NCBI GenBank assembly: GCA_950097015.1
Contig: CATNEN010000029.1
Coordinates: forward strand, 2,790,001 to 2,854,000
DNA from: Macrostomum hystrix
Lineage: Eukaryota; Animalia; Platyhelminthes
Length of the DNA stretch: 64,000 nucleotides
Reading direction: 5' to 3'
Shown one piece after another: positions 1 through 64,000 of the stretch. Each line of letters starts with the position of its first letter. The stretch's first letter is position 1. Made by a program: the position numbers and the translations under genes. The notes beneath the pieces were generated by a model. That model was given only the letters and a program-made list of their open reading frames with translations. It did no database searches and had not been told where the DNA came from.

Positions 1-3000
1 CGCTATGATCCCAAACCGCTATGATCCCAAACCGCTATGATCCCAAACCGCTATGATCCCAAACTACTATGATCACAAACTTCTGTGATCCCAAACCGCA
101 ATGATTGCAAACTGCTTTGATGCCAAACTGCAATAATCGCAAACAGCAATGATCCCAAACTGCACTGATCCCATACTGCTTTGATCCGAAACTGCTATGA
201 TCCTAAAATGCTTTGATCCCAAACCGCTATGATCCCAAACCGCTATGATCCCAAACCGCTATGATCCCAAACTACTATGATCCCAAACTGCTGTGATCAC
301 AAACTTCTGTGATCCCAAACCGCAATGATTGCAAACAGCAATGATCCCAAACTGCACTGATCCCATACTGCTTTGATCCGAAACTGCTATGATCCTAAAA
401 TGCTTTGATCCCAAACTGCTATGATCCCAAACTGCTCTGATCCCATACTGCTATGATCCCAAACTGCTCTGATCCCATACTGCTTTGATCCGAAACTGCT
501 TTGATCCCAAACTGCTATGATCCGCAACTGCTTTGATCCCAAACTGCTCTGATCCCATACTGCTTTGATCCCAAACTGCTATGATCCTAAACTGCTATGA
601 TCCCAAACTGCTTTGATCCCAAACTGCTATGATCCTAAACTGCTATGATCCCAAACTGCTATGATCCCAAACTGCTTTGATCCCAAACTGCTTTGATCCC
701 AAACTGCTATGATCCCAAACTGCTCTGATCCCATACTGCTTTGATCCGAAACTGCTTTGATCCCAAACTGCTATGATCCGCAACTGCTTTGATCCCAAAC
801 AGCTATGATCCCAAACTGCTCTGATCCCATACTGCTTTGATCCCAAACTGCTATGATCCTAAAATGCTTTGATCCCAAACTGCTGTGATCCCAAACTGCT
901 TTGATCCCAAACTGCTGTGATCCCAAACTGCTCTGATCCCAAACTGCTGTGATCCCAAACTGCTTTGATCCCACACTGCTGTGATCCCAAACTGCTTTGA
1001 TCCCAAACTGCTTTGATCCCAAACTGCTTTGATCCCAAACTGCTTTGATCCCAAACTGCTTTCATCCCAAACTGCTCTGATCCCAAACTGCTTTGATCCG
1101 AAACTGCTTTGATCCCAAACTGCTGTGTTCCCAAACTGCTATGATCCCAAACTGCTGTGATCCCAAACTGCTATGATCCCAAACTGCTATGATCCCAAAC
1201 TGCTGTGTTCCCAAACTGCTATGATCCCAAACTGCTATGATCCCAAACTGCTATGATCCCAAACTGCTATGATCCCAAACTGCTATGATCCCAAACTGCT
1301 GTGTTCCCAAACTGCTATGATCCCACACTGCTGTGATCCCAAACTGCTGTGATCCCAAACTGCTTTGATCCCAAACTGCTTTGATCCCAAACTGCTGTGA
1401 TCCCAAACTGCTTTCATCCCAAACTGCTCTGATCCTAAACTGCTTTAATCCGAAACTGCTTTGATCCCAAACTGCTGTGTTCCCAAACTGCTATGATCCC
1501 AAACTGCTGTGATCCCAAACTGCTGTGATCCCAAACTGCTTTGATCCGAAACTGCTTTGATCCCAAACTGCTATGATCCGAAACTGCTCTGATCCCAAAC
1601 TGCTTTGATCCCACACTGCTATGATCCCAAACTGCTTTGATCCGAAACTGCTTTGATCCCAAACTGCTATGATCCGCAACTGCTTTGATCCCAAACAGCT
1701 ATGATCCCAAACTGCTCTGATCCCATACTGCTTTGATCCCAAACTGCTATGATCCTAAAATGCTTTGATCCCAAACTGCTGTGATCCCAAACTGCTTTGA
1801 TCCCAAACTGCTGTGATCCCAAACTGCTCTGATCCCAAACTGCTGTGATCCCAAACTGCTTTGATCCCACACTGCTGTGATCCCAAACTGCTTTGATCCC
1901 AAACTGCTTTGATCCCAAACTGCTTTGATCCCAAACTGCTTTCATCCCAAACTGCTCTGATCCCAAACTGCTTTGATCCGAAACTGCTTTGATCCCAAAC
2001 TGCTGTGTTCCCAAACTGCTATGATCCCAAACTGCTGTGATCCCAAACTGCTATGATCCCAAACTGCTATGATCCCAAACTGCTGTGTTCCCAAACTGCT
2101 ATGATCCCAAACTGCTATGATCCCAAACTGCTATGATCCCAAACTGCTATGATCCCAAACTGCTATGATCCCAAACTGCTGTGTTCCCAAACTGCTGTGA
2201 TCCCAAACTGCTGTGATCCCAAACTGCTTTGATCCCAAACTGCTTTCATCCCAAACTGCTCTGATCCCAAACTGCTTTGATCCGAAACTGCTTTGATCCC
2301 AAACTGCTTTGATCCCAAACTGCTTTGATCCCAAACTGCTTTGATCCCAAACTGCTTTCATCCCAAACTGCTGTGTTCCCAAACTGCTATGATCCCAAAC
2401 TGCTGTGTTCCCAAACTGCTGTGATCCCAAACTGCTATGATCCCAAACTGCTGTGATCCCAAACTGCTGTGATCCCAAACTGCTTTGATCCCAAACTGCT
2501 TTGATCCCAAACTGCTATGATCCGAAACTGCTTTGATCCCAAACTGCTGTGATCCCAAACTGCTTTGATCCCAAACTGCTGTGATCCCAAACTGCTATGA
2601 TCCCAAACTGCTTTGATCCGAAACTGCTTTGATCCCAAACTGCTGTGATCCCAAACTGCTTTGATCCAAAACTGCTGTGATCCCAAACTGCTTTGATCCC
2701 AAACTGCTGTGATCCCAAACTGCTGTGATCCCAAACTGCTTTGATCCCAAACTGCTGTGATCCCAAACTGCTTTGATCCCAAACTGCTGTGATCCCACAC
2801 TGCTATGATCCCAAACTGCTTTGATCCGAAACTGCTTTGATCCCAAACTGCTTTGATCCCAAACTGCTTTGATCCCAAACTGCTTTGATCCCAAACTGCT
2901 TTGATCCCAAACTGCTCTGATCCCAAACTGCTTTGACCCAAACTGCTATGATCCGAAACTGCTTTGATCCCAAACTGCTTTGATCCCAAACTGCTATGAT

Positions 3001-3708
3001 CCCAAACTGCTTTGACCCAAACTGCTATGATCCGAAACTGCTTTGATCCCAAACTGCTTTGATCCCAAACTGCTTTGATCCCAAACTGCTTTGACCCAAA
3101 CTGCTATGATCCCAAACTGCTTTGACCCAAACTGCTATGATCCGAAACTGCTTTGATCCCAAACTGCTTTGATCCCAAACTGCTGTGATCCCAAACTGCT
3201 TTGATCCCAAACTGCTATGATCTGAAACTGCTTTGATCCCAAACTGCTTTGATCCCAAACTGCTGTGATCCCAAACTGCTTTGATCCCAAACTGCTTTGA
3301 TCCCAAACTGCTATGATCCCAAACTGCTTTGACCCAAACTGCTTTGACCCAAACTGCTTTGATCCCAAACTGCTTTGATCCCAAACTGCTTTGATCCCAA
3401 ACTGCTTTGACCCAAACTGCTTTGATCCCAAACTGCTTTGATCCCAAACTGCTTTGATCCCAAACTGCTTTGATCCCAAACTGCTTTGACCCAAACTGCT
3501 ATGATCCGAAACTGCTTTGATCCCAAACTGCTTTGATCCCAAACTGCTATGATCCGAAACTGCTGTGATCCCAAACTGCTTTGATCCCAAACTGCTATGA
3601 TCCCAAACTGCTTTGATCCCAAACTGCTTTGACCCAAACTGCTATGATCCGAAACTGCTTTGATCCCAAACTGCTTTGATCCCAAACTGCTTTGATCCCA
3701 AACTGCTA
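1..3708. repeat. 16-bp minisatellite (TGATCCCAAACTGCT[A/T/G/C]), truncated by window start
   Basis: Continuous 16-bp periodicity with point variants; the minus-strand ORFs (GSKQFGIKAVWDQSSL) are translations of the unit. Confidence 0.98.
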
Positions 3709-5198
3709 TGCACGGAATTTGAAATTATATGCGCAAGCACACTAATTTCTGGGGGATTAGAAGGCTTGAATCCACCCACCCCATATTTTTGCGCCCCTCT
3801 ATATAATATATTTGGCCTCTTTTAAAAAACATGGCCCCCGCCTGTGCAAAACCCAGTGATTCGGTTGCCGGGGGCGGCTAAAACACTCGGGGAACACACG
3901 AGTCAGGTCCGAAGAACCCAGGTTTATCCGAATCCGTCTGTTGCGGTCTGTTTCCGGGGCGGGGTTCTATCGGAACTGGTCCAGCAGCATGCAGAGTCCA
4001 TGCATATTATAGTCAAAGTGAATGGACTGCCTTCACTGATGGATGATTCCGCCAAGTCCCCCCCTCTCTCTCTCTAGTCGAGCTTCGTTCAAAATTCGTT
4101 TCGGGCAATAGCGCAGGCGCCATCCCTTCCTACCCCCAGTGCCGTGCGCGTGTCAGAGGTATTGCCAATTTTCATGCACAGCCAGTCCATGACAGACCGG
4201 TGTGTTTGCTCTCTCTAGAATGGCAGCGAAACTTGTCAACGCTAGAGAAGGGAGCGAAGATTGCAGATGATCTCCATAGGACCCGGGTCCATGCGCACCT
4301 TTCAAGTAAAAAAGCATCTATTGCTTGCGTTTATGCAGCTTTCTGTGCCCGACAAAGGCCAAGGGTTAGATGATATTTCAATTTAATTCTAACCTTTTAT
4401 ATATAAGTTGGATGTAATTTTCTTCCCAAAAAATCTTTCCTTTTCATAGCATCCTATGCAGAAATCTGACTATTGTTCTTCAACCATAGCGCATGTTCTT
4501 GATCGGATTGTTCCCTTTATCCCAGGCAGCAACCAAAGCTTGTCAGATGATAAACAAAGGACAGAACATTTCGTTTTAACAGTACATCCATGACTAAGTG
4601 CCTACTTCACCACAGCTCCCAAACTGAATGACCGATTTTCGTGAAAGTCCACTTTTTACGATGAAAAAAACTTTTAAATCCGTCCAACATCAGCATCGTC
4701 GAGATCGTCAGCGATTCTTGTCGAAGTCCCTGGTGACAAGGAAAAACAAAATTGCTCTATGGCGAATCCATATTGGTTCAATAAGAAAAAAACATTATGT
4801 AATTAATATGATATACAACATGGTTACGAGTACATGATGAAATATTGTGAGCAGAATAAATGTGCCTAAAAATGTGGTTTTTGCCACCAGACACCCCGAC
4901 AAGAATCTATACTCGTCGAATATCCCGACGATGCCGATGTTTTTTTGATTCTGGAAGTTGTTTCATCGGGTAGAGTAGAAAATTGTAGTTCGAGTTTCAT
5001 ATGACTAATGGTTGAAAAGTTTGGGAGATACAGAAAAAATGAAAAATGTTCGTTTTTTAAATACCACTCCATGGTTTTCTGCGCCATCTACCGTCATGCG
5101 GTCTCATTGACAAACTTAATTCAGGTATGAGGAATGATACGACTGAATACTCAAATATCGCCCCTCCCTATATCGGCTAGCAACTCGCCGCCCTATCT

Positions 5199-5212
5199 GT
5201 TACCATGGCAAC
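5199..5212. promoter_or_regulatory. RFX X-box (GTTACCATGGCAAC)
   Basis: Near-perfect 14-bp palindromic X-box consensus, with a half site CTAGCAAC at about 5177. Target gene not identified. Confidence 0.5.
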
Positions 5213-5929
5213 TAGCCTTATCTTTGGCCTTCGCCATCCGACTTCCTTACAGCCGGCGGGTCGTGTCTCTTCAAAGTAGTTCCGCTTCCCCCTAGATATC
5301 CCCACAGCCGTCAACTCGTGTGTCCAGTCCATCCGCATTGCGAGCCACAGAAGATCTCCCAACCCAGCTGTCACTAGGGGGGGGGGCATCAAGCATTTGT
5401 ACTTTTAGTTGCAACGAAGGATCCTACTTCACTGCTAGCTGAAAACTGATGCAACAGGGCGCTGGGCCGTCCATTGTCTGCAGAATATTCTTCTTTCTAA
5501 AGAACAGACAGAGTAAGAATCCAAAAATTGCATACCAAATAAGGCCTCATCCTTGTCCTCATGGTGGGCGGATGGCTACCCTCAGGGCTCTGAGCAGGCA
5601 ATTGTGAAGCCCTTGATGTCACAGCTAAGGAAGGGTCTTACACTTACGATAGGGCGAGAAAATTTCCCTAATTGGGAAGCTGGTAAGTAGGAGAGAAATC
5701 GTTAACAATTATTGCCCACAGAATTGTTTAGCAAAGTAAAAAAACCCATTGTAGTCTTGCGTGACAACATTTTCTCAATTGTTCCGCCATTTCTAGATTG
5801 CTGGAAGACATTGTAGAGTAGCAAGCTAAACTCAGTTTCAGCCCAGTTTGCTCATGCTCGGCATGACCCACCAATGTCTATGGTAAAAGACAGGTTTAGC
5901 CTATCCTAACCTATTAATAATTAATAATG

Positions 5930-6150
5930 GTAATAATAAATTTAATTTATTATACCTGCCCCAACCGGGCCAGATACACAGCTGACAGTCGAAGCTATTG
6001 CGCATCTGAAGGCTGCGTACGGCTGTTCAGTCCATGGACTGGGGAGATGCCACATCCACTCTCAATTACCCCATCTGATGCTGGCAATCATTTAAGAGCT
6101 GGGTGAACTGAAGCAATTCAGAGTTAACTGGATTGCTAAAGGACACAGAT
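5930..6150 (-). mobile_element. SINE-like family B, 3' portion with TTA-rich tail
   Basis: Shares GCATCTGAAGGCTG..GTTCAGTCCATGGACTGGGG..CAATTACCCCA..CTGGGTGAACTGAAG with the copies at about 21.3 kb and 34.5 kb. Confidence 0.7.
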
Positions 6151-6809
6151 TGTGGGGCTTGTCGTGCACACTGAGAGCCCACAGCCCCTTTTCAACTATA
6201 TAATAGTAAACAATACAAAACTTATTTTGTAGATATCCTCAGTGCGGTATTGCCCATGCCTCTTCACTTTTCCCTTAGTTGCTAAGGCGAGGCCTCCAAT
6301 GTTGGCCGCTGACTGATTGTTTTAATGAATTATTTAACCTGGCTCCAAGGGAGTTCGCTTCCAGTTGAGACACTTCAGCAACAAACGGTAGAGTCTGCTA
6401 TGTAAACAGGTTACATTTTCCGTTCTCAAACTATACTTCAAGAGTAGAAAAATACGATTATATAATTTTCTTATCGATTCTTATCGCTTCAACAAATTAA
6501 ATTGTTTACTATTTTTCTGCTTTAAATAATTGCACTTTTCTGAGCTGTATTCGAAGGCTTCAGAAAAATTGACAAGCAATGAGTGTTTATTTCTGTCCGT
6601 TGTCAAATGTCCTAGAGCTAAGTCATTGCGTTTCTCCTGGGAGACTCCATGCAGGAAGAAGCAGGGTAGGAGTTTTGTGAAAGCAAAAAATACAAGTGTA
6701 GATTGAAATTTGGACAAATTTTTTATCACATTTAAGTCAATCACTCTAGACTTATTAGATGCCTGTCAAATTATTAAATCTTCATTGTTAAACAACTATT
6801 TGAACTTAT

Positions 6810-7100
6810 TTATAACACCTCCTTATCATTCAGTTGTTCATAACACACTCTCCTTATCAATCAGTTGTTCATAACACACTCTCCTTATCATTCAGTTGTT
6901 CATAACACCCTCTCCTTATCATTCAGCTGTTCATAACACCCTCTCCTTATCATTCAGTTGTTCATAACACCCTCTATTTATCATTCAGTTGTTCATAACA
7001 CCCTCTATTTATCATTCAGTTGTTCATTCCACCCTCTCCTTATCATTCAGCTGTTCATAACACCCTCTCCTTATAATTCAGTTGTTCATAACACCCTCTC
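6810..7100. repeat. 31-bp minisatellite (TCATTCAGTTGTTCATAACACCCTCTCCTTA)
   Basis: About 9 tandem units just upstream of the GPCR first coding exon. Confidence 0.95.
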
Positions 7101-7174
7101 CATATCTTTCTGCTTTTTATTAACCTTCATACGAGCGTAACATTTATTTCCCAGCAGCAGATCCAAGCAGCTCG

Positions 7175-10100
7175 ATGTACCAAAACAACGCGTCCCTGGC
7201 CGCAGCGGGCCCTGGTGGCAACAGCAGTCGCACAGCTTGCCCAAGATTTGATTGGTTTCCCATAGAGGTGGAACATCCGGCATACCTGTCCCAGCTGTGC
7301 GCCATCACTGTCGGATTGGTGCTGAACGCCCTGACTCTAGGCGTGTTCTCAACCGGCAAGGAGTTCAAAGGTGCGCCCTTCGTGTTCATGTGGGCTCTGG
7401 CCTTGTCCGACATCTGCAACCTGCTGGTCAAATGGCCCGAGTGCTTCGTCATGGCCACAAGAGAGTGAGTGGAACCCTGTTGTAGACAGTGCAACCCACA
7501 TAGAAAGTGCAACCCCACAGACAGTACAATCCACAGACAGTGCAACCCCATAGACAGTGCAACCCACATAGAAAGTGCAACCCCACAGACAGTACAATCC
7601 ACAGACAGTGCAACCCCATAGACAGTGCAACCCCACAGACTGTGCAACCCACAGACAGTGCAACCCCATAGACAGTGCAACCGCACAGACAGTGCAACCC
7701 CACAGACAGTGCAACCCCACAGACAGTGCAACCCACAGACAGTGCAACCCCACAGACAGTGCAACCCCACAGACAGTGCAACCCCACAGACAGTGCAACC
7801 CACAGACAGTGCAACCCCACAGACAGTGCAACCCCACAGACAGTGCAACCCCATAGACAGTGCAACCCCACAGACTGTGCAACCCACAGACAGTGCAACC
7901 CCATAGACAGTGCAACCCCACAGACAGTGCAACCCCACAGACAGTGCAACCCCACAGACAGTGCAACCCACAGACAGTGCAACCCCACAGACAGTGCAAC
8001 CCCACAGACAGTGCAACCCCACAGACAGTGCAACCCACAGACAGTGCAACCCCACAGACAGTGCAACCCCACAGACAGTGCAACCCCACAGACAGTGCAA
8101 CCCACAGACAGTGCAACCCCACAGACAGTGCAACCCCACAGACAGTGCAACCCACAGACAGTGCAACCCCACAGACAGTGCAACCTCACAGACAGTGCAA
8201 CCCCACAGACAGTGCAACCCCACAGACAGTGCAACCCACAGACAGTGCAACCCCACAGACAGTGCAACCCCACAGACAGTGCAACCCCACAGACAGTGCA
8301 ACCCACAGACAGTGCAACCCCACAGACAGTGCAACCCCACACATTCAGTGCAACCCACAGACTGTGCAACGCCACAGACAGTGCAACCCCACAGACAGTG
8401 CAACCCCACAGACAGTGCAACCCCACAGACAGTGCAACACACTCGCTCTCATCAAAGCGACAATAAATCGCTTTATCATCGGTCAGACCAGATTCGGCCC
8501 TCAGCAGCCCCCAAAGCCTCATACTCAAGACTTGAATTCTAAGAAACTTTTCCTACCAAGCCGCATTTCCTGCCCGCAACATCTCCGCTCTGGCCCTCCT
8601 AGAAGAGAAACCAGAAACATGAAGAGGCTGCTTGGGACGCCATGGACCGGGTCAATAGTTGATCCCACTTCCTGCCTCTCATTAAACGGGATGTGATTGC
8701 TGCACAGAAGGATGGAGCAAAGGGGGTAGAGACAGCAATGAATGAGAGGATTCCTCAGCAAGGCGCTAAGCAGGCCAGGAATTGATTAGTGGCAGCTCGA
8801 TTGCTCTTGTTTTAGTTATTTATTTCCTCTGGTCTCTTCTTCCGTTTTTTCTTCCAGTTCCTTTTTTCCAGTGTTATAGCCCAGGGACACAGGGCGCATT
8901 GGGTCTGATAGGAGAGAGACAGCCCGGGAGCTCCAGAAATTTGGGACGCCAAACAGCTGCTGCTGCCGCTGCTGCTGCTGCTGGTGCTGCTGGTGGCGTG
9001 TCTGCACTTGAAAAAATCAATGCAAACTCTGCTTGTGTTACACTGACCAAAGACTAGCTCTTTTGCCTGAGCGGATGAAGGGTTTAATTAATTTAGGGAA
9101 TCTGCGACCCCCCAGGCAGAGGAGGTAGCAGCAGCAGCAGCAGCAGCAGCAGCAGCTTGCGTGTCATCTCACTGTTCTAATACTCCCATCTTGTTATTCG
9201 TGTTTACAGACCTGTCTCAACTAGTTAAAACGATTTAGCCATCTTTCAGTTGTGCTATTTTGCACTTAGCCAAACCCGCTGATTCAGAGGCGGGGGAATA
9301 TAATAAATAGGCGAACATTAATATTAATCAGGCACTTATTATTCCGGAGAGGACTCGAGCGAGTGAGTAAGCGATTTTGGCGAGAAAGATGAGGACTTGC
9401 CGACTCAGAATCCCCCGGGTATTGTGCATTGGGACATGGATGAAGCTGTGTGTGCACTCAGCAACCAAAACTCACTCAGTACTCACACGCCACCAAACCC
9501 AGAAGGTACCCAAATAATCGCTTAAGGCTTGCTGCTTGGGCCTTTTGGGGTGGGCGAAAGGATCGTCCAATTTCGGAATTGATCCAAGGGGACTCTAGAA
9601 AGTTTAGATCAGAATTGGAAACTTTTATCTAGGCTGGGGTGTACTAGGCTATCTTCTGGCTGCTTCATCTCGCCGAAACCTTCCCATCGCTTTTACCATA
9701 CTTACTGCAGGTGCTCTAAAAATAAACCATCTCTTCTTAACCATATCCAATAAATCTACTCTGTCTACTCACCCTACTCTCTCTCTACTCACCCTACTCT
9801 CTCTCTACTCACCCTACTCTCTCTACTCACCCTACTCTCTCTACCCACCCTACTCTCTCTACTCACCCTACTCTCTCTCTACTCACCCTACTCTCTCTAC
9901 TCACCCTACTCTCTCTCTACTCACCCTACTCTCTCTCTACTCACCCTACTCTCTCTCTACTCACCCTACTCTCTCTACTCACCCTACTCTCTCTACTCAC
10001 CCTACTCTCTCTACTCACCCTACTCTCTCTACCCACCCTACTCTCTCTACTCACCCTACTCTCTCTCTACTCACCCTACTCTCTCTACTCACCCTACTCT

Positions 10101-11481
10101 CTCTACTCACCATACTCTCTCTCTACTCACCCTACTCTCTCTCTACTCACCCTACTCTCTCTCTACTCACCCTACTCTCTCTACTCACCCTACTCTCTCT
10201 ACTCACCCTACTCTCTCTACTCACCCTACTCTCTCTACTCACCCTACTCTCTCTACCCACCCTACTCTCTCTACTCACTTTCCCTCTACTTGGCGGTCAG
10301 TTTCAAAGTCTCCAAGCCCTTTTATTCAGTTCTACTCACTATCAGCTGATGGCTGCTAAAAAGTCCCTTTTCCCGTCCGTTGGATCGGGAACGACAAACA
10401 TTCTAGTTTGAGTTACGGGATTTAGGGTAAAAAAGTGGGAAATATTATGGCAGCGAATTTTTTTGAGAGTGAAAGTGGAGATGAGCCTAGCGTCCATATC
10501 TGGCAGAGGTCTGTTTGTGCCGCTGTCCGAAGCGGTGTTTGAGAGGCCTTACTAGCTGTAGCGGTACCCAGAGGCGGCGAGACTCAAACAGCTGAGCAAA
10601 CACTAAACATCCTCCGCTTGCTGTCGCACCACGCTCTGCCTCCAAACCGCTCCGCTCTAATTTTTGTTCGCAACTCAGGAAGCCCAAAGGTTGGCCATTT
10701 CTAAAGGACGTCAAGCTGTACATGTACTACATGTGGTCCAACTACCTCAATCCTATCGGCAATATCACTGAGAACATCAGCGTTTGGCTCATTGTCTGCC
10801 TGGCTCTGGAGCGCTACATTTCCATGAAGCACTACAACATCGCCAAGACTCGATGCACTTCGCGAAACGCCATTCTGGTAACGTTCAGCATCCTTGGGAT
10901 TGCCAGCCTCATCAATCTGTTCTCATTCTTCGGCATGCGCGCCTACTATGGCCACGACGGCAACGAGACTTTCGTTGGCGGCCGGGCGTCGCATTTCTAT
11001 AGCACCGTCTGGTACGAGCTGTGCGTGTGGCTGCGCGCCTGCGCCGCCCAGTTCCTGCCTCTGGTGTTCCTGGCTGTGGCCAACTGTCGCCTGATTTTTG
11101 TACTTCGACGCCAGTCGCGCAAAATGAAAAAGTACTCGCAGCCGCAGCAGCCGGCCGCCCAGCAGGTCGCCTCTCCGTTGAAACGCTCGAGCGTTAATTC
11201 CAGGCGACACGCAGCCCAGAGGCGCCTCACCGTCATGCTGGTGGTGGTCATTGGCCTGGTTCTGTTCGGCCAGATTCCACAGGCCTTCTCATTTCACAAG
11301 CTGTTCAGCTTGATCTTCCGCTGCCCGCCTGGCTGCCTGCTAGACCGATGCCTGGTCTACCGAAAGTACAAACTGTTGGCGAACATCCCCAACCTGCTCT
11401 GCTACAGCTGCAACTTCTTCATCTACTTCGGCTTGAACAAGCATTTCCGCAGTCACGTGATACAAATGTTCTCTGGTCGCG

Positions 11482-11517
<36 letters not shown>

Positions 11518-11759
11518 CTGCAGATGAGACGGGCCGAAGAAGCTCCGGAAATGGGTTGTACACAGCTGTGCAAGCGGATCGGACTGTTGTTGCTGCGGCC
11601 ACAGCCGCTGCCACCACCGCCGCCGCCGCCGCCGCCGACGCCGCCGATATCGTTGACGACGAAGACAACGTCGAGCTGGACGCGGAGGTCGGTAACCAGC
11701 TCCCCCTCCTCCAGCTACCGAAGACGCAGCAGCCGCCGCCGCTTCAACCATCAGCGTAG
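7175..11759 (+). CDS. Class A (rhodopsin-like) peptide GPCR, FMRFamide/myosuppressin/sex-peptide-receptor-like group; exons 7175-7464 and 10679-11759, 456 aa
   Basis: The GA|gtgagt donor joins the ctcag|G acceptor in frame (1371 nt = 457 codons). Motifs: TM2 LALSD, TM3 LALERY, TM6 LFGQIPQAF, TM7 CYSCNFFIY, helix 8 NKHFR, N-terminal N-glycosylation sequons NAS/NSS. Confidence 0.92.
7480..8440. repeat. 17/16-bp minisatellite (CAGACAGTGCAACCCCA) in GPCR intron
   Basis: Starts about 15 bp after the donor site; explains the ORFs QTVQPHRQCNPTDSATP and VGLHCLWGCTVCGVALS. Confidence 0.97.
9755..10290. repeat. 18/20-bp CT-rich minisatellite (CTCTCTACTCACCCTACT) in GPCR intron
   Basis: Direct periodicity. 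Confidence 0.96.
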
Positions 11760-12689
11760 AGACGGATATTTCTCAACTCAACGCGCGCGCGTACAATCCA
11801 AATGCAGGATTGTCTGTTGTCCATTTTTCATAATCTCGAATTTCAATTTTCATGCACCATGCAAAGTTTTAACAAATGATTTCTTCTCGTTTCCCGAATT
11901 TCACGAACCATTTGCAGGAAATTGTAAAGAAATGTTCTTCTTTGATCGTCAAATAATGTCCAATTGAATGTTTATACTTTACATGACCAACATAAGGATT
12001 GTACTCTTCATCAGATGATTAACTACATGCGACTGAACATGCCTATGTCTAATTTCTGTGAAACTTCAACGAAAAAGGACCGCTCTCATATTTTCTTATT
12101 TTATTACTCCGCTATTTTCTAGATTTTGATACAGTCTATAAATCAAAACTCCAAGCACACACACTCACACACACTTCAGACTGTCATTGTGCCATTAGAT
12201 GATGAATAGCTCATACTTGGATGAGAAATGTCACATTCTCAGACGTAAGGATGAGCTATGCTTAAAATTTACAGCCAACTATTGTAACTATGGCTCTCCA
12301 GCTATGATGATCAGTTTGGTTGGCATAGAAAATCAATAAGTTGCATTTGCTATCGCATTAAGATTTCATCTCTTAGAAGGAATTAGCGTATCCGCGTTTG
12401 TCCTATTAAAATGATAAGCTACGAGAAATATTTTGCACTTTCTGACTTACACTCCTACAGTATGTTTGCGTTTTATCCTAATGCAACATTCTCTCTTCTT
12501 GGCACCAGTCTTCTACTGCATTGAAAAATTGGATTAAAGTACATTTTTAAATACACTTGGGTTCTCCCACCATTGTGAGTTTTTCTTATAAATTAAATTT
12601 AAATTTCGTTGAAATACATTCTTTTGTTATTATGAATAATATTATCCTGCAGTATGATTTATATTATATTTATACTATCCCCCGACTGT

Positions 12690-13550
12690 CAATTGACAGT
12701 TTATCCCATAGACAGTTGATCCCATTACAGTTTATCTCACTGAAAGTTTATCCCATAGACAGTTTATCCCATAGACAGTTTATCCCATAGACAGTTTATC
12801 CCATAGACAGTTGATCCCATTACAGTTTATCTCACTGACAGTTTATCCCATAGACAGTTTATTCCATAGACAGTTGATCCCATTACAGTTTATCTCACTG
12901 ACAGTTTATCCCATAGACAGTTTATCCCATAGACAGTTTATCCCATAGACAGTTGATCCCATTACAGTTTATCTCACTGACAGTTTATCCCATAGACAGT
13001 TTATCCCATAGAAAGTTTATCCCATAGACAGTTGATCCCATAGACAGTTTATCCCATAGACAATTTATCCAATAGACAGTTTATCCCATAGAAACTTTAT
13101 CTCATAGACAGTTGATCCCATTACAGTTTATCTCATAGACAGTTGATCCCATAGACAGTTTATTCCATAGACAGTTTATGCCATAGACAGTTTATCCCAT
13201 AGAAACTTTATCTCATAGACAGTTGATCCCATTACAGTTTATCCCATAGAAACTTTATCCCATAGACAGTTTATCCCATAGAAACGTTATCCCATAGACA
13301 GTTTATCCCATAGAAACTTTATCTCATAGACAGTTGATCCCATTACAGTTTATCCCATAGACAGTTTATCCCATAGAAACTTTATCTCATAGACAGTTGA
13401 TCCCATTACAGTTTATCCCATAGACAGTTTATCCCATAGAAACTTTATCCCATAGACAGTTGATCCCATTACAGCTTATCTCATTGACAGTTGATCCCAT
13501 TACAGTTTATCTCATTGACAGTTTATCCCATTAATAGTTTGTCTCACAGA
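12690..13550. repeat. 16-bp minisatellite (GACAGTTTATCCCATA)
   Basis: Direct periodicity. Confidence 0.96.
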
Positions 13551-14199
13551 CAATTGATTAAAAAAATCTCAAAACAAATTTATATTTTCAAAATCAGATT
13601 TCAGATGTTATGAGGAAAAAGCAGAAGAAGGAGTGTTTACTTTGGAAATTTGAAGTGCCTCTTTCAGAGCAGATAAGACACAACGATGCAGCTTTGCACC
13701 TTGGCCTAATTTGGAAATCTTAAAGAAAGGAAGGGAAACACAAGCCAAGGCGAGCTGGTTGCCTAGGGCCTCATCTTTCATAGCCGGCTCACAGCTGCCT
13801 GAGTCTCCCACACACAGCTGTGAACAAACCTGAGAAGAAAAGTTTTCACTATGCAATTCAATAGGCTGCATGATGGGGCGGGTGGGCAGCGAGGTGGGTG
13901 GAGCGACTGGGGCAGCTCAGAAGAGAATGGGATTCCAAAGCAGTCTCTTCTATGTAACTCACACCAGCCTCGTGCACCTGCTAGTGTTCCCCCTGGCTTC
14001 TAAAGAAAAAACAGGGGGGGGGGAATACTTAAACAGCTCGGCACATAAAACTTTCTTTGCAAAACAACGTGCAACTTATTTTGCCCAGCTTTGTTCGGCC
14101 ATCAATAACAGCTAGGGAGTTGAATAACTTCAGCACACAATTGCTGCATATCTGTGATTCTTACAGGAGATAACAGGAGATAGCTAACTCCCAACCAGA

Positions 14200-14470
14200 G
14201 GGGAGTCACTGGCAGAGCGGTCTAACATGTTTTCCCCTCGCACCACGGTCCCTGAGCTCGATTCCGCGGCGAGGCCACATTTATTTGGGCGCAACCGCGA
14301 AGTAATGGCTTGGGGGCTTGTCGTGCAATTTACCTCCAAGGCACAGTGAGAGTGTACACTGCCTGAAGATTAGAAAGTCAGGGCAGATGTACACACCTGT
14401 GTGCGCGGGTGCTCAGGAGTCAGCGGAACGGGCAGAACTGCCTCCTCGCTGGCAGCGGGTCTATTGTCAC
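14200..14470 (+). mobile_element. tRNA-derived SINE-like family A
   Basis: A-box TGGCAGAGCGG and B-box-like GCTCGATTCC; body colinear with the copy at 61277-61645. Confidence 0.8.
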
Positions 14471-15124
14471 CAGATTTTCTCTATCAGTTTTGCAACTGCT
14501 TGAACTGAACCAATTGTATCTTGCTCAATTGCAAAAATGACTCGAAATCAGTTAGGAACCCGATGCGCTGATTATCTGAACTCAAGCTACAAGTGTCAAT
14601 ACTCTTTAAATGGTCCAAAGCAGTTTTTGATTCTTCTTTGAGCAGGAAATTATCGAATATGCTCTAAAATCGATACCGGAGTCAGAAAATGGCAGGTAAA
14701 AATTTCAAGCAGGAGAAATTTAAGTCGGATTCCATTTGGCATCGAATGTCGCTGATTCGATTTCATTCCATAAGAGCAGTTGGCAGCCGAGACTAGCCAA
14801 AGAAAGATTGTGGAAAAAAAAATCACAATGAACTTGCAGATTGGATTGAGAAGGCCATCTGTTCAGCAGATTCGCCTAGCTACGCAAAAATAATATTTTT
14901 TTTTTAAATAAAAAGGTCATTGAATCAACAGAGACTTACCCGGCCTAGTAAAACTTATCCGATTATCTTTAGATGAAAGATGAATTCTCGCGGACATCCG
15001 GGCCTTATTGATAAGAGCTGGGGAACGAGAGAAGTGACAATTTTGATGCCTCCAAGATTAGATCTTAAAATAGTGGCACAATGTCAGTAGTCACACAGCA
15101 TGTCACGTGCTCATCCAATGCTGG

Positions 15125-15810
15125 ATTCAATGTGAATTCCCATTCACACAGTATGGATTCACAGTGAATTTACATTCACACAGTATGGATTCACTGTGAA
15201 TTCCCATTCACACAGTATGGATTTACTGCGAATTCCCATTCACACAGTATGGATTCACAGTGAATTTACATTCACACAGTATGGATTCACAGTGAATTTA
15301 CATTCACACAGTATGGATTCACTGTGAATTCCCACTCACACAGTATGGATTTACTGCGAATTCCCATTCACACAGTATGGATTCACAGAGAATTTACATT
15401 CACACAGTATGGATTCACTGTGAATTCCCATTCACCCAGTATGGATTTACTGCGAATTCCCATTCACACAGTATGGATTTACTGCGAATTCCCATTCACA
15501 CAGTATGGATTCACTGCGAATTCCCATTCACACAGTATGGATTCACTGCGAATTTACATTCACACAGTATGGATTCACAGTGAATTCCCATTCACACAGT
15601 ATGGATTCACTGTGAATTCCCATTCGCACAGTATGGATTCACAGTGAATTCCCATTCACACAGTATGGATTCACTGTGAATTTCCATTCACACAGTATGG
15701 ATTCACTGCGAATTCCCATTCACACAGTATGGATTCACTGTGAATTCCCATTCACACAGTATGGATTCACTGTGAATTTCCATTCACACAGTATGGATTC
15801 GCTGCGAATT
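15125..15810. repeat. 32-bp minisatellite (GTGAATTCCCATTCACACAGTATGGATTCACT)
   Basis: Direct periodicity; internal GTGAAT/ATTCAC inverted repeats. Confidence 0.96.
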
Positions 15811-16099
15811 CCCTTTTCGTATGTGGGAATCCTAGGTTAAGGTTTTTGCAGCTAGCCAGTAATTAAATATTTTATTTTTTCCGGATCAAAGACCGCCACA
15901 ATGCTGTGTCCTGCTAAAGAAACAAAGAATATTTGTCTGTCGCTCTGATTTTAGAGAATCGATTTGGCAGCTTATCTGATCAAATGTTCAAAGGCCTTGA
16001 TGCTTCCCACGCCTTGTTTGATCTCAAAATTATTTTACTTTACTAAAGTTAATTCAACAGTCTTATTTCTTTTGAGGACCGATCAGGCCTCTAATAATC

Positions 16100-17320
16100 C
16101 AGATTCACAGATTCGAGATTCACAGAATCCCCAGATTCACCGAATCCTCAGATTCACAGAATCCTTAGATTCACAGAATCACCAGATTCACAGAATCCCC
16201 AGATTCACAGAATCCCCAGATTCACAGAATCCCCAGATTCACAGAATCCCCGAGATTCACAGAATCCCCAGATTCACAGAATCCTCAGATTCACAGAATC
16301 CCCAGATTCACAGAATCCCCAGATTCACAGAATCCTCAGATTCACAGAATCCCCAGATTCACAGAATCCCCAGATTCACAGAATCCTCAGATTCACAGAA
16401 TCCCCAGATTCACAGAATCCCCAGATTCACAGAATCCTCAGATTCACAGAATCCCTTCACCGAATCCTCAGATTCACAGAATCCTTAGATTCACAGAATT
16501 GCCAGATTCACAGAATCCCCAGATTCACAGAATCCCCAGATTCACAGAATCCCCAGATTCACAGAATCCCCGAGATTCACAGAATCCCCAGATTCACAGA
16601 ATCCTCAGATTCACAGAATCCCCAGATTCACAGAATCCCCAGATTCACAGAATCCTCAGATTCACAGAATCCCCAGATTCACAGAATCCCCAGATTCACA
16701 GAATCCTCAGATTCACAGAATCCCCAGATTCACAGAATCCCCAGATTCACAGAATCCTCAGATTCACAGAATCCCCAGATTCACCGAATCCTCAGATTCA
16801 CAGAATCCTTAGATTCACAGAATCACCAGATTCACAGAATCCCCAGATTCACAGAATCCCCAGATTCACAGAATCCCCAGATTCACAGAATCCCCAGATT
16901 CACAGAATCCCCAGATTCACAGAATCCTCAGATTCACAGAATCCTCAGATTCACAGAATCCCCAGATTCACAGAATCCTCAGATTCACAGAATCCCCAGA
17001 TTCACAGAATCCCCAGATTCACAGAATCCTCAGATTCACAGAATCCCCAGATTCACCGAATCCTCAGATTCACAGAATCCTTAGATTCACAGAATCACCA
17101 GATTCACAGAATCCCCAGATTCACAGAATCCCCAGATTCACAGAATCCCCAGATTCACAGAATCCCCAGATTCACAGAATCCCCAGATTCACAGAATCCT
17201 CAGATTCACAGAATCCTCAGATTCACAGAATCCCCAGATTCACAGAATCACCTGATTCACAGAATCCCGATTCACAGAATCCCGATTCAGAGAATCCCGA
17301 TTCACCTAATCCTGTTTCTT
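16100..17320. repeat. 17-bp minisatellite (AGATTCACAGAATCCCC)
   Basis: Direct periodicity; explains the ORFs DSQNPQIHRIPRFTESP. Confidence 0.97.
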
Positions 17321-18242
17321 CCCGATTCAGGTCTGAATAACAAGAGAAGTATAATTGTTTTCATTTAGCGAAGTACAAGAAAACAAAATTATCAGACACT
17401 GCCAAGCATGAATTTAGTTTGTAGAATTATAATTCTTACAAAATAGTTTCATTTTTAAGTTCTGCTTCATTTTAAAAATCGTCAGCGGGTGAACAAACCC
17501 GCCAGACACCGAGTCAGACAGCTATCTGAGCAATGCATTGCGGAAAGCGGCAATATTTGGTAAAAATCAGCGAAGTGCAAAAATGATAGCGGAAGCGGAG
17601 GAAACGCAGAGGGGAAGATCAGCCCTAGCTTGGTGGATTTCACAGTAGTGAGTAGGGATTATTGATTTAAAGCAAGACAGGGAGGCTGAGCAAACGGTGT
17701 CAGATTTCTCCGAGTCTCTGGGATAAAGCGGATTTGAGCACAGACTGTGAAATCACGTCCTCGCTGTATTGAAGTCGTCTTCAATATGTGGGGAGGGCGC
17801 GAGTTTTCAGACTTCTCACAATGGCGTCAATATTTCCGCATCGATTTATAATGAAAATTTTAAACCAATTTCTAATATTTTTATGTTTCTAAACTATTTT
17901 TTATTTGATAGTCAATGGACAAAAAGGTTAAGTCTGGCGAAACGAATAAATTAATTAGAAAGGCTTATAGACGACGTTTCTAAGAAAGAAATTCCTGTGG
18001 GCAGAGAAAAAAGCGGCTTAGTAACGAAAAGCAGGAATGGGATCAAAATAAAAAAGGGGATTTTTAAATCTGGCTCCATCTTTCTGTTGGTTTTTATTGA
18101 GTTCCTCTTTAAATAAAAATAACTACTAAAGCTGTTTTCTTTCACGGCAGATCTAGAAAACTGATCAGCATTGTAACAGTGATTTACTCAAAATACATGT
18201 AGGAGCTGCATTTTTGGATTAACAGCCTGTGGTTGCATTTTG

Positions 18243-18672
18243 GGAATCGAATACTCTGTCCATTTTTAATTGACCGCTAAAGGCAAATGGCTAAGCAACG
18301 GCGAAAGTCGTTGAGGGAGTTCCTTAGCAACGGCGGAAGTCGTTGAGGGAGTTCCTTAGCAACGGCGAAAGTCGTTGAGGGAGTTCCTTAGCAACGGCGG
18401 AAGTCGTTGAGGGAGTTCCTTAGCAACGGCGGAAGTCGTTGAGGGAGTTCCTTAGCAACAGCGGAAGTCGTTGAGGGAGTTCCTTAGCAACGGCGGAAGT
18501 CGTTGAGGGAGTTCCTTAGAAACGGCGGAAGTCGGTGAGGGAGTTCCTTAGCAACGGCGGAGGTCGTTGAGGGAATGCCTTAGTAACAACAGAAGTCGTT
18601 GAGGGAGTCACTTAGTAACGGCGGAAGTTCCCCTTAGCAACCGTGGTGTTTGTTGTGGACTGCATTCTCTAG
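18243..18672. mobile_element. Dispersed non-autonomous element with internal 32-bp tandem array (copy 1, about 11 units)
   Basis: Near-identical to about 24353-24682, including the unique 5' part (GGAATCGAATACTCTGTCC..) and the 3' end (..GGACTGCATTCTCTAG). Confidence 0.8.
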
Positions 18673-18738
18673 GATAAATTATTATCGATCGGGGCCATAA
18701 ACATGAGAAGCATGAGAATTGCCAGCGAGGCCACCCAG

Positions 18739-21700
18739 TCACACAATGAATCTGCTTCCGGACACGAAGTGTGTGTCACGCCACACCCGACTCTGGCCGT
18801 CCGTGTCCAGGCCGCGCTGGCAGATCCGGCAGCTGCGGCCGATGCAGTCGGGATGATCGCTTAACGGCAGAAGGCCGCCCCGGCCGCCGCCATCAGATCG
18901 TCGCAGCTGCAGCTCCAGAAGGTCGCGCTCGCGTTTCGCCAGAGTCGCCAGCTGCCAGTCCTGACGGAGTCGCTGCTCGACACGGTTGGCGCGCTGATAG
19001 CGCCAGGCGCGGTCGTGGACCAAACTGTCGGAGGATTCAACGGATTGAGGCTTGAAATTTTTATTTCACTAATTTTCGAGAAAAGTGTAGATTGCTAAAA
19101 AACTAAAACTGTCAAAAAAGAAGGTTCGGGAAGGTGAAAATGAAGTAAAAGGATTTTGAGGATTTTGCTTTTGATTTTCGATTTTTAGGAATCGAAATTT
19201 CGAAAAATTCGTTTGATGGGAAATATTAAATAACGTGCATTTTGATTAAACTCTGATTGAGGCTTCAATCGAACTCAATCGAACTATTGGTTTGAATACA
19301 AAATTTGAAGTCTGTTTGATGTTAATTTGACAATAAGTTGCTTCTTTTATAGAATTTTTATCCCACAAATGAAATCCCACATTCTAAATGACAAACAAAC
19401 AAATTTAGATTTTTATGCCATTCAATGATTAAAAAATAGATCTCTTTTGAAGCATTTTCTGGAAGACTAGAGGAGACTTGAAACGAAAAATGGATACACG
19501 TGACCCTAACGGAGGTAGAGGCTGAACAGAGAGAAATTTGACACCAAAATTGCAGACAAAACAATCAGCTGTAGCGGAGATGAATCAATCTAACAAAAAG
19601 CAGTGAAGCTTGTTAGAAGCCTCCTAGGACAGATAGTTCCGAACAGTGAATGCTGAAATCAAATCCTAAAATAGTAAAATAACTTGAGTTTCCTGCCTAC
19701 TTGTTTGAGTAGCGAAAGAAGAAATGTGATTTTCATAGAATTGGGACATTTCTGGAAGCAGGATCGGCACTCACTCTTCTTTGGCACGGCGCAGCGCGGA
19801 CTCTTCACGGCGCTGCAGCTCAGCGCGACGCATTAACTCCTCGCGTCGACGCGCCTCTGCTGCGGCCAGCTGCTCGCGCGCGGTCTCCTCGGCGGCCCGT
19901 CGTCTACGTGTCTTGTCTTCGAGATCTTCGCCGGCGGCGGCTGCGTCGCCAAACACTGGCTCCGAAGCGTCGGGCAGGCGAGCCGGCAGCGGCGCCGGCC
20001 GCTGGCGCAGCTGGGCGGAGAGCGCGCGACGATAGCGCTCGGCACGGTCGGCGCGCTCGGCCCTCTGCCTGGCGCGCTCTTCGGCAGCGACCTGCGCTGC
20101 CTGCGCCGCCTCCAGCCGCGCCAGACTTGCCGCCTCCGCCGAGCGGCGCAGCTGCTCCGAGCGGCGAGTCGCTATCTGGCGCTCCAAATCGGCGCCAAAC
20201 GGCGCTTCACGGACCAGCCTAGGCGGCGTTCTGGGCCGGGCGGCAAAGATGTACATTGGGCCGCCCTCCGGGCGCCAGCTGCCGGTACTTGCCGCAGCCT
20301 CGGCGGCGCTCTGGTTGTAGGCGGACACTCGAGTCGCTTCCTGGCGCTTCGCCTGCTTGGCTGCCTTTGGCAGTTTTTGCAGAGGGATTAATAATATTAA
20401 TAATAGCAATTGCAGGAGGGCTGCGGGCAGTGGTACATCATTTGGTGACAGTAGACGCACAGCCAGCGAGGAGGCAGTTCTGCCCATTTCATTGACTCCT
20501 GAGTACATCTGCACTGACTTTTTCAGTGTAACAAATGGTGACGGCCCTCGTGGGTCGTAAACTACACAACTAGACGGGAACTCGCTCACCTCCTCGGCCA
20601 GCAAGTTCTCCTTCTCCTTGGCTCTGGCCAGCTCGAGCAGCAGCCGATCCGATTCCCGCTCCCGACGCTTTCGGGCCTCTTTCTCGGCGACTCGCGCGCT
20701 ATTGGAAGAATCCGTGGCGTCTGAGTGTCTTTGACGTCGCAGGCACGGTCCGCAAACGTTGCTGCTTTCGTGTCCACTGCTGGAGTTCAGCTCCGGCTGC
20801 TTACCTGCCACCGGTGGAGGTGGCGACGCTGGCTGTTGCGGCGTCGGAGTTGCCTCAGCTGCCACCTCCAGTGCATTCATCTGCTCAACTTCGACGACAA
20901 CGTCACTCGGCGAGAATAAGGCGAAAGCCTCCAGCCGGCTGCCGCTGACGCTACGATCAGCTGACTGGTTTTCATCCGCGACAAAGACTTGCTGCTGCTG
21001 ACGCTTCTGCTGCGACTTGGACGTTGACAATCTCGACTTGGCTGGACTTCTTGGTTTCGGAGTTACCACTAAAGCTGCCGCTGCTGTTGCTGCTGGATTT
21101 GCTGAACTGGTCGCTAGAATAGCTGCGGGTTGGTGCATAATTGGGGATTCTAATTTTGCCAAGATCTTGAGGCCCTTCTTGAACTCTGGTTTGACCCCAT
21201 TCACACAGTGTTGTATCTTGGTGTTTCGGACACACGACTAGTAGGTCGGGGTTTCGATTCCGGACACCACTGAAAAAGATTTCATAAGCAAGACACTCTT
21301 AACACTTAACTCAGTTGACCCATCTGCTAAATAGGTAACAGCATTGGTAGCAGCTGGGGTAATTGATGGTGGGTGTTGCGTCCCCCCAGTCCATGGACTG
21401 AACCGCCGTACACAGCCTTCAGATGCGCCGCGCAATAGCTGCGGCTGTGTGGTCGGGAATCTTGTGGTATTTTTCCTACGGGATTTTTAAGGCCCAACCA
21501 TACACTGTGATGCGATTTTCCCTTTAACGGACACACGATTTCATAGTATTGTAGCAATAATAAAAATATTACCGCTAGCGCTGTGTGTCTCAAGACCCGG
21601 CTTGAGTCGGGCGATTCGCCCCCCGCCACCAAGCGGATGCAGTCGGTCCGGATAATTGGCCTCAAAGGGCGCGCTAATGTGACGCGTCGAAGCGGATAAT

Positions 21701-21816
21701 GGCGCGGGTAATGGCAGCGCGGCGCCACCCAACGGCAGTGGCACCTTCTCGCCGTTCTGATTGTGCACAATGGCGAATCTTTCCGTACGAGCGTGCTTCG
21801 GTGGCGCTTGCGTCAT
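18739..21816 (-). CDS. CCDC81: CCDC81-like coiled-coil protein; exons 21573-21816 (tentative), 20590-21149 (acceptor tentative), 19775-20364, 18739-19024; about 559 aa
   Basis: Recalled similarity to the CCDC81 C-terminal half: CGPCLRRQR, SAYNQSAAEA, YIFAARPRTP, YRRALSAQLRQRPAPLPARLPDASEPVFG, RANRVEQRLRQDW, terminal CRICQR..GQSRVW....SGSRFIV. Intron phases are consistent (1680 nt = 560 codons). Confidence 0.8.
20385..20535 (-). mobile_element. SINE family A 3' half inside a CCDC81 intron
   Basis: AGTCAGTGCAGATGTACTCAGGAGTC..GGGCAGAACTGCCTCCTCGCTGGCTG..AATGATGTACCACTGCCCGCAGCCCTCCTGCAATT plus an ATT tail matches 61465-61645. Confidence 0.85.
21205..21470 (+). mobile_element. tRNA-derived SINE-like family B with CORE-like central segment, in CCDC81 intron 1
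   Basis: B-box-like GGTTTCGATTCC, then GCAAGACAC..CACTTAACTCAGTTGACCCATCTGCTAAATAGGTAAC (resembles the CORE domain of MIR-type SINEs; inference). Homologous to the copies at 6.0 kb and 34.5 kb. Confidence 0.7.
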
Positions 21817-22084
21817 GCCTGCGTCCGCTTTCTCTTAAATTTTTTGTCTGACTCTTCACCAAAGCGTATGCACAGTGGAATTCGCCAAACTGATAGACCA
21901 CCAGACAGCAGGGGAGGAGTTGACTCACGCTCTCATACATTTTATATTGCTTAAGTGGGGCCTTCGTTGCCTTCCCAACGCCACACACAGACCCACTCCC
22001 CGCGCAACCAAAAATCGTCTGAGCCGTTGGGGCCGTGTTGCCATTCTCGGCAGATCCTCATCTGCGTTCTATCCACCCCCAGCA

Positions 22085-22099
22085 GTTGCCCTTGGTAAC
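22085..22099. promoter_or_regulatory. X-box-like site GTTGCC-CTT-GGTAAC upstream of the CCDC81-like gene
   Basis: Two RFX half sites with a 3-nt spacer, about 270 bp upstream of the putative ATG of a cilia/centrosome-associated gene; a further GTTGCC half site lies at about 21966. Confidence 0.5.
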
Positions 22100-24099
22100 A
22101 GCGTTCTTCCCAACGAAAGCCGATCCCACGATCCTACTGAAAGATTTCATTAGTTTTTTTGCAGTGCTTGTATTGTTTAATAATTTAGACGCCGCGCGTG
22201 CCCAGCAGTGTCCATCATTAAGTCACGTCACAAACTGGTCCCATGCATATGCTCAGACTCCATAATACAACCGGCTACGCTCATATTGTGATCAGCGCAT
22301 GCTGCTAAACTGCTCTCACCATCAGGATAGATGCCACTATGCATAAATCCGCAAACAGCCTATCTCTTAATGCTTGCTTTTACCTACAGTACTCGTATCT
22401 CTGTCGGCGGCTCTTTTTAAGTCCAGAAAAATTTTGCTAGTCAGGCAGCCATTTAGCTTTTTTTAGAAAACCTCACATCCCACGCATGCCACATAGCTAA
22501 AGGAACTATAATGGTCAATGGGACTTTTGTCTCTCGCTAATTGGCAGCAAAGCCAACAGCAAGGCTTGGACCCAGTGGGTCGTTAGCTTAAATTATTCAT
22601 CACTACATAACGAGAGCTACTAACTTTTATTGGGATTGTAAAAATCTTTTTTTGGGAATGGGAACAGAATGTTGTTAATTTCTATATGTATGGGTTTACT
22701 ACGCATGGGAAAATTGCACATACTTTCGTAGCTGTATATGTGTGCAGCTGTCGTGCATCTCGAATAGTTTAAAACCTTTATACTATTTACGTTTAGAAAA
22801 TAATCTCAGTAAGATTACGAAGTTTTTACCTTCCTGGGATAGAACAAATGATTAATAATTGACTTTTAGTAAATATAGGTATTTGTAGTCATTGTCTAGA
22901 ACCTGAGCCTGGAGTGCACTTTTTCGATCAGAATGAGAAGTATAAGAACAAAAAAATCTTATCTAAACATGTACTAGCTGTTTCTGCAACAACGAGAGGG
23001 ATTAGAGGCATAGTTTCCGATTTACAATAGGAGATGCCCCGGATAATTTAGGTATTGGAAGAAAAAAAGGCAGAAACATCAACGTCAGGTACGATGAAGA
23101 TGAACTGATAAAGAAATAGCCGTCTTTTTTAAAACCGATCAAAAACCTAATGTTAACCAGTAAAACAAAATGAATAAGACAAGAACTTAAAAAAAGTTTG
23201 TATTTTTTCTATGTTAAAATTATGAAATTCATGTTTTTAAAGTTTTTAAGTTATGTTTTTCAAATCGTTTGAATTCGCTCATAGTCCGACGCAGCGCGAT
23301 AAAATTCGATTTAGAATTTTCTAATTATAATGTACGTGTGAAGCTCAATAATTTAGTGAGATGTTTCAAGAATTCGATTCTTACTTTGAGTTTCGCTTTT
23401 ATTTCGTCAGATACTTAATACGTAGCAGAGAAGTGATAAAATCTATATAGAACGGATTTTTTCTTTGCTTTTTTATATAAAGATAAGTAGAAGAGTTCGT
23501 GGAACTTTTTTATGACAGGAAAGCAGGAATGATTTATACAGCTAAACGCTAGCTAAGTCGTAGAATTGTTGTAGAACACTAGACACTATTGTTGACACTA
23601 GAAAAATTAGTTGTAGAGCACTAAAATAAAAATAAGAATAAGAAAAAAAATTTTAAACTTAAGTAAATACTGTTCATAAATTTTTTGTGTACTAAAAATG
23701 TGTAACACTACCTTGTCTAATTTTATTTTATGAGATTTTTTTCCTTTACAGTAAAAAAAGTTTGTATTTAATATCACTTTATTATATATTAAATTGTGAA
23801 ATTTTTGGTTAACTTTAGCTACCATAATAATATAATACATATATGTTATGTTTATAGTTCCAGTTCATATATATTTGTTCTTGACTCTATCTTGATATTG
23901 ACTATTGATTCTTACTGCTAAGATGACAACTACTTGATATCAAGGAATTTGTGATTTGTAAAAATACTTATTAACAAAAAAATACCATTATAAATAATTA
24001 GTTTTTTAACCAAACTGCTTAATTTTTCCTTATTTGCCTAATGACCTATGCTTAAAATCATGCCTGGAGAACATGACACTTATTGCAGATCAAACTAGC

Positions 24100-27000
24100 A
24101 TGAGTGCCAGTGAGAGTGAGTGCACTTATCATGGAGAGCAACAGTCAAGCCATTGTGGCTATTGTAATGGGAAGAAGAAAAATTCACGTTGCACTCATGG
24201 TAAGCAGGTATTTTTTGTTTCCTTGTCTCTTATATGCTCTCAAGGGAATGCTAGAATTCCAATCCCTTAAACATTTTTATAAGAATAGGCCTCATTAGCT
24301 ACAATTGACAAGTTTTTTAAGTATTTTTAAGTTAAAGACTTGAACTCAATTGGAATCGAATACTCTGTCCATTTTTAATTGACCGCTAAAGGGAAATGGC
24401 TAAGCAACGGCGAAAGTCGTTGAGGGAGTTCCTTAGCAACGGCGGAAGTCGTTGAGGGAGTTCCTTAGCAACGGCGGAAGTCGTTGAGGGAGTTCCTTAG
24501 CAACGGTGGAAGTCGTTGAGGGAGTTCCTTAGCAACGGCGGAAGTCGTTGAGGGAGTTCCTTAGCAACGGCGGAGGTCGTTGAGGGAATGCCTTAGTAAC
24601 AACAGAAGTCGTTGAGGGAGTCACTTAGTAACGGCGAAAGTTCCTTAGCAACCGTGGTGTTTGTTGTGGACTGCATTCTCTAGTTAAAGAAAAGAAAACT
24701 TATAAAAGTTAAAGACTTGAATTCAATTGAAAGTTAGTTTGAAAGGATTGCAGCTCAACATGAAGACTTAGCTGTTAGTAAAAGACAATTAATCAAACTA
24801 TTTTCAGGTGCCACATTTTCTACACTGACCACAGAGGACTATCAAAGCCTGATGTTTCGTGGATGGCGTCGGTAAGATTTCTATTGTAGTTGATTAGTTG
24901 GATTTCATTATCTAAGTAGAAAAAGTACATGCATAACTATGTGTACTTTTTTATTTTCAATTACACAGCTCTGGCGTCTATTGCTACAAGCCGCAGATGC
25001 GAGAGATCTGCTGCCCGCAGTACACAATTAGATGCGATGTTGGCCGCTACAAGCTTAGTCGGTCGCATCGGCGTGTTCTTCAACGAATGAATGAATTCTT
25101 GCGCACCGGTAGCAGGCCGAAAACTAACGGCACAGCTGCTTCTGCTTCAGCACAGGTGAATAACAGCAATGCTGAGGAATCGCGGCCTGCAATGTCTAAA
25201 GCGACTGCAGCTGCCCAAGCGCTAAAGGATTCTGGCAACAAGGCTGGCGCTATGGACGGCTCTGGAGACGCGGAATTGACACTCGATGGTGGAGTTGAAA
25301 CTGGCCGCGGACGGCTGCGGCTGGGCAAGGCTAGGCAGAAGCGTTGGGTCAGGTGAGTTTTCTGCGTCAGTGTTGGCTCTCTGGTGTGTCAGTGTTGGCT
25401 TACTGGTGTGTCAGTGTTGGCTCTCTGGTGTGTCAGTGTTGGCTCTCTGGTGTGTCAGTGTTGGCTCTCTGGTGTGTCAGTGTTGGCTCTCTGGTGTGTC
25501 AGTGTTGGCTCTCTGGTGTGTCAGTGTTGGCTCTCTGGTGTGTCAGTGTTGGCTTACTGGTGTGTCAGTGTTGGCTCTCTGGTGTGTCAGTGTTGGCTTA
25601 CTGGTGTGTCAGTGTTGGCTCTCTGGTGTGTCAGTGTTGGTTTACTGGTGTGTCAGTGTTGGTTTACTGGTGTGTCAAGTGTTGGCTTTTTTGTGTGTCA
25701 GGTCAATGTGAAGCTACAATGGGTGGGTCAATGTGAAGCTACAATTGGTGGGTCAATGTGAAGCTACAATGGGTGGGTCAATGTGAAGCTACAACTGGTG
25801 GGTCAATGTGAAGCTACAATGGGTGGGTCAATGTGAAGCTACAATGGGTGGGTCAATGTGAAGCTACAATTATTTATTACACAATTCCATCGAAATGCAT
25901 TGCTCAGACGCCTAGAGAAGCTTCGAGCCAAAGCTGCAGCCGACCCATCAGCCAGCCTGGAGTCAGTTCTGGCTGCTTATAGAGCTCGCCGAGCCGCCAG
26001 AGCCACCGCTAGGGCTCCAAAATCCTTGGAACAGTTGCTGCAGCAGCCGCAGCAGCCAGAGGATTGGAAGCATCGGCTCAGGGTTGTTCTACTGCCCAGC
26101 GCCAAGAAGGAATTCGACAGCCGCGCTGAGCACCCGCTCTACGAGCGTTACCAGATGGCTGTCCACGGAGACAGTCGGGCGGACTGCAGCCATTCACAAT
26201 TCCAACGGTTCCTGTGCAATTCGCCATTGGCCTACGCTAAGCGGGGCGATCGTTGGCTGGGCTCATTTCATCAGCAATACTGGCTAGAGCCGGAGGGCCG
26301 ATTAATTATGGTTGGCGTTATCGACGTATTGCCCGACTGCACATCGTCAGTGTACGTGTTCTACGATCCGGATTATGCCTGGCTTAATCTGGGCACCTAC
26401 GCTGCGCTAAAAGAAATTGAACTAACCAGAAAAATGGGTCTTCCCTACTACTGCATGGGCTATTACATACACGACTGCGTCAAGATGCGATACAAAGGCG
26501 CATTCGAGGGCTCCGAGCTGCTCTGTCCGGAGACCTACACTTGGCACTGTCTGCGGACAGTTTGCGTTCCCAAGCTGAACCTGGCCTCCTATTGCAGGTG
26601 AATAAATGGCTTGCCTGATAATCTTTCATTTCGATACATATCGGTTAAGAACTAATCAAGCTATATGAGGGCTATGAGAACCCTCTCTCTACTGTCCCCT
26701 CTCTCTAGTGAGGTCTCTCTAGTTTAAGCCTCTCTCTACTCTCTACTATCTCCTCTCTGTCTCCCTCTCTCCGCCCTCTCTCCGCCCCTCAATCCGCCCT
26801 CTCTCCGCCCCTCAATCCGCCCTCTCTCCGCCCTCTCTCTCGCCCCCCTCTCCGCCTCTTTCTCCGCCCCTCCACCCCTCTCTCTCCACCCCTCTCTCTC
26901 CACCCCTCTCTCTCCACCCCTCTCTCCACCCCTCTCTCTCCACCATCTTTCTCCGCCCCTCTCATCCCCCTCTCCGCCCCTCTCATCCCCCTCTCCGCCC

Positions 27001-27404
27001 TCTCTCCACCCCCCTCTCTCCGCCCGTCTCTCTCCATTCCTCTCTCCCCCCTCTCTCCGCAACTTCTTTCTGCCCCGTCTCTCCGCACCTTCGTTCTGCA
27101 CTGTGTCTGTCCGCCCCCTCTCTCCGCCCCATATCCGCCCTCTCATTCTCTCCTCTCCCAACCTGTCTGCACCGGCCTCAGATTCGCGCCTCCAAACGTG
27201 CCGGACGGGGAGTCGGCCGCTGTGCCAGTCGACGAGCTGAAATTGGCTCTAGGTCAGAGGGGCGATTTCGTGCCCTACAGTCTGGCAATAGCCATGCTAG
27301 CCAGACAGCCTTCTGTGAAGGCTATGGTGGCCGAGCTGGCTGCCACCTTTGCCAGATTGGTTGGGCCTGAGTGCGCCAGCAGGATGCGGGTTCGCCTGTG
27401 CTAA
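24100..27404 (+). CDS. ATE1: Arginyl-tRNA--protein transferase; exons 24100-24199, 24808-24871, 24969-25352, 25908-26597, 27182-27404; 486 aa
   Basis: Motifs HCGYC, YQSLMFRGWRRSG, CYKP..ICCPQYTIRC, LYERYQMAVH, GSFHQQYW, VGVIDVLP, SSVYVFYDPDY, LGTYAALKEI, YYCMGYYIHDCVKMRYK. All introns are GT-AG and in phase (1461 nt = 487 codons). Confidence 0.96.
24353..24682. mobile_element. Dispersed element with 32-bp tandem array (copy 2, about 8 units) in ATE1 intron 1
   Basis: Matches the copy at 18243-18672. Flanked by a roughly 24-bp direct repeat AAGTTAAAGACTTGAA[C/T]TCAATTG (about 24330 and 24707) with a short A-rich stretch before the downstream copy. Confidence 0.8.
25365..25870. repeat. Two abutting minisatellites (22-bp CTGGTGTGTCAGTGTTGGCTCT; 25-bp CAATGTGAAGCTACAATGGGTGGGT) filling ATE1 intron 3
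   Basis: Direct periodicity running almost from donor to acceptor. Confidence 0.95.
26680..27165. repeat. Degenerate CT-rich low-complexity tract upstream of the last ATE1 exon
   Basis: CTCTCTCCGCCC-like units. Confidence 0.9.
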
Positions 27405-28349
27405 CTCAGCTGGGTGTCAACTGACAGTGTACATTTTGGCTGTGGCAATAGCGCAGTCTATTTTGTCCTTTAATCTTATATGTATATTCAGCAGAACTGA
27501 CTTTAATTGTTTCTCTGTTTAGTCTTTTCCACATAGGACCATAGGCTGATTGGTTATCTTCAGCAGACCGACTCTAATTGGTTGGCTGCCATATCCACTC
27601 TAATTGGCTGGCCGCAAGTCCCACTCTGATTGGCTGGCTGCTATCACCTCTTTCATTGGCTGACCTGCCAAGCCGACTAAAATTAGTTTAACGCCGACAT
27701 CAATTCAATTGGCTAATTGGTGGTTTTAGTATTTTCACTAGTCCCTCTCTAACTTAGATTTAGAGTCGTAAATCACATTCTAAGAATTACTATTTTTAAC
27801 CCAGTTTTTTTGTTTACAAAAGTCGCCACTATTGTGTTTGTTCTTTTCATACTTAAACTTGTCCGCGAATCATTCGATGCTACTACGGGTAGTAGTACAT
27901 TGCGACTCTGCACTGCTCTGCTTGTCCGTTTCCCAAAGTGCGATGGAGATTGCTGAACAAATAATAATAGGTTTAGTTATTTTTATTAACTGCTGCTACT
28001 TGGCCCTTGTCACAGGGAATAGAATATCACTTTGTGATTCTCTGCTGAGGAAACAGCTAATAGCATATACAGTTTTTTTCTATAGCTTTGTGCTCCTGTG
28101 TGTGTATGTGATAGAGCATGTTTGCCATGTAGTTTCTTTGTTATTCTTTACTATTAATAATAGAATATTACTCAAGAGCTGTTTGTTATCATAAGCATAA
28201 GTAATTGTTATTCCTTAACCTTTGTTTATTTGCGAAAAAGAAAATATATAGTGATTTGGGTTGGCGCACATATTGATTGAAGCTATTTTTACTTTAACAT
28301 ATTTTTTGCTGTGCAGCTAACTGCTTTGGCTTATTTACGCCAATAATTC

Positions 28350-29378
28350 ACTGACTCACTCACTCACTCACTCACTCACTCATCCAATCACTCCCTCACT
28401 CACTCACTCACTCACTCACTCACTCACTCACTCACTCACTCACTCACTCATCCAATCACTCCCTCACTCACTCACTCACTCACTCACTCACTCACTCACT
28501 CACTCACTCACTCACTAACTCACTCACTCACTCACTCACTCATTCACTCATCCAATCACTCACTCACTCACTCACTCACGCACTCACTCACTCATTCACT
28601 CACTCACTCACTCACTCACTCACTCACTCACTCACTCACTCACTCACTCATTCACACACTCACTCACTCACTCATTCACGCACTCACTCACTCACTCACT
28701 CACTCACTCACTCACTCATTCACGCACTCACTCACTCACTCACTCACTCACGCACTCACTCACTCATTCACTCACTCACTCACTCACTCACTCACTCACT
28801 CACTCACTCACTCATTCACACACTCACTCACTCACTCATTCACGCACTCACTCACTCACTCACTCACTCACTCACTCACTCATTCACGCACTCACTCACT
28901 CACTCACTCACTCACTCATTCACGCACTCACTCACTCACTCACTCACTCACTCACTCACTCACTCACTCACTCACTCACTCACTCATTCACTCATCCAAT
29001 CACTCACTCACTCACTCACTCACGCACTCACTCACTCATTCACTCACTCACTCACTCACTCACTCACTCACTCACTCACTCACTCACTCACTCATTCACA
29101 CACTCACTCACTCACTCATTCACGCACTCACTCACTCACTCACTCACTCACTCACTCACTCATTCACGCACTCACTCACTCACTCACTCACTCACGCACT
29201 CACTCACTCATTCACTCACTCACTCACTCACTCACTCACTCACTCACTCACTCACTCATTCACACACTCACTCACTCACTCATTCACGCACTCACTCACT
29301 CACTCACTCACTCACTCACTCATTCACGCACTCACTCACTCACTCACTCACTCACTCATTCACGCACTCACTCACACA
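28350..29378. repeat. (CACT)n microsatellite, about 1 kb
   Basis: Direct observation. Confidence 0.98.
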
Positions 29379-30227
29379 CAAATTAACCAACTTTTCCTTC
29401 ACCCTCTGGCGTGCTAAAAATGTTAGTGTGCAAACACAAAACAAGCGGCAGCTTCTGCAATTGACAATTGTCAGCATCAGCATCAGCAGCACACATTCTC
29501 AGAAATGGATCCAGCATCGGACGCTAGCCCCGGGGCAGCCTGTCTAGCCAACCCTGACAGACAATTGCGCTCAAGAGAAAGTGGTCTAAAGTCTAATTGA
29601 CCCGGGACAGCTCAAATCAACTCAAACGGCAACTTTAATATCTCAGCAGCTCCGATCAACAGTAAAGAAATGTAAATAAACCGGAATCAGAGACTGAAAA
29701 CACTGCCTAAGGCGGTACAGGGGCCATGTACTTTCTATAGCCAAACAACGGCTCGCTAACCCTGACCTATTCGCGACTGTAAAAGAAATCCGAGAGCGCC
29801 AGCTGCGAGTATCTGCACACAATTGCAATCGATTTCTATTTGCATTTCCAGTGTTTTAAGATCTGGGCGCTGACAAGGATCTGGTCATTATATTCGGCAT
29901 TGATTTTTAGCCTCTCTGCTGTAACTGCCTCAATTTCGCTGCATCTGCTGGTTTGCGAACTCTGCCCTGTTGTGTCTCTACAAGCCCGTATAATCACATG
30001 ACCAGCACAGTGTCCTTGCATTAATTTTGTTTGCTTTTTCCACTCGCCGTACTTTGCAAGTGCTGACTGCGACGGGTCTTAATGTTATCTTTAACATAGT
30101 TATCTTTTCTGACCTGACTCTGCACCGTGTTTAATAGACTATATTGTAAGGCTTAAATTTCACCTGCTTTCGATATTGATGACAGGAAATGACACTTGCA
30201 CTCATGCAGGTTTGCTCTGTTAACCAC

Positions 30228-30800
30228 GCAGATTGTCTATGGCATGAAGATTGGACGCAGATTGTCTATGGTATGAAGGTTGAACGCAGATTGTCTATGG
30301 TATGAAGGTTGAACGCAGATTGTCTATGGTATGAAGGTTGAACGCAGATTGTCTATGGTATGAAGGTTGAACGCAGATTGTCTACGGTATGATGGTTAAA
30401 TGCAGATTGTCTATGGTATGATGGTTGTATGCAGATTGTCTATGGTATGATGGTTGTATGCAGATTGTCTATGGTATGATGATTGAAAGCAGATTGTCTA
30501 TGGTATGATGGTTGTATGCAGATTGTCTATGGTATGATGGTTGAATGCAGATTGTCTATGGTTTGAAGGTTGAACGCAGATTATCTACGGTATGATGGTT
30601 AAATGCAGATTGTCTATGGTATGATGGTTGAAAGGAGATTTTCTATGGTATGATGGTTGTATGCAGATTGTCTATGGTATGATGGTTGAAAGCAGATTGT
30701 CTATGGTATGATGGTTGAATGCAGATTGTCTATGGTATGATGGTTGAAAGCAGATTGTCTACGGTATGAAGGTTGAACGCAGATTGTCTATGGCATGGAG
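30228..30800. repeat. 29-bp minisatellite (CAGATTGTCTATGGTATGA[A/T]GGTTGAA[C/T/A]G)
   Basis: Direct periodicity. Confidence 0.95.
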
Positions 30801-31319
30801 CCTGTATTGGTTGATGGCAGATAAGTTAAATGTCACGGGAGTATTGCAGCTCGAAACGTAATTTTGGTAGATAAGTGGTTGTAACAGGGTAGGTTAGCAA
30901 CGCAGGCAAATCAGTAGAGCCAAGTAGATAGGTCGTCTTTTGCAGTTTTTTTCATGGATCCAGTCGCCGCCACAATCGTTCGGGCTCTGTACTTTACTGT
31001 TCATTTTCTATATTTTATGTACCTAGCTGAGTTGTATCGCTTATCGATCCCATACTTCATAGATGAAGGATCTCTTCAAGTGGAACTAAAATTAGGAAAA
31101 ATCGAATTGGAAAGCTCAGTAACTATGGACGCCAGCCCAAGAGGATCAGATACTTGATAAAATCGCTTTTGTTGATTACATTCATCTTATAGAAAACTAG
31201 GAGAGCATTGCCAAGTGGCAACTTTACCAGCAACAACTTGTCACGACTTATGGTGGCAGATTTTTACTATGAAAATGAACTTTTACTATAGATAAGCAAA
31301 ATATAAAAGTATTCTAATA

Positions 31320-31610
31320 AAAACTAATTAGAACTGTGATAACGCCATCAGAACCTCAGTAAAACTAACTAGAACTATGATAACGCCATCAGAACCTCAG
31401 TAAAACTAATTAGAACTGTGATAACGCCATCAGAACCTCAGTAAAACTAATTAGAACTGTGATAACGCCATCAGAACCTTCTGAAAACTAATTAGAACTG
31501 TGATAACGCCATCAGAACCTCAGTAAAACTAATTAGAACTGTGATAACGCCATCAGAACCTCAGTAAAACTAATTAGAACTGTGATAACGCCATCAGAAC
31601 CTCAGTAACT
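31320..31610. repeat. 41-bp minisatellite (AAAACTAATTAGAACTGTGATAACGCCATCAGAACCTCAGT)
   Basis: About 7 units. Confidence 0.95.
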
Positions 31611-32057
31611 ATCAGTGGATCTGTGATAAAGAAACTAGAAGTAGTTAATACAGTATAGTTGACAATGATCCGGGTTTAAATGAAATTTATCGCAAATGTT
31701 CATTACTCAATAATATGTCGGTGGAAGCTCAGCGCTAAAGGGCATCTCAACAATTAACTCATGCAAGAATATAATCAGGAAATGTGAAGGAATGAGTGGC
31801 GTGAATATAAACTGCTCCCTGATTGGCAAGCCTCACTCGGGCTTCGAACGATGGTCTGGGATTAGCAATAAGAACTCGCTGAGAATGAAGGAAGGGGAAA
31901 AGGAAAGGTGGCCTCGTACAGATTGAATCACCTGGGCCCCGATCCCGAGAGGATTAAACACCTGACTTTGGTTGATAGAATAATGGCTTTGCCGATGACT
32001 ATGGCTTGCAGCCATGTTGACTTTCTACGTGCGACTAATGCGATAATGCGATATGGA

Positions 32058-32527
32058 GGCTGGCAGTGAAACGGAGAGTCAGGTGGAGGTAGACAGGGAG
32101 ACGGAGAGTCAGGTGGAGGTAGACAGTGAGACGGAGAGTCAGGCGGAGGTAGACAGTGAGACGGAGAGTCAGGTGGAGGTAGACGAGACGGAGAGTCAGG
32201 TGGAGGTAGACAGTGAGACGGAGAGTCAGGTGGAGGTAGACAGTGAGACGGAGAGTCAGGTGGAGGTAGACAGTGAGACGGAGAGTCAGGTGGAGGTAGA
32301 CAGTGAGACGGAGAGTCAGGTGGAGGTAGACAGTGAGACGGAGAGTCAGGTGGAGGTAGACAGTGAGACGGAGAGTCAGGTGGAGGTAGACAGTGAGACG
32401 GAGAGTCAGGTGGAGGTAGACAGTGAGACGGAGAGTCAGGTGGAGGTAGACAGTGAGACGGAGAGTCAGGCGGAGGTAGACAGTGAGACGGAGAGTCAGG
32501 TGGAGGTAGACAGTGAGACGGAGAGTC
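32058..32527. repeat. 30-bp minisatellite (GAGACGGAGAGTCAGGTGGAGGTAGACAGT)
   Basis: About 15 units; explains the ORFs ETESQVEVDS and LTLRLTVYLH. Confidence 0.96.
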
Positions 32528-32989
32528 GTATACATGGAAACTTAAAGTAGAATCTGTTTTCGTGTACTATTGTATAAGTAATAGAAAAGCACTAAGGAAA
32601 AGTTGCAAGCAGCACAACGCAAGAAGCAATGCGATGCTCAAAGCTCGGCCGGTGTAGGGATTAACCCCAATACTCCGCGTGCTGAACAAACCCGAGAGTT
32701 CGATGCCTTGCGGTCTGTTGTCAAGCAGACAGTCATTAATGCAGTTTTCCTGTTCTCCACTTGGCCTGTTCGACCAGGGCCATCCGGTTTTTAGTTTAGA
32801 AGATTCACAACACTATAGCACGCTATAGCAACGGGAGGGTTCTCGGTTGCTATGGACAAGAAATACAGCTATATAGAACAAGTAATAAGCCTTTTCGTAG
32901 AAAAATTGTACCATGAAAAGCAACTGGATTTCTTCAACTGGGCCATAAGCATAAAAAGTAGAAAAGGTATCAGAAAAAAACTAAAAATC

Positions 32990-33056
32990 TCAGCTTTCAC
33001 AACTCAGCATCATCTTGTCCAGCATGGGATCATACAGCATCCGCTTGTCCATTATG
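32990..33056 (-). other. Short diverged homolog of the peptide-precursor repeat (MDKRMLYDPMLDKMMLSCES*); possible exon or gene relic
   Basis: GACAAGCGGATGCTGTATGATCCCATGCTGGACAAGATGATGCTG aligns with the 30-bp unit at 34995-35450. Preceded by a candidate GTAAGT...AAG intron (33162-33057). Confidence 0.5.
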
Positions 33057-33289
33057 CTTTAGATGTTATCAAACGGTACAAAAAACGTTTTCATCGACTG
33101 ATTGATTAAAGCGTTGTAAAGTACTCGTAGTTTGCCAGCAGCTCAGAGATTCGATCACTTACGAATACTTCGCACAGTACTCGTTCGATTCGGTCGGTCG
33201 ATTGTACGATTGCAAGTCTTCTAATCAGGTGCGGGGAAAGGGCAGAGATTTATCGATCGGGTGGCTGACCAATCAGTAGCAAGGAGGGG

Positions 33290-33505
33290 ACAGAGACGTA
33301 CCGATCGGTCGGGTGTCCAATAAGGAGCAGGGAGGGGAGACAGAGACTCATCGATCGGTCGTCTGTCCAATAAGGAGCAGGGAGGGGGAACAGAGACTCA
33401 TCGGTCGGTCGGCTGTCCAATAAGGAGCAGGGAGGGGGAACAGAGACTCATCGATCGGTCGGCTGTCCAATAAGGAGCAGGGAGGGGAGACAGAGACTCA
33501 TCGAT
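33290..33505. repeat. 50-bp tandem repeat, each unit containing CCAAT
   Basis: CCAATAAGG at 33317, 33367, 33417 and 33467. Confidence 0.9.
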
Positions 33506-34439
33506 TTGAGGGTTGCCAAATCAGGTGGGAGGTAGAAAGAGACTTAACGAGATGCAGGAACTATCTTTATCAATTTGATAAAGTTTACGTATTGGCTCTG
33601 TACTACTTTAAAGGGTGACTTGGCGGGCTAATCTGAGGTACTGAGAACTTAAGGGAGTGCTGAAAACTGCGGCTCACAGTGCACTATGTGCTACAGTTCA
33701 GTAGTGGCTAACTGATATGCCAGTCAGCTTCAGAGCTTCAATTTTCTATCGGCAGCAGTTTTTTCCACCTAGCAACTAAGGTCGAGTTTCAGCAGCTGCG
33801 AGTGCGGCAGATTAAATTATTAACAACGCACTTAGGTCAGGCGGCCACAGGCTGAAGAAGAAAATATCAATCCCAGCAGCAAAAATGCTGCTTTAAAATG
33901 CCGCCAGAAAACTCTCCTCGCCTCCGCCCACCCACCAAGGCATTTCAAATCCAATATTTGTCCTGCCTGACTGGCCAACTTTATTGACAGCGGATTTACT
34001 CAGCCAACTTCTAGGGCTAATTTCCACTTCTAAAATGGAAAGATTAGCAGGCCGAAAATCAGTCCAATTTTTCAATGGCAAATGACAATCCAGTTAAATT
34101 AAATTGCATCTACTACCGCACAGACACGCAGCGTATTCCGTTGTACGCTTGTATTTCAATCCAGATTAGATTCGGCAATATGAGGATTTTTTCATCCCGA
34201 GAAACAATGATCTGACATCCGACTTAACAAAGGCGCACAATGGGAGTACTAAAAACATTCTGTGACACGAGCACTGGAGTATTGCGGGGCTCGCAATCAG
34301 TACCTGTGTTTTATAAATGACAAAGCACTAGAGAACGGCATTGTCCCTTTGCTGCAACACAATCTCTGCAAGCGTGCATTTTTATTTTCCTTGGTCGAAG
34401 CTTTAGCGCGTCCAGCTGAAACTCAAAGGCACTTCTAAA

Positions 34440-34640
34440 GGCAGTGTACAGCTGTTCAGTCCATGGACTGGGGGGACGCCACACCCCCAAGTTTTCTGGC
34501 CCAGCTGATGCTGTTACCCATTTTACAGCTGGGTGAACTGAAGCACTAGGGAATCAAGTGTCTAAGTGTCTATCTTGCAATGGAGAATCGAACTCCCGAC
34601 CTCTGGGTCAGAATTCCGAAGCTCTAGCCACAGGGCTACA
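34440..34640 (-). mobile_element. tRNA-derived SINE-like family B
   Basis: The minus strand reads GGTCGGGAGTTCGATTCTCC (B-box), then CACTTGATTCCCTAGTGCTTCAGTTCACCCAGCTGTAAAATGGGTAAC and CCCCCAGTCCATGGACTGAAC. Confidence 0.75.
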
Positions 34641-34994
34641 AGCTCCCTTGATATGGCATCATGCTTATGCTGTGCTTAAAGATCTTTAGTTAAAGAAAGA
34701 CAAAGTTAAGGACTACAAAAATTTGCAAGTCTGTCGCAGGCTTGACCTCTCGGCTAATATATTTCAACAGTGCGTTTTTGTGCGTGTGACTTCGCTTTCG
34801 GGAATCACAAGAGAACAGCGAAAACAATAGAGGCGCGGACTCTGCGGGATCAACAATGCTTATCAAAGCCGTCACTGGAGAGTCTATGTGAATTACAACT
34901 TAAAATAGGCAAATTTCCTCAATCACTAAGAGAGTTTTAATTGTCAATTTAACAGTTGCTCGCACCGATGTTACTGATTTCAGCAGATTGTCGT

Positions 34995-35619
34995 CTAGTC
35001 CAGCATGGGATCACGCAGCATCCTCTTGTCCAGCATGGGATCACGCAGCATCCTCTTGTCTAGCATGGGATCACGCAGCATCCTCTTGTCTAGCATGGGA
35101 TCACGCAGCATCCTCTTGTCTAGCATGGGATCACGCAGCATCCTCTTGTCTAGCATGGGATCACGCAGCATCCTCTTGTCTAGCATGGGATCACGCAGCA
35201 TCCTCTTGTCTAGCATGGGATCACGCAGCATCCTCTTGTCCAGCATGGGATCACGCAGCATCCTCTTGTCCAGCATGGGATCACGCAGCATCCTCTTGTC
35301 TAGCATGGGATCACGCAGCATCCTCTTGTCTAGCATGGGATCACGCAGCATCCTCTTGTCTAGCATGGGATCACGCAGCATCCTCTTGTCCAGCATGGGA
35401 TCACGCAGCATCCTCTTGTCTAGCATGGGATCACGCAGCATTCGCTTGTCGTATCCGTAATGACGAGCGTCACAAGTATGCAGCGTAACAATCGCTCCTA
35501 AAATAAACAGAGATGAAGAGGCCATGAGGAGTTATGTTGATGCAGGTTCTCTCGCTGGCTGGCAGCAACTTACCGATAGTCAGGAGCAGTAGGAAGGAAG
35601 GCAGCAGTCGGTGAACCAT
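34995..35619 (-). CDS. Secreted neuropeptide-precursor-like protein; exons 35574-35619 and 34995-35497; 182 aa: signal peptide + RHYGYD-KR + 15 x MLRDPMLD separated by KR
   Basis: Exon 1 (MVHRLLPSFLLLLTI G|gtaag) and a 76-nt intron ending tttattttag| give the signal peptide MVHRLLPSFLLLLTIGAIVTLHTCDA. 14 internal KR sites follow the first KR. Repeat variation is synonymous only (CTA/CTG Leu, CGA/AGG Arg). ATTAAA lies about 55 nt after the stop. Confidence 0.85.
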
Positions 35620-36329
35620 GACAATGCGTCGGTCTTTGAAGGAAATTATCAAACAGAGAATTCCGAAGACTAATGAGGAACCTGTCCGGCAGTGGAGGCT
35701 GAGCCGCAGTTGTTAAGTAGTTGGATCCGAGCCTAGCGTGGGAAAGTCAAGCTGTTGCCGAGCCACCAACAGGGCGTGTGTTATCTGTTAGTTCAGCGAT
35801 AAGGCTGTTGGTTTGAGGACTGCTAGCTTGCAGCTATAGAGGCGAGAACAAACAGTAAACTGCGACATGGGACCGGCTGCGGGCCGTGTTTAAATAATAG
35901 CCGACTGGGATGGGAATGGATCCCTGTGCCTAATGGGGATCTAAGCGTTATCAGCCAATGGTAAGCCAGCGCGCCAACTCATTGGTTAAGAAGCGCTCTG
36001 GACAGCATGTTAAATGAAGCGAGATGTCCTTGAAGACAATTGATCAAGTATACATGCTCGAATTTCGATTCTGCAGGAGGCAGGGAAGAATTTTGCCAAA
36101 ATTTATTTTAAAATTTCACTCAAAAGCTAAAGGAAACTTTAAAAAAACTTCATTGTTCGGAAAAAATCCTAGTGTAAGTGAACGTATGGGGAAACACAGC
36201 TTTTAATTTTTTTCAATTATTAAAAACAAAAAATGTGCAAAATTTTTCCAAGAGTGATTTTATCTTACAACTTTATTCGATTGCAAGTGCAGTGACGTGA
36301 GAGGTGAGATATGGGAAAGGCTTTTGAGT

Positions 36330-39300
36330 GACGGGAGAGAGGCTCTGGAGTGACGGGAGAGAGGCTCTGGAGTGATGGGAGAGAGGCTCTGGAGTGATGG
36401 GAGAGAGGCTCTGGAGTGATGGGAGAGAGGCTCTGGAGTGATGGGAGAGAGGCTCTGGAGTGATGGGAGAGAGGCTCTGGAGTGACGGGAGAGTGGCTCT
36501 GGAGTGATGGGAGAGAGGCTCTGGAGTGACGGGAGAGAGACTCTGGAGTGACGGGAGAGTGGCTCTGGAGTGACGGGAGAGTGGCTCTGGAGTGACGGGA
36601 GAGAGACTCTGGAGTGACGGGAGAGAGGCTCTGGAGTGATGGGAGAGTGGCTCTGGAGTGACGGGAGAGAGGCTCTGGAGTGACGGGAGAGAGGCTCTGG
36701 AGTGACGGGAGAGTGGCTCTGGAGTGACGGGAGAGAGACTCTGGAGTGACGGGAGAGTGGCTCTGGAGTGACGGGAGAGAGACTCTGGAGTGACGGGAGA
36801 GTGGCTCTGGAGTGACGGGAGAGTGGCTCTGGAGTGACGGGAGAGAGGCTCTGGAGTGACGGGAGAGAGGCTCTGGAGTGATGGGAGAGTGGCTCTGGAG
36901 TGACGGGAGAGAGACTCTGGAGTGACGGGAGAGTGGCTCTGGAGTGACGGGAGAGTGGCTCTGGAGTGACGGGAGAGAGGCTCTGGAGTGACGGGAGAGA
37001 GGCTCTCGAGTGATGGGAGAGAGGCTCTAGAGTGACGGGAGAGAGGCTCTCGAGTGATGGGAGAGAGGCTCTGGAGTGACGGGAGAGAGACTCTGGAGTG
37101 ACGGGAGAGTGGCTCTGGAGTGACGGGAGAGAGGCTCTCGAGTGATGGGAGAGAGACTCTGGAGTGACGGGAGAGAGACTCTGGAGTGATGGGAGAGAGG
37201 CTCTGGAGTGACGGGAGAGAGGCTCTGGAGTGATGGGAGAGTGGCTCTGGAGTGACGGGAGAGAGACTCTGGAGTGACGGGAGAGTGGCTCTGGAGTGAC
37301 GGGAGAGAGACTCTGGAGTGACGAGAGAGAGGCTCTGGAGTGACGGGAGAGTGGCTCTGGAGTGACGGGAGAGAGGCTCTCGAGTGATGGGAGAGAGGCT
37401 CTGGAGTGACGGGAGAGAGGCTCTGGAGTGATGGGAGAGTGGCTCTGGAGTGACGGGAGAGAGGCTCTGGAGTGACGGGAGAGAGGCTCTGGAGTGACGG
37501 GAGAGAGACTCTGGAGTGACGGGAGAGTGGCTCTGGAGTGACGGGAGAGAGACTCTGGAGTGACGAGAGAGAGGCTCTGGAGTGACGGGAGAGTGGCTCT
37601 GGAGTGACGGGAGAGAGGCTCTCGAGTGATGGGAGAGAGGCTCTGGAGTGACGGGAGAGAGGCTCTCGAGTGATGGGAGAGAGGCTCTAGAGTGACGGGA
37701 GAGAGGCTTTAGAGTGACGGGAGAGAGACTCTGGAGTGACGGGAGAGTGGCTCTGGAGTGACGGGAGAGAGGCTCTCGAGTGATGGGAGAGAGGCTCTGG
37801 AGTGACGGGAGAGAGACTCTGGAGTGATGGGAGAGAGGCTCTGGAGTGACGAGAGAGAGGCTCTGGAGTGATGGGAGAGAGGCTCTGGAGTGTCGAGAGA
37901 GAGGCTCTGGAGTGACGGGAGAGAGGCTCTGGAGTGACGGGAGAGAGGCTCTCGAGTGATGGGAGAGAGGCTCTAGAGTGACGGGAGAGAGACTCTGGAG
38001 TGACGGGAGAGTGGCTCTGGAGTGACGGGAGAGAGGCTCTCGAGTGATGGGAGAGAGGCTCTGGAGTGACGGGAGAGAGACTCTCGAGTGATGGGAGAGA
38101 GGCTCTAGAGTGACGGGAGAGAGACTCTCGAGTGATGGGAGAGAGGCTCTGGAGTGACGGGAGAGAGACTCTCGAGTGATGGGAGAGAGGCTCTAGAGTG
38201 ACGGGAGAGAGACTCTGGAGTGACGGGAGAGTGGCTCTGGAGTGACGGGAGAGAGGCTCTCGAGTGATGGGAGAGAGAGGCTCTGGAGTGACGAGAGAGA
38301 GGCTCTGGAGTGACGGGAGAGAGGCTCTGGAGTGACGGGAGAGTGGCTCTGGAGTGACGGGAGAGAGACTCTGGAGTGACGGGAGAGTGGCTCTGGAGTG
38401 ACGGGAGAGTGGCTCTGGAGTGACGGGAGAGAGGCTCTGGAGTGACGGGAGAGAGGCTCTGGAGTGATGGGAGAGTGGCTCTGGAGTGACGGGAGAGAGA
38501 CTCTGGAGTGACGGGAGAGTGGCTCTGGAGTGACGGGAGAGTGGCTCTGGAGTGACGGGAGAGAGGCTCTGGAGTGACGGGAGAGAGGCTCTCGAGTGAT
38601 GGGAGAGAGGCTCTAGAGTGACGGGAGAGAGGCTCTCGAGTGATGGGAGAGAGGCTCTGGAGTGACGGGAGAGAGACTCTGGAGTGACGGGAGAGTGGCT
38701 CTGGAGTGACGGGAGAGAGGCTCTCGAGTGATGGGAGAGAGACTCTGGAGTGACGGGAGAGAGACTCTGGAGTGATGGGAGAGAGGCTCTGGAGTGACGG
38801 GAGAGAGGCTCTGGAGTGATGGGAGAGTGGCTCTGGAGTGACGGGAGAGAGACTCTGGAGTGACGGGAGAGTGGCTCTGGAGTGACGGGAGAGAGACTCT
38901 GGAGTGACGAGAGAGAGGCTCTGGAGTGACGGGAGAGTGGCTCTGGAGTGACGGGAGAGAGGCTCTCGAGTGATGGGAGAGAGGCTCTGGAGTGACGGGA
39001 GAGAGGCTCTGGAGTGATGGGAGAGTGGCTCTGGAGTGACGGGAGAGAGGCTCTGGAGTGACGGGAGAGAGGCTCTGGAGTGACGGGAGAGAGACTCTGG
39101 AGTGACGGGAGAGTGGCTCTGGAGTGACGGGAGAGAGACTCTGGAGTGACGAGAGAGAGGCTCTGGAGTGACGGGAGAGTGGCTCTGGAGTGACGGGAGA
39201 GAGGCTCTCGAGTGATGGGAGAGAGGCTCTGGAGTGACGGGAGAGAGGCTCTCGAGTGATGGGAGAGAGGCTCTAGAGTGACGGGAGAGAGGCTTTAGAG

Positions 39301-42300
39301 TGACGGGAGAGAGACTCTGGAGTGACGGGAGAGTGGCTCTGGAGTGACGGGAGAGAGGCTCTCGAGTGATGGGAGAGAGGCTCTGGAGTGACGGGAGAGA
39401 GACTCTGGAGTGATGGGAGAGAGGCTCTGGAGTGACGAGAGAGAGGCTCTGGAGTGATGGGAGAGAGGCTCTGGAGTGTCGAGAGAGAGGCTCTGGAGTG
39501 ACGGGAGAGAGGCTCTGGAGTGACGGGAGAGAGGCTCTCGAGTGATGGGAGAGAGGCTCTAGAGTGACGGGAGAGAGACTCTGGAGTGACGGGAGAGTGG
39601 CTCTGGAGTGACGGGAGAGAGGCTCTCGAGTGATGGGAGAGAGGCTCTGGAGTGACGGGAGAGAGACTCTCGAGTGATGGGAGAGAGGCTCTAGAGTGAC
39701 GGGAGAGAGACTCTCGAGTGATGGGAGAGAGGCTCTGGAGTGACGGGAGAGAGACTCTCGAGTGATGGGAGAGAGGCTCTAGAGTGACGGGAGAGAGACT
39801 CTCGAGTGATGGGAGAGTGGCTCTGGAGTGACGGGAGAGAGGCTCTCGAGTGATGGGAGAGAGAGGCTCTGGAGTGACGAGAGAGAGGCTCTGGAGTGAC
39901 GGGAGAGAGGCTCTGGAGTGACGGGAGAGTGGCTCTGGAGTGACGGGAGAGAGACTCTGGAGTGACGGGAGAGAGGCTCTGGAGTGATGGGAGAGTGGCT
40001 CTGGAGTGACGGGAGAGAGGCTCTGGAGTGACGGGAGAGAGGCTCTGGAGTGACGGGAGAGTGGCTCTGGAGTGACGGGAGAGAGACTCTGGAGTGACGG
40101 GAGAGTGGCTCTGGAGTGACGGGAGAGAGACTCTGGAGTGACGGGAGAGTGGCTCTGGAGTGACGGGAGAGTGGCTCTGGAGTGACGGGAGAGAGGCTCT
40201 GGAGTGACGGGAGAGAGGCTCTGGAGTGATGGGAGAGTGGCTCTGGAGTGACGGGAGAGAGACTCTGGAGTGACGGGAGAGTGGCTCTGGAGTGACGGGA
40301 GAGTGGCTCTGGAGTGACGGGAGAGAGGCTCTGGAGTGACGGGAGAGAGGCTCTCGAGTGATGGGAGAGAGGCTCTAGAGTGACGGGAGAGAGGCTCTCG
40401 AGTGATGGGAGAGAGGCTCTGGAGTGACGGGAGAGAGACTCTGGAGTGACGGGAGAGTGGCTCTGGAGTGACGGGAGAGAGGCTCTCGAGTGATGGGAGA
40501 GAGACTCTGGAGTGACGGGAGAGAGACTCTGGAGTGATGGGAGAGAGGCTCTGGAGTGACGGGAGAGAGGCTCTGGAGTGATGGGAGAGTGGCTCTGGAG
40601 TGACGGGAGAGAGACTCTGGAGTGACGGGAGAGTGGCTCTGGAGTGACGGGAGAGAGACTCTGGAGTGACGAGAGAGAGGCTCTGGAGTGACGGGAGAGT
40701 GGCTCTGGAGTGACGGGAGAGAGGCTCTCGAGTGATGGGAGAGAGGCTCTGGAGTGACGGGAGAGAGGCTCTGGAGTGATGGGAGAGTGGCTCTGGAGTG
40801 ACGGGAGAGAGGCTCTGGAGTGACGGGAGAGAGGCTCTGGAGTGACGGGAGAGAGACTCTGGAGTGACGGGAGAGTGGCTCTGGAGTGACGGGAGAGAGA
40901 CTCTGGAGTGACGAGAGAGAGGCTCTGGAGTGACGGGAGAGTGGCTCTGGAGTGACGGGAGAGAGGCTCTCGAGTGATGGGAGAGAGGCTCTGGAGTGAC
41001 GGGAGAGAGGCTCTCGAGTGATGGGAGAGAGGCTCTAGAGTGACGGGAGAGAGGCTTTAGAGTGACGGGAGAGAGACTCTGGAGTGACGGGAGAGTGGCT
41101 CTGGAGTGACGGGAGAGAGGCTCTCGAGTGATGGGAGAGAGGCTCTGGAGTGACGGGAGAGAGACTCTGGAGTGATGGGAGAGAGGCTCTGGAGTGACGA
41201 GAGAGAGGCTCTGGAGTGATGGGAGAGAGGCTCTGGAGTGTCGAGAGAGAGGCTCTGGAGTGACGGGAGAGAGGCTCTGGAGTGACGGGAGAGAGGCTCT
41301 CGAGTGATGGGAGAGAGGCTCTAGAGTGACGGGAGAGAGACTCTGGAGTGACGGGAGAGTGGCTCTGGAGTGACGGGAGAGAGGCTCTCGAGTGATGGGA
41401 GAGAGGCTCTGGAGTGACGGGAGAGAGACTCTCGAGTGATGGGAGAGAGGCTCTAGAGTGACGGGAGAGAGACTCTCGAGTGATGGGAGAGAGGCTCTGG
41501 AGTGACGGGAGAGAGACTCTCGAGTGATGGGAGAGAGGCTCTAGAGTGACGGGAGAGAGACTCTGGAGTGACGGGAGAGTGGCTCTGGAGTGACGGGAGA
41601 GAGGCTCTCGAGTGATGGGAGAGAGAGGCTCTGGAGTGACGAGAGAGAGGCTCTGGAGTGACGGGAGAGAGGCTCTGGAGTGACGGGAGAGAGACTCTAG
41701 AGTGACGGGAGAGAGGCTCTGGAGTGACGGGAGAGAGGCTCTGGAGTGACGGGAGAGAGGCTCTAGAGTGACGGGAGAGAGACTCTGGAGTGACGGGAGA
41801 GAGGCTCTGGAGTGATGGGAGAGAGGCTCTGGAGTGACGGGAGAGAGACTCTGGAGTGACGGGAGAGAGGCTCTCGAGTGTTGGGAGAGAGGCTCTAGAG
41901 TGACGGGAGAGAGGCTCTAGAGTGACGGGAGAGAGACTCTGGAGTGACGGGAGAGTGGCTCTGGAGTGACGGGAGAGAGGCTCTCGAGTGATGGGAGAGA
42001 GGCTCTGGAGTGACGGGAGAGAGACTCTGGAGTGATGGGAGAGAGGCTCTGGAGTGACGAGAGAGAGGCTCTGGAGTGATGGGAGAGAGGCTCTGGAGTG
42101 TCGAGAGAGAGGCTCTGGAGTGACGGGAGAGAGGCTCTGGAGTGACGGGAGAGAGGCTCTCGAGTGATGGGAGAGAGGCTCTAGAGTGACGGGAGAGAGA
42201 CTCTGGAGTGACGGGAGAGTGGCTCTGGAGTGACGGGAGAGAGGCTCTCGAGTGATGGGAGAGAGGCTCTGGAGTGACGGGAGAGAGACTCTCGAGTGAT

Positions 42301-42948
42301 GGGAGAGAGGCTCTAGAGTGACGGGAGAGAGACTCTGGAGTGACGGGAGAGTGGCTCTGGAGTGACGGGAGAGAGGCTCTCGAGTGATGGGGGAGAGAGG
42401 CTCTGGAGTGACGGGAGAGAGGCTCTGGAGTGACGGGAGAGAGGCTCTGGAGTGACGGGAGAGAGACTCTAGAGTGACGGGAGAGAGGCTCTGGAGTGAC
42501 GGGAGAGAGGCTCTGGAGTGACGGGAGAGAGGCTCTGGAGTGACGGGAGAGAGGCTCTGGAGTGATGGGAGAGAGGCTCTGGAGTGATGGGAGAGAGACT
42601 CTGGAGTGATTGGAGAGAGACTCTGGAGTGACGGGAGAGAGGCTCTGGAGTGATGGGAGAGAGGCTCTGGAGTGACGGGAGAGAGACTCTGGAGTGACGG
42701 GAGAGAGGCTCTGGAGTGACGGGAGAGAGGCTCTGGAGTGACGGGAGAGAGGCTCTGGAGTGACGGGAGAGAGACTCTGGAGTGACGGGAGAGAGGCTCT
42801 GGAGTGACGGGAGAGTGGCTCTGGAGTGACGGGAGAGAGGCTCTGGAGTGACGGGAGAGAGGCTCTGGAGTGACGGGAGAGAGGCTCTGGAGTGACGGGA
42901 GAGAGGCTCTGGAGTGACGGGAGAGAGACTCTGGAGTGATGGGAGAGA
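36330..42948. repeat. 22-bp purine-rich satellite (GGAGTGACGGGAGAGAGGCTCT), about 300 units, with higher-order structure
   Basis: Direct periodicity; rare variants recur at 1586-bp and 1762-bp spacings. Confidence 0.98.
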
Positions 42949-43947
42949 GTGCAGATTATGGTCAAAAGGATTTCGAACAAAAAGATCAAGTGAAAAAAAG
43001 ATAAAAAATAAGAGGCATGAAAAAGGATAAAGAATAGGGAAAGGAATATCGATGCTAGAAAGATAAAAACAGCAAGTAGGAAAATAATGATAAAATAACG
43101 AAAACGGGAATAGAAACAGAATCACTGCCAGTTAAATAGCACAGGTGCGAATCAATATAAAACGATGGTTTTCAAGCCGAGAGAGGTCAAGCGGTTTTAA
43201 CAAGATGGACAAGCTAAATAAAACCTTATTGGTCAGACGTGCAGTCGAGTTTTTGCTATTTTTAGAATCCTAGGGCACGTGACCAACCGACACAGCCAAT
43301 CAGAATAAATCTGAATAGATGGAAGACAATTTTTTTGGGCGTAAGTCAAGAATCTACAGTATTAAACTAGCTTATAAAAACCTCACTCAGCTAGATTTCT
43401 TCGGCTTGAAAAGAATAAAAACAAGTGCTTAATAGAATAAATTATTACACGATTAAGCACAAGCGCATATTGGAACACGCTTGCACTGAGGGTTGCGGGA
43501 ACAAACCACACAGATTTAAGATCCCATTTACCCTGATATATGGGAATGAATTGTCGAGCTAAACCTAATCCCCAACAATGTATAACAGGATGAATCTACT
43601 GTTCATATCCTATATAGCTAATCAGAAAAACAAATATAAAAAATCACTTTACTTAGTGGAAGAGTATTTAAAGCAAAGACAACGTGTCAACAAACGGAAT
43701 TAAAAATAACAGTCATAATTATAATCATAACGATAAAAGATACAAAATTATTGAAAGAATTTCAAGGGCCTAGTGGAAAAGACCCCGATCAGTTATTTGA
43801 TTCTGAAAATCTCATTAAAAGTCATGGGATTGCAAGCAGTTATGACAGTGCAGTTAAGGCAGTGAACTTTAGTCCTCATTGAAACAAACTGATGCCCCGA
43901 TTAATCAGCAACATTAAACGTTCAACAGCCCGCGGTTCGTTTACGCT

Positions 43948-46900
43948 CTAAACGCTCAGGCAGACGTCCAGAAATCCCATGGCAATGTCGTCAACAATGC
44001 TCGGGTCCGGGATGCGCTGAGCTGTGCCATAGATTGCACCCTGTGGATTTGGAGCAAACGGCAGTGCTGAGCACACATTTCCCCTTGTAGCTAATAGCTG
44101 TTTCCTGCACACTACTCACCATTCCAGTGTCCTTCGCTGTCGGATCCTTTATGAGGACGGCGGCGGCATCGCGGATGTCGCGCAGCAGGCGCTCCGCCAC
44201 ACCCGGCTGCGTGTGCACATAGGTGCAGCAGATGTGGAAACTGCAGTGTGCGGGCCGAGGTATGGGTATAATGCCATTTGACACACCTTGGCCATCACAC
44301 CAAACTGCCATTTGACACACCTTGGCCATCACACCAAACTGCAATTTGACACACCTTGGCCATCACACCAAACTGCCATTTGACACACCTTGGCCATCAC
44401 ACCAAACTGCCATTTGACACACCTTGGCCATCACACCAAACTGCCATTTGACACACCTTGGCCATCACACCAAACTGCCATTTGACACACCTTGGCCATC
44501 ACACCAAACTGCCACTTGACAGCCCTTGCTCATCACACCAAACTGCCACTTGACAGCCCTTGCTCATCACACCAAACTGCCACTTGACAGCTCTTGGTCA
44601 TCACACCAAACTGCCACTTGACAGCTCTTGCTCATCACACCAAACTGCCACTTGACAGCCCTTGCTCATCACACCAAACTGCCACTTGACAGCCCTTGCT
44701 CATCACACCAAACTGCCACTTGACAGCTCTTGCTCATCACGCCAAACTGCCACTTGACAGCTCTTGGCCATCACACCAAACTGCCACTTGACAGCTCTTG
44801 CTCATCACGCCAAACTGCCACTTGACAGCTCTTGGCCATCACACCAAACTGCCACTTGACAGCTCTTGCTCATCACGCCAAACTGCCACTTGACAGCTCT
44901 TGGCCATCACACCAAACTGCCACTTGACAGCTCTTGGCCATCACACCAAACTGCCACTTGACAGCCCTTGCTCATCACACCAAACTGCCACTTGACAGCT
45001 CTTGGCCATCACACCAAACTGCCACTTGACAGCCCTTGCTCATCACACCAAACTGCCACTTGACAGCCCTTGCTCATCACACCAAACTGCCACTTGACAG
45101 CCCTTGCTCATCACACCAAACTGCCACTTGACAGCTCTTGCTCATCACACCAAACTGCCACTTGACAGCTCTTGGCCATCACACCAAACTGCCACTTGAC
45201 AGCCCTTGCTCATCACACCAAACTGCCACTTGACAGCCCTTGCTCATCACACCAAACTGCCACTTGACAGCCCTTGCTCATCACACCAAACTGCCACTTG
45301 ACAGCTCTTGCTCATCACACCAAACTGCCACTTGACAGCTCTTGGTCATCACATCAAATACGCGATTGAACCATTTTTATTGAATCGTTGGCACTAAGTA
45401 ATAGATTAAAAAATTAAAAGTTTTGTTCACTTTGAAAGAAACAATTTTTGTTTGAAACAATTTGTCGATTTGTATCTGGGAAAAGAATTGATATATGAAT
45501 ATATAAATTCTTTTAAAGGGGGAAAATACTACTTTCTCGGAGGGCACTTCAAACATTGCTAATCAAATATTTGCAATACGATGTGAAAGCGAAGAAATTT
45601 TCGCTACCTCTAATCTGGAGTTCTGGCATTGGGGTCAAAGCTCCCCCACCCCCACCCAGGTCAGCCATGAAAACAGGAAAAACACAGGAGCAGTGTGGCC
45701 CACAACACTGACCTAGCTGGCTTCTGCAGCATGTTCAGGCTCCAGCCCTTCTCCTTCAGCGCCTCGGCTAGGCGGTAGGGACTGAACTGATCGCTGCCAA
45801 TGCCGATGACGCTCATCTGTGGGTCACCCATCAGCTTGACGCCTTCGATTTCTTGCACTCTGCGAGTTCAGTCAGATTTCGGATTCTCATAATAATTTTG
45901 TTCAATTTAGCTTTATTATATCAGATAATCATGATATCTTTTCAGCCCGAGTCACTAACCCGGCTTTGATCTTGCGCGCCGTGCCCACAATCTTCTTGGT
46001 GGCGTCCACGTAGCCTTCGACGCCAAAGTGAAGCAGAGTGGCCCAGCAGGCAGCGATCACTGCGCCAGGACGCGAACCTGCGGAGCATTGTCAAGAGCGC
46101 CTCGGCGATCAATAATGGCTTAGGGATGAAAGTTGGGGATCAGGGATGATAGCATTGGGGATCAGGGATGACAGGGGGAATCAGGGATAACAGTGTAGGG
46201 GATCAGGGATGACTGTGTAGGGGATCAGGGATGACAGTGTAGGGGATCAGGGATGACTGTGTAAGGGATCAGGGATAACAGTGTAGGGGATCAGGGATGA
46301 CTGTGCAGGGGATCAGGGATGACAGTGTAGGGGATCAGGGATAACAGTGTAGGGGATCAGGGATGACAGTGTAGGGGATCAGGGATGACAGTGTATGGGA
46401 TCAGGGATAACAGTGTAGGGGATCAGGGATGACAGTGTTGGGGATCAGGGATGGCAGTGTGTGGACTAGGGATGACAGTGTTGGGGATCAGGGATGACAG
46501 TGTGGGGGATCAGGGATTAGTGTTAGGGATCAGGGATTAGTTCTGGGGATCACGGATGATAGTGTGGGGATTGATGATGTTGGTACGAGCTGTAAGTATT
46601 TCAGATTTTCTGGAACTCGCAAAGCTAGAAAGCACTAACCAGGCATAGTCGGTGAAGCATAGAAGCCGCCGCACCAGCCAGTGTAGGAGAAGAACTGGTG
46701 CTTGCGGTACTCGGCACTGCGATACAGCAGCACCGAAGATCCTTTAGGCGCGAAAGCGTACTGCGGATTGCGAACATGGTTCAAGTAATTGCTTGTTTAA
46801 AAAAGCATACCTCCAATAAACATTTCCTGATTAGGTTGGGTCTAGGAAGTGGATAAGGTTAACGGCTATGCACATGTGGATTGGGTTGGGAAGGAAGTGA

Positions 46901-47601
46901 GGTTGGCGGTTATGAACACTTGGGTTGGGAAGGGAGTGAGGTTGGCGGCTATGTACACTTGGGTTGGGAAGGGAGTGGGGTTGGCGGCTATGTACACTTG
47001 GGTTGGGTTTGGATTGGAGTGAGGTTGGCGGCTAAGTACTCTTGGGTTGGGTTTAGATGGGAGTGAGGTTGGCGGCTATGTACACTTGGGTTAAGTTTGG
47101 AGGGGAGTGAGGTTGACAGCTATGTACACTTGGGTTGGTAAGGGAGTGAGGCTGGCGGCTATGTACACTCCAGCGCTCTGATTGGCTGCTGCTTAGATTT
47201 AGACAGTCACCTTGTGAGTGTCGCAGGAGATGCTGGTCACGCCGGGCACGCGGAAGTCAACAGGCTCAACCGGAAAGCCGGCCTGCTCCATGAAGGGCAG
47301 GAGGAAGCCACCAAGGCAGGCGTCAACATGAACCGGCACGCCGTACTTGATGCCAAGCTGGGAAAAACAAACGGATAAAATAATGATAGAGTAAAAACTG
47401 TCTAATAGTTGACATAAAAATGGCTATGAATGTATTTACCGACTTGAGCATTCTGGTTACTAGTATAACACATGAGAGAGACTGACATTGCGGCAGGAAT
47501 TCCACATGCCAAACAAAGTCATGTTATTGAATCCGCGTATGAGATAGCCGCTCATTACGGGCACCGATGAGTCGGAATGAAGTTAAAAACCTATCTTTCT
47601 C

Positions 47602-47636
<35 letters not shown>

Positions 47637-50600
47637 GTCATCGACACGATATGCAAAATAGAATCTCTTCGGGCAGAATGATTTGTACAATTTCCTATTA
47701 AGGAAATAATTGCAACTCAACATCAGATTATGCAGAATATGAAGGACTAAAGCAAAAAGATAATTCAGCTGTTGCATGAGCACTCACAGCTAGTGCCTTT
47801 GAGATAGAAATTCTTTGCACTGCTTCCCGTTTATAAACGCACTCAGAGGCCAATACCGCATGTATTTATATAACTATTTTTTGCAGAATGATCAGAATAA
47901 AACCCTATGAAGCAGCAAAAAAAGAGTTTGAACACGTGGCCAGACCAACCGAATGACTGACACGCAACACCGGCACAGCTCCCCCGCCCCCCCCAACTTT
48001 CAGAGTTAGCTTTTAGAGTTGGCACGAGAAAAGTAGATGGAAACACACTGGCCTTATCTAAATATCCCTAATGGATGGCAAGTAAAACACACCAGTCTGG
48101 TGAAGTCCGCTCAAAAGGAAATACTTAAACCAGATGCTGGCTGTGTTGTGCCTCAGTACAAAAACAAACGAAAATAAGTGTTGGAGCATTAATGCAGCCA
48201 AGACTATGATGGGCTCACAACACTTCATTGGCAAACTGCTTTGCATTAATGACAATGTAAGCACTACTGAAAACTGGATTGGATAACACTCAGGTGGGAC
48301 AATAGCAGTCTGATGCACACAGTGAAACACTCAGGTGGGACAATAGCAGCCTGATGCACACACTGAAACACTCAGGTGGGATAATAGCAGCCTGATGCAC
48401 ACACTGAAACACTCAGGTGAGACAATAGCAGCCTGATGCACACACTGAAACACTCAGGTGGGACAATAGCAGTCTGATGCACACAGTGAAACACTCAGGT
48501 GGGACAATAGCAGCCTGATGCACACACTGAAACACTCAGGTGGGATAATAGCAGCCTGATGCACACACTGAAACACTCAGGTGAGACAATAGCAGCCTGA
48601 TGCACACACTGAAACACTCAGGTGAGACAATAGCAGCCTGATGCACACACTGAAACACTCAGGTGAGACAATAGCAGCCTGATGCACACACTGAAACACT
48701 CAGGTGGGACAATAGCAGCCTGATGCACACACTGAAACACTCAGGTGACACAATAGCAGCTTGATGCACACACTGAAACACTCAGGTGGGACAATAGCAG
48801 CCTGATGCACACACTGAAACACTCAGGTGGGACAATAGCAGCCTGATGCACACACTGAAACACTCAGGTGAGACAATAGCAGCCTGATGCACACACTGAA
48901 ACACTCAGGTGGGACAATAGCAGCCTGATGCACACACTGAAACACTCAGGTGGGACAATAGCAGTCTGATGCACACACTGAAACACTCAGGTGACACAAT
49001 AGCAGCCTGATGCACACACTGAAACACTCAGGTGACACAATAGCAGCCTGATGCACACACTGAAACACTCAAGTGGGACAATAGCAGCCTGATGCACACA
49101 CTGAAACACTCAGGTGGGACAATAGCAGCCTGATGCACACACTGAAACACTCAGGTGGGATAATAGCAGTCTGATGCACACACTGAAACACTCAGGTGAG
49201 ACAATAGCAGCCTGATGCACACACTGAAACACTCAGGTGGGACAATAGCAGCCTGATGCACACACTGAAACACTCAGGTGAGACAATAGCAGTCTGATGT
49301 ACACACTGAAACACTCAGGTGGGACAATAGCAGCCTGATGCACACACTGAAACACTCAGGTGGGATAATAGCATCCTGATGCACACACTGAAACACTCAG
49401 GTGGGACAATAGCAGCCTGATGCACACACTGAAACACTCAGGTGGGACAATAGCAGCCTGATGCACACACTGAAACACTCAGGTGACACAATAGCAGCCT
49501 GATGCACTGAGAGGTACGGGATGCACCTGAAAGCACTGATAAGCGCCGTTGCACAGAAAAAAAATTGAGAAGGTCTAGCGCACAGTATTAAAAAAGGGGG
49601 TAAAAATGAGATGCATTTATTATTGTTACATTTTATACTTGTATTCGCAAGTAGCCAGTCTAATGCGAAAGAAGGAGCGAGAAGCCAGACCTTTAGTCTG
49701 GAAAAAGTGCAAAATTATTTATCTGAATTTTTACATTCAATTACGAACATAGAGTCGTAAAGACAGGATTTTCTGCCTCTAGAAGAATATATCAAATTTT
49801 CAGATAATTCTGTTAAAAAAACATACGTAGAAAACCGCTAAAACTCATAAAAAGAATTTGTCTGATTACTATGTGGGTTGTCTAATTGAAAATTGATTGT
49901 AGGACAAGTGGGGGTAAATAAGAAAATTAGGACGTAGGCAGATGCAACACCCAGATAGACACACACAGAACAAGCGAACTAAAATGTTTTAAATCAAAAG
50001 ACTTCCCTAAAAAACAATCATTAGGATAGTAGAGCAGTGAAGCAGTCGTTTAATGGCCCTGATTTTCGGGACAGCGGGTTGCAAGCGTTAAAGACTAGTT
50101 AAACAAATTTGGAGCCAAACTAGGAATATAACTCAATGGGATAAGATAAAACGATACAAACTTGGGATTAACTGTGGCTTAGTCCCCGTTAGGCATTTTG
50201 GTAAGAAAAAAATCCCCCTTGGGAAATCTTTTGACTAGCTCGGATTACTGAGGAATCAATCAAATATCTGAGGAATCAATGGGATAACTGAGGAATCAAT
50301 GGGATAGCTAAGGAATCAATGGGATAACTGAGGAATCAATGGGATAGCTAAGGAATCAATGGGATAACTGAGGAATCAATGGGATAGCTGAGGAATCGAT
50401 GGGATTGCTGAGGAATCGATGGGATAACTGAGGAATCAATGGGATAGCTGAGGAATCGATGGGATAGCTGAGGAATCGATGGGATAGCTGAGGAATCGAT
50501 GGGATAACTGAGGAATCAATGGGATAGCTGAGGAATCAATGGGATAGCTGAGGAATCGATGGGATAGCTGAGGAATCAATGGGATAGCTGAGGAATCAAT

Positions 50601-53600
50601 GGGATAGCTGAGGAATCGATGGGATAACTGAGGAATCGATGGGATAACTGCGGAATTGATGGGATAACTGAGGAATCGATGGGATAACTGAGGAATCGAT
50701 AGGATAACTGAGGAATCGATGGGATAACTGAGGAATCGATGGGATAACTGAGGAATCGATGGGATAACTGAGGAATCGATGGGATAACTGAGGAATCGAT
50801 GGGATAACTGAGGAATCGATGGGATAACTGAGGAATCGATGGAATAACTGAGGAATCAATGGTATAACTGAGGAATCAATGGTATAACTGAGGAATCGAT
50901 GGGATAACTGAGGAATCAATGGGATAACTGAGGAATCAATGGGATAACTGAGGAATCAATGGGATAACTGAGGAATCGATGGAATAACTGAGGAATCAAT
51001 GGTATAACTGAGAAATCAATGGTATAACTGAGGAATCAATGGTATAACTGAGGAATCGATGGGATAAATAAGAAATCAATGGGATAAAGGAATCGAAAGG
51101 AATCGATGGGATAAATAAGGAATCATTGGGATAACTGAGGAATCAATAGGATAACTAAGAAATCGTAGGGATAAATTTTGGAATCAAGTAGCAAATATTA
51201 GGTAAGGTCAGGTCAGGTCAGTTAATACAAAAAAGCATTAGAATCAGTTCAAAATAACATCTCCTAGGAAAAGAAATCTGCTTGAGCACCGTGAGATGGG
51301 CTGAAGCAAAGCTAGCAATTATTAAAATGACTGCGTGTTAGAAGACTACGAGCTTATAACCCAAATACTACAAAGCAGATGAGGGATTGCAGCCACGCAT
51401 GAGCGACCATCCACTCCGACGTCTGCGCAGATTTGTTTTGGAAACAAAACTTTAATAAGTGCGTGGCAAATAGTGCGAGAACAATCACAACAATAGCAGG
51501 GGTGTACTTGCCGCTTGAGCACACTTCATTAATAAGGTTGAGACTGTGCATTTGAATAGGCTGAGATTGTTTATTTGAGTAGGCTGAGGCTCTTTATCTG
51601 AGCAGGTTAATACATTTTGTTTGAGTAGGTTGAGACAGTTTATTTGAGTAGGGTGGGACTGTTTATTTGAGTAGGCTGAGACAGTTTATTTGAGTAGGTT
51701 GAGACAGTTTATTTGAGTAGGCTGAGACAGTTAATTTGAGTAGGCTGAGACAGTTTATTTGAGTAGGTTGAGACAGTTTATTTGAGTAGGTTGAGACAGT
51801 TTATTTGAGTAGGTTGAGACAGTTTATTTGAGTAGGCTGAGACAGTTTATTTGAGTAGGCTGAGACAGTTTATTTGAGTAGGCTGAGACAGTTTATTTGA
51901 GTAGGTTGAGACAGTTTATTTGAGTAGGTTGAGACAGTTTATTTGAGTAGGCTGAGACAGTTTATTTGAGTAGGCTGAGACAGTTTATTTGAGTAGGTTG
52001 AGACAGTTTATTTGAGTAGGCTGAGACAGTTTATTTGAGTAGGCTGAGACAGTTTATTTGAGTAGGCTGAGACTGGTTATTTGAGTAGGCTGAGACAGTT
52101 TATTTGAGTAGGCTGAGACAGTTTATTTGAGTAGGCTGAGACAGTTTATTTGAGTAGGCTGAGACAGTTTATTTGAGTAGGTTGAGACAGTTTATTTGAG
52201 TAGGTTGAGACAGTTTATTTGAGTAGGCTGAGACAGTTTATTTGAGTAGGCTGAGACAGTTTATTTGAGTAGGTTGAGACAGTTTATTTGAGTAGGCTGA
52301 GACAGTTTATTTGAGTAGGCTGAGACAGTTTATTTGAGTAGGTTGAGACAGTTTATTTGAGTAGGCTGAGACAGTTTATTTGAGTAGGCTGAGACAGTTT
52401 ATTTGAGTAGGTTGAGACAGTTTATTTGAGTAGGTTGAGACAGTTTATTTGAGTAGGCTGAGACAGTTTATTTGAGTAGGCTGAGACAGTTTATTTGAGT
52501 AGGTTGAGACAGTTTATTTGAGTAGGCTGAGACAGTTTATTTGAGTAGGCTGAGACAGTTTATTTGAGTAGGCTGAGACTGTTTATTTGAGCACACAGGT
52601 GGTATAATTATAAGCAGAAATTAAATTTGTAGTCGAAATAAAAAACGCTGGAATAATTTGGAGCATTGAGCAGGACTGAGCAACCCACAGCTAGAGCGCA
52701 GTTAAAAGGCGGCATTCCTTGAATTTAATTTCTATTTACCAAAGAACGGATGGTAATTTTTTGAAGAAAGAAATTTCTTTGCATACCTTAAGCAAATAAT
52801 CAAGCAACCAAGCAATCAAACGATTCCTTGTAGAAGCACAATTTTTGGAAACTGAAAATTCTGCTTTTAGGCTTTATACACATCATCTCTACTCAGTCAC
52901 TCTCTCGTCACTTCTCTCTCGTGTCGCACCAGAAAAGCAAACAGGCCGCGCGTTTTGGCCGGCTTTTAGCAGAGATTTTGAACGACCCAAGAAAACTACT
53001 TCTGGCCCATTTTTGAGAGGGCATGGGGAGGCGGGCGCGAGGGACGGTCTAGAGGTGGATTTGGGGCGAACTTTGATGGCATCCTGGCGCGGTGTTTAAA
53101 ACCAATCGAGAACGGCTGACACGCGATGAAGGCAAATAATGGAATACATTTTAGCGGCTCGGGACTAAGGTACCGAGGTACTAAGGTACTAAGGTACTCT
53201 GCATCTCCTACACTGCATCTCCCACACTGCATCTCCCACACTGCATCTCCCACACTGCATCTCCCACACTGCATCTCCCACACTGCATCTCCTACACTGC
53301 ATCTCCCACACTGCATCTCCCACACTGCATCTCCCACACTGCATCTCCCACACTGCATCTCCCACACTGCATCTCCCACACTGAATCTCCCACACTGCAT
53401 CTCCTACACTGCATCTCCTACACTGCATCTCCCACACTGCATCTCCAACACTGCATCTCCCACACTGCATCTCCCACACTGCATCTCCCACACTGCATCT
53501 CCCACACTGCATCTCCCACAATGCATCTCCTACACTGCACACTCTCATGCAATTGTTTGGCAAAGTAGAAGACTAAAAGCAAAAAAGCGCAGCCGGCTAC

Positions 53601-56600
53601 CTTGGCAATTTCTCCGATAGGATCGATAATGCCGTGCGAATAGGACGGCGAGCTGCCCACCAGCTGAAAAAGGACAAGAGTTATTACTAATAAGTGCAAA
53701 AGCGCCGAACCCGTTTCTGCCCCGTTTGCCCTGATCTACCCCCGTTTAATCCACCTCCTGTCTGACCTACCCCCGTTTAATCCATCGCCTGTCTGATCTG
53801 CCCCGTTTAATCCATCCCCTGTCTGATCTGCCCCGTTTAATCCAACGCCTGTCTGATCTGCCCCGTTTAATCCATCCCCTGTCTGATCGCCCCCGTTTAA
53901 TCCATCTCCTGTCTGATCTACCCCCGTTTAATCCATCCCCTGTCTGATCTACCCCCGTTTAATCCATCCCCTGTCTGATCCGCCCCGTTTAATCCATCTC
54001 CTGTCTGATCCGTCCCGTTTAATCCATCCCCTGTCTGATCCCCCCGTTTAATCCATCCCCTGTCTGATATACCCCCGTTTAATCCATCTCCTGTCTGATC
54101 TGCCCCGTTTAATCCATCCCCTGTCTGATCCACCCCGTTTAATCCATCCCCTGTCTGATCTGCCCCTTTTAATCCATCCCCTGTCTGATCTGCCCCGTTT
54201 AATCCATCCCCTGTCTGATCTGCCCCGTTTAATCCATCCCCTGTCTGATCTGCCCCGTTTAATCCATCCCCTGTCTGATCTACCCCCGTTTAATCCATCC
54301 CCTGTCTGATCTGCCCCGTTTAATCCATCTCCTGTCTGATCTACCCCCGTTTAATCCATATCCTGTCTGATCTGCCCCGTTTAATCCATCGCCTGTCTGA
54401 TCTGCCCCGTTTAATCCATCCCCTGTCTGATCTGCCCCGTTTAATCCATCCCCTGTCTGATCCACCCCGTTTAATCCATCCCCTGTCTGATCTGCCCCTT
54501 TTAATCCATCCCCTGTCTGATCTGCCCCGTTTAATCCATCCCCTGTCTGATCTGCCCCGTTTAATCCATCCCCTGTCTGATCTGCCCCTTTTAATCCATC
54601 CCCTGTCTGATCCACCCCGTTTAATCCATCCCCTGTCTGATCTGCCCCTTTTAATCCATCCCCTGTCTGATCTGCCCCGTTTAATCCATCCCCTGTCTGA
54701 TCTGCCCCGTTTAATCCATCCCCTGTCTGATCTTCCCCCGTTTAATCCATCCCCTGTCTGATCTGCCCCGTTTAATCCATCTCCTGTCTGATCTACCCCC
54801 GTTTAATCCATCTCCTGTCTGATCTGCCCCGTTTAATCCATCGCCTGTCTGATCTGCCCCGTTTAATCCATCCCCTGTCTGATCTGCCCCGTTTAATCCA
54901 TCGCCTGTCTGATCTGCCCCGTTTAATCCATCCCCTGTCTGATCTGCCCCGTTTAATCCATCGCCTGTCTGATCTGCCCCGTTTAATCCATCCCCTGTCT
55001 GATCTGCCCCGTTTAACCTCTCTCCTGCCTTCTCCACTTAATCCCCCGCTTGATCTGTCGTATCCTGCAGAACCCTGAGTTAGAGCACTAAGTGAGTCTA
55101 CATACCATGCAGGTATTCTTGTTAATAGCGGCCTTCATCGCAGCCACGTCTACACGACCGTCTGGCATGGTGGGAATGTGCACGATTCGCAGCCTCAGGT
55201 AGTGAGCCGCCTGAGCATTTGGCGATGTGAATCGGGACAATTGTGTGAGAAATGCTATGAGAAATGCACAGAATTAAGAGAGATATATTAGCATAGCTAT
55301 GAGAAATGCACATAGTCAGGTGAGATATGAGAATAGCTATGAGAAATGCACATAGTCAGGTGAGATATGAGAATAGCTATGAGAAATGCACATAGTCAGG
55401 TGAGATATGAGAATAGCTATGAGAAATGCACAGAATTAAGAGAGATATATTAGCATAGCTATGAGAAATGCACAGAATTAAGAGAGAGATATGAGAATAG
55501 CTATGAGAAATGCACAGAATTAAGAGAGATATATTAGCATAGCTATGAGAAATGCACAGAATTAAGAGAGAGATATGAGAATAGCTATGAGAAATGCACA
55601 GAGTCAGGTGAGATATGAGAATAGCTATGAGAAATGCACAGAATTAAGAGAGATATGAGAATAGCTATGAGAAATGCACAGAATTAAGAGAGATATGATC
55701 ATAGAGATATGATGATCATAGAGAAATGAGAAATGCACAGAGTCAGGAGAGATATGAGAATAGCTATGAGAAATGCACATAGTCAGGTGAGATATGAGAA
55801 TAGCTATGAGAAATGCACAGAATTAAGAGAGATATATTAGCATAGCTATGAGAAATGCACATAGTCAGGTGAGATATGAGAATAGCTATGAGAAATGCAC
55901 ATAGTCAGGTGAGATATGAGAATAGCTATGAGAAATGCACATAGTCAGGTGAGATATGAGAATAGCTATGAGAAATGCACAGAATTAAGAGAGATATATT
56001 AGCATAGCTATGAGAAATGCACAGAATTAAGAGAGAGATATGAGAATAGCTATGAGAAATGCACAGAATTAAGAGAGATATATTAGCATAGCTATGAGAA
56101 ATGCACAGAATTAAGAGAGAGATATGAGAATAGCTATGAGAAATGCACAGAGTCAGGTGAGATATGAGAATAGCTATGAGAAATGCACAGAATTAAGAGA
56201 GATAGGAGCATAGCTGTGAGAAATGCACAGAATTAAGAGAGATATGAGCATAGCTATGAGAAATGCACAGAATTAAGAGAGATATGATCATAGAGATATG
56301 ATGATCATAGAGAAATGAGAAATGCACAGAGTCAGGAGAGATATGAGAACATCTTACCTTATCAAAGGCAGCATGAGCTGTGCTCGATACAATCCTGAAA
56401 AGGCAATTGTTGGCATCGTGTTAAAAGATATTAGCAAATATTTTGTATAGTGTAACAAACAGAGTGTAATAAACAGATAGTGAAGATAGTAAAATTGGGA
56501 ATAGACCAGTCGTGATTGACAGGTAGGTAGCCAGCGAGCCACTGTCAAATTCAATCACTGGGCACAAAACACTCAGCGGTTCTGACAATGTCTAGCCGAG

Positions 56601-59600
56601 CGCATTGAGATCAAAGCCACCTTGACTTAACCAGGCAATTGTAAAGTCGAGTTCGGGCTATGGATTAAAAAATAAATATGCAAATAGGGGCAAAAGTCAA
56701 TATAGGCCAGAATACTATTTCTAATCAGAATTCTGTAGTGAAGTATATATACTCGTGTATATAGACAGACATTAGTCTATCACAGCTATATCAAATTACA
56801 GTCAATCTACTTATTCAGTGTGCCGATGGAATTAAAAAAGGGAAAATCCCAATTCTCCAATCCTCTATACATGAAATTCATCGGCCTAAATGCCGGATTT
56901 CGACTGACAGCCTTTCTTCTCGTGGGAAATAACGAGAAAACCTGGTTGAAAGAAGTTTTAATATGATTATCCGGAGCTAAGTTTCACATTCTCAAGGTTA
57001 TGGGGACAGGATTAGCACATGCATTTAGCTCTGCTGCACTGTAGTGGAATAAGAGTGCTTGTGTAAGCTTAAAAGAATTTCTTTACAAATTGTCCTCGAA
57101 TTCCGCAAAATTTTGCGGAATAGCAACTATGCAAAAACTCAAAGCGTCGGTGTCTTTCACGGAAGTGAAATTAAGTGTCTTTCGACATTGTGAAATTCGG
57201 GTTTTATAAGAGCTGGGTGTCTTTCGGCAGTGTGAAATTCAGGGTTTATAAGAGATGGGTGTCTTTCGACATTGTGAAATTCAGGGTTTATAAGAGATGG
57301 GTGTCTTTCGACATTGTGAAATTCAGGGTTATAAAAGAGCTGGGTGTCTTTCGACATTGTGAAATTCAGGGTTTATGAGAGCTGGGTGTCTTTCGACATT
57401 GTGAAATTCAGGGTTTATGAGAGCTGGGTGTCTTTTGACATTGTGAAATTCAGGGTTTATGAGAGCTGGGTGTCTTTTGACATTGTGAAATTCAGGGTTT
57501 ATAAGAGATGGGTGTCTTTCGACATTGTGAAATTCAGGGTTTATAAGAGATGGGTGTCTTTCGACATTGTGAAATTCAGGGTTTATAAGTGATGGGTGTC
57601 TTTCGACATTGTGAAATTCAGGGTTTATAAGAGATGGGTGTCTTTCGACATTGTGAAATTCAGGGTTTATAAGAGATGGGTGTCTTTCGACATTGTGAAA
57701 TTCAGGGTTTATAAGTGATGGGTGTCTTTCGACATTGTGAAATTCAGGGTTTATGAGAGATGGGTGTCTTTTGACATTGTGAAATTCAGGGTTTATGAGA
57801 GCTGGGTGTCTTTCGACATTGTGAAATTCAGGGTTTATGAGAGCTGGGTGTCTTTCGACATTGTGAAATTCAGGGTTTATGAGAGCTGGGTGTCTTTCGA
57901 CATTGTGAAATTCAGGGTTTATGAGAGCTGGGTGTCTTTCGACAGTGTGAAATTCGGGTTTTATAAGAGCTGGGTGTCTTTCGACATTGTGAAATTCAGG
58001 GTTTATGAGAGCTGGGTGTCTTTCGACATTGTGAAATTCAGGGTTTATAAGAGCTGGGTGTCTTTCGACATTGTGAAATTCAGGGTTTATGAGAGCTGGG
58101 TGTCTTTCGACATTGTGAAATTCAGGGTTTATGAGAGCTGGGTGTCTTTCGACAGTGTGAAATTCGGGTTTTATAAGAGATGGGTGTCTTTCGACATTGT
58201 GAAATTCAGGGTTTATAAGAGATGGGTGTCTTTCGACATTGTGAAATTCAGGGTTTATAAGAGATGGGTGTCTTTCGACATTGTGAAATTCAGGGTTTAT
58301 AAGAGATGGGTGTCTTTCGACATTGTGAAATTCAGGGTTTATAAGAGCTGGGTGTCTTTCGACATTGTGAAATTCAGGGTTTATGAGAGCTGGGTGTCTT
58401 TCGACATTGTGAAATTCAGGGTTTATGAGAGCTGGGTGTCTTTTGACATTGTGAAATTCAGGGTTTATGAGAGCTGGGTGTCTTTTGACATTGTGAAATT
58501 CAGGGTTTATAAGAGATGGGTGTCTTTCGACATTGTGAAATTCAGGGTTTATAAGAGATGGGTGTCTTTCGACATTGTGAAATTCAGGGTTATAAAAGAG
58601 CTGGGTGTCTTTCGACATTGTGAAATTCAGGGTTTATAAGAGATGGGTGTCTTTCGACATTGTGAAATTCAGGGTTTATAAGTGATGGGTGTCTTTCGAC
58701 ATTGTGAAATTCAGGGTTTATAAGAGATGGGTGTCTTTCGACATTGTGAAATTCAGGGTTTATAAGAGATGGGTGTCTTTCGACATTGTGAAATTCAGGG
58801 TTTATAAGTGATGGGTGTCTTTCGACATTGTGAAATTCAGGGTTTATAAGAGATGGGTGTCTTTCGACATTGTGAAATTCAGGGTTTATAAGAGATGGGT
58901 GTCTTTCGACATTGTGAAATTCAGGGTTTATAAGTGATGGGTGTCTTTCGACATTGTGAAATTCAGGGTTTATGAGAGATGGGTGTCTTTTGACATTGTG
59001 AAATTCAGGGTTTATGAGAGCTGGGTGTCTTTCGACATTGTGAAATTCAGGGTTTATGAGAGCTGGGTGTCTTTCGACATTGTGAAATTCAGGGTTTATG
59101 AGAGCTGGGTGTCTTTCGACATTGTGAAATTCAGGGTTTATGAGAGCTGGGTGTCTTTCGACAGTGTGAAATTCGGGTTTTATAAGAGCTGGGTGTCTTT
59201 CGACATTGTGAAATTCAGGGTTTATGAGAGCTGGGTGTCTTTCGACATTGTGAAATTCAGGGTTTATAAGAGCTGGGTGTCTTTCGACATTGTGAAATTC
59301 AGGGTTTATGAGAGCTGGGTGTCTTTCGACATTGTGAAATTCAGGGTTTATGAGAGCTGGGTGTCTTTCGACAGTGTGAAATTCGGGTTTTATAAGAGAT
59401 GGGTGTCTTTCGACATTGTGAAATTCAGGGTTTATAAGAGATGGGTGTCTTTCGACATTGTGAAATTCAGGGTTTATAAGAGATGGGTGTCTTTCGACAT
59501 TGTGAAATTCAGGGTTTATAAGAGATGGGTGTCTTTCGACATTGTGAAATTCAGGGTTTATAAGAGCTGGGTGTCTTTCGACATTGTGAAATTCAGGGTT

Positions 59601-62600
59601 TATGAGAGCTGGGTGTCTTTCGACATTGTGAAATTCAGGGTTTATGAGAGCTGGGTGTCTTTTGACATTGTGAAATTCAGGGTTTATGAGAGCTGGGTGT
59701 CTTTTGACATTGTGAAATTCAGGGTTTATAAGAGATGGGTGTCTTTCGACATTGTGAAATTCAGGGTTTATAAGAGATGGGTGTCTTTCGACATTGTGAA
59801 ATTCAGGGTTTATAAGTGATGGGTGTCTTTCGACATTGTGAAATTCAGGGTTTATGAGAGCTGGGTGTCTTTCGACATTGTGAAATTCAGGGTTTATGAG
59901 AGCTGGGTGTCTTTCGACATTGTGAAATTCAGGGTTTATAAGAGCTGGGTGTCTTTCGACATTGTGAAATTCAGGGTTTATAAGAGATGGGTGTCTTTCG
60001 ACATTGTGAAATTCAGGGTTTATAAGAGCTGGGTGTCTTTCGACATTGTGAAATTCAGGGTTTATAAGAGATGGGTGTCTTTCGACATTGTGAAATTCAG
60101 GGTTTATAAGAGATGGGTGTCTTTCGACATTGTGAAATTCAGGGTTTATAAGAGATGGGTGTCTTTCGACATTGTGAAATTCAGGGTTTATAAGAGCTGG
60201 GTGTCTTTCGACATTGCGAAATTCAGAGTTTAAGAGATTAGGGCAGATCCCAGGAGAAAAACCAGCAAAACAGGTGGAACAGGCGAGAAATAAACACAGA
60301 GAGAAAGTACAGGCAAGTATCTTTAGCAACGCCAAAATTAGGATAGATAGGCCTGCAGCTGTTTATAGCCTAGTTTGAAGCCGGAATATTAATATCGCGT
60401 GCTAATATTTCTCTGATTTGATGAAGTTGATCAGCTTTTAACCATTACTACCGCTAATATTGCTGCGGCTACTTGAGTCCCAGTGTTGTAGCAAGAGTAC
60501 CAAAAGAGCGAGATACAATGGAGCGAGATTTCATTTAATTTAAGCTTTCCGATGTAGCACAAAGTCGATAATTTGGTTGGCTAAGATCCGACTTAAAACA
60601 GTTAAAATTTACGATTCCGGCCAAAATAATCATATATAAAAGGCTAAAAATTGAGAGAAGTCAGGCCGGCACAAAAACGGGACTGGTGAGACTGCGTGGA
60701 GAACACAAGCCAGCTGGGGTCGGTGGCAAAAATTTGGGTCAGATTCGAATACGAATTTAAAAGTTCAGCAAGGTAAAATAAGCATGGAAAGGCATTTCTA
60801 TGCGTAAGAAACCATTTTACTGCCTAGTATAGTTATGTGCTATACAATTCCGACCATTTTTTACCATAGACATTTAGCTATTAAAGGCGGGCATTAAACA
60901 ACATGAGGTTGCTCATTGGTGATTGGTAGGAAAACCAGCAGGATTTCTATGAAAAATATACTCGCAGAATTATTTTCTTCGAAAATGAAATAGAAGAGTG
61001 TCGAGGAAATAAACAAATTGTTACTCGGAAGATCTAATATCAGTAATTCCAGAAATATATAATAACCTGATTTCTATAATTTACATATAGCCTTTCTGAA
61101 AGCACTTGGTGTATTTTCTAAGAAGCCTGGCCTGATTTCCTACAATCATGACAGATTTAAAATAAAGTAACAATATTTCTAACTATAAATACTGTGCTAC
61201 GCAAATACGAGACCAAACAGACTATTTAAACAGACAAATCCTGACACAGATTTGCTCAAGAATGTATCAAGATTTAGGGGGGTCGGTGGCAGAGCGGCTA
61301 ACGCGCTGTCTCTCGCACCAAGGTCCCTAAGTTCGATTCCACGGCGAGGCCACATTTATTTGGGGCGCAGCCGGGGAGAGAAGGCTTAGGGGCTTGTCGT
61401 GCCATTTACGCCCTTGAGGGCCAACCTCCAAGGCGCAGTGAAGTGTACACTGTCTGACGGTGAGAAAGTCAGGGCAGATGTACACATCTGTGTGAGCGTA
61501 TACCTGAGTAGGGTATTTGTGTGCGTGTGTGCTCAGGAGTCAGCGAAATGGGCAGAATTGCCTCCCGCTGGCTGCGGGTCGAGTGTCACTTAATGATGTG
61601 CCATTGCCAGCAGCCCTCCTGCAATTATTATTATTATTATTAATAAGATTTAGCAACCAGAAATTCGTAAGGAATTTTGCATTTCTTAGAAAAAACTAGA
61701 AGCAAATGGAAACGCGCCAGCTACTCACATCTGGGGATACCGGATGCCCTTCTCGTAGGCCAGATTTCTGTAGGCCAAGGTGGCCATCATAATGCTCTCA
61801 GTGCCGCCGGAAGTGGTCTGCTCAATCATTGTGAATTTTAAAGTGGGATTCGTTTCAACTTAAAATCCAATTTTTATTTAAAGTAATGTTTACAATACTT
61901 CTGACCAAGAGTAGAGAAAAAACGGATGAAGCACGCAAAAATAGTTGATGAGCCTCTTGACGCAAAATAGGTGAGAAATTTGACGCGATTGAACTGAGGG
62001 TTACATTTTAGTGAGTCACGCAAAGAAAAGATCGTCTTGTTTTGCAGGAAACTTTAAAGTAGCATTTCATAAAAATAAACCTGATTGTCTACTCATATAA
62101 GTAGCGAAGGAAAATTCTCCAATTCAAATATTCATCTACAGTAGATAGTCAGTTATGAAAGTTTTGAGAAAGCGATAAGAATGCTCAGCTCGATAACACC
62201 TCTACATGGAGCATATGCACATGCAAGAGTGAGACAGCTAAACAGCGGTGATAAGAGATTGAAAAATTCACTTTAACAAATTGAAAATCTAAGTCAAGAG
62301 TGACGCAAGAAATATAATGGCAATAGCAGAATAGAACCGGTAAGAGACTTGCAACTATAAACTGCTGTGCCACAAGTACAGTACTTGGACTTCTCATGTA
62401 GAATCAAATCGGGCAAGTTACTAGGTGACAATTAAGAATCCGGAGAAAAAAAGTGATGCAAAAACAACTGAAAAGAAGTTAATTTTGACAAAAAGTTCTT
62501 GAAGCTTTCATAAGTTCACAATTAATGGAAATGGAAGGAGACTCACACAGCCGCAAGCCTCATCGTCGCCATTGAACAATCGGCATGTCATGCTGACTAC

Positions 62601-63815
62601 CTCGGCTTCCATGCGGCGCACATCGTTGAAAACCTCCGGGTGAAGAGGGTTTGTCCATGCGAACTCCTTGTAGATCTGGAGTAAAGGGGATAGGGATTAC
62701 TCAATCAGCTGCTGTCTACTGAGGGATTACTCAATCAGCTGCTGTCTACTGAGGGATTACTCAATCAGCTGACTGTCTACTGAGGGATTACTCAATCAGC
62801 TGCTGTCTACTGAGGGATTACTCAATCAGCTGCTGTCTACTGAGGGATTACTCAATCAGCTGACTGTCTACTGAGGGATTACTCAATCAGCTGCTGTCTA
62901 CTGAGGGATTACTCAATCAGCTGACTGTCTACTGAGGGATTACTCAATCAGCTGCTGTCTACTGAGGGATTACTCAATCAGCTGACTGTCTACTGAGGGA
63001 TTACTCAATCAGCTGACTGTCTACTGAGGGATTACTCAATCAGCTGACTGTCTACTGAGGGATTACTCAATCAGCTGACTGTCTACTGAGGGATTACTCA
63101 ATCAGCTGACTGTCTACTGAGGGATTACTCAATCAGCTGACTGTCTACTGAGGGATTACTCAATCAGCTGACTGTCTACTGAAGGATTACTCAATCAGCT
63201 GACTGTCTACTGAGGGATTACTCAATCAGCTGCTGTCTACTGATGGATTACTCAATCAGCTGACTGTCTACTGAGGGATTACTCAATCAGCTGCTGTCTA
63301 CTGATGGATTACTCAATCAGCTGACTGTCTACTGAGGGATTACTCAATCAGCTGCTGTCTACTGAGGGATTACTCAATCAGCTGCTGTCTACTGAGGGAT
63401 TACTCAATCAGCTGCTGTCTACTGAGGGATTACTCAATCAGCTGACTGTCTACTGAGGGATTACTCAATCAGCTGACTGTCTACTGAGGGATTACTCAAT
63501 CAGCTGACTGTCTACTGAGGGATTACTCAATCAGCTGACTGTCTACTAAGGGATTACTCAATCAGCTGCTGTCTACTGAGGAAATTTACTCCATCAGCTG
63601 CTCTCTACTGAAAGATTACAATTTTTGTTTTTAAACATCTAAAAACGCACAAAATATTGTAAATATATTACAATAGCAAATAAATTTGGGAAACTCACCT
63701 GTGCATTCAAATCCGTGAGCTCCTTGCCACCGTGATAAACAGTGCCAGACACTGAGCCATTCGCCCAGTTGACTGACGCCGCTTTGTAGTCCAGCGCCAC
63801 ATTAACCACTTCGGC
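43948..63815 (-). CDS. SGPL1: Sphingosine-1-phosphate lyase (PLP-dependent), 5'-partial; exons 63699-63815, 62547-62675, 61729-61817, 56358-56394, 55106-55210, 53601-53663, 47211-47357, 46640-46760, 45960-46077, 45713-45859, 44120-44240, 43948-44040
   Basis: Motifs [70 protein letters not shown] (PLP lysine), [23 protein letters not shown]. All 11 introns are GT-AG and in phase (1287 nt = 429 codons). N-terminal exons lie beyond the window. Confidence 0.97.
44270..45355. repeat. 34-bp minisatellite in SGPL1 intron
   Basis: Unit TCACACCAAACTGCCACTTGACAGCCCTTGCTCA. Confidence 0.96.
46125..46570. repeat. 22-bp minisatellite in SGPL1 intron
   Basis: Unit GGGGATCAGGGATGACAGTGTA. Confidence 0.94.
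46880..47170. repeat. 39-bp G-rich minisatellite in SGPL1 intron
   Basis: Unit GGGTTGGGAAGGGAGTGAGGTTGGCGGCTATGTACACTT. Confidence 0.92.
48280..49505. repeat. 41-bp minisatellite in SGPL1 intron
   Basis: Unit CACTCAGGTGGGACAATAGCAGCCTGATGCACACACTGAAA. Confidence 0.96.
50265..51180. repeat. 20-bp minisatellite in SGPL1 intron
   Basis: Unit GGGATAACTGAGGAATCGAT. Confidence 0.96.
51555..52590. repeat. 23-bp minisatellite in SGPL1 intron
   Basis: Unit GAGTAGGCTGAGACAGTTTATTT. Confidence 0.96.
53200..53540. repeat. 14-bp minisatellite in SGPL1 intron
   Basis: Unit ACTGCATCTCCCAC. Confidence 0.96.
53735..55020. repeat. 30/31-bp minisatellite in SGPL1 intron
   Basis: Unit CTGTCTGATCTGCCCCGTTTAATCCATCCC. 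Confidence 0.96.
55250..56350. repeat. About 40-bp minisatellite filling an SGPL1 intron
   Basis: Unit GCTATGAGAAATGCACATAGTCAGGTGAGATATGAGAATA and variants. Confidence 0.95.
57170..60235. repeat. 42-bp minisatellite in SGPL1 intron
   Basis: Unit GGGTGTCTTTCGACATTGTGAAATTCAGGGTTTATAAGAGAT, about 73 units. Confidence 0.98.
61277..61645 (+). mobile_element. tRNA-derived SINE-like family A, apparently full length with (ATT)n tail
   Basis: A-box TGGCAGAGCGG, B-box GTTCGATTCC, body shared with the 14200 and 20385 copies, ATT-repeat tail. Confidence 0.85.
62690..63595. repeat. 30/31-bp minisatellite in SGPL1 intron
   Basis: Unit GAGGGATTACTCAATCAGCTG(A)CTGTCTACT, abutting the 62675 acceptor. Confidence 0.96.
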
Positions 63816-64000
63816 CTGCGGGTCGGGATTGTAATTAAAAAATGGTTAATCTTTAGTCGCGTATGATATAATAACTTTGCTATTCAACTTTGGTCAAATA
63901 AACGGGGTCATTCCAAGAATTTTAATTAGCTCACGGGACTCATTGATTGTTTAGGCAGCTCCTTAAACGCCTGCCGTTTGGAACTCGAATGACCGGCCTC

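Follow-up and report, generated by a model that had tools for sequence, protein, structure and literature searches.

The question raised by this locus is whether a minisatellite that lies among many others in a flatworm genome encodes a protein. Tandem arrays account for 48.6% of the window, by which we mean the whole stretch of 64,000 nucleotides of Macrostomum hystrix DNA that was analysed. An initial annotation had read one of these arrays, with a 30-bp repeat unit, as the coding part of a neuropeptide precursor comprising a signal peptide and repeated copies of the octapeptide MLRDPMLD between Lys-Arg (KR) sites. Several of the 28 arrays of at least 250 bp in the window have between one and four open frames, including another 30-bp array 2.5 kb away, and because open frames are this frequent among the satellites of the window, an open frame alone is not evidence for a gene. 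The MLRDPMLD array is the only one of the 28 in which every unit carries a dibasic site.

Our reading of the sequence is of a two-exon gene on the minus strand, in which a protein of 182 aa is specified by a first exon with 46 coding nt and a second exon of 503 nt, separated by a GT..AG intron of 76 nt. The spliced coding sequence is 549 nt long and its product consists of MVHRLLPSFLLLLTIGAIVTLHTCDA followed by RHYGYD-KR and 15 units of MLRDPMLD. KR follows 14 of the 15 units and a stop closes unit 15, which reproduces the arrangement that the initial annotation had described downstream of the leader. All features given here are on the minus strand. The coding sequence begins at the first ATG of the transcript (35619-35617), which has the start context GTCATGG, with G at both -3 and +4, and which is preceded by an ATG-free 5' UTR of ~215 nt (35620..35834, the start being approximate). 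The coding part of exon 1 (35574..35619), which is covered by spliced contigs, supplies MVHRLLPSFLLLLTI and one base that opens a Gly codon. The phase-1 intron (35498..35573), which reads GTAAGT...TTTATTTTAG, splits this GGA codon within the signal peptide, and exon 2 (35497-34995) completes it. The beginning of exon 2 (35442..35497) completes the signal peptide (..GAIVTLHTCDA) and encodes RHYGYD as a spacer, along with the first KR; it is followed by the coding array (34998..35441), as defined by TRF, sequence and the RNA depth of repeat words, and by the stop codon TAG (34995..34997), which stands in place of the Lys codon AAG of the other units. TRF itself called the array at 34994-35450, with a period of 30, 15.2 copies and 98% matches. 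The number of KR sites is 15, one ahead of unit 1 and 14 between units. A candidate poly(A) signal, ATTAAA, occurs 54 nt past the stop (34936..34941).

Transcription of the gene was assessed with Logan contigs from four sequencing runs, which were compared with positions 35400-36300, i.e., the 5' part of the gene beside the long repeat. The runs are labelled 'RNA?' or '?', and they were taken to be RNA on the basis of their transcript-shaped coverage. Runs X1 and X2 are from organism A in study P1, and X8 is from organism D in study P5. Organism D is the species of the window, as its DNA runs contain a stretch near the gene in full. The exons and the 76-nt intron that had been predicted proved to be exact, as contigs of X1, X2 and X8, from two studies, all contain the junction 35574/35497. 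The 76 nt that are skipped begin with CT and end with AC on the plus strand, which corresponds to GT..AG on the minus strand, and it is because the intron ends read GT..AG there that the gene is assigned to the minus strand. Two open reading frames on the plus strand that span the array (34988-35488 and 35005-35460) were rejected, as the intron has GT..AG ends on the minus strand only. No intron-containing contig was found in the runs compared, and depth within the intron is zero. At the other end of the transcript, contig 5' ends fall at 35810-35834 in all four runs, and depth in these runs is zero upstream of ~35834.

The mRNA of the MLRDPMLD gene is abundant in X8. In this 47-Mb run, word depth is 227 on the unique parts of the exons, rising to several thousand where the repeat words of the array are collapsed. 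Across the RNA runs, word depth on the array is ~10-20 times that on the unique exon parts, as collapsed repeat words should give. The contigs cannot cross the array, and the 15 units ascribed to the mRNA are thus the genome-derived number.

A relic of the array was identified 1.95 kb downstream of the gene (32990..33052, minus strand). It comprises ~1.5 units, translated as MDKR-MLYDPMLD-KM-MLSCES followed by a stop, and is ~91% identical to the array. DNA runs of the species from which the window derives contain the relic (1.00 and 0.88), while the RNA-type runs X8, X10 and X15 contain 0.00 of its words, and the relic is probably not expressed.

The predicted protein has the features of a secreted precursor. 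Rule-based inspection of its N-terminus identified the n-, h- and c-regions of the proposed signal peptide, namely a basic n-region with Arg4, a 17-residue hydrophobic core at residues 5-21 (with a nine-residue mean Kyte-Doolittle hydropathy of up to 2.8) and a C-D-A motif that fits the -3/-1 rule, with signal cleavage predicted after Ala26. When the propeptide is split at KR it yields 15 copies of MLRDPMLD, which has a computed pI of 4.5 and an [M+H]+ of 990.475, and one of RHYGYD, the product making up ~80% of the propeptide. Gly is absent before KR in all units, and therefore amidation is not expected, as had been anticipated. A Pfam search returned no family, the only match being a sub-threshold one to the periodicity of Extensin. 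In a protein-language-model search, the nearest clusters of both the window protein and its M. lignano relative (see below) are all neuropeptide preprohormones, with scores of 0.81-0.85 that the search tool itself rates as leads, and these clusters include MIP, tachykinin, allatostatin A, FLP, PBAN, TRH, PDH, DH31 and galanin.

A signal peptide followed by repeated peptides between dibasic sites is the standard architecture of a prohormone-convertase substrate. Based on the sequence and on established prohormone processing, the precursor would enter the secretory pathway, where signal peptidase would cut after Ala26, a PC2-type convertase would cleave following every Lys-Arg and a carboxypeptidase E-type enzyme would then remove the basic residues. 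Each precursor would thereby release 15 non-amidated, acidic octapeptides MLRDPMLD and one RHYGYD. We consider it reasonably probable that MLRDPMLD would act as an extracellular signal, most likely as a neuropeptide or peptide hormone; the putative label of neuropeptide is derived from the architecture of the precursor. In M. lignano, a PC2 homologue is expressed in the nervous system, and its knock-down is lethal in hatchlings (PMC4490696).

To place the protein among known sequences, we used it as a phmmer query against 1.84 billion protein representatives, which produced 653 matches. The only credible relative among the matches listed is P0145, an 89-aa 'hypothetical protein BOX15_Mlig021643g1' (PAA84435.1) from M. 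lignano, which has as its cluster mate P0151, or BOX15_Mlig009070g1/g2 (PAA77719.1, PAA79507.1). No function has been described for these hypothetical proteins. Nearly all other matches (e.g., P0122, P0114, P0124, P0039 and P0025) were discarded as artefacts of period-10 repeats with E-values inflated by repetition, and the matches listed contain no relative from outside Macrostomum, bar one look-alike of unknown origin. A word-indexed protein search gave no candidate for the exon-2 product and only P0145 itself when P0145 was the query, and JGI metagenome contigs, when scanned with a degenerate pattern for a complete unit, yielded 0 matches.

Three genomic copies of the M. lignano gene (L001-L003) were taken from GCA_002269645.1 and translated directly. 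They have 10 (L001), 12 (L002) and 11 (L003) 30-bp units of ILRDPMID-KR, of which the deposited protein models include three to four, most of the array being skipped. The sister gene shares with the window gene its 30-bp coding unit, with I-L-R-D-P-M-I-D in M. lignano as against M-L-R-D-P-M-L-D in the window and KR after each, and the arrays have 77% nucleotide identity to that of the window. In addition, the first coding exon of the M. lignano gene is 49 nt long, and the 95-nt intron behind it, which is of phase 1, interrupts a GGA Gly codon midway along the signal peptide; in phase, codon and place it is like the intron of the window gene. There are also considerable differences between the two. 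The M. lignano gene is at a different locus and has 10-12 units, whereas the window gene has 15, and it alone has a longer pro-region (PEVEW...EFRND), a C-terminal tail (SFTTDNQERND) and KK as its last site. The flanks of the M. lignano loci have no similarity to the window, which has no acyltransferase neighbour and no synteny with them, and outside the array no nucleotide similarity is detectable between the two genes, save for a shared low-complexity stretch, rich in CT, that lies elsewhere in the window. A GPCR-like ORF found no M. lignano protein. The two proteins are unalike in their signal, pro and tail regions, and conservation is confined to the peptide and KR, which is the pattern to be expected if nothing but the peptide set free and the sites of its cleavage matters. 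We propose that the two genes represent a family with the peptide [M/I]-L-R-D-P-M-[L/I]-D, as indicated by their common peptide, 30-bp coding unit, and intron position and phase.

Two further suggestions of the initial annotation can be considered in light of these genes. One was that repeat masking would hide a gene of this kind, and it fits both the lack of a protein model for the window gene in the protein collections searched and the collapse of the sister models to three to four units. The other was that peptide dose could behave as a variable number tandem repeat (VNTR), and it is backed indirectly by the differing unit numbers of the three M. lignano copies.

Known precursors invite comparison with the window protein. 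The classical multi-copy neuropeptide precursors of FMRFamide/FLP, allatostatin A, tachykinin and TRH have the same architecture and presumed processing route, but they have no sequence relation to it. Their peptides are mostly amidated, with Gly before the basic pair. A further comparison is to the pedal peptides, to which the initial annotation had noted a loose resemblance. In planarians, Smed-ppp-1 and Smed-ppp-2 encode non-amidated, KR-flanked peptides, such as RSFYDPIGGGLL and SYFDKIGSDLL, that were verified by mass spectrometry and were reduced after pc2 RNAi (PMC2953531). These precursors are like that of the window in being small, in having a signal peptide, in carrying their non-amidated peptides in tandem between KR/KRR sites and in the peptide core, Y/F-D-P/K-I, of which the window peptide shares D-P-(I/L/M) only. 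The planarian peptides are 11-12 residues long, have a GGGLL or GSDLL tail and occur in five to eight non-identical copies (PMC2953531). The copies in the window protein, in contrast, are 15 in number and identical, have 8 residues and no Gly-rich tail, and have Arg ahead of Asp-Pro. The pedal peptides 1 and 2 of Platynereis, which include SFDSIGHSSNFAGLD, MLDEVGSSLL and VVDPIGSAL (PMC3890597), are likewise multi-copy, non-amidated and dibasic-flanked. Copies of pedal peptide 1 end in ..GLD before KR/KK, similar to the L-D at the end of the window peptide, and the likeness of MLRDPMLD to the MLDEVGSSLL and VVDPIGSAL of pedal peptide 2 amounts to a few residues; the Platynereis peptides are 10-15 residues long and differ from MLRDPMLD in both middle and tail.

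One alternative, which we regard as possible, if rather unlikely, is that the gene belongs to the pedal-peptide/orcokinin family (planarian ppp-1/ppp-2 type) and that its peptide has been shortened. Non-amidated peptides in multiple copies between dibasic (KR) sites are common to both. The x-D-P-(I/L/M) core is matched in the ..YYDPIGGGLL of Smed-ppp-1 and the VVDPIGSAL of Platynereis, Platynereis pedal peptide 1 shares the L-D ending before the basic pair, and the Y-D-P-M-L of the relic unit is nearer still to YDPI. Against this, the likeness is a motif of three to four residues. MLRDPMLD has 8 residues rather than 10-15, has no G-x-x-L/F tail and has Arg where an aromatic or aliphatic residue precedes Asp. 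In addition, no pedal-peptide/orcokinin precursor was recognised among the seven phmmer hits fetched or the 150 listed ones screened by motif, there is none among the nearest language-model clusters and there is no Pfam match, although homology between peptides this short is below the resolution of such searches. The pedal peptide/orcokinin family is defined by an N-terminal (aromatic/aliphatic)-D-x-(I/L), behind which its peptides, of ~10-17 residues, are rich in G/S and then hydrophobic at the C-terminus, whereas the window peptide has 8 residues, R-D-P-M, no G/S stretch and no hydrophobic tail. As the defining motif is missing, we have not filed MLRDPMLD as a pedal peptide. The resemblance first noted, which lies in the D-P-(I/L/M) core, is a lead.

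An alternative that concerns the site of production, and that we consider unlikely, is that the precursor is real but is made by non-neuronal gland cells (prostate/seminal fluid, adhesive, pharyngeal or epidermal), with peptides that would serve externally as a pheromone, mating factor or defence. Repeat precursors processed at KR serve non-neural secreted peptides elsewhere, as in the case of yeast alpha-factor. The expression data used here are from whole samples, and word depth, which is very high in small runs from whole animals, would fit an abundant gland product too. Against this, MLRDPMLD is short, acidic (pI 4.5) and neither amphipathic nor cationic, unlike antimicrobial peptides. The nearest neighbours of the protein in feature space, which provide a weak argument, are all neuropeptide precursors. 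The flatworm precedents for a signal peptide with identical short KR-flanked peptides, which here occupy ~80% of the propeptide, are neural prohormones (PMC2953531).

Less probable again is an alternative that accepts the gene and alters its product. Each unit contains R-M-L-R, a minimal R-x-x-R convertase motif, which is R-I-L-R in the M. lignano relative. Were this motif also cleaved (KR-ML-R/DPMLD, the slash marking the cut), the product would be the pentapeptide DPMLD, or DPMID from the sister gene. The conservation of the motif across both genes is in favour of such processing, which we nevertheless consider improbable. Against it, Asp-Pro right after the cut is unusual at convertase sites, Tyr replaces that Arg in the relic unit, and the conserved M/I-L suggests that these residues are part of the product. 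Monobasic cleavage with a basic residue three to six positions upstream does occur in spiralian precursors (PMC8557429), which supports the pentapeptide.

The comparison of the two genes also provides a measure of selection on the repeat. In the window array there is ONE variable column, unit position 21, which is the third codon position of the second Leu (CTA in 10 units, CTG in four). Hence, although the variation within the array is synonymous, as had been claimed, a single column is nearly powerless as evidence when taken alone. The consensus units of the window and M. lignano differ at seven of 30 nucleotides, five of these being the third letters of codons. Arg in the unit is encoded by CGT in one gene and by AGG in the other. 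In all, two residues change, both conservatively (M>I and L>I), such that six of the eight peptide residues are identical and KR is kept. In the five other frames the same differences alter three to six residues, and there are stops in one gene or the other. When seven random substitutions were simulated, two or fewer replacements without a stop resulted in 1.0% of 200,000 trials (P = 0.010), a comparison that involves one sister gene from the same genus. The frequent variant of each of the four arrays is a synonymous one (CTA/CTG in the window and ATT/ATC in M. lignano), and the replacements L>R and P>L occur in single units only. The reading frame first proposed is under coding constraint in the comparison with the sister gene.

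It could also be suggested that the array is a transcribed satellite or non-coding RNA and that its frame, its KR sites and its leader arose by chance. In favour of this, half of the window is tandem arrays, open frames across arrays are common and the array itself has one informative site only. The suggestion is close to refuted by the precise GT..AG intron, the opening of the frame by the first ATG, the signal-peptide-like leader and the retention of frame, KR sites and intron phase in a sister gene with 23% divergence in unit DNA and two conservative replacements. We judge it quite probable overall that the locus is a small two-exon Macrostomum gene for a 182-residue secreted prohormone-type precursor of a predicted signalling peptide, with a sister gene in M. 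lignano and a homogeneous array of varying unit number in which the peptide and its cleavage sites are under selection.

The arrays are ~98% uniform within a gene and 77% alike between genes, with unit numbers of 10, 11, 12 and 15. The plain reading of this uniformity within genes, divergence between them and range of unit numbers is concerted evolution with copy-number change. Unequal exchange, which is usual for tandem repeats, would homogenise each array and shift its number of units, while selection would retain the peptide and cleavage sites. We also considered de novo birth of the gene from a neighbouring satellite. This was rejected as unsupported, as its unit is, by eye, unlike the consensus units of the other 30-bp arrays and there is a diverged sister with the same intron.

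The architecture of the MLRDPMLD gene is textbook. The peptide had been thought to represent an unrecognised family, and MLRDPMLD, ILRDPMID, their sub-strings and the Mlig gene identifiers were not found in the searchable text of papers, although an earlier listing in surveys of flatworm neuropeptides is possible. The claim requires amendment in that a relative, mis-modelled as a 'hypothetical protein', is already in GenBank. We put forward as a serious, though tentative, possibility that these genes represent an undescribed family of signalling peptides, so far specific to Macrostomum, in which the number of peptides made per transcript changes in the manner of a minisatellite (the four loci have 10, 11, 12 and 15 units). 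Their arrays would be homogenised within each gene and yet held in frame by selection, in a genome in which about half of the DNA around the gene is tandem arrays. The genes may have arisen by a radiation, specific to this lineage, of ppp genes that were drastically shortened.

Macrostomum is a genetic model flatworm, used in studies of transgenesis, regeneration and sexual selection, and to our knowledge its repertoire of peptide signalling is poorly catalogued. The result is useful rather than surprising. That a strongly transcribed gene has no protein model in the databases searched, and its relative only a truncated one, indicates that tandem-repeat genes are missed or mis-modelled in this genome. 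MLRDPMLD is a concrete and cheap target for functional and receptor work, and the four arrays, with their 10 to 15 units, represent a small, clean case of concerted evolution and copy-number change in a coding minisatellite.

Short contigs assembled from each of the sequencing runs X1, X2, X3 and X8, several per run, matched part of the array that encodes the MLRDPMLD peptides (35400-35450) at only 90-95%. Because the match is no closer than this, expression extends to other variants of the repeat unit or to additional, nearly identical gene copies. A remnant of about 1.5 units was also identified on the same strand, 1.95 kb downstream of the gene (32990-33052, minus strand), which reads MDKR-MLYDPMLD-KM-MLSCES* and has ~91% identity to the main array. 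Words from this remnant are present in the DNA runs of M. hystrix, the species of the window, whereas none were found in RNA-type runs that carry the main gene at high depth. The remnant looks like an untranscribed leftover and not a second gene.

Tandem arrays of at least 150 bp cover 48.6% of the 64-kb window, in which 28 separate arrays reach at least 250 bp, with periods of 4-50 bp. One neighbor, a 30-bp array at 32064-32527 (15.6 copies, 97%), is nearly the same size as the MLRDPMLD array and has three open frames, one of which, on the plus strand, would give repeats of the acidic sequence SETESQVEVD. This array lacks both dibasic sites and an evident leader, and is thus probably a plain satellite. 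A 22-bp satellite extends for 6.6 kb (36318-42949), and is adjoined by contigs from X1 and X2 at 36093-36300 that are apart from the transcript of the peptide gene. Coding features elsewhere in the window include plus-strand exons of an arginyl-tRNA-protein transferase (24997-26601; ATE_N and ATE_C) and a plus-strand fragment of a rhodopsin-type GPCR (10722-11759; Pfam 7tm_1, E 6.6e-11), for which a word search identified no relative, not even among M. lignano proteins.

The deposited proteins of the M. lignano sister gene do not agree with its genomic arrays (GCA_002269645.1). The proteins are 89 and 99 residues long with 3-4 peptide copies, whereas the arrays L001:5001-5575, L002:5001-5635 and L003:5001-5605 encode 10, 12 and 11 copies, respectively (159-179 residues); most of the repeat seems to have been passed over in the deposited models. 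Beyond Macrostomum, protein match P0079, a 160-residue fragment from an unknown marine eukaryote (Tara Oceans metatranscriptome ERR1712130), has eight octapeptides of the type YLRDDTIE bounded by KR. Its pattern, x-L-R-D-(D/P)-x-(I/L)-(E/D)-KR, is similar to that of the Macrostomum [M/I]LRDPM[L/I]D family, a likeness at the level of pattern that may represent either homology or convergence.
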